A stretch of DNA of 64,000 nt from Harriotta raleighana (Eukaryota). This document shows positions 1 to 64,000 of the stretch, in pieces (position 1 is the stretch's first letter; each line of letters starts with the position of its first letter). Location: positions 525,083 through 589,082 of the forward strand of contig JBNZDD010013586.1 of assembly GCA_050575255.1 (NCBI GenBank). The letters run 5' to 3'. The notes below the pieces were generated by a model. It did not search any database and was not told the origin of the DNA. It saw only the letters and a list, made by a program, of their open reading frames with translations. A program made the position numbers and the translations under genes.

Positions 1-2183
1 ACACAATGTTTCACGTCGATTAAATATTGCTTCATCTGTGAAGAGAAATATTGTGACCCCCAGTCTGCGGTCAGCAAGCCATCTCTCATGCTCAGACTCG
101 CTGGTTTGGCCATGCCTTATGTTTCCGTACAATTACTCTCGCCCACATTTCCGCTGACGAATAGAACCGATGCAGTAGATTGCCAGCAGTGATCTATGGA
201 GGTAACCTGGCTAATGTTCACCAAAGTTACCTTTAACTAGACCAAAAGGAAAGTGGGAGCAAAACAATTCCACAAAAGTGATGAGGAAGGTGGGGGGGGT
301 GGAGGTTGTGCAGAATATATTTTAATTGAGCATAGGATTTGTGCCTATTGTAATTGACACAACTTCTAAATTTGGTCTGGAAGGAGACGAGAGTGGTCTA
401 AAATAAAGTTTGGTTTACGTTCCCACAAAACACTCGCATCAGGAGCTTTTCCGGTTAGAGACGGCCGTTGCAAAAGTAGAAACCATCCAATATATTTCAC
501 GGCACTTATCTACCTAGGCCGTACCTGTTAGGTTGAGAACACATCTGCACCTCCAAGTCTCATTGATGGCCAGTCATTGATTCAGCTGGTCAATCTGCAA
601 TGTCTTGGATTACTACAGATCAGCTTGGTTTAGGCTTCCGGGAACCAGTTCATCAATCCCACAGAGACGCCGCTGATTTCCCATCTCCTAAAAGTTGATT
701 TAGGCACAGGGATCATTCTATCGACCATAAAAGTATCAGGGGCTTTAATGGATTCAAACCCCAAAACCTTCTGGTCTCAAATCCCTGTTTGACGAGGTTT
801 TTAGCTGTGATCATGTATAAGATAAATTAAATCCTTGCTCCAATATTAATTCATGGGCAGAAAGGCGGAGTTCAGTGAGGCTCACAAATCTATCAAACCG
901 TCTGCGATTCATTACACTTACAGTATTCCTATGAATTTCCAAGTCATATTTTGCTTTGGTTTTGGGCTGCCCTCAAAATTCTCCTGTCCCCAAATCATAG
1001 ATCTCCTATGGACTACTCCAGTTGTTCAACAATGTTTAATTTAACGACTTCCATGCGTGGTTTATGATCAAGATTTGAATTTTAAGAGCAATTTCAAACC
1101 TACAGTAAAGAATTCCCAACGCGGGATTACTGCATTGAAAGGATGGTAAACATCACAAAACCACGAGGATGTTTGTACAAGATTTCTGAAGTTACATTAA
1201 TAAAAGTCTGGAGCTCCTGAGCAAAAACAAAATGTTTTTACTGCCCACCCTTTTCGAGAAAATAAATTCTGTTGAAACGGTCGAAAATTAAAACTAAAAG
1301 CAGGCATTTTAAAGCAAATGAATACTTTAATACGAAAGGCAGCAATTGATTCCTGTGGAGTAAAACCGAGCTTGCTTTAGATCTCGCTGGAGAAAAGAAC
1401 TGTATTTCTCCGTGACAAGCAAGCGATGATCTTTTCAGCAGACAGTTGAGATTCAATTATCTGGGCAGCAAATCTTTCAGATGGAGAAGATTAAGTAAAA
1501 TTGTATTGATTGTCACTGCATGCAATCCCATCATTTTCAGTCACATTTTCCTTTTACTGAAATGGAAATAAAGTAGATGGAAAAAGGGCTGTCTGTTGGG
1601 ATTACCCTACCTTACCTCTAATGTGCAGAGAGAAAAAAAAACTTCTCGGTATGCAATACGTTAATGGAGTCTGATAGGGTTAGTCTGACTGCAGAGCTCA
1701 CTGATCAGCTCTCACACACAGTTACACAGAAGCCATACTTCCCCCCCCCCCCCCCACTCCCCCCTGTACATTTTAACTATCGTTGGGTGTTAATAGCAGA
1801 ACTGTTGTTCCATTGAGTTCGTTAAAAAAAAAAAATGATCGATGGAGTGCGCCGACTTGCCTGCTCTTATTATCAAGCTGTACAGGCATTTGGGAGAAAT
1901 CTCCTCGAATCAACCACAGAAGTTAAGAGTTTTCTATTAGGGCAGCAGCTCGTCCACATTAGGATCTGTTGCAATCTGGGGTTTCAGAAATGACCGTGTT
2001 GTTATCCTCTAAATCATTCTGACAAAAAGTTGGCTGAACTCCTCGGTGCTCGAAACCAAAAGGAAACTTTCGTGAACTGTTTTATAAAAGAAAGCAAACA
2101 CAGCTGAACTCAACTGTGGGCTCAGCATTTGAAACCCGAAGGAGAGAGAGGGAGGAAACTGCTTCTGATAATCATATAATAGA

Positions 2184-2290
2184 AATAATAAGCCTTGCAT
2201 TTGATATAGTTCCTTATCACGTCGAGACGTCTCAAAGCGTTTCACAGCATATATTGTAAAATGAATTGACTGTATATTTTTGGGGCGAAA
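2184..2290 (-). mobile_element. SINE family A, 3' fragment
   Basis: Reverse complement of the shared tail CAGTCAATTCA...GAGACGTC...TATATCAAATGCAAGG followed by an (ATT)n-like end; matches many other copies in the window. Confidence 0.85.
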
Positions 2291-2512
2291 AGTGATCATT
2301 ATTCTGATCATTATCCAGTACCGACCCACTCCTGGATCAGATATGAGAAAGAGAGAGACGAGAGAGAGAATGAGAGAGACAGCAAGCTGATCTGCAATTC
2401 CATCAGTTAACACCAACCCCAAAACCTAAATTATATTTTGACTCCTCAAATATTCATAACAAAGTTTGTCTTTTTAATTTTTTTTACTAGCTTATAGGAT
2501 ACACGACATAAA

Positions 2513-2695
2513 AATCATAATAATCCTTGCATTTGATAGAGCGCTTTTCATATCTTCTAGACGTCCCAAAGCGCTCAACAGAATACACTGCACAGTGAAT
2601 TGACTGTCTATTTGTGGGCGAAACAGCCACGAGCAGTCGTGGAATCGAAATGACCAATTAATTATTGTGGGTTTTCTCGAGTGATCACTATTAGC
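2513..2695 (-). mobile_element. SINE family A, 5'-truncated
   Basis: ATAATAATCCTTGCATTTGATAGAGCGCTTTTCA...GAATTGACTGTCTATTTGTGGGCGAAAC on the plus strand; same body and tail as the full-length copies. Confidence 0.85.
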
Positions 2696-3351
2696 TGTAT
2701 GGGTTTCTTATTTCCGCCGCTCTGATTTCGAATGGAAAGGTAGATGTGGGCGTTCGGTTAAAATTCACTGCGTTTCTTTTCGGGAAAAGTCGGATCAGTG
2801 AAAGTATAAGAACGAGTGCGATAGTCTGTGTGTGTACGCGTTACGTGGGTGGAATGAGAGTGCAAAGCATGGCACCAGTTTACATCTTGCCCCAGTCACA
2901 AACCCCCCATGGTCCATTAGCTAATTTCTATTAAATAACATGCAACCCGTACAATAAACACTGGTTTGCACATTTCTAAAGCGTTGCCACCTTTGAGAAA
3001 ACAAACCCGTCGGTTCCCAGGACACCAGTCGACAGACAATTACCAGGGGTTAACAAGGTCATAAACAGGATCACAATACAGGTCACTGTGGCGTTAACTC
3101 TCCTCTTTTAAACACAGAAACAAATACACCCATCATCCCTCACACTGGGGGTGACAAGGGATTTCAATGCCACAAGTGTGTCAGTTTATTATGCGCACAT
3201 TGGCAATACCAGTACACCCTGCTGGAATACTAACCAACGTGACCGCCACTAGTTCAGAATCCTACCCTAACAGAGTGGCTTAGGGCAAGGCGACAGTGAA
3301 TGAACACAAGCCGGGGGCAGTCAGGAAAACGTTTCTTGTCTGAGTCGCTCC

Positions 3352-3354
<3 letters not shown>

Positions 3355-3381
<27 letters not shown>
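3355..3381. repeat. (TG)n microsatellite
   Basis: Direct reading. Confidence 0.95.
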
Positions 3382-3386
<5 letters not shown>

Positions 3387-4234
3387 CGTGTTTTTTTTTA
3401 GAAAACCAAGGAGACATTCATAATGCCACTGAGGTTGTAGACAGTATTTACCGGAGTCGCCTTACTTCGTCCGTCATGAATATTCAATCACTCAAGGCAT
3501 TTGCTGCTTACAGTAGTGGCTTGTTGCAAAAGGCCCTCTATTTGCAGAGGGGGGAAGGCTCATGATTTATTTAGTTCCATCAATAACTTGAACGCTGATT
3601 GGCAGTCCTGAAGGTTTCAGATTGGAAATTAATAATGCATAATGCAGTCACCATATACATGTCACAGTTTAAACCGCGGAGTTTTGTGCCCAGAGAATCA
3701 TTAATAAGAATGCACTGAAATTTGCCAAAACAGATATTTTCATAACCTTCTGAGCATTGCTGAATATCAAGGGAGTTTTGAGTTTTAAGCAAGTATGATT
3801 TGGTTTGGGTTCTGCATGATTACGAGCCTTCAAGAAGTGATACTGCGGGATTTATTCTGCTCTCACCCTACCTATTGCTGTCAATGGTGAGGCACTTGCA
3901 CATTTCCAGACGTGTACAATGAAACCTAAAAGGGATCACATTTACGCTCAACAGATGCTTTAAAGAGAAAAGATCCGTGGCAGAGGCGTTCTTGTGTGAA
4001 CATAAATCTAAAGGTGACACTTTTACTTGTAGTCAGTCGGAGCACTGCTTCCCAAGCTCATCCCCACTCCCACTCCCACTCCGAACCACCCATCCCCACT
4101 CCCTACCCCCACCCACCATCTCCAAAAGCACAAGTTTGGGCAAAATTTCACTTTCTAAATTATAGACATTATTTTTTCAAGCTGTGTGTGTAACCGGAGG
4201 AATCCTTCATAATAATAGTAATAAGAATCCTTTC

Positions 4235-4380
4235 TAATAATAATCCTTGCATTTGATATAGTGTTTTTCACATCTTCTACACGTCTCAAAACGCTTCGCA
4301 GACTCTACGGTAAAGTGATCTGACTGTCTATATGTGAGTGAAATGTGGCAGCCAATTTCACACAGCAGCATCACACAAAC
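4235..4380 (-). mobile_element. SINE family A, 3' half
   Basis: AATAATAATCCTTGCATTTGATATAG...GGCAGCCAATT...CACAAAC, followed by an (AC)n tract at about 4388-4410. Confidence 0.85.
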
Positions 4381-4497
4381 ACTGCGTACACACACACACA
4401 CACACACACACGTTGGGTACACATAATTAGGGCAAATAGGCATATTTGCTCCATCCCTCTATTCACCGTCTCTCATGAAGTGGACACACTCCCCAAC

Positions 4498-4955
4498 TGG
4501 GCGCCAACCTGGCTCATTTGGTCACACTCTCGCTTCCGAACATACAAGTTTGTGGGTTCAAGCTCCACATCAAGAGTTTGAACTCATATCATTTACACAG
4601 AGCTGGGGGAAGGCTGCAGAGCCAAATTCTCTTTAAGCGAAGGTCTGTCTACTTGCTGAGGTGGAGATTAAAGGGACGACTTGAAAAAAGAACGCAGTTT
4701 ATCCCGGTGACCTGACCAACAAACCTCCAAACAAAATTGATCACTCACTTCATGGCTATTTGTGGGACCTCGCTCTCTGCGCTGCCCGAGGTGAAGAGCA
4801 CTATATAAAAGCAAACTGTCGTCGTTGTTGTCACGTGAAAATTGGCTGCTGCGTTCAGCCCAAAAATACACAGTCACTACCCTTTACAGTAAATGCTGTG
4901 AAGCACTTTCTCCTGGCACAAAAGGAGCCGTAACTAAATGCAAAGTTCATTCATT
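4498..4955 (+). mobile_element. Deu-domain SINE (SacSINE1/AmnSINE1-like), near full length, diverged, with a nested L2-tail fragment at about 4771-4831
   Basis: tRNA-like head (GGCTCATTTGGTCACACTCTCGC...GTGGGTTCAAG), Deu-like core (GTCTGTCTACTTGCTGAGGTGGAGATTAAAG...CCCGGTGACCTGACCAA) and tail AAATTGGCTGCTGCGTT...TAAATGCAAAG. Family assignment is from recalled consensus. Confidence 0.7.
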
Positions 4956-7423
4956 CTTATAACGATAGACTGTCACATCCTGCAAGAAAGGGCTGGGTTT
5001 AGTGTCAGTGACAGAAGCTCTCATGCTCAGCTGCACAGCTATAAACTATATAGGACATCATACTCTCAATATAGGTTAGAACCAATGAGTTTGGCATTGC
5101 GGGCAAGAGTGCAATCTACAGAATCCTGTTGACGGCGCATCTTTAACCTAAAGTTTGATTTATTGCTGAACTCCTACATATAAATGTTAATGTAATCGAT
5201 TCAAACCACTGCCCTCAGGTTCGACCGAACCAGCGCAACATCCCACCTGAATAATTTACAGTCAAAAACACAGAATGGAGAAATTCGCACAGGCTTGTAC
5301 TTGAATGAAATGCACCTGCTCTCGGGGGGGGGGGGGTTGGAGCCTTCTTTCAAACCCCAGCGATCGCCTTCCAAAAGGAACACACAAAAGGCAGGCTGTG
5401 CTTGGCGAGTGTGTGCTATGTTTCAGCAACTAATTGCATGCATGACCAGCATAATAAAACCCTGTAGGATCAATATTCTGAGGTGCCACGTCTCTCTTCG
5501 TCTACCACAAAGGTTACTCCGCACTTTTTTTTGGTAGGGAAAACGGTCAGAATTTCCTGGAGTTTCCTTCAGCTTTATATTATAGATACCTTCTGAGGCG
5601 GCTCGAATATACGATATCAGTCCTTGCAACGCAATACAAGCGACAGTAGAAATTTACTTCGGGAGGACATCCCAAAGCGCTTACGGGTGAGAAAGGACCC
5701 TTAACAGACACTTATCCCGCTGATGACCCCAAAAATTGCTCTCTCCCCCACCCCACCCTCATCAAAATAAAATGGACTCAGTTCGAAACAGACAGTGGGT
5801 CATTGCGTTGAGTGGTGCACTGCACATACAGCAGTTAACACAGCAACTGGAACGTGCAGAGAAATCAAAGCTGCGAAGAGGAAATCCATGTCTGCTTCAT
5901 TGCAATTGATCTGATAGCAAGACTTCCTGTTTTCAATGATGCGGCTCAGATTACCAGGTGTCATTTTATCAGCTACCCACGATTAAGCAAGACACTCGCT
6001 TTTTCTTTTCAAGTCACCGATTAAAACGACGGGATTGTTGGAAGCTAAATTGATCACCTTCTTTCAGAGGCTGACTGATCTCCTGTGTGTTTCCAGCACT
6101 GTGTAAGATCCTTTATTCCATTCAAGATTGTTCTACAGCAGAAGGTTTTGGCAGGGTACCGCATTATTCACTCAACATCTCGAGAGATAAAGACAATTGG
6201 GAGGGAGTTGTGGGGGAGAATATTTCACTCCACACTGACATGCAACACCTGACCAGCAGCTTTTCAAAACACTAAGAGTCGTGTGAGAGAGACAATATCA
6301 AGTGTGTTATTTGCATCAGTAAGTGACACAGTCGATCTCCATAGCAAAGTTCCATTAGTGACGCTCTGTGACACGTTACCTTTGCGGAAAAAGAAATCCA
6401 ATGTCTGAAAGGGGGCCGCATCAGTTTGTCAGAGAGATTTTAGACACACTCAGTCACTGGACTTGTGAGAAACAGACACTGTCTCAACATTCATCTGCTT
6501 CCCTGCCATGGCTTGGGATCATTACGGCTGCTGTCGATGCAACTTTTGTTGCAGGAATGTTTTGATATTGATTCTACAAGATTTTTCTTTGTGTACCAGA
6601 TGCGATCAATGCTGCTATGTATCCCCTTTTGCCTCTTGTCAACTAACTTGGTTCTATCCGCCCCTGGCAAGGTTTTGCTGTGGTGAACCCATCCCTTTAG
6701 TTTCAGGGAATTAATATACATTGCGTTATACAAGTGTAATTTTGTTGTTGTTGTTGAGTTCAAGCTAAAGGTTCAGATTCAGTTTCCACCCGTCCCCGCT
6801 TAGCATTGGAATTTTTACCCAGGATGTTCACACTCAAGTTTGTAAGACAAGCAAACTGGACCATTAAAATGTGATTAACACTAAGCTTTACAGTTCAGAC
6901 ACTGAGGCAATGAAATGCTAAATTAGAAGGCTGGTCTGTGGCATGCAAAAGGGCTAGTGCATAGTACTGTATAGGAATTTTGGAAGGTTTTAAAAGATAA
7001 GCATTTTATCAAGAACTTAACCCAAGCCCGACAATTTACAAGATAAAGCGAGTAGGGTTATAAACAGCAAGATAACTATTTTCCTGGGGTGAGCAGAGGC
7101 GTGTGTGTGTGGGGGGGGGGAGAGGAAGAGAGAAGAGATGATATATTTTGCCTCAAATATCGCAGTGACTATATCAGTACAGCCAGACTTGTAGAACATT
7201 ATTATTATTACATTATAACATCCTGCTTTGCTTCATTGATTAAAATAAAACGATGAAATAAATTTTGAACATCAAAACTGGCCCCCAGTTTGACAGCTTG
7301 ATTCACCAGCTTGTTCTCGCTACATTGATCTCCACATCCCGGTGGGTTTGTGATGGCTGCGTTTATTAACCAATTTAAACATAGTTCAAGAGCTTATCCG
7401 AAGCAGCAAACTGTTCTCAACAT

Positions 7424-7674
7424 CAGCGTTCGGTCGTCTTAAAACTGCTCTGAACAGTTTCCATCTTTAGAAATAGGGTTAGGGATTTTAACAACAACAA
7501 CATCAAACTCAGATCGATGGATGAATGAATTGAACANCAGCGTTCGGTCGTCTTAAAACTGCTCTGAACAGTTTCCATCTTTAGAAACAGGGTTAGGGAT
7601 TTTAACCAGAAAACAGGTTACTGCAACTCGCAGTCTCATCATCAAACTCAGATCGATGGATGAATGAATTGAAC
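7424..7674. repeat. Direct duplication around single N at 7537 (probable haplotype overlap)
   Basis: 7424-7535 recurs from 7538 with one substitution and one indel. Confidence 0.9.
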
Positions 7675-8582
7675 GAATGAATAAATGAATGAATGCACTA
7701 GAGGAAATGTACCTATTCCTCGCCAACTTGACTATGAGGCTTGCACAGGTCAGGGTGACAACGAGTCCGAAAGGCGCAAGGCTGTCTTTCAAGTCAGTTT
7801 CTTTCAGCTGTATCGACTCTCGCGATCACTGCCCCGATAATCCTCCCGATGTGTTAATGTTGCATATGTCTGCCAGGCATAAAGGATTAGCAGCGTTATC
7901 TGATAGGTCATGTCAGATCATTTGAAACCATCAGTGAAGAGCAGCCAGACAAAGTCTCTGTACTTGCACATGAGCTTCAGAGTAGTCAAAAGGGCAGGTT
8001 CCTGGTGGGGTTAGAAGGAGTGTATGGTGAACAGATTCATGGTGTTCCAGTCACGGTGGGAACACCCATTAGTATTATAGTCTATAATCAAAATCCAAGC
8101 TCTCATTTACGCTTTCATGCAGAATATTCAGGGCCATTCGTAACCCCCGTCATTTCCACAGCAAAACTGAAGAGCAGATTAAATGTACATGCGTCGTATT
8201 TCATATAAGGCGTGCAGATCGAAATGGGGCCCGCAGTGATACTGCGAAGAGGGTAACGCTCTGTGCGTGTTGAAATGCTGACCTGAATATAGTCGCAACG
8301 TACGAAAGGAGTCTGAAGCCAGAGGATCAGCATGGAGCAACTACCACAGGCGAACATTTGAACATTCACTAGACTTTCCCAGGAACGTTTATTAATCTCA
8401 ATGTGTCAACACTTTGTGGGGAACAATGGAAAAAACCATTGGCGACCCAGCAATATGGTACAAAGCCATGGCAGGAGAGAGAAATATGTTAATTCTCCGC
8501 GAGTTCAAGGGACGGAAGAATCGTGTACATTTCTTCTGCGTGGAACTTTTCGTGCTCTTATGGTCCAGCGTGTGAGGTAGAA

Positions 8583-8947
8583 GATAGAAGTGAGAAGCGA
8601 ATAGATGCCATGTTCCTCCTGATTTTATTGTTGAGACACATCAAGCCTAAGAAGATCCAGACACACATTGTCTGCACAAATATAACCAATACTCTGGATC
8701 AACGAGGAGTTGAAATNGATAGAAGTGAGAAGCGAATAGATGCCATGTTCCTCCTGATTTTATTGTTAAGACACATCAAGCCTAAGAAGATCCAGACACA
8801 CATTGTCTGCACAAATATAACCAAATACTCTGGATCAACGAGGAGTTGAAACATTTTATTGTTAAGACACATCAAGCCTAAGAAGATCCAGACACACATT
8901 GTCTGCACAAATATAACCAAATACTCTGGATCAACGAGGAGTTGAAA
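8583..8947. repeat. Direct duplication around N at 8717, plus a 96-bp tandem duplication in the second copy
   Basis: 8583-8715 recurs at 8718-8851; the unit starting ATTTTATTGTTAAGACAC occurs at 8757 and again at 8853. Confidence 0.9.
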
Positions 8948-9107
8948 CGCTGAAAGCAAGCATTTGTATTTTCACAATGACAAAAAAGATTCTATGAACT
9001 GTACTTCAGAGAAAATACTTTTTTTTCCCCCCCCAACCTCACTGTTGTTGCTTCGCTCATCCTCGACCTCAAGCGACCGTCAATACAAATGTGTCAGGAC
9101 CGATGTG

Positions 9108-9537
9108 GGGTCCTGGAGTGGTCAGAGCACTCGCCTTACAACAACAACAACAACAACAACAAAATTACACTTATAGAGCGCGTTTCACGTCAGGAGGACG
9201 TCGCAAGGCGCTGGACAGATTGGTTCAGGACAAGTGTGAGACCTGTGTTCGAAGCCAGACAGGTCAGGGCGAAAACTTAGCCGAGTTTCCTTACTCCACA
9301 CACACACACACACGCCTAATAATAATCCGCCCAAAAAACTCCCAATAAGAAAATTGGTAATTTCAATCCACGACTGTTTGTGGGGGGACGCTGCTGTGCG
9401 CAATTGGCTGCCGCGTTTTGCCCACAAATATACAGTCAATTCACTTTACAGTATGTTCTGTGAAGCGCTTTGAGACGTCCAGAAGAGGTGAAAAGTGCTA
9501 TATGAAATGCAAGGATTATTATTATTATTATTATTAT
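9108..9537 (+). mobile_element. SINE family A, full length, with an inverted L2-tail fragment inserted in the tRNA head
   Basis: Head GTCCTGGAGTGGTCAGAGCACTCGCCTTACAA...GAGACCTGTGTTCGAAGCC (A-box and B-box like), body GTTTCCTTACTCCACA, tail ending (ATT)n; foreign segment at about 9141-9230. Confidence 0.9.
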
Positions 9538-11912
9538 ACCAGCACCATCAATAAGCCACCTCTTTGAGTCAGAGGACCACAACGATAGAACTCCCTCTAG
9601 TGGCTTGACTGAAGCCAAACAGAGAGATCGCAGACAGAAAGGGAACAAAATCTAAACCAGGCATACAGGTTGAGCACCAGAAAATTTGGAAAGCGAAGTA
9701 TGTAAAGTAAGAAAAAAAAAAAAAATTTGGGGAATCAAGAAATCAAAGTTAAGTATTACACTGCGAGAGCAATGCCTTGTACTAACTCAATGAGCTAAAT
9801 TTTCCTCTTTATTCACAGACACGCATTCGGGGGATATAAATGTCGATCGTCGACGTGCACAGACTTCCAATTTTGGCTTTGTGCGAATCGTGCACTATTC
9901 AAATTGCCTCATTAATATTTAAATCAATTCTGTGTTCGGTCTGACCATAGCTGCAGCCGTCAATGTGACACGCACAAGAGATATAGGGCAGCCCCTGCCT
10001 TCTCCATGGCCGCGACAGCAGGTAAAGTGTCAGTTCTCTGATACGTGTTTGAGAGGAAAATGTTTCATTGTGATTTCAGTGAGGTGGGTTGATGCATTCC
10101 CGCTTCAATGCGGACAAGAACATATTATTGTCCAAAAATCATTTTAAATAAAGACCCTTCCCACATTTGCACATATTAATAAGTCTTCATCTGACTCTAA
10201 TCTCCCCCTGCAATGTGTCTTGCTTAACATACTGGGGAAAATTCATCCCCTTTCGTTATTTAGATAGGGTACATAAGTACATCCAATCGATGTGCTCACA
10301 TTGTAAGCAAATGTCACGCACAGACTGTGTCTGCAAACACTTTGTCGACCCCGAGGACAAAACTGACAAAATAAATGATATCAAGTCCAAATATTCCAAG
10401 TGAAGGTGTTCACGTGCCTGTGTGATGTACCGTTCAACAAGTCCAGTGTTTCTAACTGCAGTTTATTCCTGTCCCTTTCAGATTGGATTCAGTCATAGCT
10501 GGCGAACAATAGCAGGATCATTATTAAATAAAACCAGACCAAAGTTCGATACCCAGTCATTCTCTGATACATGATAATCTATACATTGGGACATAAGCAT
10601 TGAAGACAACAAGTGCAATCTTGTAGTTACAGGATATAAAAAGAACAGGATGCTGGTTTTCAAGAGATTATTTCTGCTTTGATTCCGGTTTGTCAAATCC
10701 ATGAAATTTACAATTCATAACATTTACGCACTAATCGTTCGGGCAGGACAAATAAATAATGAAAACGAGTCCACGTGCTAATCTTTTTTCTTGTGTATTC
10801 TCTCCGGATTGCTGAACTTTTTTTAAAAATTTAGACGGCTTGCGTTTCTTTGTACGTTTAAAACTCTTAAATCCTCGGAAGGAAAACTCTTAAAATCTGA
10901 ATGTTTCGATTTGTAAGAATTGTTTAACTGCCCAATGCACCAATGTGTTTGTTGATGGTCTGAAAGCCAATTATAAGATAAAGTAATTGATGCCCTTTGC
11001 TGTAGAAATGCCTATTAGTCTGCCTTGTGTTCACTGAACCCTATTTTTTTCTCACACAAAATGACAAAGTGCACTATTTGTATTAAATGTCTGAGCTGAA
11101 ATCACATGGTCCGAACAAAATGCAGGCATTTGCATAAAAAAGGCAAGAGGCAAGGATTTGAGGGTAAAGTAAAGGAGAGAGGAAAAGATTGTATTTAATC
11201 GACAGCAACCAACTTAAAATGTTGTCATTTTCACCTGCTTTCCAAACAGATGGCATTTCGAAAGCGTCACTTAAAATCTAAATCTGATTCAACAGTCCGA
11301 AAAGGCGAAGAGAAGGGTTACGTGTTGCGATCTTGAAAAGCCAAGATTTTCCGAAAATGAATCAAACGAAAATGGTCCTTTTTTAAAAAAAAAATGTCTG
11401 CATCTCGAGCTCTGCAAGTGAACTCATCCCTCCAATCAGACAACAAGCATTACCGTACGGATGATGCTCTGTGAAAGATCACAATCTCGTACAGCACGCT
11501 GAGAGCACAGGTTCTGAGTGAGTTGGAAAGATTTTGGAATGGTGCTTTCCTGAGCGAATTTCCATTTAATATCACAAAGCTGATCAACTGAGTTCCTCTT
11601 CAATGGGACGTTGAAAGCAAATGAAAGAGCCGCAGCTTATAAATCGCAACAAAAAAAAAAAGGCAAACTGAGTCAAAGTCTCTCTTTCTTCCTCGGGGAA
11701 AAACTGCGAATTGAAGTTCATGTGTAACTGCAGTACAAACGACAGCAATAAAATTACATTTGTATTAGCTCCTTACCCGTTCAGGAGGCCATCCCAAGGC
11801 GCTGAACAACAGGTAACCACATAACATGAAATCGATGAAAATGAACGATTCTCTGGCGGGGCGTCTGAAGAAATTACGTGCAGGTCACCAAATACAGGAA
11901 AATAGATATATC

Positions 11913-12100
11913 ATAATAATAATAATCCTTGCATTTGATATAGCGCTTTGAGACGTCTGGAAGACATCACAAAGCGCTTCACAGAATATACTGTAAAGTG
12001 AATTGACTGTATATTTGTGGCAGCCAATTGCACACAGCAGTGTCCCACAAACAGGCGTGGATTGCAATGATCAATTTATTGTTTTTTAATCAAGGTATTA
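11913..12100 (-). mobile_element. SINE family A, 5'-truncated
   Basis: Close match to body and tail of the full-length copies. Confidence 0.9.
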
Positions 12101-12378
12101 TTATATATAATAATATTTTTTTTTTTAAAAATACTCACTACATTCCTTTATTCCAACTGGTTACTGTGCAAGCAGGTTGGGTTTCCAGATTACTGTCACT
12201 ACATTAATAGGTAAGGCAGTGATGAAAACAGTATTGGGAAAGAACACAAGAGAGCTGTAACACAATGCTCAAGATTTTACACCCATCAAGTTTTACACAT
12301 CATTTACAAGATGAACCTTTCCACAAAATGAAACAGCTTCTATTTTTTTTAAATGCAAAGAAAGTCTTACTCACTTAC

Positions 12379-12660
12379 CTTAAGCACAAATAATGCAAGC
12401 GAGCTGACTGCAATCAGCCTGGTACACAGTGATGTATGAACATAAGCAAAGCACAAGCAATAGCAATGAAACAGCAGCAGCAGCAAACAGCAAGCAGCAG
12501 TTTCACAGTACCTTTAAGAGTCAGTCTCCTCTCATTTTTTGGGACAAGGGATAGGGGGCTTCTCCCCCAAAAAAAAAAAGTCCCCTTCACAATGCCAGGC
12601 AAGCTCTGAGACCACACAGCTCCAAAAGGGGCTCTCAATAGCTTCTCCTCTCAACCTCAT
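12379..12660 (-). other. Candidate non-coding (5' UTR) exon of an unidentified minus-strand gene
   Basis: Consensus donor AAG|GTAAGT (exon ends 12379) at the end of repeat-free UTR-like sequence with a (CTG)n run. Two frames stop before the donor and the third has no ATG after its last stop. The 5' boundary is a guess. Confidence 0.45.
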
Positions 12661-13645
12661 TCAACTGCAATGACTGAATTAGGCCAGCTCAAACCATCTG
12701 TTGAAACACGCCTGGATTACTCACTGTACTCTACTTGCACCCAGTGTGAAAGCTTCAGGCTGGGTGTTTCCTAGAAGCAGAGGAGGAGCACTCCACCCCC
12801 CCACACCCCCCCACTCCCTATCTGAAGCACTCCACACAGATTTTTGGCTGTGATCGGTACCTTCCAGGGGCTAATTGGTGAATGAGCTGTGTGAGATGGG
12901 GGAAAGTTACTAAATGGATCAGTGGTGTCTGTGCTGTCTAAAAGCTGTCTGTGCTATTATTCCAAGGACCTTCCAGGTTCCTGACAGGGTTTGTTTGTGC
13001 ATTCACAGCACATCTGCAGCGGGCATTATCCTGCGATCAGTTGATTTTATGCACACACAGGGCCAAGGTTCACCTTATTTACTACAAAACAGCTGGGTTA
13101 ATTAGCTGGAGAGAGAAATCTACCTCATTCACCCCTGATGCAGTTTATGACTATATTACCGGGTGGAATGCAGCAATCTTTTCTGCCTTTTATCATTGCA
13201 GCACTTCATTGATCGCTGGCATTTATTTAAATTCCACATGATATTACTTACAGGAAACCTTACCTGCGGTAGCACCAGAGAGTAACGGAATATACTAATG
13301 AATAAAACTGTTCTAGTTTCACATCCTGCTGTTCAAATACCGAGCAGGAAAGGACATCACCTCATCTGTCAGTGAATTGTGCATAAATTATATAGATTTT
13401 TTTTGTTGAGCAATTGTGTTCAGTACAATGTCTTACTTGGCAGCTGGGTCCATCTAACCTGACCATTAAAAAAAAGCATCTTTGGGACCGAGCCCAGGAT
13501 ATCGTCAAGACAAGCCTGTCTCGATACGGTTAAAAAAAAAAGCAAAAGACGTTAACCCTTTCAGGATCAAAACAGCATTTATTCGGTTGCTTTTAAGCTC
13601 ACACGTGCAGACAGAGACTGTTTGTGCTAAATGAACAGTTTCCAT

Positions 13646-13725
13646 TCCTTGCATTTGATAATGGTGCCTTTCATTTGACAAGGGGGAACGTCTCAAATCG
13701 CTTCAGGTAGACTCACTGTAAGCGA
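13646..13725 (-). mobile_element. SINE family A tail fragment
   Basis: TCCTTGCATTTGATA...CGTCTCAAATCGCTTCA; diverged. Confidence 0.65.
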
Positions 13726-15436
13726 ACGTGGTAACCGATTAGGTTTTGCTTTATTCGGGTATCAAATTAAGTCGAATGTGACACAGTCCCCATTAATTTC
13801 TGGGATTCATTTTACGCCATTCCCGCAATAAAAACATATCCCAGTCACCTTGGTGTCCATTGAGGGTGGGAAAATATAACCGGATTGAAACCTAGAAAGA
13901 ATATTTGGTCTTTAAAAGGATTTTACATCATTGGAAGTGATATAATATAACACATAAATATAATAAGTAAATATAATAATAAGTAAATAATACATTAAAA
14001 AAAAAGTGCCTTTGCAGTTGTATGTCACAATCAGACTGTCTTACTGCAGGCAATCTTTGAGAACATCTCCAGCTTTCCTTTCACTGTAAACACCACCACA
14101 ACTCTGTGGGTGTGATTAGGAATCTCACTCTCCACCCACACAAGTGATACTTTACACTTTTTTTTGGAAAATAAACAAAATTTAGAAAACCAACGATGAG
14201 TTGTGTGCTTTAGCATTGAAGACTTGACAGTTGCATTATCACAATACACTCAGAGGTCTATCAGAAGACAGGTATCCACAACATACAGAGGACCCCACAC
14301 AGGGAACTCTGGACACATGTAACACTGTCATAAAATAACTTTTGATTTTATTCCTAAGGCAATTTTTGATGGGATTGTGAAATGGAAGATGTAAGCACAG
14401 TACAGAACTTGTAATATTGTCAGTTGATATGGCTTGTGTGCTCTTGTGGCTCATATTGAAACATCTGAACGTAAAGTATTAGACACAGTAAAATAATCTT
14501 ACCAGAGTCAGGGCGTTCCAGATATACTGCAGTGTGAAAGATCCTCATAAACTCCCTCACACAGGGCAATACTTGTGAGGTAGGAATGTTTCTTCTCATT
14601 GAAGAGCACTGCCATACTCCATTATCTCTTGGAAGAAAAAAAAGGCATCCCTAATTAACCATTTCAGAGCACAGGTATTATTGCTGATTTCAGAAAAAGG
14701 CGCGTCCATTCTCCTCAGAGTGTATTAAAAACAATTATCTGCCCTGGCCTCAGTACCTGGAAGCATTTTAGATTTTGTTTGACCCCCCCCACTTTCATTT
14801 TAAAACATATCTTTTAAAGAAATCTGAAAAGAAATCGGCTTCTCAAAACAGGACTAAAAGAAAATACACTTTTAGTTTGGTTATGAGCTATTCTGTTTTG
14901 GATTCTCCAAAGAGCTTAGTTTAGTTTCTTTTAGGTGTAATTAGGAAATTCAACACTTGGTGATGACAGGTTTATAGTGTAGGTGGGGGGTGGGGGGGGG
15001 GGCGTTAGAAACTGCAATTTAATCCTTTCAAGAGATCAGAAGCAAATGTGCATTATTCAATGTGCATTCAAAAGCTGCTATCACTGTTCAATCAGAATGC
15101 GATTCTCGCCAAACGCTGCAATGTTTCTGCAGATGCCGGAAATCCGAAACAAAGACAGCAGGTCGCTGGCAACACTCAGCGGGTCAGGCAGCATCTATGG
15201 AGAAAGGAAAAGCGAGTCAAGGTTTCGGGTCCACGAGCCGTCGTCAGAACTCTGAGGTTTCTACGTTAGTCACTTCTGGGTGGGTGGGGTGGGGAGGGGG
15301 GTGAAGTGGTCAGCCAAAACAATCCAATTGTCCGAGATCTTAATGCCACCAGTGGCCCAGAACCCTGAATGTTTCGCTCTCTCCTAAACCAAAGCTCCAG
15401 CTCACGGATCCCATGGCTTGCCTCGACCTGAATCAG

Positions 15437-15471
15437 ATTGGTTGCTTATTGGCCAGTCACTAGATGGCGCT
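15437..15471. promoter_or_regulatory. Two CCAAT boxes (minus strand) next to a CTCF-like motif
   Basis: ATTGG at 15437 and 15448; GTCACTAGATGGCGCT at 15456-15471 fits the CTCF core CCACYAGRKGGCRS with one mismatch. Motif match only. Confidence 0.45.
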
Positions 15472-15659
15472 TTGTGCTGTAACTGTGCGACTCCTTGGGG
15501 AGAGGAGAGGAAATTTAATGGACAAAGTGTTGCCACGTTCACCTAATCGACTCCTGGTAGCAGATTGCGGAGTAACCTTGTGCACCCGGGTTCCAAATGT
15601 CTTTTCATTTCAACAGTTTCCCAATTCATCGATTAAACTCTCACTGCTATAGGGGATTT

Positions 15660-15918
15660 GTGGACAGGACACCAGTAGATATTCCCTTCTCGTTTTCTAA
15701 TAGAGCTATGGAATCATTAACGGACACCCGAAAAGGCAAACAGGACCTTGGTTTAACGTCTCTTACAGAAGATGACAACTCCTTTGATGTGTTTCCCCCC
15801 ACAACGCTGCACTGGAGTCCTAGCATGGACAATGAACTCGAAGTCCCGAAGTGGGGCTTGAACCCACAAGGTTTCCGATTCAGAGACAAGACTGCTCCTG
15901 AGTGAGCGAGGCTGACCT
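15660..15918 (-). mobile_element. Deu-domain SINE, head plus Deu core
   Basis: Plus strand CTTGGTTTAACGTCTC (Deu GAGACGTTAAACCRAG reversed) and GGGCTTGAACCCACAAGG...TGAGCGAGGCTGAC (tRNA head reversed). Confidence 0.75.
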
Positions 15919-18413
15919 GATCTCACTTCAGAAATAAATAAACCTGATTTACACAGCCGGATTAGTGCTGTCGATAAAAATAATGTGAATCACATCCATG
16001 GTAATTTGCTTCACTGAGAGACTTTCCACAGCAGAATTCTATTGAAAGCAGCAGTTATTCAGTAGCTGGTCTATCAATGTAACTTCGTTGTTGTTGTTGT
16101 TGTAGTCCCACCAAAGTCGTGTATGAGTGCCAAAATGACCATAGAATAAATATAGACATTTCAATGTGACTTTATCATCCCAATTCTAAGCAGTAGAGTG
16201 GTCGTTGATTTGATCATGTGTGTCTTGGCTGTTTCTTCAGGGACCATGGCTAGTTAAGGTCTCTCTACATTTGTAAAAATAGAGGTCGCTAGGAAAATAT
16301 TCATTTTTCTGCACATAATTGTCCTTGGTTTGTGTCTGAAAGCAGTTCCAAGAGTGAGCATGTTTTGCACACATATAGAGGACCAAAATAATGACTTGGG
16401 GATTATATCTCCTAGTAATTTTATACGCTCTGCAACACAGCCTAGATAGTGTTCCAATTCTGTACAATGTTTATAGCAGATAAAATATTCCACAATTGTC
16501 AAATCTGTTGTAAAATGTTGCATTTTAACTCCTCAGTCTCATTTTACTTATTATGCAACAAATGTAAAATACAAATAAATCTCTTGAGAAGATTACCCCT
16601 CGACAGTAACAATTATTTTTCTCAGCAGTTGCAGCTCACAATAATACACTTCATATCCTTCAGACTCTTTGTCTGAGCTGGTGCTGAAGTCAGCATTTCT
16701 GTGATAATTTTCTTCTTCCAAGAACAGGCTGGAAAATCAAATCTAAAGTTGTGAGACACAATATTAGATTTTTTTCATTACTGGGAAAATCCATTTCCGC
16801 AACACTGGGTATAGAGGGCAAGCTGTAGACTTACATTCAATGTTGGCTGAGTGGATGGTAGTAAAGGATTGTTTTCAGGGAGCTGGGTCAAAAATAAAGG
16901 GAGATATTACCTGAGGTTCCTCGGGAGTTCTGTGAGAGCAATAAAGAAAGGCGAGGGAAAATTGTTCGGAATTTTCCAGGGTTTCCAAAAATGTACAACC
17001 CTGGGTAAACCACAGAAAAAGCTGTGGTTTATAAACAGAAGTTCACACCATGTGAAAGGCTGTATATAAATGCAAATTGTATTGTGTATTGAAGAAGCAA
17101 AGGGGAAGTGGATAATCTGCAAAGTTACCAAGTTACGTACATACTGGACTACAATTGATGGGCGTTTGTGTAGTGGGGGAACTTTCATGAAAATATTATT
17201 ATCAATGCTCAGCTAAAGAACATGGTTATCATTGGGTTTGGTCTCAATGGATTCACAAATGATATTAAGCTATCCTTCATGAACCTAATCGAATTATTCT
17301 GACACAAAATGACAAAACTAGCGTGTGAGATCTACTGTATACGGAGAGTTAATTCACTTGCTTGTTGTTTCGAAAATGCATGCTGCATATTTTAAGAGGA
17401 TGAAAGCTTGTTGAATAAGAGGCAAATTAGCTAGTCGGATTGAAATCTACTTCAGCAATAGGGACCAGAGGTGCTGACGGGTGATGAAAGCTCCATCTGG
17501 AGAGCGGTGGCTGATGGAATATCGCAGTGGGAAATCGGGGAGATAGAAGCAATGCAGAAGGTTCAAAACTGAGATGCAATTTGAGTTTGAAGGACTTGGG
17601 TTCTTAAGAGCTGGAAGGCATGGAGGAGAAGCTTTTAGGGGAAAAAAATGCTCCAAATTCATCATTTTCCAAATCAATCCTGATATGTCAACATATTCTT
17701 GTTACATCACTTTTTCATGAAAGCTGATGGCGATTATATTTTTTTTAAAAAAAGAGGAAGTCAGTCATGTTGGAGAGCACCTCCAGATACTCTTTACTCC
17801 CAGTCACGTTATTCAAGCAATAACTTGTTAAATTACATTTCCCACAGACAACCGTCAGTGTCTATAATCCTTAAAACCCACATAACACGACAGTTCATTC
17901 TCCTGTCAGAACAAGGTCCTGATCTGAGTCAGAAATATTATCTGCAGTCAGTCTTTCCTATGCATTACGATGTACAGTATGGTATTATTACAGTGATATC
18001 CCTGCCTCCCTTTCATCTCTGACCTTCAGCAGAGACCTGCTACTCTGTACAGTCTCTGGCCTGTCATTCACATGCTGGCCAGCTGTAGGATTTTGATACA
18101 ACTGGGATTCAGTGCTGTTCAAGCATCGTGTTTCCTCTTCTACAGAATGAAGTAGCGGTCGAACACAAGGAGGTTAGGGACTGCCTCAGAATGCTCAAAC
18201 AAACCAAAATGCTTCCATTAAAATGACAAGGAGCGATTTTTCACACGACTATTTGTGCTGTGGTATTTACCCAACTGTCCTGTGAGGAAGTGCCTCTTAC
18301 ATGATAACTGCCTGCAGTGACATGATTGAAATCAGGAACTCACCCTCACACGCAGGGGGAAAATTATGGGTGCTAACCTCCAGGCACATCACAACACAGT
18401 AATTCCCTGTTTC

Positions 18414-18540
18414 GCTGAGGCTCAGTTTGGCAGCACTTTTGTTTCTGGGTCAGAAGGTTGTGGGTTCAAGCCTTGGGCTGATAATTCACTGACACTCGGA
18501 TTCCCTCTTCCTTTGGATGAGACATGAAATCGAAGTCTAC
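18414..18540 (+). mobile_element. Deu-domain SINE, 5' fragment
   Basis: GGCTCAGTTTGGCAGCACT...GTCAGAAGGTTGTGGGTTCAAG then CTTTGGATGAGACATGAAATCGA. Confidence 0.7.
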
Positions 18541-21282
18541 TTTTTTCACATGTCTGCCAAGTCCAACAGTCGTTCCTGGGCAATGGAGAGAACTGAGCCA
18601 GAGTGAAGCAATCACAGTGGGATGCTCATTATAGTCAAACACATGTGTGAGACCAAGTTGCCATCAGAGACTTGCTGCACGTTTATGGAGTGTCAACCTT
18701 TTGGGTTGCCGAGAGCACTTTTTCTGCTTAAGTGTGTTCAATACCCCCCTTGTGATTGTTCCCCGGACCTCAGGAAAAAAAAGAGCTAAATATAGACCTT
18801 TTTGCTCTTCAATCAATGCAGCTGTAACCTGCTTAATAACATTACACCTGGTAGATTAAAGAGTGCAAACCTCTCCCAGCAATTGAGGAGAATTAGGCAA
18901 CGGTGGAGAGGCTGAACACGCTATCATCTTAATTACCATTGGCAGGGCAGTGCTCATAAAGGGCTTGCCATTCAGATCTGCCTTCATTTCTGCTCAATAA
19001 AGTGTTGCTTGTCAAGGCAAAAAATCACCTGCAGCATTTTCAATTGGGCCTGTCGCCAGGGAAACTTCTTCTGGGCTGAAACATTCTCCCTGTGTCTGCT
19101 CTTTGTTGCCTCCCTTATTTCTTCCTCTCAATCTATAATATAACTCCATAGCCCGAAGCCATCCTCTGTGCACGCTCACGCATACTTTCGCATACACTCT
19201 TCTACTTTTCATTTGGCTCGCATTGTGTTATTGTCCCTTCCACCCCACACATACACACACACACACACACGCCAGCCATTATTTCCCTCCCTCAAACCCC
19301 AGCAGCCATTGTTATTTATGGCATTCATCTGCTGTGACCAGAAAAGTGGAAAAATCGCAAACGCAGCTTATTTTTGCAGCAACACTTCCATTGTTTTGCG
19401 CAGGGAACATAAAGTGGCATGCAAAAGCATAGCAAATGTACGGTGAAAAATACACAACGAGGCAAACACACTTTGCTCTAATGAATCCCTGTGAATCTGT
19501 GTCTGTTCTGGCCTCAGCTTCTAATTTGCATTCCTGCTCACTGGTACAAATTTATACTTGCCATGCACAAAGGGGGGAGTTTTTGCGAGGCAAAAGGTTG
19601 CTCTGTTCTAAAAGAATTATAAAGAAATGTACGAGATGTGCCTCCAGGTGCTAAATAAATCAAAGACTCGGGTGTTTTTATGGAAATACGACAAGAACTT
19701 GGAGTGTGTTTTGAAAGAGAAACTCATAAGCAAAAGGACCCTGCATCAGGAGGATGAAAAAAGTTGAAAAATAATAAATAGGTGCAGGTCTCCAAAGGTC
19801 TAAAACTTTCCATGTTCTCAGCCTTAAATCCATTTACACGGGGCTTAATCTGGAAGCTGTTTTTCTTGCAAAGGAATATGGAAAAATACAGCTTCCAAAG
19901 TCAGAATCCAGTTTGAGAAATTTCCAAAGTTCATCAAGATCCTAAATGTTTTTTTTAAAGTTTTCAGTCTAAGGTCCCTTGTGTTAACCTCAGATAGATT
20001 TCCATTAGAATTAGTGTACGCAGGATTTGCAGGCAGGTCTTTTGATCCGAGACCGAGGTTGCCTTGGAAGATAGACAAACTGTATTCCAGGTGACGAATC
20101 TCCAATCCCCAAAGACTGGAATTATTCATTGTGACATACAATGAAAGAGTTTAAATATATGCTGCAAGATCTTGGTCTGCTGTGCAAACATGCATCTCAC
20201 ATAGTCGCAAAATAATACTGTGACAATTGTTTGCTTTGGATACACTGTGCTGGGGACATATCAAAAAGCCAGCAAATATGAACTACATTAATAAAACCCC
20301 TTGGTTTGCTTGAAAAAAATCAATACGTTATTTAAAACACATGTAGCGAGTTAATTGCCCTTGGGAAGCAAAGTCTTCCATGTATTCCATTTGAGGAAAA
20401 AATGAGACAAATCATTTAAGAGGGAAAGGAAGAGGGAAAGGAAAGCAAAAACATTGCTTAGAATAATTTGCAGACATATGAATTTACACATGGCAGAAAT
20501 AAATATAATCAATCCCAATTTTTCTGTTGGTTATACAGTCTAATATAATTTGTGGTTCTTTCCCAAAGTGGCAATGCACTTTTGAAACGGAATCGAGTTG
20601 CATTAGCATATTTCTCCGTCACCAGCCTGCTTTTGTTTGCATTTCAGAGTGAATTAATATGAATTCTGAAGCGCACCTCATCCAAAACGAAAGCCTTATT
20701 AGCCGGCATTGCAAATGTTGCATATTTCTCCACCGAGTCACAGTTTACGTGACCAGTTTGGGGGAATTATATTTGGCTTCAATTTTCACAGATTGGCAAT
20801 AACTACTGAAGTGGTACTTTACTGTTTGCATGTTTTCCAATATATATGACAGCATTTCCTTGACATTTTTCAGATGTGAGGTCTTATGTACTGTATACAA
20901 CTGACGTGGAGGACTGAATTAGCTGTATAGTTTGCTCAACAGAAGGAAAACTGCAGTTGAGTTACACTTCCCAGTACAATGTCACAATCCGGTACTCATT
21001 AACTGATGCTGAGACATTATACAGCTCACCAAAGTGCTTGGATATACATTCCATTGTTATGTGATACGTACTGTTAGATACCATATTAAAGGCATCAAAA
21101 ACATCCAACAACAGCCTCAAAATTGCAGGGTTCCAAAAAAGCATACGTATTGCCTTTAGTAAAGCAGATTATTGTGCTGCTATGCCTGCTCCATTTGCCA
21201 TTCCAGCTAAAATATTGAATGATACAAAAAGTGTGAAGTTAGACAGATTGAAATCTAATCAATTTACTGTGTAAGGGGACCA

Positions 21283-21448
21283 TCAGGCCCCGAAGGCAGT
21301 GCAGGGAAGAGCAACACAGCTTATCTCCCAGTGTCACAGAGATGATGAGAAATGATAAGATAAGCTGGAGCTCTTCAAGCTCGGGGAAAAAAAAGAGACG
21401 TCTCAGAGGAGAACCTATGGAGCTATGTGAAATGCTTAATGGTTTATT
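21283..21448 (+). mobile_element. CR1-clade LINE ORF2 fragment
   Basis: Degenerate AVQ.RAT.LI...KRRLRGEPMELCEMLNG, matching the CR1 C-terminal motif VQRRATKLI...KRRLRGDLIEVYKILNG. Confidence 0.8.
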
Positions 21449-21451
21449 GAG

Positions 21452-21810
21452 TTTCTCTGGCACCTCCTCAGCTCTGCAACCTCCTCGTTCCCCAATCCAC
21501 TCGACTAGTTCCGGCCTCCTGCTCATCCCTCACAACCTCTGCCCCACTATCGGAGTTTGTGCTCTCAGCCACTATGCCTAGAATCTCTGGAACACTCTCC
21601 CTCAATCCCTCCGCCTTGCCTTCTTTCTCTTTTAAATCCCGTCTGAAAATCTTCCTCTTCTACCATGCTTACAGCCACCTGCCCTCCCCCGCCATAACAA
21701 TTATTATTATTGTTATTATTATTATTACTATTCACCCCCCAACCCGGCTTGGAATCAACCTCCGCCACTGTTAAGTGCTCTGAGATGCTTCCCTACATGG
21801 CGGCTTACAT
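21452..21810 (+). mobile_element. L2-clade LINE 3' end (end of ORF2 plus 3' UTR)
   Basis: Translates to LQPPRS..STSSGLLLIPHNL.PTIG..A.SHYA..LWNTLPQSLRL...FKSRLK.FLF, typical of the L2 ORF2 C-terminus; ends AAGTGCTCTGAGATGCTTCCCTAC. Confidence 0.85.
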
Positions 21811-22326
21811 TTGACCTGTCCAACTGACGATCACGTCAATTTTTTTGTTTTAAATCTACGGTGAAAATTTTTTTTTCACCCAACAGCAGGTTTCATTAAT
21901 GCCCTTGAGAATCAAAATGAGCTGCCAAGTCTGGAGCTTTGTGAGTTATAATATAAGAATTATTGCTCAACGAGTTGTTACGCCTAAAGGGCATTTGCAT
22001 ACAGTCTAATACAATGGCTAAGCTGTTATATTCCTTATTTATTTTAAGAACTAGTAATCTTTTTCTAGCTCAATTTACCTCAATGATAAATGCTAGAGTG
22101 CACACACACATACACACACATACACAAATCCTCAAACTAGCTGTGATTCAATTAGGATCAAACCAGATTTATTTGAACTCCTGGTCATACTCTATTCCTA
22201 AAATAAAACCATCCGGTACTTTAGCCTGTTATCTGTTATAATACTGTATTGCTAATAAACTGGAGTGGTCTGAAGTTTGAGAGTTATAATAACCCAAGAT
22301 CCTAAAATGGAAGATGTTTCAATCAA

Positions 22327-22574
22327 AATAATAATAATCCTTGCCTTTGATATACTGTAGCGTTTTTCACATCTTCTAGACGTCTCAAAATGTTTCAAAG
22401 AAACATCCTGAAGCGAATTGACTGTATATTTGTGGGGGAAACATGGCAGCCAATTGTGCACAGCGGCATCCCACAAATAGTCGTGGATTGAAGTGTCCAA
22501 TTTATTGTAGTTTTGAATTGAGGGATTATTTATTATTAGGCATGTGGAGTAAGGAAACTTCAAGGTTTTGCCCT
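22327..22574 (-). mobile_element. SINE family A lacking the tRNA head
   Basis: Tail, body and GGCATGTGGAGTAAGGAAAC linker, all reversed. Confidence 0.9.
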
Positions 22575-23458
22575 TCATCTCAGATACCTGGGTGCAAATC
22601 CATTCCAGATTTGTGGGATGAAGTTTGCTCTATTTGCAAGCCAGCTAAGGGTTGGTCTCCTTCTATCGAGTGTTGACATTTTGGCCATGAATCCCACAAC
22701 ACATGGAGAAATCAAAGCCAGAATATTGAGTTTCCTTTCCGTCTGGCTCTTTTATTTCCATTGTTTCTATCTGGACTCTGTATTAGCACGCAATCCCATG
22801 CAATCTACCAGCGGATGTCTAAAGGAAGTATTCCATGAAATTAGTTTGGAGTATCTCAACTTGGAGTTTCTCTGTTGAGAAACTAATTAATACTCCAAAC
22901 GTGCGCTATATATATATTCATATAGCGCCTTTTATGTGAGGTGGTGTCTCGGAGCTCTTTTATTACAATACACCCAATCCTACAAAATGTTGTGTGTTGG
23001 GTGCAAATGTAGAAAAATGTCAATGAGCACAAATCATGAACACAAAAATATAAGTAAACATGTTAAGCATGTTACAAGTTAAATCATTAACCAATCTCAT
23101 TGGGCTCGGATCAGTTTTATAACAGAACAAATATCGTAAAGTAAACTTTTTGAGCCATAAATTTAAGTCGAGTCTGCAGAGTTCACAGGTAAGTAAGTCA
23201 CTGGTCACAACAAGTAGCCATGAAAGTGAACCAACACTAGTAAAGAATACCAAGCAGCAAATGAACCAGAGAGAGTTAACAGTGCTGCAGTTGTGAAGGA
23301 ATAATTCCTGAGCAATGAACAACAGCAACAAGAGCAACGTGCATTTATCTACCGCCCTCCATGTGAAGTAACATCCCGGAGCGTTTGACAGTGACCCCAA
23401 AGGACAATGGTTAAACTAATTTTCAGCATCTTCCAGCAACACAAGATGGGAATTTGAG

Positions 23459-23690
23459 TTCAGATGAAGAAGGCCCTTCAGCTCACCTAATCTCATCTGT
23501 CCTGAACACACACACATAGACACACACACACACGTGACTGTCCTCACATCATGACATCAAGCTGCTTTTAAATGAGTCCCAGTGCACTGGCCTCAACAAC
23601 CCTTCCTGGCTGCTCCAGTCGTTAATTACTCTCCGAGCAAAGAAAAACTTCCTGATGTCTGTCTTGAAATTGGCCTTTTCACCTGTAACC
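23459..23690 (-). mobile_element. CR1-clade LINE 3' end
   Basis: ORF track 23549..23845 contains FKTDIRKFFFARRVINDW...SFK, the CR1 ORF2 terminal motif, followed by a CR1-type 3' UTR. Confidence 0.85.
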
Positions 23691-26600
23691 ACACTGTATT
23701 GACTAATTGTAAACCTGAGGGAACACCCTGTTAAATGTATTACTTTCCCAACGCACTCTGCCTTCATTTCTATGGAATGATATCTGTGAACTATATGCCA
23801 ATAGCAGCATTTTTCTCTTGTGTAGTTTTCCGGTTCACGTCTCAACTCTATTCTTAGCCTTACAGATGTGAAAGGTTGTTAAATATTCATTGATCTCTTG
23901 CACATACTATTTAATGGTAATTGAGGAATTTAATTGGTGTATAACTGAAAGTTTCTATGCTGGGTATATAGCGAAATGCAAAAATGAGGATATAATTTGC
24001 TCCAAAATGCTAAACAATGATGCAATGTAAAATCTGAAAGAAGAAAACCCAACAAGGCGAAAAACAGCTGGAATATATTAACTCTAGCATTTTGTATCTG
24101 GACTAGTAAAATTTCAGCCCATCAATAATCGATTACAAATGTATACATTTTCCCCAGCCCTAATCTGCCTGTGTTTTTAATCTTCAGAAGAGTTTGGTAC
24201 ATTTTACGTTGATACTTTTTAGTCAATACTGTAAGGCTCCACCATACTGTGAGGCTTTTACTTACGCGATCTATTTGATTTTATTTGAAGCTGCATGTTA
24301 CAACTCGACCCAACCACCTTTTTGAAAACATTCTGGACTTTTTCGGTTGCAATCCGACTGATAACAAATGATAGATTTCTGCATTTACTAATTCACTGGA
24401 GTATCTAAATCAGCTTCTGACAAGACTGGGCTGCATTGCTCACTTTGTTCAGCTGCTATCTGAATCCTTCAGGACAAGGAATGTTTCACAACCTGACAAG
24501 TCATGTAGTTAAACTGCTCACTTTGCACCACTGAGAGAAATTAATTTTGTTGCTATCTACTGTTATTCAGGCCACCAACTCATCAAAGTTTGTCGCTCGT
24601 GCTAAAAAAGCAACGTTTGCTCAATTGAGTTCACCTAAAGCCTCTGCTCTCCCAAACTGCACTTTTAACCTTACACTGCACTGTAATAAGATGTACTTGT
24701 TCGTAAATAGGACACATTTCAGTATAATTATGGGATCAGAGTAAGGATTCACTACCACAATGGGCATTCACAAACGAAACCTTAACTGGCCTTCCATTTT
24801 GAATCTCATAGATCACATCACCTATTATTACAGCAGTTACTTAGATAACTTAAGATCAACAAACTGAAGCTAATCTTGCTTTACATATATTGTAGACAGT
24901 CTCAATAAATGGGGGGAATTGGCCTATTAATGATTAAATTGACTAATATTTCATTGCCAGTCAAAGGGAAGTCTTTGTTATAGTGAATGGATGGATTAGT
25001 GGGGGAGGAGATCTTTCACTGTATTGGTGTCTATCTAACTGAAGATGATTTTTATAGAACGCAAAGAAAATCTTGTTCCTGTGTAGTTTGACTGTTTGGG
25101 GATTTGCCTTCTCCCTTGCCACAAGTTACGTTAAAAGTATATGGTACAAAATAGTCACAATGGTACAGATCATAGTCCAAAATGCAATACATTGTCAACC
25201 AGAAAATACCGACCATGCAGAGTACTTTGATGTTGGCTGGGGTTCGCCACAGCTAAGAAACCTTAAAATGTTACCTCATATACATCAGAGCAATTGTTAC
25301 TGTTTAGAGCAGCAGGAAAGATACTGGTGATTTACTCATCAGATAACTGGCACAACCAGATTGCCAGCGTTCAGTGAGTAGGTTAGCAGCCTGCTTTCTC
25401 CATTGTCCTGTTTGTCACGAGCCAAATGGTCATCACATGAAGTCAATGAGGCAGTTAAAAAAGGCAAAATATATAATGCCCTCTAGTGCATTATCTTATT
25501 CACATTGTCCATGACAACCCTGTCTAACACTGTGTATGTGGTTCAACCATCCTCCTCCCCCCCCAAAACCACACTGTCCTGGGTATTCCCACCTTCTGCG
25601 TGCTCTTAGAAAGTCATTTCACTCAATTATCCTATTAAATATTGATATCCTTCACAGCTTGAAGCATATCTGCTAAATAAACTGCGTTGCGTAAAATTTT
25701 AATTGGGATTAACTTTTGGGAAGAATGCTAGTCAAAATGGAAATTCATTTGCATTCAGGATAGAATATATAAAAGCAGAAATCAGTTACATCTGGTGACT
25801 ACACAATCTGGAGGGCAATTGTTATTCGTCTGGAGGGCATAGTTAATTTAAATAGAAACAATCTGATTTAAGATTTGATTGGTCTTGCCATATTCTCCCT
25901 TTAATTCCTATTGACATATTTTCCCTTGATATCTATGTGCTTAGTAACACACATGATTAATTCAAATTCTTTGTGAATAAGATAATGCGTCTCCTTACAT
26001 TGTGCTGTTTCAATGCCCTTCCGAATTTGGAAGGTGGTGTGGTGGGGTACAGGGGGGGAATTGGAATACACATAGAAAATGAGATTATTCTGATCGAGAA
26101 ATAAACTGTTGAGGGCTGTTGAGGGCCAGAGAAAAATAGAGTATAGAGGCAAGTCCTTGAACGCAACTATGATCAAAGAAATTTCATTCGCATCTGCACT
26201 GCTTAGTTCCTGTACAGCAAAGAGAAGGAAGACTAAGAGCAGTCACAGCTCATGATAGGAACCGACTGTCATGGATAAAATGAGTTCTGGCAGTTTGGGC
26301 CTCATCCCGGTGGACCAAAAAGCACTCACAAAAAATCCTGCTCGTAATGCTGTTGTGTTAGCTCAGATGGAGCTGAGCTAATAATATGGATATACCTGTC
26401 TTAATAGCCGCAGCTGCTATTTTCCCCCAACCCATCCAGAGCTCAGCTCAATTAACAGGCAAACAAATGAGCAAAATGAGGGTTTCGTCTTGAATTTTAA
26501 TTTTTTTTGGCAGTTACCGTTTCGCATGTATTCAACTTTTCTCACTGGAGACCGATTTCGTTCATCCCTCCCCAAAGTCAAAGCATTCCCAAGCCATCAG

Positions 26601-26752
26601 GCCATAAAGAGTGCAAATCCTTAACTGTCCAGTGCCTTGGGACGTCTTTCCTATGTGAAAATCACTATGTATATCAATGTAATTTGTTGTTGTCGTGCTT
26701 CATGTGAATGTGTGGCTGCTTTACGTCTGTTTTGCATTTTCTTATTTATTTA

Positions 26753-26857
26753 TTTTTTTTCCCACTCGGTGTGGGAAGATCACAATTCCTGGATGAATTG
26801 TGANTTTTTTTTTCCCCACTCGGCGTGGGAAGATCACAATTCCTGGATGAATTGTGA
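26753..26857. repeat. Direct duplication around N at 26804 (probable haplotype overlap)
   Basis: About 50 bp repeated, with a substitution and homopolymer length differences. Confidence 0.9.
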
Positions 26858-27187
26858 CATTGCCAATTAAATGTTAAATTTGCCGGCAACTAGCACAAAT
26901 TGTCTTGCTTGTACTGGGTGTTTTTTTAATATACTAACTGGATTGAAATGGAAAACCAATCTACACAGGTGCTGATAAAGATGAAACATAGATTTCCATC
27001 TTCATTTTTATTCCCGGTATGAATGCAGAAGCAACTTAGAACAGTGGTAAACAACAGTGAACTCCCGCCATTACTTCACAAGAGCAAAAGCCTTTGATAA
27101 TGCACATTTAATGTGTTACCTAACATAGCAGCTTGCATCCAAAGAGGTTAATATCATGAAAGTGCCTCATTTATACCGTAGGCACAC

Positions 27188-27362
27188 TTTATTTATTTAT
27201 TTATTTTTATATTATATTTATATAGCGCCTTTCACGTCAGGAGGACGTCCCAAGCCGCTGTACAGTCAAGTGGAGGGGGGGGGGGTCGGGGGAAAAAAAG
27301 TAGGAAAAACTGACTGTATATTTGTGGGCGAAACGCGGCAGCCAAATTGCGCACAGCAGAAC
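27188..27362 (-). mobile_element. Retroposon family B (SINE-A-like body plus alternative L2-type tail), 5'-truncated
   Basis: TATAGCGCCTTTCACGTCAGGAGGACGTCCCAAG...CTGTACAGTCAAGT...GACTGTATATTTGTGGGCGAAACGCGGCAGCCAAATTGCGCACAGCAG; (TAAA)n tail on the minus strand. Confidence 0.85.
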
Positions 27363-28106
27363 TCAGTCGCAAGGAAGACTAAATAGGAAGCGAGTTGAAA
27401 TATTTTCCACATGGTACCCTCATGATAACAGGCCTACACTCCAGCCTCCTGGAACTGTGAACAATAGAACATATCCCCATTACTTATCCCAGCAAGACCC
27501 AATCACCAATATAATTTAAGCTTGTTCTAACAGTTTACATGTTGAAAAGGTTGTTTCTTCCTGCGTGAACAAAATAAATACTAGAATGGAGGTAAAATGT
27601 TTTTTCTTCTTGGCTTATGTGGTGATATCTTTCACACGCATGTGGTGGGAACCAAATATTAGGTCCCAAAGGGCAGGGCGCATTAAGCAAGCAAAGATTG
27701 CGTGCAGAATGCTCAAAATCTCTTTTCAATGTGAGCGCCAAGATCCAGCCATCTGTAAGATATTTACAGCAAAACATAACATTGGCTATACTTTCTGTAA
27801 AGGCTTAGAAAAGCACAGCCAGCTGGGATGGTAACCTTTAAAAACTGTAGGCAAAATATTAAAAGCAATTGCACAATCACTGGTGACATTATGTCAGCTG
27901 TCCTTGTCGTCAGTGTATTTTCCAGATAGTGTACTTAGGCATCTCATTCAAAGCGAGCCAAAATGCCAGAAATTGATTGTTTGCTTACAAAATTAACCCT
28001 GGATATAATTCTTACTATTGTTACGTTGGATGCTCTGTGTGAAAATAGCACTCATGAAACACTCAATAATAAACAATTGTTTAAACAATAAACTATTTAA
28101 ACAATA

Positions 28107-28235
28107 GTAAATTGGTCAAATCAATCCATGACTGTTTGTGGGACACCTCTGTGCGCAATAGGCTGCTGTGTTTCGCCCTCAAATACACAGTCAATTCACT
28201 TTACAATATATCCTGTGAAGCACTTTGAGGCATCT
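28107..28235 (+). mobile_element. SINE family A internal fragment
   Basis: AAATTGGTCAAATCAATCCATGACTGTTTGTGGGACAC...CAGTCAATTCACTTTAC. Confidence 0.85.
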
Positions 28236-28724
28236 TATTGTTAGCCATAGGGGGATTTACAGTATCACTAAAATTATTATTGTCCTGGTAGTCACCATAT
28301 CAAAACTCTTCTGATGCAACCAGCTTTGTACTCCAATATTTAAGTATCACTATCTGTCATTGAGATGTTTGTTCAATGGAGGTCAACTTCAAGAATTCAG
28401 AGTTAGCTCATTCACATCATGGAACTCCACACCACTGCTCTTCACATCTCCTCCCATCCATCCACCCTCCAAGTATTAGTAATGCAATGATATCAAGCAC
28501 ATACCAAGCATCCTGAAATGAATACTTCTTTTTTTCTAAAAAAATTCAATATTTCCGAAACATAGCATCCATCCAGAATTCCACATTTTGATTAATGAAC
28601 AATTCACCCAAAATGTTGTTTTCAATCTATGAGCAACTGTTTTCCTACAAAAAAAAAGTCATTACACTATCTTAAAAAGTGCTTTGAGACATCAACTGTG
28701 ACACTGTATCAAATGTAAGGATTA

Positions 28725-29007
28725 TCAATCAATCAAAATTACATTTATCTAGCGCCTTTCATGTCGGGAGGGCGTCCCAAGACGCTGTACAGTCAAGTAG
28801 GGATCAGAGTGGGAGGTGGGGAAGGAAAGTAGGAAAAATTGACTGTATATTTGTGGGCGAAAACACGGCAGCCAAATTGCTCACAGCAGTGTCCCACAAA
28901 CAGTCATGGAAGGCGGGTTAGGGGAGAAAGGGGGGAAAGATGGCAAGGGGTGAAGTCGGAGTAGGGGGAAGGAGAACAGGAAAAAACGGCTGTATATTTG
29001 TGGGTGA
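28725..29007 (-). mobile_element. Retroposon family B, inserted in the tail of a plus-strand SINE A fragment (about 28660-28725)
   Basis: Same structure as the 27188 and 59661 copies, with a (TTGA)n tail; a second GGAAAAA..CTGTATATTTGTGGG motif at about 28978-29005. Confidence 0.85.
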
Positions 29008-31124
29008 ATTTATTACCACTATTTAGTGAATTATTACTACTATTTAGCAGTGTTGGAAGACTGTCCGTGTAATAATTGCTACAACAAAGCTAACAAGTAG
29101 TATCTATGCCATGAGCAATTCTAACAACTTGGATCCAGCATGTCATGGTTGTTATGGAAACACTCAATCGAGAGGCTGAAGTCTGAGGCGAAACGATCAG
29201 GGAATGAACTTTGATCCAAAGGAAGTGAGTTCACTTAAAATGCTGCCAATAACTAATTCATGGACACTTCAGAGGAAATGAGGCCTTTCGCTCATTAAAG
29301 CCTGCTGAGAGACATCGAGCTATAAGAACTACGACTTCATACGCTTTTCTTTCGGCTTTTCCTGACCTGTGAGCAGGATGCAGTGGTAATAGGAGGTAGA
29401 GAAGCTGAGCACAATTCCCTGTGGAGGATTTGCCAACTAGAAGGCCATTAGTGGCAGTGTGTATCTGTAAACTGGGAGGACTTGTATTGTGTTGTGTGCA
29501 AGGTGAATTGCTTGCAATGTGCCTGGGGAATTAGCTACCGGCTGTCTGTTTTCTATATGAATAAACTATTATTTCTTCCACTGCATCCCAAAGCTGAAAA
29601 AATACTTACGTTAGATATCCAGTAAACAAGACATTAACAAATAACGGAGCTCAGCAAATATAATCCTGTTAAATTTTGTTCAAATTAATTCTGTAGAATA
29701 TTGGATAGGTTCATAAATAAGACAATTGCATAGTTATACTCACTTAATAGGGTGTGGTGAGTTATTTAATATAGCTTGAAAGTAAGTTATTGAAAGTAAA
29801 TCCAATCCACAATTTTATGAGGAATAATGGTTAAAAAAAAGATTATTCTGCTAATACAGGCAACTGATATATGTATATTCAGGAAGATGTATGGGACAAA
29901 ATTTATGGTATTTCTTATCCTTTTCCTTGTGTTAAATAAGAGAAGCATCTTGGCAAAATGTTCTCCTTCATCTCAGAAACAGTTCCTGTTAACAAGGCAT
30001 TATAAAATTGCATTTTTCAATCAATATTTTGTACAGTACTTGCGTTATTGCAAACTGATTAGTTTGCGAAGCAGAGTACGATCGAGGAATTCCATTTGCC
30101 GCAAAGTCTAGCAATTTGAGAAGGATTTGCAAACGTGGACTAGTTGCTTGTGCAAAATCGCTTTATATTCTCATGAGCCAAAATACACATGTATTCGAAG
30201 CACACCGAACTGTGATAAATACCCTAAGGCTACTTATAAATATAAACAGCTTTTGGATTAGGGTAGCAAGTCTTAATGCATTTATTAACACTCAATCAGG
30301 ACTTGTTAGTTCAATATTACGAAATGGATTGGGGAATAAGGCCAATGACTTTCCCAGCATCTGTTAGGGTGTTTGGACTTCAGTCGTGGCCAAGTATTAT
30401 TGGCAGAGGGTGTTTTTCTATTATACAAGTGTATGATTTCTGTGAATATGGACTGGACCGCTCCCTCATTAGTTTGGCTAGCCAGGGGGATTATCCATAC
30501 AAATGCAGACATTCATTCATATTTTTATCTATCGACATTAAAATCTAGCAATGTATCATGCAACTGTTTACTGGTTTGGGTTTTAAGACATATTCATCGA
30601 GAAGCAGAATTCAACAAAGAACAGGGACAATGTCTCAATACCTAAAACAGTAACTGGTTGCAATTTGGCAAAAGGAATGAAGGCTAAGATCGGAAATGAT
30701 TTCACCCTTTCCAGCAATTTGATAATTATCACATTCTTTACCTCACAGTATTGTTAGAGGCATACATTTCAGTGCCTCGGGATGTCCTCCCGAGGTGAAA
30801 GGCGCTCTACAAGTATAGTTTTGTTGTTGTTGTTCTTGGCACGTGGAAACCTGCACCCGAGCTGTTTCCAAAGCAAAGCTACTTAATATTTGCTTCATTT
30901 CTTTGAAACTGTCATTCAAATCGAGCAAGACTCAGAATCAAGTTTGACTTGACTGCTGAATAGTTGCTTGGATTTTTAATTGTCCAGGAGTTTGTCAACT
31001 CTTTTATATGGTGAAAGCCTTTGCTCCCTGGTTGATTTATCGCCAGTTGTGTGCCAAAATTTTATAAACATGCTCTTCCCTGTTCCTTAGATCCTAAAAT
31101 AAGAAGTACTCATCAAACACGTCC

Positions 31125-31302
31125 CAAAAAAACCACAATAATAAAATTGGTCAATTCAATCCACGACTGTTTGTGGGACACTGCTGTGTGCAATTGGCTG
31201 CCGCGTTTCTCCCACAAATATACAGTCAATTCACCTTACAGTATATTCTATGAGATGTCTAGAAGATGTGAAAAGCGCTATATCAAATTCTAGGATTATT
31301 AT
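31125..31302 (+). mobile_element. SINE family A, 5'-truncated
   Basis: CAATCCACGACTGTTTGTGGGACACTGCTGTGTGCAATTGGCTGCCGCG...AAAAGCGCTATATCAAAT. Confidence 0.9.
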
Positions 31303-32544
31303 AAACACATGGACTTGGCTGATTGCACATCTTCAAATGTTAAATCCTCACCACTGAATTCCTTTGTTCGAAGGCCTAATTTTAACTGTTCTCTTTAGAA
31401 AATCACTTATTTTGCTAAGCTTTACTAAGTAGTGGAGGTATCAAGTTTAAAAGTGGATACTTTATGTAATAGCTAATTAACTCTAACATTCAGAGTTTGC
31501 TGTGAATGTTTTGTCATCACTTTTTCGTTAGTTTGCTTTAGAATGAGGGAAAAAAAAGTCATTATTTTGTTTAGTTCAACTAACTGTTTGAAAAGAGGCC
31601 ACAAAATATTTGCTAATTGGGCATGTCATTATCAATATTACAAAGAAATTTCACTTTTTGTTCAAGGACAATACCTATTATCTTTTTATTAAGTTTAGAT
31701 TTGGGACTAGTGTTTTGTAGGGTGCCAGATATGATCAGATAAGTTACAGTTTTTATAACAATTTCTATAAATTATTTCTATGTTGCTCTTGATCTTAATC
31801 CTCCCTTGGAAGTTCAAAATAAATTAATTGAGAATAATACCTGGATTTGCTCCAAAGTGGATATTGTAATCGGACTCAGACTCACTGGCTTTTAGATCCA
31901 CGATATGTTTCAGCCGTGACGTCTGCTGTAGAAAAATTAGGTATTCACTAGGGGTATTTGTAATGTTTGTACAGTTTTCCACATATTGATTCCAAAACAG
32001 AACTGATAGTAGTGCATAGCTGTGAAGAGGCTTTGATCAGCAGTCTGGAATTCTTTAAAATATTTAGGCGATTAGCCATTAGCATGTAGAGTTAAATACT
32101 GATCTAGCAGATAACAGGCAGAAATAATCCCTTTTTAGTATTCTACTTGCACTTGATTCCAAACTGTATCCATTGCCTTAGAAGGAAGACTATGTATTCT
32201 GTGTTGAGTAAGTGCAAAGTACAGTATATTATAATCATTTAACACTAAAGGTGTTTATTTCAGCTCGTATGTCTTTCTTATCCTGAAGATGCTGAATCAT
32301 AATGGACACATTGCCCATTCTTCAAATCCCTCTTTCAAATAGTTATGTTTCATGCATAAGCCTAGACAGCGAGTTACTCACATGAAAGGCAATACGGTTA
32401 CCTTTGTTCTCACCCTACATCTGCCCTTGTATGGAGTACAACACTGAGACTAATTATACTACCCCAGCTCAACAACAACAACAACAACAGCAAATTACAT
32501 ATTTGTATAGCACCTTTCAGGTCAGGAGGACACAACAGTTGAAT

Positions 32545-32783
32545 AAGAGGACACAAGTTTAGCGTTGTAAAGGGCAATTTCGGGACAGATATTTTTCTTG
32601 ATGCACAGGGTAATGAACAACTGGACCACGCTGCTGTAAAGGTGGAAAGGCCAGTACACTAGCCTCATTTAAAAGGTAGCTTGTTGCCGTGTGGAGGGGA
32701 CGGTAGGGTGGGTGTACTGGAAGGGTGCGATTCGGATGGGTCAAATCGATCTTCCTTATCCAGACCAGTCTTGTGATCTTGTA
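32545..32783 (+). mobile_element. CR1-clade LINE 3' end
   Basis: Degenerate VVKGNFGTDI...HRVMNNW...SFKR.L followed by a 3' UTR ending CTTGTGATCTTGTA; resembles the copies at 23459 and 36040. Confidence 0.75.
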
Positions 32784-33623
32784 AAAAAAGCAATCACCCA
32801 AGGAGAAGGTGGAAGGAAAGTCAATGCAGGATCTGTCCCAAGCTAAAAAAAAAAGCACTCTACAAATGAGTACCAATCAGGCAGAACAATGGAAGAATTA
32901 TTGGCACAGTCTGAGTTGTGTCCCCACAATTTATCCTGATGCAACCAAACACTCTCATTGTCCCAATACTAAGGGAAAAGCTCCCTATCACAATAGTAAA
33001 GAGCAAAACCAAGCCTTCATGGCAAGCTTTTGCATTCATCGCTTTTAAATGCAAACTGTACAATCCAATTCCAGTGTTCCCTAGATAACCATTATTTTAA
33101 TACTCACAACATTCACACACTGAAACCACTACCAGGTTACAGCCTGAGGTAATAGAGGGTTGTCTCGGAATCTATTCAAGTATGAAATATTCCTTCAATG
33201 TTTATTTTCTTAACTAATTGAGTGTTCCATAAATAAAGAAATCAACAGTTAAACAGGTTTGAATAGAAAGATTTTTTTTTAAAATGGGCTACATTTACCC
33301 GCAGAGCACAGGAATCTTCAACCAAGCAAAACATTTATTGGCAAGCCAAGTTTTAAAATGATCCTAAATTATGATCACAATGATAAAAGGTTAATCTTGT
33401 AACCTTTGTGAAAAAAAATCAATCTTCCAGAAGTCATTGATTACTGCATGACCTCCTAAAATGGACTCAATGGATGAAAAGAATTTGCCTAGTTGTTTCG
33501 ATGATTCATCATTCAATATGTCCAAATACTGTGAAAAAGCAGTAAACTAACACTAAACCAGATAATATTGTCTGTGAGTTTCAAACCTTCAGACATCAAT
33601 TGGAAGATGCATACTGTCAGCCT

Positions 33624-33905
33624 AGCAGTCTCAGCCTTATGCCAGAATGCTACAGATTTAAGCCGCACTTTAGGACTTTTAAGAGTTCATAACCTAGGCT
33701 GTCACTGTCAATACTGGATGTGTGTGTCTTTTAGATGAGACCTGGTTCTATCTGCCTGTTCGGGTGGAAGTTAAAAGATCCCATTGCACTACTCGAAAAG
33801 AGAAAAGGTTTCCCCCCCACCCCGTGTGCTCACCAACAAATCCGCCAAATAAAATTGGTCGCTCGTTCCATGGCTGTTTTGTCGAACATTGCTGTCAACA
33901 ACTGC
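33624..33905 (+). mobile_element. Deu-domain SINE
   Basis: Clear Deu core GTCTTTTAGATGAGAC...CTGCCTGTTCGGGTGGAAGTTAAAAGATCCCATTGCACTACTCGAAAAGAG. Confidence 0.8.
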
Positions 33906-34519
33906 AAGAGGTTTCTCAGGTGATCCAGGCAGACACTTGCGTCAAATCATTATTGGTACGACTGTAATAAGTTGGGGAGAAAAAAAATAAGTTCCATGAC
34001 TACCCTGATCCAAATGTAGATTTGCACCCCATTAACAGCCTATTTTATGGAAGTCTTATCCCAAGTGGAAGTATATATGTTGCCAAACGAATTATAATTG
34101 TTACTGAAACTACTTTTTCAAATGATACATGAACAGCTGGATTTTCCATTTGACCATTGAGTTAGTTTACCAGCACGCAAGATGCCAACAAAGTTAGCAT
34201 TTTCCACTATATGGTGGTTACTGACATCAATGTAAATTGCTGTTCTAACCAAGAGCCAGTTGCGATTGTAATGAGGGTACCTGAGATTATAATTGTAGTA
34301 TTAAAACACCACCTCGGAGCTTTCCATGACTAATGTTTCTTGGACTAATTTAAAAGTGGTCGAAAGAATGTGCGAGAATTTCAACAACAACAAAATTAGA
34401 TTTGTATAGCGCCTTTCACGTCCCAAAGTGCTGGAAGAAGTTCCCAAAGAACATATCCCACTTGGATTGTAGAATAACAAATGAAACAAATTAGAAAACC
34501 TTTGATTGATCACATTGTC

Positions 34520-34625
34520 AAGATGTCTCAAAGCTGCTTCATGGAATTTTACTGTAAAGTCTAATGATTGTATTTGTAGGCGAACGTAACAACCAAATTG
34601 CACAGCTTAGTGTCGCAGAAACAAC
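34520..34625 (-). mobile_element. SINE family A fragment, diverged
   Basis: GATGTCTCAAAG..CTTCA...TGTATTTGTAGGCGAACG...CCAAATTGCACAGC. Confidence 0.65.
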
Positions 34626-35214
34626 CATGCAGTGATCGACCAGAACATCTTGCAAAAGGTCATTTGTTTCCTGAGCGCCAGAAGCCACTATGAACTGATG
34701 AAAGGGAAGAACTCTCTGTGGATTTGGAAGCAAACACGGAAATGCTTTCGAGCCGCAAAAAGCAAAATTGAATCGTAGAATTAAATGTAACATTCCTCTC
34801 TCTGACTATTGAAAGAGGTGCAGGTGTGATTATGGTACTCTGGTGTCTTGACAAGAAGGGAATAAAACAGGAAAGTGCTTTATTCTGGTGTAGAAGCTTA
34901 TCTGGCACTCAAGTCAGGTACAATGCTCATTTACTGAGAAAGGGCATCTTGTCTTGATGTGTGTAATATAAAAATCCTGGCCATCTGTGAAAAAAAACAT
35001 ACATCATTACAGATGAGAAAGCATTACAATTTGACAATGAAATAAATCTGCTGGTTGGTACAGTCTGAGTTAGTCATTTGAATTTTAATTTGCAGTTGAG
35101 TGTCTAAACCAAACGAAATGGTGTGCCAGATATTCAATCACAAAAGTCTGCATAAAGATGCATAAAGATGTAATGAAACTGGGAAATGAATGGCATTAAA
35201 TGGTCGTTTAGGGG

Positions 35215-35420
35215 AATTACCTCCCTCACTCCCTTCGACCCCCCCCCCACCCTCTCACACCCCCTCCTTTCCCATTTTCAGGTTGTACCTGAAGATTTTT
35301 CTGTTCGACCGCACCTTTGGTCACCTTTTCCCTCTCCCTCTGGCTCGGCCCCAGGCTCTGCTTTTTGAAGTGCTCTGAGATGCCGTCTGGCGTGGAGGGT
35401 GCTACATGAAACCAAGTTGT
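35215..35420 (+). mobile_element. L2-like LINE 3' end, diverged
   Basis: Pyrimidine-rich ORF end then GAAGTGCTCTGAGATGCC...GGTGCTACATGAAACCAAGTTGT, similar to 21452-21810. Confidence 0.6.
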
Positions 35421-36039
35421 GATCAGGAAAATCGTGCAACGAATAACAGGTTAAAAGAATTGTTCTAAGATTGAGACGTTTGCTTGAGGAACAGCAACTT
35501 AAAACACAGCAACTATGGATACATTTTGTGTTCCTGCCGAGCCTGCAGTGCTCGAAGGAAATTCAAATGCTGCGTCCATGCTCAGCCTCTTGCAAGGAGA
35601 AATTAGGGTAAACTGACGATGAGTGGTTTGAACACAATAATGTCTTAAAAGTTGTTATATATAACATTTATTACAGTCCCAAAAAGGGAGAACTGTACAT
35701 CTCACTTGAATGTAGGACTCCTTTACTCATGAAACAAACGTTACATTCCACAACTCCCTTTCACGTCCTGAGATCAAACCTTAGACACCAGATGTTATTC
35801 TCAGCTGGACTGTGGGGATGAGATCCAAAATAGCTTCCAAGTGAAAATGTATTTAACTTGAGCATATCCAGTCAGATACAAATGACGTGAGTGGTCACTG
35901 CAATTCAAATGTTTTTTTTTTCCAGGCTGAATATTGCAGCTGAAACATCTGAATACAAAGCTGTTGGGCTCGAGGCCTATAGTTAGGTATGACCATCATG
36001 CTTCACAGCTAAAGTGGTTCTCCTTTCTCACTTCGCAGG

Positions 36040-36490
36040 TTTGGATGAAGAAAGCCCCTTTAACTCATCTGATTTCATGCCTCCAGAACACTCCTCCTAT
36101 CATCTCCTCCCAACATGGCACCAAGCCGCTTTTTAAATAAGTCCAATGCTCTGAACACAAATACCTTTCCTGACAATATGTTCCCATCATTAATTACTTT
36201 GTGAGTTNATCTCCTCCCAACATGGCACCAAGCCGCTTTTTAAATAAGTCCAATGCTCCGAACACAAACACCTTTCCTGACAATATGTTCCCATCATTAA
36301 TTACTTTGTGAGTTAAGAAGAACCTACTGGTATTTGTCCTGAAATTACTCTTTTCTACTCTGAACCTACATCGTCTTATTCTACCGTCTCGGTGCATCCT
36401 AAAGTATTTTGATGGGTTTCACTTTTCAATCCCATTTTAAATGTTGTACAGTTCTTCGAGATAACCCTCGGCATTCTCTTCTGTCCAGAC
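36040..36490 (-). mobile_element. CR1-clade LINE 3' end; 36102-36207 is duplicated at 36209-36314 across N at 36208
   Basis: ORF track 36194..36397 gives FRTNTSRFFLTHKVINDGN...LDLFKKRL, the CR1 terminal motif. Confidence 0.85.
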
Positions 36491-37223
36491 ATTTCTTACT
36501 ATGAAGGTAATTATGGGAGGAAAGTCTTCAACCTAATGGTGATTGGAAACAGAACTAAATGGAGGCAATTTGATAAAAAGGTACAACATTTTCCAGCAAA
36601 AATCCAATTGCCATGATGACTTTGTTTGATGGATGGCTGCAATCTGGGCACACATTCGAGTTATTTCTTTGCAAGTGGTCTTGGGTGGGTGAAGAAATTT
36701 TCATCTGTACAGTATCACGTTCCTTCTGTATATGCCATGCAACCCTGCCAGAATATTAACAAGCTTTCCATTGCCTAAACAATGGTATGAAAGCTTAAAA
36801 GTCAAATGTTAATAACTGTAAATGTCACAATGGGCGATGCCGGCTAGCAACAGACGTTTGAGGAATCTCTAGCGTTGGCCAGAATCCTCCTCTCTGGGAT
36901 TTGAGTTAATTAAAAGATTTCTTAAGAGAAATTAGTCCAGTAAGTTTTGTTATTTCATAAATCATACTGGAAGAATGTAAACACGGCCTTTTGTCTTCCT
37001 ACCCAGGATGTGCATGTTTACTTGCTCTTGGTGACTAATCAATTGACTATTCGGAATCATTATGCAATCCGACAATGCAGGCACGTCATTTGTGACGAAC
37101 AACAATAAGTTTGGCAATGGTTTCAGAGCTGAAAATTGTAAGCTTTGCGTTAACCAGATATCCTTAACCCCTGAAGGTACAGTGCTATGCAGCTGCATCA
37201 GCTTCCAAACCTAAATTGGTTTG

Positions 37224-37375
37224 AGGGCGAAACATGGTAGCCAATTGCTTACAGTAGTGAATCACAAACAGTGTTGGATTGAGCGCCAAAATTATTATTA
37301 TTTTCTCAAGATGGGTATCTTACCCGCGGAAAGCCGATTGACTAACAGCTATATCTAATCTTAACAGCTGAGCAC
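37224..37375 (-). mobile_element. SINE A variant with extra central segment, fragment
   Basis: SINE A body followed by TTACCCGCGGAAAGC..ATTGACTAACAGCT...TCTAA, similar to 47810-47870. Confidence 0.6.
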
Positions 37376-39716
37376 TTGTTCTGCAAGCAACCTTCCACCA
37401 TAAATAAACTTGGAACTGCCAGCCTTTTCGACATTAGGGTTGCCCTAACCTAACCTACAATAGTAGTAAAAATAGTTGAGTCGTGGCTGTAAAATTGATC
37501 CCAGAAAGCAAACTCCACAGCAGTTTACCCTGACTCTCATCCTCTTTTTCTTTAGCACAGACAGCAACATGCAAATACTCCCAACTGAAGAGAAAAACAC
37601 TCATGCAAAATGAAAATATGATTTACTCCTCAAAAGGTGATTGTTATAAGTGCCATACTACATAACAATGTGTGTTTCTAGGTGACCCTCAAGAATGATT
37701 AAACTAATTATGATGTTTCTCTGTACAGCTCGAAATATTCTTCCAACAGCAGCAAATCTCAACGTGTCACCTGAAGTTGATCTAAAAAAACATTGGTTGG
37801 AGATAATAAGCAAAACTGTGAATGCTGGAAATCTAAAATACAAACAAAAAATATTGGAAAACAGCATGTTTGTGATGCTTGTGTGTAAATGAGAACCAAT
37901 CAATTTACTTACATGTCTGGGGAATTCATTTTATCACCTGTTTTTCTGACTATTTTGTCCAGGTGATGTGGGTGTGAATCAAACTAAATCAGACTGTCTT
38001 TTGTCAAAGGAATTGATGTAATTTCTGATCCCAATGACCTTAAAAGTATCTGACACTGAAATAACTTCCTGTTTGAAACAATCACGGATTCAGTGGAGTA
38101 TGTCGTCTCACAAAGAGACAGATGACAGATTTGTCAACACAATCTCCACTAGAGACTCTCTAGAGACCAGCGAGATAGTTTTCATTCATACAACACTGTC
38201 CTGTATCATGTCCGTTTCTCTCTATTCTCAGTTGACCTATTTTATTTGCAAATATCCAATAAAACACGAGTACTGCAATGTGATCTTCGGGAGAGCTGTT
38301 TATAGCCGTGTTTGAATTCATCTCTATTCATTCCAATCAAAATGTGTAATGTGCACTTAATTCCCATCTAAGTGGCTTGGCAGCTTTCTTTGCCCATACT
38401 TTTCCTGTGATTTACATGAAACTAACAAATGAGTTCTAAGGGCACTGTGACATGTTTGGTTATTTAACTAACAACTACAAACCTTAGTTTTCTGTATGGT
38501 CTATAAATATGACACTATTTGCTTTCGCTTCTTTGCTGTCAATGTAATGTCTCTCTTCGTCGATTCATTATGTGATCATAATATTTATTCTTTTGAGGAA
38601 ATCAAATACCGTATTTCCCATCGTTTATTTTTACACAATGCAAAACATCGAGTGCGATATGGAGAGAGCCTGACAAGTAGAGAAGGTGTTTAAATTTAGA
38701 AGCTGTATAACAGAGGAATGTTTCCTGTGTTAGTATGATGTTAGGATTTTACAATAGAGGAAATTAATTTAAAATGGCATTGCTCAGAACTGATTATCTA
38801 ACTATAAATACTGTGCACTCTTTCATCAAAGTATATGATTCTTAAACATTACATTGTATTGGAGTTGTGTATTCATGGGGTATTTTAATGTCAATGGTAC
38901 AATTCCTCTCTTATTGCTTCGTCTGCCAGCTGCCAAGAAGTGTCTATCATATACACGTTCTACTATTGATGCTGTTGTATTGAGGCTGGGTAAGTTGTTT
39001 CGCTCTTCACATCTTGAGGATGTCTAGCTGTAGATCTTCAGATTATAGGTCTAGAAAAATATGACAATGCACATACTGTACTGAGAATCACCAAGCAATT
39101 GTTAAAGCACCAGAGGTCTGAGCTGAATGGAAACCACAGTACTTTAACACTATTGATCCGTGAGAACAAAACTGTGAGTTCACGATAAAGGTCTTTCTCA
39201 ACGGTAACATAACAATTTAAACAGACTGTACTGATCAATTTTGATAGACTGTGAGTTTAGGTACCAGCTGAATTGTTGTTTACAACAGCATTATATTGCA
39301 GCTTGCAATGAGGATACATTCTTACACTGGGCATGTATCTATCCCTTTTGGGTGACGATTAAATAAAATCTAATCAAATAATGATCCAAACACTCCGATC
39401 AATGCATTTGCTAAATTGTTCCAGTGCATCTAAACTTCTTGCAGGTATCAAGCAATGTCTTTTGTTCATATTTATCCCATATTTTAATCTTATTAAGTGA
39501 TTTATTCAATTGCTTCCTTTTTACTTCAACATCATTTTTTGCAATGTTCCTTCTGTATCCAACTTCCATGGCTGTTCTGTCCACTTTGCCAACTCAAACC
39601 TGCTTTGTAATCCTGCCTGCTCCACCCCTCCATTGGAGGATAATCTTTCAGACATTTTGCTCTCTGGAATTCCCTCCAAATTCCTTCAATCTTGCCCCCT
39701 TCCCTTTTTTTCCTTC

Positions 39717-39902
39717 AAAAATTGTTCACAGATTCATTAATTCATTGACTTTTCTGTGGGACACAGGTGTGCGCAATTGGCTGCTGGGTTTCGCCCACAA
39801 ATGTACGGTCAATTCAGTTCACAGTATATTCCGTGAAGCGCTTTGAGACGTGGATAAGATGTGAAAAGCGCTATATCAAATGCAAGGATTATTATTATTA
39901 TT
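39717..39902 (+). mobile_element. SINE family A, 5'-truncated
   Basis: Body and tail ending AAAAGCGCTATATCAAATGCAAGG(ATT)n. Confidence 0.9.
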
Positions 39903-42900
39903 TGCTTTCCCTCCCTTCAACCCATAGTTCCCTCACTGTTTGGACTCCAGCTCAATCTTCATAAAATGCTTTGAGACTTTTCCCTACCGTGGAACATTCA
40001 ATACAATTGTAAATTGTGGTGGTTGTTGCTGCTGTACCTTTGATTTAGCATTGAAAATAACTAATATAGCTAGATCTTGATATTATCCAGCATTGTTGAA
40101 TTAAGACAAACCTCACTAGTTTAGCAAAATGTGTCTGGATCAGCATTTTCAACTGCTTATTAAAAGCAACTGAATCCGAATGAAAACTTTGGTGTGTGCA
40201 AAACAGGAGGGTGCTCAAGTGAAAAGGGAAAACGGCTTTCCAGAGCAGGAATATTCAAGCCATTAAAAGAAACAAAGAGATTTGGACAATATTTATTCAA
40301 TTAATTAATTGAAACCATTTTAGCGGACCCCCAACTGATGTGTCACACCTAATTTATACTGTGGTTCATGCAGTTGAACAGAATTGCTTGAAAAAAATAC
40401 AAAGTTTGCATAAACCGACTGCAATTTAATTAAACTTTTTTTTAAAATTGAATACCCAATCAAAAATCCCTCAACCGATTATTTAACCTGCCTAATGTGG
40501 GTGTGCGCATGCTTAGAGAGAGAAAATATATACCAGGGTTTTAAACTGGAGGTCGCAGAAAAACAGTCTATTTTGCAAGTTTGAATATAATATCACTATG
40601 TCAGGATTCAATACACTTGAATTGCGGTAACTCATAGAAGATATTTAAAGTCTTTGATTAGAATGGGAATGTTGTTATATGGTGGCACCTCACTATAACA
40701 GCTGTGCCAAAATAAACCTTTCTATGCACATGTCCCCTTTGGTCTCCAGAGAAGATCTATTTGGAGACAATCAAATTTTCATCAGTTGAGTCCATCTTAA
40801 GAGGTAATACATCGATGGTCTGACTATAAAAGCACTCAGGAGGTTTGGTAAAGATCTGGGGAACCTCATCAGAAAAACAGAACACCCAGAATTTTTTTTA
40901 CAGAACCTGGAAACTCCCTGGAATTCCCCACAAGAAGAAAAGTAGATGACTGTTTGTGGGAGGACACGTTTTGCAGGTTCCACGGGGAGAGAGCGGGCCA
41001 GTGGGATTGGTTTGGACTTTTCAAAGAGCCGACACAGACAAGATAAGCCAAATGACCTCCTTGTGTGCTGCACAATGCTACGATGCTACAATTCTATGAA
41101 TGCTGACTACGAAGCAAACGGGGGAAATGAAAATGGAGAATTTGCCCACGGTTGGCTTTGTGGTCACAGCACAAGTAGTGTTACTCATTATCAACTCGTC
41201 TAGTATAAATAGCTGTCCAATGAAAACTCAATAAGCTTGACAAATAGTACTTAGATAATTGCTATGCATTAGGGTTATGCTTGGGTTAGAAATCCAATAT
41301 AACAACAGTGAATGGGAAGCAATTTGTCAAATTATATTGGAATTTTATGCTGGCGTCCAACCATTCAATAAAGTGCTTTGAGATGTTTCGACAACCTGGT
41401 AAGGTGCTATGCCCAATGCCAGGAGTATTATTGTTATTTATACAATCAGCTTTGTATCTTAACATTTCAGTAAAGGTGATTCAATGCCAAAGTGGGACAT
41501 CTTTACAAGCTATCAGAATACAACAACAAAAACAACAACACAGATTGTTATTGGAGAACTGTGTAGCACAAGAGCACTTGGATATATATGTAACAGTTAA
41601 CAGCAAATAACCATATGAATTTATTTGTTGTACAATTGAAGCAAACGTGTTGTTTCCTGTGAAATTGTCAAGATGTTTGATGGACCAATGCCTTTATAGT
41701 GACTAAACAATCATGATGGTATGTGAATTTGCCAATGAACACAAACAAAACTATTGCGCAATAATGCTGAATAATGGTTATTGCCAAATGTTTTGTCAGG
41801 CAAACAACTTAAAAAAATTAGCAATATTGTTTTGGGTAATTGAATTTCCCCATATAAACCCAAACAAATAGTCTATGCATGGCTGTAAAACCACTTTAAA
41901 AAAAAAAAGAAGTAATGCAACTACTGAAAGTAGAATTGTTAATTATTTAAGTTATTCGCAAATAAAAAAGAACATTGCTGAGTACAACACAGGCACTGCT
42001 CAAACCATGCCCTCAATGTGTTTAAGGTTATTTCGCAGAAATGGACAAGATTAGATTCCCATTCATTCTAATGGTGAATAGCTCAATTGAAAGCAGTACT
42101 TTAGGCATTACAAGCCCACAATGTGTCTGCCATTGATGGCAAATGTTTACAGTGAATCATACTGAAAGATCAGGCATTAGCTCTCGTAGTTTAAAATTTG
42201 CATTGCAGTATTCATTTTGTGGAAATTAAGTTAAATTGTTTTTTCTCCTGAAGGCAGTAAGATTACAGCAGTCCTGGGCACCACAGTACCAATACTCTAA
42301 GATAAACACAGAGAAACTGTTCTTCCAATTATCATGAAGGTTCCAATCAACTATTTCGCTCCTGACAAAAATATTCATCATTTTTGCTTCATTCATTTTT
42401 TTCAAAAACTTTAAAAAAAAACTAATTAAGTATTTCATTTCGAACTAAAGAATTCCTTGGAGAACCAGAGTTCAGACCCATGATCCAGACTGGATAACAA
42501 GATTTCCTCCTTGCTTATCAAAAATTATTTGTTATAGGATAGGCATTCCGTGATGCTGTAACTTGAAGAATGCAATTCAATTTCCATCATTAAATTCTCA
42601 TACATTTAGCAAAGACTTGCCAAGTATAGACATGTAGAAGTCTAACAGAAATATAAATAGGTTGGTTTAGCAATGCTTGGAAATGAAGTTATATACAAAG
42701 TACTGTAATATTTTGTTTTCCTATTGTCCTAAGGTTTGGTGAGTGTTGTGTCTCAACACAGTGAAGAGAATTTTCATAGAATGATATGGTATGGCAACAG
42801 GACATTTCGCCCAATAATTTCATTCCACTGATTGTATTCCACACACTTCCCCTCACTTCCCCACCCACCCTATTCTCCTCCATTCCTTGAATGACTAATT

Positions 42901-42964
42901 TGAAAGTGAAAGTGATTCGTATCTGAACCAAAAAGGTTACTTCAGAGAAAAGTCCCAGAAAGAA

Positions 42965-43174
42965 AATTCCAGTGTAAGCTCAGTTAATAATAATAATTTA
43001 ATAAGTTAATAATAATAATTTAATAAGTTAATAATATTTGCATTTGATATAGTGCCTTATCACATATTTTTGAGATGTCCNAATTCCAGTGTAAGCTCAG
43101 TTAATAATAATAATTTAATAAGTTAATAATATTTGCGTTTGATATAGCGCCTTATCACATATTTTTGAGATGTC
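42965..43174. repeat. Direct duplication around N at 43081; contains a minus-strand SINE A tail
   Basis: The two copies differ by one unit of an AT-rich tandem repeat of about 23 bp and two substitutions. Confidence 0.9.
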
Positions 43175-44728
43175 TGAACAACAAAACAGCAGCAATTTCC
43201 TGAGTTACAACTATTGAGATCTTTAGCAAAGTAATTGTTTGGGGGAAATAAGCAAAACTGTGAAGTCTTTGGAACGAGAGTGTCCTCTAAGCTGTGCAAG
43301 GATACCTACAAACTGGTCATCGAGGAGTTTGAGATGTTACAGTTTTAGCATGATTAAGAAGAAGAAAATGAATGTCTCGATAATTAATGACCCTATAAGA
43401 ATCAAACGCATGGCAATCCAGTTGTGCTGATCATTAGCAATATTTGGCTGCAGAGCACAACCCTCCCCGATGCTAGCGGAATACAAAAAAAAATTTATGC
43501 CATTTCTCCAGCTGTTGGTTAATGACTCTCTGGAAATAACTGAGTCTGCAATCCCTCCGTAACAACACATTAGTAAAAGCTTTAAACACAGGGAGTCGCA
43601 ACAGCCTAGCTAAAGCCTGCTAAATCATAACCAGGTGACTTGAAAGAAAAAGTGAACAAACGAAAGAGAAATGACGACTGATTTAGCTGTTCCACCTCCA
43701 TCAGGCCCATCAATGACATCTTCCCAAGAGCTGCCCAGACTTCCTGTTTCCCATCTCAAAGGATGATGACAGCCACAAGAGGAGCAAAAGGCCATGTTGC
43801 TGGGTTAAGCAACGAGTTCATATCCCCATCAGCCCCAACTCTGACTCTCATGTAGGCTCTGCTAGTTGCATTCTTCGAATGATCGGAAATACCAAATTCA
43901 CTTTTGTTGGCTCAGTCTTCTCATCTGATGATGTAAGTTGGTGCTTTGGCAGCCAGAGTTGCAAACCTGTTTTGAACTAATAACCGCTCTTCACAACAGG
44001 CAACTGTTTTGTGGCGTGCAGCACGATCGGTTCGGTGGGGGAGCCAGGCATCATCATCCCAATATTGAAAACATTATCCACAACTTAAAATTGCTCCTTT
44101 AGCCCACAACCACTTAAATAGCGAAGGACAAACACCATGGTTTATAATTGTATGATTAGAGGTGACTGTTGCAGAACATTTTCCAAGTGACCCTCAAACC
44201 ATGCAATGAAGATCGGAACTGTATTCCCAATATATGGATACTTTGGGTTACCTCATGGTTTACAATTTACTAAATTGGTGTTTTACTTCTTACTCTGTTT
44301 GTCTAGCTTTCATGAGTGATTGTGCAATGTCGGTGTTATATTAACAGTTAAGGAAGCTATGATTGATTTTTTTTTGACATATGGGACTGGAGTTAATGAA
44401 GAGAAGTGCCAATAAATTATGGCTTTCATTTACAAAGCTATAAAGATTGCTGCACTGAGATGTCTGAACAAAGACCAGTTTAGATTTAAATCATTTTCCA
44501 GCTAATGTTTATGACTTTACCTTTGCTCCAGATAAATTGAGAGAAAAAATATACTCATTGTAAACGAGATACAGTACATTGAGAAGTATCAATAAAGGAT
44601 ACATTTTTGGAATTCCATATCTTTTAATGACACATGATTGTTTTTCTTAACTCTGATGTTATATATTTATATATATAAAAATAATATATTAAATTATTGT
44701 ATAATCTCTTTCAAAATGTCAAATACCA

Positions 44729-44797
44729 GGATCTTTACAATTCACCCAAACAGGCAGAAGGGACCTCAGTTTTAACGTCTCATCTGAAAGTTGGCAA
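44729..44797 (-). mobile_element. Isolated Deu-domain fragment
   Basis: GGATCTTTACAATTCACCCAAACAGGCAGAAGGGACCTCAGTTTTAACGTCTCATCTGAAAG is the reverse complement of the Deu core seen at about 33725-33785. Confidence 0.75.
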
Positions 44798-45691
44798 GTC
44801 CCAAAGCCATCGTACAGCACATTTAATATACTTGGTGTTTGACAGGAAGAGTTTCAAACACATTTGATAAACAGAGATCAGAGAACAGCTAGTTTCTAGC
44901 TGCTGTGTTTGGAGATAAGTTTACAGAATCCTGAGGGAAAGCTAATTGCTGGTAGATCGGTAGCCATGGGAAACACGGATTCATGTTTAACCTTTCGCCA
45001 GTTCTCTGGTGAATGTCTTTCAGCACAAAGATACTCAAAGCTTTATGCTGGCATCTACTTCCTCACTATACATAGAGAAAGCAAATTAAATCGGATTTGA
45101 GGTTTCACACATGACTAATGGTTCATTCATTTGAAGCAAAAATCATTCAATGTAGCCACTTCTCTTTCAGTGGTTCAATAAATTAAACATCCATTAAATG
45201 GCCAGTAAGATGATACAGGAGTCTCAACTGTGCAATTCCAATTTACAATAGCGCTTCATTTAGCACTAATGCTACATTTTAGCCCTCTGTGCTATCAGTT
45301 AGTCTCACTATTTTAATATTTCAATCCGCTAACAGTGCTAAATTGTATCTAAATTTTCATTAAGCCTGATATGGTCAGTTATTAGGTGAATGAAAATCGA
45401 CAGTCCAAAGGCAACGGAGGCCTCTTGGCCATTCATCCAATCCAGATTATATTTCAAGTGAACAAAGGACCCTGTGTAGAATGCATCAATTATTTTATAT
45501 TCCAATCTGGTAGAGAAGGAAATTTGGACTCATCTTAAAACTCATTATTTATAGAAAATGCACCTGAATTTACATAAATACCCCACATGTAAATGTACAA
45601 CCCATGATGCATTGTATAGAACACTCTGTGTTAAACACACTCAGTACCTCAATAACCAGTTACCAAATGTTACTTGATACGTGGCTGAAAT

Positions 45692-45762
45692 GATAATCAT
45701 TCTTCCATTTTGATATAACGCTTTATCACGTCCTTGAGATGCCTCAAAGCGCTTCACAGTAC
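45692..45762 (-). mobile_element. SINE family A tail fragment
   Basis: CATTTTGATATAACGCTTTATCACGTCCTTGAGATGCCTCAAAGCGCTTCACAG. Confidence 0.75.
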
Positions 45763-47635
45763 ATATAATTTATAATGGAAATGCATCATTTATCATATAC
45801 ACATCTAACAGAAAATCAACTGTAAATTTGTCATTTTTTAATTTGGGATTTGGTGTCATGCAGAGAATAAAACATCTCAATGTTTATTGAGGCTATGCAA
45901 ATACTTCTACAACTGCATTGTGAGCAAATTCATGCTGGAAAGTAGGTTAGCACACCATCTGCTTATTTATCATTCATTTAACGTGCTCTAAAATACAAAG
46001 AGTTAAATAACTGGAGAGGCTAAAATGCAACCATCTCATCCAGAAGTTTTGCAAAAACTTCGAGGCTCTTTCTGTCCCGTATTATTCAATGATTCTAAAA
46101 AGACACAAATCTCAAAATTCAAACTATTCAGGAATGTCAACCGACTCAAAATTAGATTACAACCCTGAAAGGATTCCCTTTCTAATTGTTACTATTGCAA
46201 GCACATGCTGCACTCCCCTCTTCTATCCATGTTGTCTGTCAGTCTCTCCAACATGGTGTCATAGCTGGACATTGCTTGAAGGCACCAATCATTGACCATG
46301 TTATTTTATGAAGATGCCCCTGATCTCACCATATTTTTGTTGGCGCAGTACGTCTGTCTTTTTCAAGCTGTCAAAAATAAATTCTGCAGAATGTACAGTA
46401 TTTAACCTCCTGCGAGCGGTTAGAAATATTGCTGATGTTACTGTTGCGGATTTGCAAAGCAAACCGGATTCCAAAACTCAGCATTAGCAAACCAGAACTC
46501 TTCCCACTGGTCAAATTTTGTTCCTCGGCCAAGAAAAGGCTAAAAGCGTCTGTTCCCAGTTTGTTATATCCTAGCAATTTAATTTATTTCAAGCAAATTT
46601 GATATCACATCACGCAATCATACTTACAGCCTGCAAGTTTCAATTTGCACAGCCATTACCATTTTTAGACCCCAATGGGTGAAATTGCAAAGTAGGTATC
46701 CAGAAGAGTTCCATATCAAATTGTCTGAGAATGTTTTTTGTATTCAGTTCATTTTCTCCGAGCACCCCCATTGAATTTAATCCCAAGATCTACGCAGTTG
46801 TGGACATCTAGACCTTGAACCTTACATAAAAATGATTACTGAAACATCCACACATCCCTGCTTTTCATCAAGAGAGACAAATCAAATTTAAAGTCTATTG
46901 AATTTGAATAAAAATGCCAAAAAGCAAAAGCTGCTCTAATTCATACTCACAAGGGATCTCTGACTGCAGATAATGTCCTAATTAACAAGCCTTACTTGGA
47001 GGCACAGTTCCTTAATGTGCCCTAAATAACTGAATCACTGGGCAAAGCAGTCAACGATTCATAAAGTGCTATTAATAACAAAAATTCAAAATGTGCTCTT
47101 TATGTTCTTCTCTTGTTCAATCATAAAGGGTAGCATTTACAGACATGCATTGGAGAGGTTGCTTTCAACATGATTTCAATGATGCAAACATAAGCTGTGC
47201 CTGTGTCAATTAGAAGTGTGTTTCCTGGTGCTGAATTGCGAGGCTGGCCTGTATGATTTATAAATGTTAGGTTTCAAGGCTGAGACATTAATGCCTCATA
47301 GACTGAGAAAATAAATTATTTAAATTCCGCCTTGCTTGGAACTGTCAACATTAGCGTTAATGCTTGGCTAGCAAAATGCCCTCTTTATTTTGTGCTGTTT
47401 TGTGAAACTATAAGCAGCGTAGAATTTCTGATGATCTACTGTAAAGGCAGATACTGATCCTCGGAACAGTAGGTCTGGAAGGAATGAGTCCAGTTACATA
47501 ATACAGAATCAAATCCGCATCGGAGTCATTTGCTTATAAAATATGCAGTTACTGTACTTCACAATAAAACTGTATTCACTGTGATGATGGAAAACGCTTT
47601 GAGACGTCTTCCTGATGTGAACGGTGCTTATATTA

Positions 47636-47985
47636 ATAATCATTACATTCGATATAGTACCTTATCATGTTTTCGAGCACTTCACAGGATGGAAAATAAA
47701 CTGAATTGACTGTATATTTTGTGAGCGAAACACAGCACCCAATTGTTCCCAGCAGTGTCTCACAAACAATTGTGGAGTGAGTGACCAATTTTGTTTTAAA
47801 AAGGAATTATTACCCCCGGCAAAGCAATCTGCCAATTGACAAACGACTGTGTTCTAACTCACTGCTGGGTAAACAGAAGCGAGTGGTGAAAGGAAACTTG
47901 CCCAATATTTCGCCCTGCTCTGGAATCAAACCTTCAGCCAGTCTCTCACTTGCAAGGTGAATGCTCTAACCACTGAGCCACAGCA
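47636..47985 (-). mobile_element. SINE A variant, full length, with extra central segment
   Basis: Minus-strand head CTGTGGCTCAGTGGTTAGAGCATTCACCTTGCAAGTGAGAGAC...GTTTGATTCCAGAGCAGGGCGAAA, then a segment absent from standard copies, then normal body and tail. Confidence 0.85.
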
Positions 47986-49044
47986 GCTGCAAGGACTATA
48001 TTTATTGTTTAATGAATTAAATGATCAGGTAACTTTATAAGATTGACGTGTTAATAAGACGTCAACTATACTGTCAGCTGGATTTCCCCAAGCCAAGCTA
48101 TCAGAACAAATATTGTCCCACAACATGGAGGCTTAGTAAAACAAGCACTGGAAAGCTTTGTATAATGGCACCTCAACCCATGTTTCAAGCAAAATAATAC
48201 CACTTTAATTAAGTATCTATTCCTGAGATGGGTGTGCTTATCTTTCTGAATCCTTCTCTGGCCAAATTTGCAAATTCTCACTGAACATTATGTGCAATTA
48301 CCTAGAGTCTATTCTTTCATTTCCACATTCTTCCCGTTATCTTTTATTCCCGTTTGCTACGCTGTTCGAGCAACTTGAGGACAGCTGGTTAATGCACTTT
48401 GTCTGACTCTTATTTCACATGCAGCTCAATCAATTGGCTCTTGAAATCCAGAAATGTTGTTGCAAACAAAATAAAGTTCTAAAAGCATGAAGATTGATGA
48501 TTTTGCTATTCATTGAGAGCTATTAGTTTTACAGTCCACACTAGACTACTTAAGTAATTACCAGATAAGTGAATATTTCTGTAAAGTGAAAGAGATTGAA
48601 AATCCCATAATAATTCCAAACGCCACTCATTCTGTTCACTGTTCTGAACAGAAGAAAACAATCTAAATTTACTGTGGTTCATACATTTCTAGATTTAGAC
48701 ATTTTATCAGTTTACAGTCCAAAATGTATCCGTCACTTGTTCCGTGGCTTTAGTTATTTCAATAAAGAACCAAAGCAATAACAGTATGACAGCAGTTAAT
48801 AGTATGAAACCCATAACAGTATGAAAAATATGACATGAACGGAAGCCATCTACAAAAGTAAAAGCTACTAAGAAACCACAATGTAATCTATTTCAGTCTA
48901 AATTCCTTGTAAGTGAACACTAAACAAATGGACCTCCAACCTGCTACTGCCCAATGAGGACTGCATAAATCAACATATAGAAGATAGTCTAATGATCACG
49001 TGATGTTCATGTATTTGTCACGAAGTAAATCAATGCTTTGTATA

Positions 49045-49225
49045 CTATTACTACTACTAATAATAATCCTTGCGTTCGATGTAGCACCTTATCATGGTCA
49101 TTGAAACGTCTCAGTGTGCTTGACAGAATACTGTACATTGCAAAGTGAATTGACTGTATCTTTTGTGGGTGGAACGCCAATTGCACATGGCAGTGTTCCA
49201 CAAACAGTCGTGGATTTAGTGACTA
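49045..49225 (-). mobile_element. SINE family A, 5'-truncated
   Basis: Tail and body reversed. Confidence 0.85.
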
Positions 49226-49400
49226 TAACATTTTTTCTTGCACTAACAAGGATTGTATTGTATGTATATTTTAAGAATGAAATGTTCAGCATAAAGCACC
49301 CCTTAATTGTTGAATTTCACATGGCTGTTGAGTCCTGCTCTTCAGTCTTAGTTTAGACCTTTGCTGCTTCCTCTAACTCCACAGTTCTTCCCAACTTGTG

Positions 49401-49718
49401 GTGTCCTGTAGCTCAGTGTCCTAGAGCACTCGCCTTGCGAGCGAGAAACCTGGGTTCGATTCCCATCCATGACAAAACCCTGGGCAACCTTACTGACTCC
49501 ACATGCCTGATAATAATCCCTCAAATCAATAATCATAAATTGATCACTTCAATCCACGATTATTTGTGGGGAGGTTGCTGTGCACAATTGGCTGCCACGT
49601 TTCGCCCACAAAGTATGCAGTCAATTCACTTTACAGTATGTTCTGTGAAGCGCTTTGAGACATCTAGAGGCATGGAAAGCTCTATATCAAATGCAAGGAT
49701 TATGATTATTATTATTAC
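49401..49718 (+). mobile_element. SINE family A, full length (about 320 bp; tRNA-derived head, L2-type tail)
   Basis: GTCCTGTAGCTCAGTGTCCTAGAGCACTCGCCTTGCGAGCGAGAAACCTGGGTTCGATTCCC with Pol III A and B boxes, body, and tail ending (ATT)n. Confidence 0.92.
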
Positions 49719-50579
49719 TGTAACCAATGTTTCTGAAGCTGGGCCACAGTTACATTGACTTTTGTTTTGGTTGTGCCAATTAAGTCTGCGGCTGATTTAC
49801 TCTCTGTGTGGGAAATCTTTCTTATCTTCCCATAAATTACCATATACCAGGCATAAATCAATCCAGTCAGAGCCTAGTTGGGAAAACTAGTTTGACTAAC
49901 TGTTATGATACAAGACACATATGCAGTGGTGCCTCTCATATCGGAGCACTCAACACTGCTGGCTGGGGGGGTGGGGAAGAGGAGGGTCCTACCAATTATT
50001 ATTCAGTTCTGTGTTTAAAATAGATATGGTACTTGGTTAGTTTACATTCATAGGTTTGAAAACCCTCTCAAAACTAGAACATGCGTCAAACTCTAGCAGC
50101 CACCTTCATCACCCATAACATTAGGTCAATATGCCATTTTACTGATGTCTTCATTATTTTCCCATTTCTGCCTCATTCAGGCATAATTGACTTCATATAA
50201 TTGCAGTCGTTCAACTTCCGTCTTAGCCAATTAATAATGGAACCAGACAATCCCGGGTCTGTGTCTGCAGTGGGATTTATGCTCCACGTCGACCAATAGT
50301 AATTGAAAGCAAAGATTCACCGAAAGGTCAGTTAACAGGAATACAATTTCTTCGAGTCTGGTGTGCAGGACAGCATTTAGTTGTATCTCACTTTCTAATG
50401 AGCCTCCAACCATGATGTTCATTAAAAATATACCTTACAATCGGTTGTTAGTGTATAAAATGCTAATTTCCTAACGAATGCATAAACAAAATAATACCAG
50501 TGTCTATAATTCCCCTCCTCAGGCACTATACCGACAGGCCACTGTGTTTTGGCCAACAGTACTCCGGACAATACGGTAT

Positions 50580-50841
50580 GTTCATTCGCTTCATGCCTGT
50601 TTGTGGGACATTGCTGTAAGTAAATTGGCTGCCACAGTTGTCAACAAAACACACAGTCACCACATCTTACAGTATGTCCCGAAAAGCCCTTTGAAACGAC
50701 TACTTGAAAGTGAAAGGAGCTGCATCCTGATCCCTGACTGTTCAGCACCTTGGGATTTCCTCCCGACGTGAAAGACGCTTTACAAATGTAATTTTATTGT
50801 TGTTGTTGTTGTTGTTATTGTATTAAATGTAAGGATTATTT
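50580..50841 (+). mobile_element. Diverged SINE 3' half with a nested L2-tail fragment at about 50722-50820
   Basis: The SINE tail GTGAAAGGAGCTG / TATTAAATGTAAGGATTATT is interrupted by CTTGGGATTTCCTCCCGACGTGAAAGACGCTTTACAAATGTAATTTT(TTG)n. Confidence 0.8.
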
Positions 50842-51379
50842 ATAGTTTATTTAGTATGTTCAGTTGGCAGTGATGTTTCCTTGGCGCTCACCAGCTGTGA
50901 CGTCAACAACAAGAACAGCAACCACCACAACACCCGGATTAACCCACCCATGCAGTTTTGGCAACGAACTGAAAGGGGCCTTCTTCAATTTCACTTCTCT
51001 TGTGATTAGTGTTCCTTTTCCCTGATTCATTTGTGAAAAATTGCAAACTTGTGATTTGGAAACCACTGAGATCGCACGCAACCACAGCTGTTTCCATGTT
51101 GCCACTGGTGCTTTGGAATCCACCCCACAATTAAATGGGTCAGGATCCGAGCACTCCCAGCCTGAGGCTATTCAGAACTGGTTCCATTTGAACCAGTTCC
51201 CAACACGCCTGCGGTGCCAACATGGTGTTTTGTTACAGATGCAAGACTGGTCACTTTAAATGGGCCGTATTTCATAACACGAAAGACTCATCAGCTGAAT
51301 GAATCGTGGCCAAGTCTGCAGCGATCACTTCAGTACAGTGCTGCGGGTTCTCCCAACACTCAACATGCTGCAAACGACT

Positions 51380-51500
51380 CCGCAGAATATAAACGTGGAG
51401 TTAATTCACTGTAGACAAAACGTTTTGGAGATGAAACGTGGCGGCCAATTGCACACGGCAGTGTCCTACAAACAGCCATGGATTGAGTAACCCAATTTTT
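51380..51500 (-). mobile_element. SINE family A body fragment
   Basis: GAAACGTGGCGGCCAATTGCACACGGCAGTGTCCTACAAACAGCCATGGATTGA. Confidence 0.8.
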
Positions 51501-52049
51501 AAAAATATATAATAATCGTACTTTATAGATGTATATTTCAAGTTAAGTATATTGCAAATCACGCTTCTGTGACACTGGAATGAATGCAAATGGTTGATTC
51601 ACTAGCATAACTTTAACTTGAACTCTACCCTTAAACATGAAAGTAAATACCAAAAATATATCAATTTAATTTAAAAACATAAAGCTATGCTCACCGTGTC
51701 GATTTTCACTCCTAGTTCGTCCTTTCTTCTCTTAGTTCTTATATTGCTATTTTCCATTAAATTTACCCGTTTTCCACCCATTCCTCAATCTCTTTGCTAC
51801 CACCTTCCATTACGAAATGCTCGTTTGTTTTGACAAAATAAAACAAGAATGAAAATGAGGATTGATAAGATCACGTTATACATCTGAACAGTTCAATCAT
51901 CGTAATCAGTAAAAGTCAACCCACAAACAACAGCTGGGATTATCTGGGATTCCCTGTCAAATGAACCATTTGATTTGGAGTTGTTCCTCATTTAGATTGT
52001 CTTCAGTATTTGTAACATACAGATTTTTTTTTGTTTGAGGGTAGTTATC

Positions 52050-52380
52050 AGGGTAGCATCTCAGAGTGCTTAATAGTGGCGGAGGTTTTCAGGAAGTCTT
52101 GAAAAAGGGGAGAGAGGGGGTAAGGTGGAGTGACTGAAGGGGAGTGTTCCAGCGTTTCAGGGCTCAGTGACTATAAGTGTGACATCCGATGCTGGGCGGA
52201 GGGTGGAGGGGATGAGCAGGAGGCAGATGCCAGTCAAGTGGATGCACCGGCTGGCAGATTGGGGAGTGAGGAGGTCGGAGAGGTAGCAAAGTGCCAGAGA
52301 GTGAAGGGAATTGAACACGAGTGTGAGGATCTGGAAGTTGAACTGGAAGTTCAGTGATGGAGAGTCAGTGGAGACTGGCC
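52050..52380 (-). mobile_element. L2-clade LINE 3' end
   Basis: ORF track 52157..52393 gives FQILTLVFNSLHSLALCYLSDLL...LLLIP, matching the L2 motif FKILxLxFKxLHGLAPxYLSDLL; same terminal UTR as 21452-21810. Confidence 0.85.
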
Positions 52381-53088
52381 AGAAAAGTAACACTGAGACC
52401 AGTTATTTCCTGTCCTTAGGCCTTCAAACAAAATCAAAGTTGTGAATTTTGCTGAATCTCTGAAAGCTATGAATATGTACAATTATTAATGCTTGTATAA
52501 AGGTATATTAAAAGCAACAACAACTCAAAGCATTCTGGGACACTGCCCCGCATGAAGATAAATGTATATGATTGCAAGTTGTAAACGAAAATACTTGATG
52601 AGATGTTATAATTTGTGTATGTTTGTTATTGCATATGATACTCTGCCCCTTCCACACAGGAGTAGAATTCAACGTAGGTTATAGCAAGTATTGTTGTACA
52701 AATGTAATCCAAATTTAGCATTGCTTTAGGTCTTAACAAGAATAATCCACCATCTGAAATTAATAGAAAAATACAATATTTTGTATTGGAAAGGAGATTC
52801 ATCAACCAAAAAACAAGCAGTTTTAGGCTGGTTGGGGTGCAGAGTAGAGATGGGGCCCACCCAAACTGGTTAGATGTGATATCATGGCTACAAGCATTTA
52901 ATAGGTTTGCGTGCCTTCACTAGTTTTGCCATATCATGATGCAAATTCTCAAAACTACAAGTTTCAACCGCCCAGTTGTCAAACTTATAAGACATACCAT
53001 GTTTGCTTGTGAGTTTACAAATCTCAATCAGTGCTCCTTTCTTTTCTGTTCAGCATTGCTCTTCGCTGTGTGATTGTGCGTGCGTCTG

Positions 53089-53089
53089 A

Positions 53090-53126
<37 letters not shown>
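53089..53126. repeat. Compound (GT)n(AT)n microsatellite
   Basis: Direct reading. Confidence 0.95.
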
Positions 53127-53127
<1 letters not shown>

Positions 53128-54257
53128 TTGTGCATGTTTCCCCACCAGGAAACATTCAGCACCAGTTTGAAACATATCACTGATTTCAATAAGGTGGATT
53201 GCAAAGCTTTCACATCACACCACTTAACAAATTTTCCCAAAATTCATTTACGCAAAGGAATTAAAATTGTTGATTGCTGTTTGAAATCTGAACAATGTTT
53301 TAAATTGACCTGGGGGAAATTAATTGGAAAATTGCTGACTTGATTACTCACATTATATTTTTCTACTTTTCCTTTCAGTCATTCAAATGTGAGATGACGA
53401 TGATCAGTGTTAATGGAGGTGATCACCTCAAAACACAGCATAGAATCCAACATAATTGCTAACCCATTTGCTAATCACTTTGTTCACCACTGAGCAGCCC
53501 TTGGAGTGAGTGGGAAAGCAAACATTCCTTCAAAATTATTTCCAACAATAAATTATCCATTGCAATTGATGTAGCGCTTTTCAAGTCAAACCTATTCTTC
53601 TTTGCCACAGTGGAGATTGGCAAGTTATTTATGATGGGTCGTTGTTAATCCCTCTCTTCTGGCTTGCAACTGGCTCAAATTATTGCTTTTAGCAGTTGAT
53701 TTTTATCAGTAAAGAATTCTTTAAAACTCAGCCAAAAAGACTTTGGCTTGCTCACACTAGCTTGAAAAAGCTTTTGACTCGATTGCTCAAAAGCTACACT
53801 GCAAGGGACCTGGAAATTGATTTATTTTCATTTCATTCCTGTAAACTGATGAGTGCCCCAGACCTTTTTTGTGTTATTGTGCAAACTTCACATCTATCAA
53901 TTTTTCCAGAAACACCTTGACACAAAGTTCTAGTTTAGTTGTTCAAAAGAGTCATTTGCCTCTGGTTAAGATTCAGTTGGCTCTCACACCCATTGAACAC
54001 ACCTCAGAATGAAATAATGTACACAATTTATTGCTGCAGTCACACACTCTTCAGAATTTATTAATAGGTAAACTAAAGCACTCAATGAATTGTGACATAC
54101 ATTCCTGCTAAAATTTGTGATTACAACTACGTACTGTATATTGTTTTCCCAACATTCACACTCTGTTACAAAAATGTAATAGTTTATGAATAAACGTGCA
54201 TCATAGAAATTTCCTTCACTGTAGCTTGGAATTTCTTCCCAAGCCAAGGAGAGTAGA

Positions 54258-54389
54258 ATAAATGAATTTTAATCAATAGAATTATTATCTCTAACTAGTC
54301 TTGCAAAAACAATAACAACACTTNATAAATGAATTTTAATCAATAGAATTATTATCTCTAACTAGTCTTGCAAATACAATAACAACACT
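54258..54389. repeat. Direct duplication around N at 54324 (probable haplotype overlap)
   Basis: About 65 bp repeated with a small difference in the A-run after TTGC. Confidence 0.9.
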
Positions 54390-56376
54390 TGTTACGTCAT
54401 GAATGCCTATGTAGAATACAACCAGAAGTTAACAGCCAATGCAGGTCTAAACAACAGCTGTTTCAAACCAATTTCATTACAGTCACTAAAGTCACTACAC
54501 ATTTAGGGTATAACCTGTGAAGCACTTTGAGAAGTCCTTTAAAAATTGTTTTTATTATACATAAAGACATCACTCCAACTCTTGAGAACGCCCTACTTTG
54601 TGATCTACTTTGAGCAGGATTCCCACAAGTCAACCTGACATACTTCCAGTTACTCAGAGTCCTTGATTGAGGGAGCCCATTTGAAATCATTTGGTTTTGA
54701 TTCCTTTGGGTAGAGATTAATGTTGAACACTGTTTGTGAGTGAATGGGAAGGTACTGTATAACACACTAGGCTCTTAGATTTCAAGCTGCTGGTTTCACC
54801 CACTTGCCCAAGAGACGTCAAGTCCAAGCAAAGCTGGTGCTTTCCATGGTAAGGAGAAAAACTCACCATCTAATTGTCCCCAAATGACAGAGTTCTGAGA
54901 GCAAGTCGCTTACTTTATCATTGGGTGGGTGGGGGGAACAAACAAACAACTCACTTCAAGTCCACACTCCTCTCACAAATAAATGATATCAGATCCCTAA
55001 AGATATTAATTTTTTTTCAACTTAGGACGTAAAAGGTATTAAGAGTTCAGCCACGATTACCTTGAGGTAGGAATTCTAACTTTTACAATGACCTTTTATC
55101 ATACACTTGAATATATTGATAATGCCTAAAGCAAGGTTTTGGCATTGCACTCTCCTTATTTATAACATAATCTACAGTCACTGCGTTGTGGTTTTCATTG
55201 CCTCCATTGTTCTGGGGGGTTACTTTGACATATTTTTTTTACCTGTTATTGGGCACACACCAGTGTAGTAGGAGAATAATATCAAAGGAACCATTTGCTT
55301 CAGATGTGGGTAGTAAAAGGAATTCCGTACCCATTTTGTTCTGAAGGGCTTCTACACATTTGTTCAAAATTAAAGGTACTGCAGTAACTTCAAAGAGAAA
55401 CAGGTTACAGAAACCAGATTAAGGAAGAACGATCTGGGAATGTTTAATCCTCAAGTGGAGTGTATAGTCCCGGATTCTGCCTGTAAGTTCTATGATTTTG
55501 TTATATCCGATTTGATGATGACTTATTGTTTTCTAAAATCTCAAGACTGGCAACAGATCATCATTACAAGTCATCAATATCATTCATCCGTTTGTGCAAT
55601 CAATACATTGTTGTGATGGCAGAACCAATGAGCTAATTTGACATATGGTCCATCCAAGTCTGTCCAACACGAACACTGTTTCCACTGTGATGTAAATTAT
55701 CACACATCAGAAATATCAATAAACTCCATCCATTCCTTTGCAAAATGCACACTCATTACACTTGAGAGAAAATCCTGTGAAGTGCTTTGAAAGATCCTAC
55801 TGACGTGAAAAGTGCTTATCAAATGCAAGTTTTTTTTTAAAAAAAATGAATTAACACATTCTCCCACAATCTGGAATAACCAACACCAGGCATTTTTAAT
55901 GAATTTTGGCAAACAACATTTCTGTAAAAATGCATAATTTCTATCCCTTAGGATTATTTTGTGTTACATCTCCACAACAACTTTGTTTGTTTTTCAAAAT
56001 CCTTCTTATTTTGAAAATTCTTCACCTGCTCCTCATTTTCTTTTCTTTAAAAAAGCAATCTGGTCTTATTGCTACAAATAGTTGGAGGTTGGGAGCTAGT
56101 AATGTAGTTATAACGTTACGTATTTATCTGATATGAAATGGTCTTGCAAATAATAAAACAGCCTTTCATCTAGTTAATTATAAAGAGGAGCATATTTATT
56201 CCACTGTATGCAACATGGAAGCTGAAGAGCAATACTAGAGAAATAAATTACTTTCGGATTGCAGCCATTTGACAAATAATGAAAGGTGACAATTTTCATT
56301 TTTTACATTCTCTGCTCCAAACTGCTGAAGATTTAATCACAGCCAACAGGTAATTGTGGAAGAGGGAATAAAAGCC

Positions 56377-56377
<1 letters not shown>

Positions 56378-56408
<31 letters not shown>
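56378..56408. repeat. Compound (CT)n(AT)n microsatellite
   Basis: Direct reading. Confidence 0.95.
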
Positions 56409-56409
<1 letters not shown>

Positions 56410-56802
56410 AAATTATCTTTCTGGCAATTACTAGGAAACCAAGCTTTTAATAGTAAACAGCTCTGGTACATTGTATTAGTGGCCTTGAAAATTGGCCCTT
56501 GTTTATACTGCACTTCATTTGTTTTCTGTCTGGAGTAATAGTTAAATTACAAATATGAAAAAGATATCTTCACAGAAATGCAACTGTTTACTTTATGCAA
56601 TTCCAATAACACTTTCAAATATAAATACATTTGCAGTTATGTCTTATGTCCAAGGCAGGATGGTAATGCAACTTGGGAATGAAGTAATCGTGATCCATAA
56701 TGTTCTTTTGGATGGCCGTTACTGCTGTTGCCCGAGTCAGAATTCGGATGTTGATTCTGCCCTCTATTCATCTGTAAATGTGGTATTCTGTTGTTGTTGT
56801 TG

Positions 56803-56888
56803 TTGTATTCTGTGAAGCGCTTTGATAAGTCTCGCAGATGTGATAAGGTGCCATATCAAATGCAAGGATTATTATTATTGTTATTATT
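56803..56888 (+). mobile_element. SINE family A tail fragment
   Basis: GTATTCTGTGAAGCGCTTTGA...ATATCAAATGCAAGG(ATT)n. Confidence 0.8.
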
Positions 56889-57620
56889 AATGTAACCCAG
56901 GTTTGATCCCGATCTACAACGTTCACTTTTGACTATAATGCCTCACAAGGAATGTACTGTAGACATCGTATACCAGGAATAACAATTTCTAAAGCTTCCT
57001 GCACTGTTTGATCAAAATAGCACACCATTATGTTATTTTAAAGTCTTGCAGTAATTCCAAGAGTGCGGAGATCATTAATATAAATGATGAAAAAGTAGCG
57101 AGCCATGTATTAAACCCCGAGGGGCTCCTCCATCCACAAATATTGGTCTCCACAACAGCAATATCCAATTTCAGTTCTTGTTTGGGTTAAATCATATTGA
57201 AAACAACATTTATTTTTGATAAAGTGAGTTATTTCAAATTTCACACTGAGTGGAAAGACTTTCAATGCTCAAAGGCTTGGTCAAATCCCAGAAGACATGT
57301 AGACGAAAGGTTCCTTATCTAAACATTACTAACCCATGAAACCGATGGTTGATTTTAGATGACAGTGTTCTGTTGTCTATTGAAATATTTATGTGTCACC
57401 TAGGAACAGTAAAACCTCATTAAAACCATTTTGTACTGTTTGAGTAAGTCGTACTCCTGTATGTAGATTTCAGAAATACATTAGCATATTGTGGGGATAC
57501 GCAAACTTTCTACAAAGAAATGCAAGCTCCCATCTCCAACGTTTAACAGAAACTATTTTGGGTTGTCTTTGCAAGCCAACAAAAGCCTTCTCAAACAATT
57601 ATCGTCTTATATACACACGT

Positions 57621-57872
57621 AATAATAATAATATAATAATCCTTGCATTTTCACATCTTCTAGATGTTTCAAAGTGCCTCACAGAATATAGCTCACAGCA
57701 GTATCCCAAAAACAGTTGTGGATTGAAACAACCAATTTTGTTATTGTTTTATTTTGAGGGATTATTGTTAGGCATGTGGAGTAAGGAAACTTGCTCAAGA
57801 TTTCCCCCTGCCTGGATTCGAACACAGGTCTTATCTTGTAAAGTGAGCGCTCTAACCACTGAGCTACAGGAC
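57621..57872 (-). mobile_element. SINE family A with head and tail, internally deleted
   Basis: Minus-strand head GTCCTGTAGCTCAGTGGTTAGAGCGCTCACTTTACAAGATAAGACCTGTGTTCGAATCCAGGCAGGG; part of the body is missing. Confidence 0.9.
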
Positions 57873-58061
57873 TAAAATTCCCACGGTCAAGCAATGATGA
57901 GTTTTTGAAAACAAGTTCCATTTTCTTTATATAAACAAATTGTTTCCCACTGACAATAACTGAGCTTTGGCAGATCTGTGTCCCTAGTGTGTTTGTAGCA
58001 AAGGAAGTTTCCCTTTTACCTCATGCAATGTGTCAACTTCGATGCATCAGTTAATCTTTAC

Positions 58062-58125
58062 AGATCAGCCATGATCTTATGGAACGGCGGAACAGGCTTG
58101 AGGGGCTGAATGGCTTCCTCCTGAT
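58062..58125 (+). mobile_element. HER1 LINE / HE1 SINE type (CR1 clade) 3' tail
   Basis: GATCAGCCATGATCTTATGGAACGGCGGAACAGGCTTGAGGGGCTGAATGGCTTCCTCCTG closely resembles the 3' tail known from cartilaginous-fish HER1/HE1 (recalled consensus). Confidence 0.75.
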
Positions 58126-58127
58126 TT

Positions 58128-58885
58128 AAACGATTGTTTGTAGGACACGGCTGTACACAATTCGCTGCCGTGATTCGCCCACAAATATACAATTCACTTC
58201 ACAGTATATGCTGTGAAACGCTTTGAGACGCCTTGAAGATCAGGAGGTACAGGCAGTCCTCTAGTTACGACGTTCCGAGGTACGACAATTCGAAGTTACG
58301 ACGCTTAATATCAGTAAAATTACATCCGAGTTACATCCAAAGTCTTGAAGTCACGACACTACAACGTAAATACTTTAGTTGCCCCACGCGCGATAGAAAA
58401 CTGCAGTCGCCGCTCTCAACACCTACGGGAGCACGATACGCGTTCAGGACAGGAACAGGATGGAGGCGAGACGTGAGTGTGTACTGTACAGGTACTGTGT
58501 GAGTCTGTGAGCTCGGCGGTACAGTACTCTCCAGCCTTTAGACGCTGCGCTACGTCGCGTGTGATCTCCTGCGTTGCGCTACATCGCGTGTAATCTCCTG
58601 TGTTGCGCTATATCGCATGTCAAGCTCACAATGAAGCCAAGTAAGTAGGCTAGTAATAGCCTAGTAATATTTTATTTTATTTACAGTACTGTACATATTA
58701 GGAGGGGTGCAGGGGAGAGAGGGCAGCCCACTATACACTACAACCAATCACTGTATGTTACTGTAAGCATTATAGGGGGGTGACTCGACTTACATACAAA
58801 TTCGACTTACACCACATCTTAGGAACCTAACCCTGACGTAACTTGAGGACCGCCTGTATATCAAATGTAAACATTATTATTATCA
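58128..58885 (+). mobile_element. SINE family A 3' half, interrupted by the MITE at 58250-58856
   Basis: SINE body at 58128-58247 resumes after the MITE as TATCAAATGTAAACATTATTATTAT. Confidence 0.85.
58250..58856. mobile_element. Non-autonomous Tc1/mariner-superfamily DNA transposon (Tigger/pogo-like MITE), 607 bp
   Basis: Left end CAGGCAGTCCTCTAGTTACG and reverse-complemented right end CAGGCGGTCCTCAAGTTACG match at 18 of 20; TA at 58248-58249 and 58857-58858; subterminal TCGA(C/AG)TTAC repeats; flanks rejoin into a SINE tail. Confidence 0.9.
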
Positions 58886-59505
58886 TCAGCTTCCAGCATC
58901 CCAATAAGCACCCATCCCATTATTGGCAATGACATACTGAGACGGATAAAATCACCCACCCATTCACGCCTCTCCCACACCCCTCCCACAAAATCGAATG
59001 CAACGCTTGTGTAACTATGAGGTTCATCTGAATAAAAACTCCTAGCTTGAATAACAATCTAGTTATTGGCAATCTAACATTCTTCACCCAATGATAGCTT
59101 TGCTGTTGCTATTTACTGTACACATTGATGTAGACCTCATGGTCTCCCAAGGAAACAGTATTAGAGGGTGGGAAGAAGACACTAATTATAGAGCAAATCA
59201 CCACTAATAGTCCCAAACCTACACCCTTTCTCCAGAATGCAGAATCTCACTTATCCTCGCCCTTTGATTCATATACAGTGGCCTGGCAAAATCTGTTTTT
59301 CTAATAGACAAACTTTACTGAAATAGTAATACATGTAAGTGTTTTTCTTCAGATGTACCGACAAATGTAAAAGTTTTTTTTTTTAAAGTGTCTTTTTTGT
59401 ACAACAACAACAAAATTACATTTGTATAGCATTTTTCAAAGCATATCTTGCAACAAAAAAAGATTTTTTATTGCGTGAATGTTTGCTCTATGTTATTTAT
59501 CTTAC

Positions 59506-60081
59506 AAAAAGAATTGTAGAAACATAAAAACATTTGATGATATTGATTAAGGAATTTAGAATCGACTGACTGAAAGCATACCATTCCTCTCAATGTGACA
59601 CATGGAACAATGTACTTTTGCACCAAACTCACTCTAGAACACAGTATAACAGATCCCTATCAATCAATCAAAATCAAAATCAAAATTTTATTTATATAGC
59701 GCCTTTCACGTCGGGAGGACGTCCCAAAGCGCTGTACAGCCAAGTAGGGGGGGAGGGCTCAGGGAAAGGAGTAGGAAAAATTGACTGTATATTTGTGGGC
59801 GAAACGTGGCAGCCAAATTGCGCACAGCAGTGTCCCACAAACACACACAGAAATGGGGGGAAAAAAAGGGGGGATCCCTATGCTAGGAATCTCACAGAAT
59901 AGGNAAAAAGAATTGTAGAAACATAAAAACATTTGATAATATTGATTAAGGAATTTAGAATCGACTGACTGAAAGCATGCCATTCCTCTCAATGTGACAC
60001 ATGGAACAATGTACTTTTGCACCAAACTCACTCTAGAACACAGTATAACAGATCCCTATGCTAGGAATCTCACAGAATAGG
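59506..60081. repeat. Direct duplication around N at 59904: filled copy then empty copy
   Basis: The flanks of the 59661-59872 insertion recur uninterrupted at 59905-60081 with two substitutions. Confidence 0.92.
59661..59872 (-). mobile_element. Retroposon family B, 212 bp, 5'-truncated, with 9-bp target-site duplication
   Basis: GATCCCTAT at 59652-59660 and 59873-59881; (TTTTGA)n(TTGA)n tail on the minus strand; the empty site is visible at about 60051. Confidence 0.92.
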
Positions 60082-60629
60082 AAAAAAATTGATGCGTGCG
60101 ATTGGGTGGCCTGGGCTACAGAGAGGATTGGTTACCAAGAGCAGACAGATACCATTCTGATCCATAGATATTTCTGCCAATTAGAGAAAAATTAATAAAA
60201 ACTGATTTGTAACAAACGTTCTGCTACCTTAGCTGGGTGTCCCTCGACTTTTTTTTTAATCTCCTCTTGTGGGATTTCCCGTGTTACTTTCCACATAGAC
60301 ACCAATTAGAGAGGGTTTAATTAAACTTGGATTTCACGCTTGACAAATTGAAATCCTAGCAACAAGTCCAAGTACCAACTTCAGTCGTAACAGAAGGTTT
60401 GGCAAATGATTACAGTGATAAGCAGGGTTCTGAGCTAACTGAACAAAGGGGGATGAACAGAGTGAAACAGGGGCATGTGCATGGATGAGATTTAGACCTT
60501 TGCATTCCTTCCATTGTCTTTGAAATAGAGGATTAAGACAACGTTAATTGCAAGATGTCAACAGTTCCTCAAATGACAGCCCTGGGGGTGATTCCCTTCT
60601 TAAAGGGAAATGAATTATCACTTATCGCG

Positions 60630-60815
60630 AAATAGGAGGCTGTGGTGGAAGCAGAAAGTATGAGCACATTTAAGAGGAAACCTGATGCGTTCATAAAGCT
60701 GGAAAGGAATAGAGAGAGGGGTGTGGGAAAGGGTGAAGACTCACATGAAGAAGAAACATCAGCACAGACTAATCGGGCCAAACTGTTTGTTTCCATGATG
60801 TATTTCCATGCTGTA
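60630..60815 (+). mobile_element. CR1-clade LINE 3' end
   Basis: VVEAESMSTFKRK.DAF then 3' UTR AAACATCAGCACAGACTAATCGGGCCAAAC...TTTCCATGATGTA. Confidence 0.75.
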
Positions 60816-62310
60816 CTGTCTGTATAATCCCATAAAGGTGATTTTCCACACTTACCTCTCAACTGCCCACTTTACTTGTTGTATACCTTTTGATGCTCAC
60901 TCAATGGTTCAGCCTGAGAAGAATTTCTCCGGCAAACACATCAGGGTATCAGCTTCAGTGATAAATAATGAAAACAGCTCCTCACAACAAATATAAACCC
61001 TATGTTGATCCTAATTAGGATTTCATTTCCTGCCTGATTCGCTGCAAGGGTATTATATATTAAAATTTTGGCAGTATTTACAGTGGAAGCTAATAGATAT
61101 GGTAATATATTCGAATTTTAGAAGAAAAATATGTTGGTGGGAGTGTTTTATCCAAGAGAACATTTGGCATCAAAATGTAGTAAAAACTGGCCAGAGTTGC
61201 TTTAATAAAAAAAAATCCATAAATTTACTTCAGTAATATCTTAAAAGATAAATATTATCCTAAGACTAATTGAAAAAAAAAGACTGAAGTGTGAACCTGC
61301 GAGAAAAAACTGCAAAGACCTTTGCAAAGATGCTATTCTAAAAGTATATATTGTGGCTATTAGTGTTGAATTCATACATGGACATTGCATTGTTCATATT
61401 GTGATACAACCAGAATGGAACGGGAAAAGACACCTTCCCAAACCAATTTAGGTTACTAGGGAGACTAGCAGACTGAAGCCATAATTGCTAAAGCTCTAGC
61501 TACATCCCTCAAGTTAATCACTCAGGGGAAATCTAACCCAATTAAAAATAATGTACAACAAAAGCAAGAGTCCTTGAGGACAAATAGTGGAATTAAAGTG
61601 GCTGCGAATGCTGGAGTTACACAAGTCTAGAAGTGAGTGGAATAAGCAAAAGCAAACGGTGCAGTGTTTGGAAGCTATAAATCTCAATCACTGCGAGTTT
61701 CTGCATTTCCGAGAAGCAAAGGTGAACCAAAGCTCAAAGCTCTGATAGTAACAAAGAAACCTGAATTTCAATAGGTTTTTCGTTCCAATCGAGAATAATA
61801 CGAAATAATAAGTCATCAGTTCGTATCCATTGGCCTTCGTGCACCAAATTACTCTTTTATGACCCACTGAGGTCTCAAACGAAGGTAGACATCAGTCAAA
61901 GGAAGGAAGGAAACCAGAGATAGTTTCCCTGGTCAAATTTGCCTTTGGAGATCAACACATATTAATGCAGAATCCCCTCCACCCCATGTGAATAGAGTGG
62001 TGGATAGAATTCATAATAAGATACACTTCATACAGCCTGTGACTGAAGTTGGCTTGATGAAATAACGGCTATTTCTTATAAGATGCTTTCTTACATTGTG
62101 AACAATTTAAGGATGGTGTTTTGTTTGATCTTTGTCTACTTTACCCTCTGCTTGCAATCACTGACCCTGGGTGAAATAGTTACTGCAAAAGCCCATCAGT
62201 GGCATTTGAATGTTTAAACTTGATCAGAATTGTTAAGAGAGACAAACATTTAACCAAAATCAATTGCGGTATAAGTGGACGGAAAAACTGTTCTCATTTA
62301 ACGTTAACAA

Positions 62311-62610
62311 GTCCTGTAGCTCAGTGATTAGAGCACTCGCCTTACCCAGAGATCTGGGCTCAATTCCAGGCAGGGTGAAACCTTGGGGAAGCTTCCTTAC
62401 TCCACACATATGGTAATAATCCCTTGAAAAAAAATGAGTCATTTGAACGCACGACTGTTTGTGGGACACTGCTGTACGCAATTGGCTGTCGTGTTTTGCC
62501 CACAAATATACAGTCAATTCATTTTACTGTATGTTCTTTGAAGAGCTTTGAGACACCTGGAAGACATACAAAGCGCTATATCAAATGCAAGGAATATTAT
62601 TCTTATTATT
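62311..62610 (+). mobile_element. SINE family A, full length
   Basis: GTCCTGTAGCTCAGTGATTAGAGCACTCGCC head through AAAGCGCTATATCAAATGCAAGG tail. Confidence 0.92.
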
Positions 62611-63391
62611 GACTTTTCAGAGCGACTACCAAAGCATATATTTTTTCTTATATTACTCTTTTTGGAACCAATCTCTGAGAGAAGAATGCAATTTGGGAAC
62701 TGCTGAAAATAAAACAATAGCTTATCTTATTTTTATGTCAGAGGTTTCCCAGCACAATCCATCCATCAACGGGTAGATGTATCTGCATGGAACTAGCAGA
62801 ACATCTTGTTGCAATAAAGTAATAATATACTGATATTCCTGGTGATTTGCTGCAGGCTTAACCCAAATGAAAAACAATCAAAGGCTGTGAGAATGTGAAT
62901 GCCTCTTATGCAAATAATTGGGATGTTAAAAGCTTGTACATAACCATGCTTGCACATCAATGCATAAGAGGATATCGTTAACCGCAATTTATGACACCAA
63001 CCAAGCAGAGCTTTCACACATCGTACCCAAGTTCATAAAACGTTGGGTTTAAATTAATAATGCTGGGTTACAAGTGAATGAATCAGCATTCTGCTTAAAG
63101 CTTAAGATTCATCCCATTTTCTATTTATCGCATGTACCAGCATCTGAGGTGCAACGTTTCTGATAAAGCGTTAGTAAGAAGTGGAATCAGTGGATGAGTA
63201 CATCTCTTGTTACTCCTTTTATGATAGTAACATGCTCAGAGAATCTAGTGCAACTTACTTCCAATGAGACGTTCAGATACACTCACATCATAGACTCAAT
63301 TGAATTGCATTTTTTTAAAAGAGTATACAAGAAACCAGCGAACAGTTTGGCAGAACAGCAAATATATGAAAAGAACATAACATTTGGTCTA

Positions 63392-63633
63392 CAATTTCAA
63401 TCAGAAATTTACAGTTTGGATAAGGTGAAATACTGTAGCATTCATTATTTAACAAGTCTTATTTCTAGGCCTGTTATCCTTTGTGCATTATGATCCTGCA
63501 GAGTAGGTCAGTNCAATTTCAATCAGAAATTTACAGTTTGGATAAGGTGAAATACTGTAGCATCCATTATTTAACAAGTCTTAATTCTAGGCCTGTTATC
63601 CTTTGTGCATTATGATCCTGCAGAGTAGGTCAG
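63392..63633. repeat. Direct duplication around N at 63513 (probable haplotype overlap)
   Basis: About 120 bp repeated with two substitutions. Confidence 0.9.
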
Positions 63634-64000
63634 CTGAATCTAGTTGCACACAAACTGACCAAGAAGTCACTGATACAAGTTTAATCTTTTAAGATCTGTG
63701 ATCATTTGTTGGATTCACCTTACTGATGTGGGAAGGTAAATAATCTAAGCCTGCACGTTTGTGCTATATATTATGTGTGCTTTCAATGTAATTTTGCAAA
63801 ATACTGTGCCAGGGAGTTTAATTGCAAGATCCCATCACATCAAAAACATTAAAACAGGAGAACAGGTAACAACTCACTCAAGAATTATCTTTTGGGTTTG
63901 TCTCAAGCACTAGAAATCCCAGTACTTACCAAAATACCAAATTTGTGAAAATATCTCTTTTTTTCTCATGATTGATGGTGTACATCTGTTTGTTGGTGGT

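Follow-up and report, generated by a model that had tools for sequence, protein, structure and literature searches.

How does a stretch of unique DNA come to stand twice within a few hundred bases, once with and once without an inserted repeat? This is the question raised by positions 59506 to 60081 of a window from Harriotta raleighana, the window being the whole stretch of DNA that was analysed (64 kb). The reading preferred here, at a probability of about 0.8, is that a heterozygous unique site has been printed in its filled and its empty form at a one-base gap, and that the insert is a fragment of a non-autonomous element of about 1.1 kb mobilised by L2. The features of the site are as follows.

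59506-59651, plus strand: unique left flank of the filled version, with 2 substitutions relative to 59905-60050 and a single place in the assembly.
59652-59660, plus strand: target copy at the 3' end of the element; its final 2 nt (AT) extend the tail repeat.
59661-59872, minus strand: insert of 212 bp, judged from its relatives to be the 5'-truncated 3' fifth of a non-autonomous retroposon of about 1.1 kb.
59661-59685, minus strand: terminal microsatellite tail of ATTG and ATTTTG units, read from the sequence; the relatives have tails of the same type.
59686-59739, minus strand: module of about 55-60 nt common to the 3' end of an L2 LINE (match to the L160 tail), predicted stem-loop.
59779-59843, minus strand: box of about 65 bp common to an abundant tRNA-headed SINE (many window matches at 75-94%), predicted hairpin.
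59844-59872, minus strand: end of a pyrimidine-rich linker and point of truncation; relatives continue with about 350 bp more of C/T-rich and TTG sequence.
59873-59881, plus strand: target copy at the 5' end of the element; 2 nt (TC on the element strand) agree, too, with the sequence that continues the element upstream.
59882-59903, plus strand: unique right flank of the filled version, 22 bp, identical to 60060-60081.
59904, no strand: single N between two overlapping assembly pieces, a layout found at all 8 Ns of the window.
59905-60081, plus strand: empty version, holding a single target copy (60051-60059); crossed without a gap by a contig of run X1 (59979-60156).

Exactly three copies of the target GATCCCTAT lie in the 64-kb window, at 59652-59660, 59873-59881 and 60051-60059. 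Left of the N the order is flank, target, 212-bp insert, target and 22 bp of right flank; right of it, flank, a single target and right flank. The 155 bp at 59506-59660 are duplicated at 59905-60059 with 98.7% identity, and the 31 bp at 59873-59903 at 60051-60081 with 100% identity. With the insert and one target copy excluded, two of the 177 positions distinguish the filled from the empty version (59539 G against 59938 A; 59580 A against 59979 G), and the gap in length is 212 plus 9, or 221 bp. An earlier note on this DNA had described the site in these terms, and the 212-bp insert, the duplicated 9-bp target, the empty copy past the N, the two substitutions and the 221-bp difference were all reproduced. 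The duplicated flank is unique in the assembly, with one candidate place and three matches, all at the site. Two other features lie nearby: a short L2-type tail remnant with (TTG)n on the minus strand at 59401-59435, covered to thousands-fold read depth, and a CpG-rich 29-bp tandem repeat in about three copies at 58543-58620.

The insert belongs to a large family. Scoring of 40 among 1,560 candidates yielded 39 other copies 96-99% identical to it, and a search for the 34-nt tail of the young copies gave 1,752 exact matches, with 0 for the control. Read depth in X11 is about 4,000 on the repeat and about 2 on the unique flank, an order similar to the tail count. A fixed unit of 212 bp was considered, the top matches all aligning from position 1, and was rejected because 26 of the 29 relatives examined reach further 5' than the insert, stopping at many different points. 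Six of 30 copies with the exact tail keep just the last 40-62 nt. Fifteen of the 30 (L162-L191) begin within 18 nt, at positions 968-985 of the L087 copy; this start zone lies at the 3' arm of a 14-bp hairpin predicted to enclose the SINE-shared box (-25.8 kcal/mol), and it may represent either a truncation hotspot or a sub-element of about 125 nt. The copies L162 and L183 have in common 500 bp of unrelated upstream sequence (96%) with the same join base and differing 3' flanks. This upstream DNA, about 500 bp above the tail module, could come from a chimeric source or from 5' transduction, and by eye it looks coding, perhaps retroviral. The window also holds two older truncated relatives of other subfamilies on the minus strand, at 27211-27359 (89%) and 28724-28936 (81-85%).

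Full-length copies show what the insert is a fragment of. A motif in the middle of the body has 58 exact matches, and 7 of the 30 examined share their sequence up to one start 461-473 bp upstream. The full unit at L087 measures about 1.11 kb, the insert in the window corresponding to its final fifth, and the full-length range is 1.0-1.3 kb. In L087 a head of about 520 bp, with 66-76% G+C and 6-10 CpG per 100 bp, is followed by a TTG-rich stretch, a pyrimidine tract, the SINE-shared box and the tail. A head motif has 158 exact matches; ATGGC precedes it in 27 of 30 loci, with unrelated flank before that, and the YY1-type start reads AAGATGGC in 11 of these loci and AAATGGC in 9. The L2-type tail is reached within 446-1,313 bp in 15 of the 30 head loci. 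For most copies a GC hairpin is predicted in the first 45 nt or so, with z of -3.4 and -3.6 in two copies but of -1.5 and 0 in two others, and internal tandem repeats of about 21 bp vary in number. Three head loci, L119, L120 and L121 (G000:C13445), are one duplicated locus: these full-length copies lie 5-7 kb apart with identical flanks, which indicates tandem segmental duplication and not three insertions. Subfamilies are about 69-95% alike and differ in their terminal repeats, the most distant having the tail type of the older SINE; to judge from these sequences, this suggests tail exchange over time. The SINE in question, which combines the shared box with an older L2-type tail, is seen at 49403-49716 (plus strand) and 47916-47987 (minus strand), with Rfam tRNA scores of 41 and 31 bits, and tRNA-headed SINE fragments are many across the window. 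The box of about 65 bp may resemble the central Deu domain of the DeuSINEs.

Whether such a unit is an element in its own right bears on the strongest of the alternatives, which accepts the heterozygous site and regards the element as the long 3' UTR of an unassembled LINE, or as a SINE with a decayed tRNA head, in place of a separate polymerase II unit. The first form draws on the collapse of young LINEs in short-read assemblies and on a coding signature between two subfamilies, where, in the latter part of the body, 5 of 5 indels are codon multiples and changes fall 17 times on the third position against 11 and 11; this pattern breaks down against a third subfamily. Both forms are opposed by gap-free copies that lead from the fixed head into the tail within 0.7-1.3 kb (7 of the 30 head loci, and also L081, L087 and L096). 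The LINE form is opposed further by open reading frames, none of which exceeds 255 codons in the 30 head loci or 302 in 17 further loci, and none of the 30 tail loci, the 30 head loci or the 17 further loci has an ORF2 between head and tail. The decayed-SINE form can point to an A-box-like motif in 3 of 5 heads and a B-box-like motif in 2 of 5 (one subfamily), by general consensus patterns; the youngest subfamily is without the B-like motif, and the head gave no match to tRNA, 5S or 7SL RNA (Rfam at 5 loci; ARAGORN at 8 loci; 136-bp head, E<=10). A head derived from one of these RNAs was accordingly rejected, weak Rfam hairpin matches far below the gathering scores being put down to chance, and the tRNA hits in L081 fall in the flanks, outside the element. 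On this balance the alternative is unlikely, and the insert is better read as part of a composite, non-autonomous unit.

The unit nevertheless has a trace of coding potential. Among 7 young full copies, a frame of 164 codons stays open in 2; in 4 it has been lost, and in 1 it lacks an ATG. Four copies have a 2-bp deletion in common, and spread therefore continued from a source with a frameshift. Two protein searches returned no Pfam family and no homologue of the frame, which is weak evidence, and the frame is at most a decayed coding remnant. A coding parent was rejected on the same searches and because apparent long frames cross N gaps, as did 10 of the 10 long frames checked. An ORF1-only LINE of the HAL1 or Ag-Sponge type was likewise set aside, the frame being open in just 2 of the 7 copies. 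Transcription would probably start from the element's own head by polymerase II, a proposal made because the head begins like amniote L1, with a YY1-type motif and a CpG island.

The enzymes would then come from another element, and a plausible donor is abundant in this genome. A LINE with Exo_endo_phos (endonuclease) and RVT_1 (RT) domains gave 83,128 candidates, of which 150 were scored with an RT query taken from locus L046; in the RT region its copies agree pairwise at 93.5-99.9% (median 96.1, 406 pairs). The 3' end of this LINE (L160 tail) matches the element's last 60 nt or so at 83-89% over 41-59 nt, followed by (TTG)n, a terminal repeat that differs from that of the element, and the common module forms a stem-loop in the predicted fold. 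The L2-type tail proposed earlier is supported, being shared with an endonuclease- and RT-bearing LINE of the same genome. By its protein motifs this LINE presumably belongs to L2. The label also appears apt from likeness to L2-2_CM, described in passages of PMC5499810 as the partner of elephant-shark SINEs. Such an L2 is the likely enzyme donor and would act in trans on the element, and, given a tail identity of just 83-89%, there may be a closer partner than the one found. LINE coding sequence was present on 0 of 30 exact-tail copies.

An intact L2 ORF2, which had been put forward as something to search for, was not among the 150 scored of the 83,128 candidates. The longest true LINE frame has 840 aa and is 5'-truncated, and a frame of 1,119 aa was rejected because it runs through N gaps. 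The LINE 5' end, reached in 7 of 30 loci, consists of a tandem repeat of about 85 bp, which brings to mind the monomer promoters of rodent L1; in L214, L218, L222, L229, L230, L232 and L233 these repeats occur with a TATA-like motif 340-400 bp above the search motif. The element head shows no similarity to the L2 5' ends in 30 loci, and the element is thus not an internal deletion of this L2. An origin of the head from the local L2 5' UTR, as in a bipartite element, was rejected for the same reason; another LINE may have been the donor.

Compared with the majority of its 29 closest relatives, the insert carries one CpG-type change in 162 core positions. The relatives carry 2.1 changes on average, and in 57 of 406 pairs the two copies have the same sequence over the 162 bp; because they were chosen for similarity, the age estimate is biased young. 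By a crude clock of about 0.001 per site per million years, taken from a passage of PMC5499810, one change corresponds to some 6 million years, with a very wide error. To judge from these sequences the insertion is young on the evolutionary scale, the crude clock putting it at no more than a few million years, and it is probably not yet fixed. Of the "recent or ongoing" retrotransposition suggested before, the recent part holds; the ongoing part is not borne out, the copy standing one change from the family majority and the 150 scored LINE candidates including no intact L2 ORF2.

The junctions give some insight into how the insert arrived. On the element strand the target starts with AT, continuing the ATTG tail, and ends with TC, the bases found before the aligned start in 16 of 29 relatives (TTTTTC or TTATTC). 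The 2-nt microhomology at both junctions makes each end ambiguous by 2 nt and leaves a staggered cut of 5-9 bp; a 2-nt match at a single site is weak evidence by itself. The microhomology between tail and target that the earlier note had described is present, as 2 nt (AT) of the target that extend the tail repeat. Its statement that the site fixes the exact element ends has to be given up, both for the 2-nt ambiguity and because the 212 bp are a 5'-truncated fragment of the unit of about 1.1 kb. Across the family, 12 of 49 copies have a duplication of 5-8 bp, a share to be set against 3.6% among 2,352 mismatched junction pairs, and most copies have little or none; the 49 are the distinct copies with N-free junctions out of 90 loci, a filter that removed the window's copy. 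The 9-bp duplication at the site exceeds all 49 others scored (maximum 8). Passages on L2 elements report a peak of target duplication at 3-5 bp (PMC4245944) and microhomology at the 3' end in about 80%, and at the 5' end in about 50%, of zebrafish ZfL2-2 copies (PMC2666801). The 5-8 bp duplications of the family are in line with that peak and with the ZfL2-2 microhomology.

Staggered 5' ends, a common intact 3' end, a simple-repeat tail and a short target-site duplication of 9 bp, seen against the empty site, are hallmarks of TPRT. In the proposed sequence of events, the element's own head would drive its transcription, probably with RNA polymerase II, and the L2 ORF2 protein would bind the 3' stem-loop and nick the target. 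Reverse transcription would be primed with the help of the 2-nt pairing of tail and target, and would halt after about a fifth of the RNA, inside the pyrimidine tract. The 5' end would then be joined via the second 2-nt match, the staggered cut of 5-9 bp being left as the duplication.

Why both states of one site are printed side by side is suggested by the single Ns. A near-identical duplicate abuts 8 of the 8 in the window; at the other seven the overlaps measure 53-138 bp with 1-5 substitutions, and two have indels of 22 and 25 bp. Their duplicates are:

7424-7675: at the N at 7537, with the 25-bp indel.
8583-8947: at the N at 8717, with a third partial copy at 8853-8947.
26751-26857.
36102-36314.
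42965-43175: at the N at 43081, with the 22-bp indel, a tandem unit.
54258-54390.
63392-63634.

Such a pattern would be expected where an assembler fails to merge two haplotypes. At other loci of the genome, a duplicate of this kind also abuts 29 of 58 single Ns. Since all eight Ns of the window have duplicates and the site has no second place in the assembly, the filled and empty versions are best read as a heterozygous pair, and heterozygosity of the sequenced animal is, from the assembly layout, most likely. A second filled/empty pair of the family was not found among 58 other single Ns of the genome.

The idea that a single chromosome carries a genuine tandem duplication of about 177 bp, with one unit later hit by the insertion and no allelic polymorphism, is less credible than the alternative about the element's nature. 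The two versions do stand in tandem in the assembly, the gap-free X1 contig fits this arrangement as well as the allelic one, and at other loci a duplicate abuts only 29 of the 58 single Ns, the remaining 29 being without one at the thresholds used. Against it, the boundary of the unit falls exactly at the N, and all eight Ns of the window are alike and have allele-like differences.

A filled version due to mis-assembly, or to a rare somatic or pooled-sample insertion, with no germline allele, is marginally more improbable again. Raw reads X11-X13 (one sample) reach about 1-3x on the unique flank and thousands-fold on the repeat, and with reads so shallow and so swamped by repeat no read or contig crosses either filled junction; young repeats are, moreover, known here to disrupt short-read assemblies, many N gaps lying inside copies. 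The empty state fares better. The X1 contig crosses it with 72 bases on the left side of the target and 97 on the right, at 7 differences in 990 bases from the window flank, and so shows that the empty site exists in another sample (the samples of X1 and X11-X13 need not be the sequenced animal); bin depths hint at one X11 read over the empty site, too weakly to count. Still, unique flank meets the element at both filled junctions, where the 9-bp duplication is clean and microhomologies of 2 nt are seen, and the filled piece has two flank substitutions of its own. The claim of a heterozygous polymorphism is supported as regards two haplotypes in tandem at a single N, and of the two forms the empty one alone is borne out by a contig, in another sample. 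An ancestral filled state, emptied by exact excision between the 9-bp repeats, would yield the same pair of sequences and can be dismissed as most improbable, since repeats of 9 bp seldom give rise to such excision, the copy departs from the family majority by a single change, and it is the empty form that another sample shows.

As a heterozygous insertion, the site would serve as a population marker free of homoplasy and, for a cartilaginous fish, as a natural pre-insertion site of L2-type integration; the one-base gaps of the assembly would offer a cheap screen for more filled/empty pairs. An L2-carried element with a fixed head of non-small-RNA origin would broaden the known passenger routes on L2. 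The family would also show recent mobilisation in a lineage for which passages of PMC5499810 place the main SINE waves more than 100 million years ago. More tentatively, and at odds below even, chimaera-type fishes may harbour long-lived, still mobile composite retroposons built of an L1-like YY1/CpG polymerase II head of unrelated origin, a decayed coding remnant, a SINE-derived box and an L2 tail swapped with each change of partner LINE. These would form a class of polymerase II passengers of the L2 clade that the literature consulted does not list, with the present site as a segregating insertion in a slowly evolving genome. In the literature searched, the family of about 1.1 kb is not described; it may already be catalogued in Repbase, in Dfam or in the supplements of PMC5499810. 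The repeat types by themselves point to a cartilaginous fish, probably a chimaera, as host.

The nearest known systems are those of Callorhinchus milii, where the CmiSINEs (SINE2-1_CM, SINE2-1B_CM) and SacSINE1-CM, with L2-2_CM as partner, are described in part of PMC5499810 as sharing a 3' module among families and an L2-type tail. In a like manner, the present element shares its box of about 65 bp with the local tRNA-headed SINE and about 60 nt with the local L2. It is set apart, as far as those descriptions go, by a CpG-rich, non-tRNA head, where CmiSINEs and SacSINE1-CM have a tRNA head that contains A and B boxes, and by its length of 1.0-1.3 kb, relatives of SacSINE1 being given there as up to about 460 bp. 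In 5' truncation, short or absent target duplications and microhomology at both ends, the insertions resemble those of ZfL2-1 and ZfL2-2 as portrayed in sections of PMC4245944 and PMC2666801. Unlike the present element, those are autonomous, and their reported peak is 3-5 bp against an apparent 9 bp here (5 bp once the two microhomologies are taken off).

Among non-autonomous LINEs, the bipartite elements (RTE, Ingi, Vingi, R2) and the ORF1-only HAL1, Ag-Sponge and HeT-A have a defined 5' end and a LINE tail, as here, and polymerase II is probable for them too in the portions of PMC5786205 drawn on. Those portions give ORF-less bipartite forms for RTE, Ingi, Vingi and R2 only, L2 being absent from them. 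In contrast to bipartite LINEs, the head here is foreign to the tail-donor L2 and there is no match to an ORF1 family. Bird SINEs, cited in passages of PMC7245038 and PMC5786205, also have a GC-rich head without known small-RNA origin; they sit, by these accounts, on bipartite RTE sequence, and the present element on an L2 tail and a SINE-shared box. The 5' end of amniote L1, a YY1-type motif (CAAGATGGC there) followed by a CpG island according to an extract of PMC5381506, is the likeness on the head side, although the element is without L1 ORFs or poly(A), its tail is L2-type and an L1 donor was not found. SVA of apes is similar in being composite, GC-rich and LINE-carried, with tandem repeats of about 21 bp variable in number, and no shared sequence is claimed. 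SVA is mobilised by L1 and has poly(A) and long duplications, features in which the present element differs. The event itself, a polymorphic retroposon insertion, is ordinary; the family that carries it is unusual.
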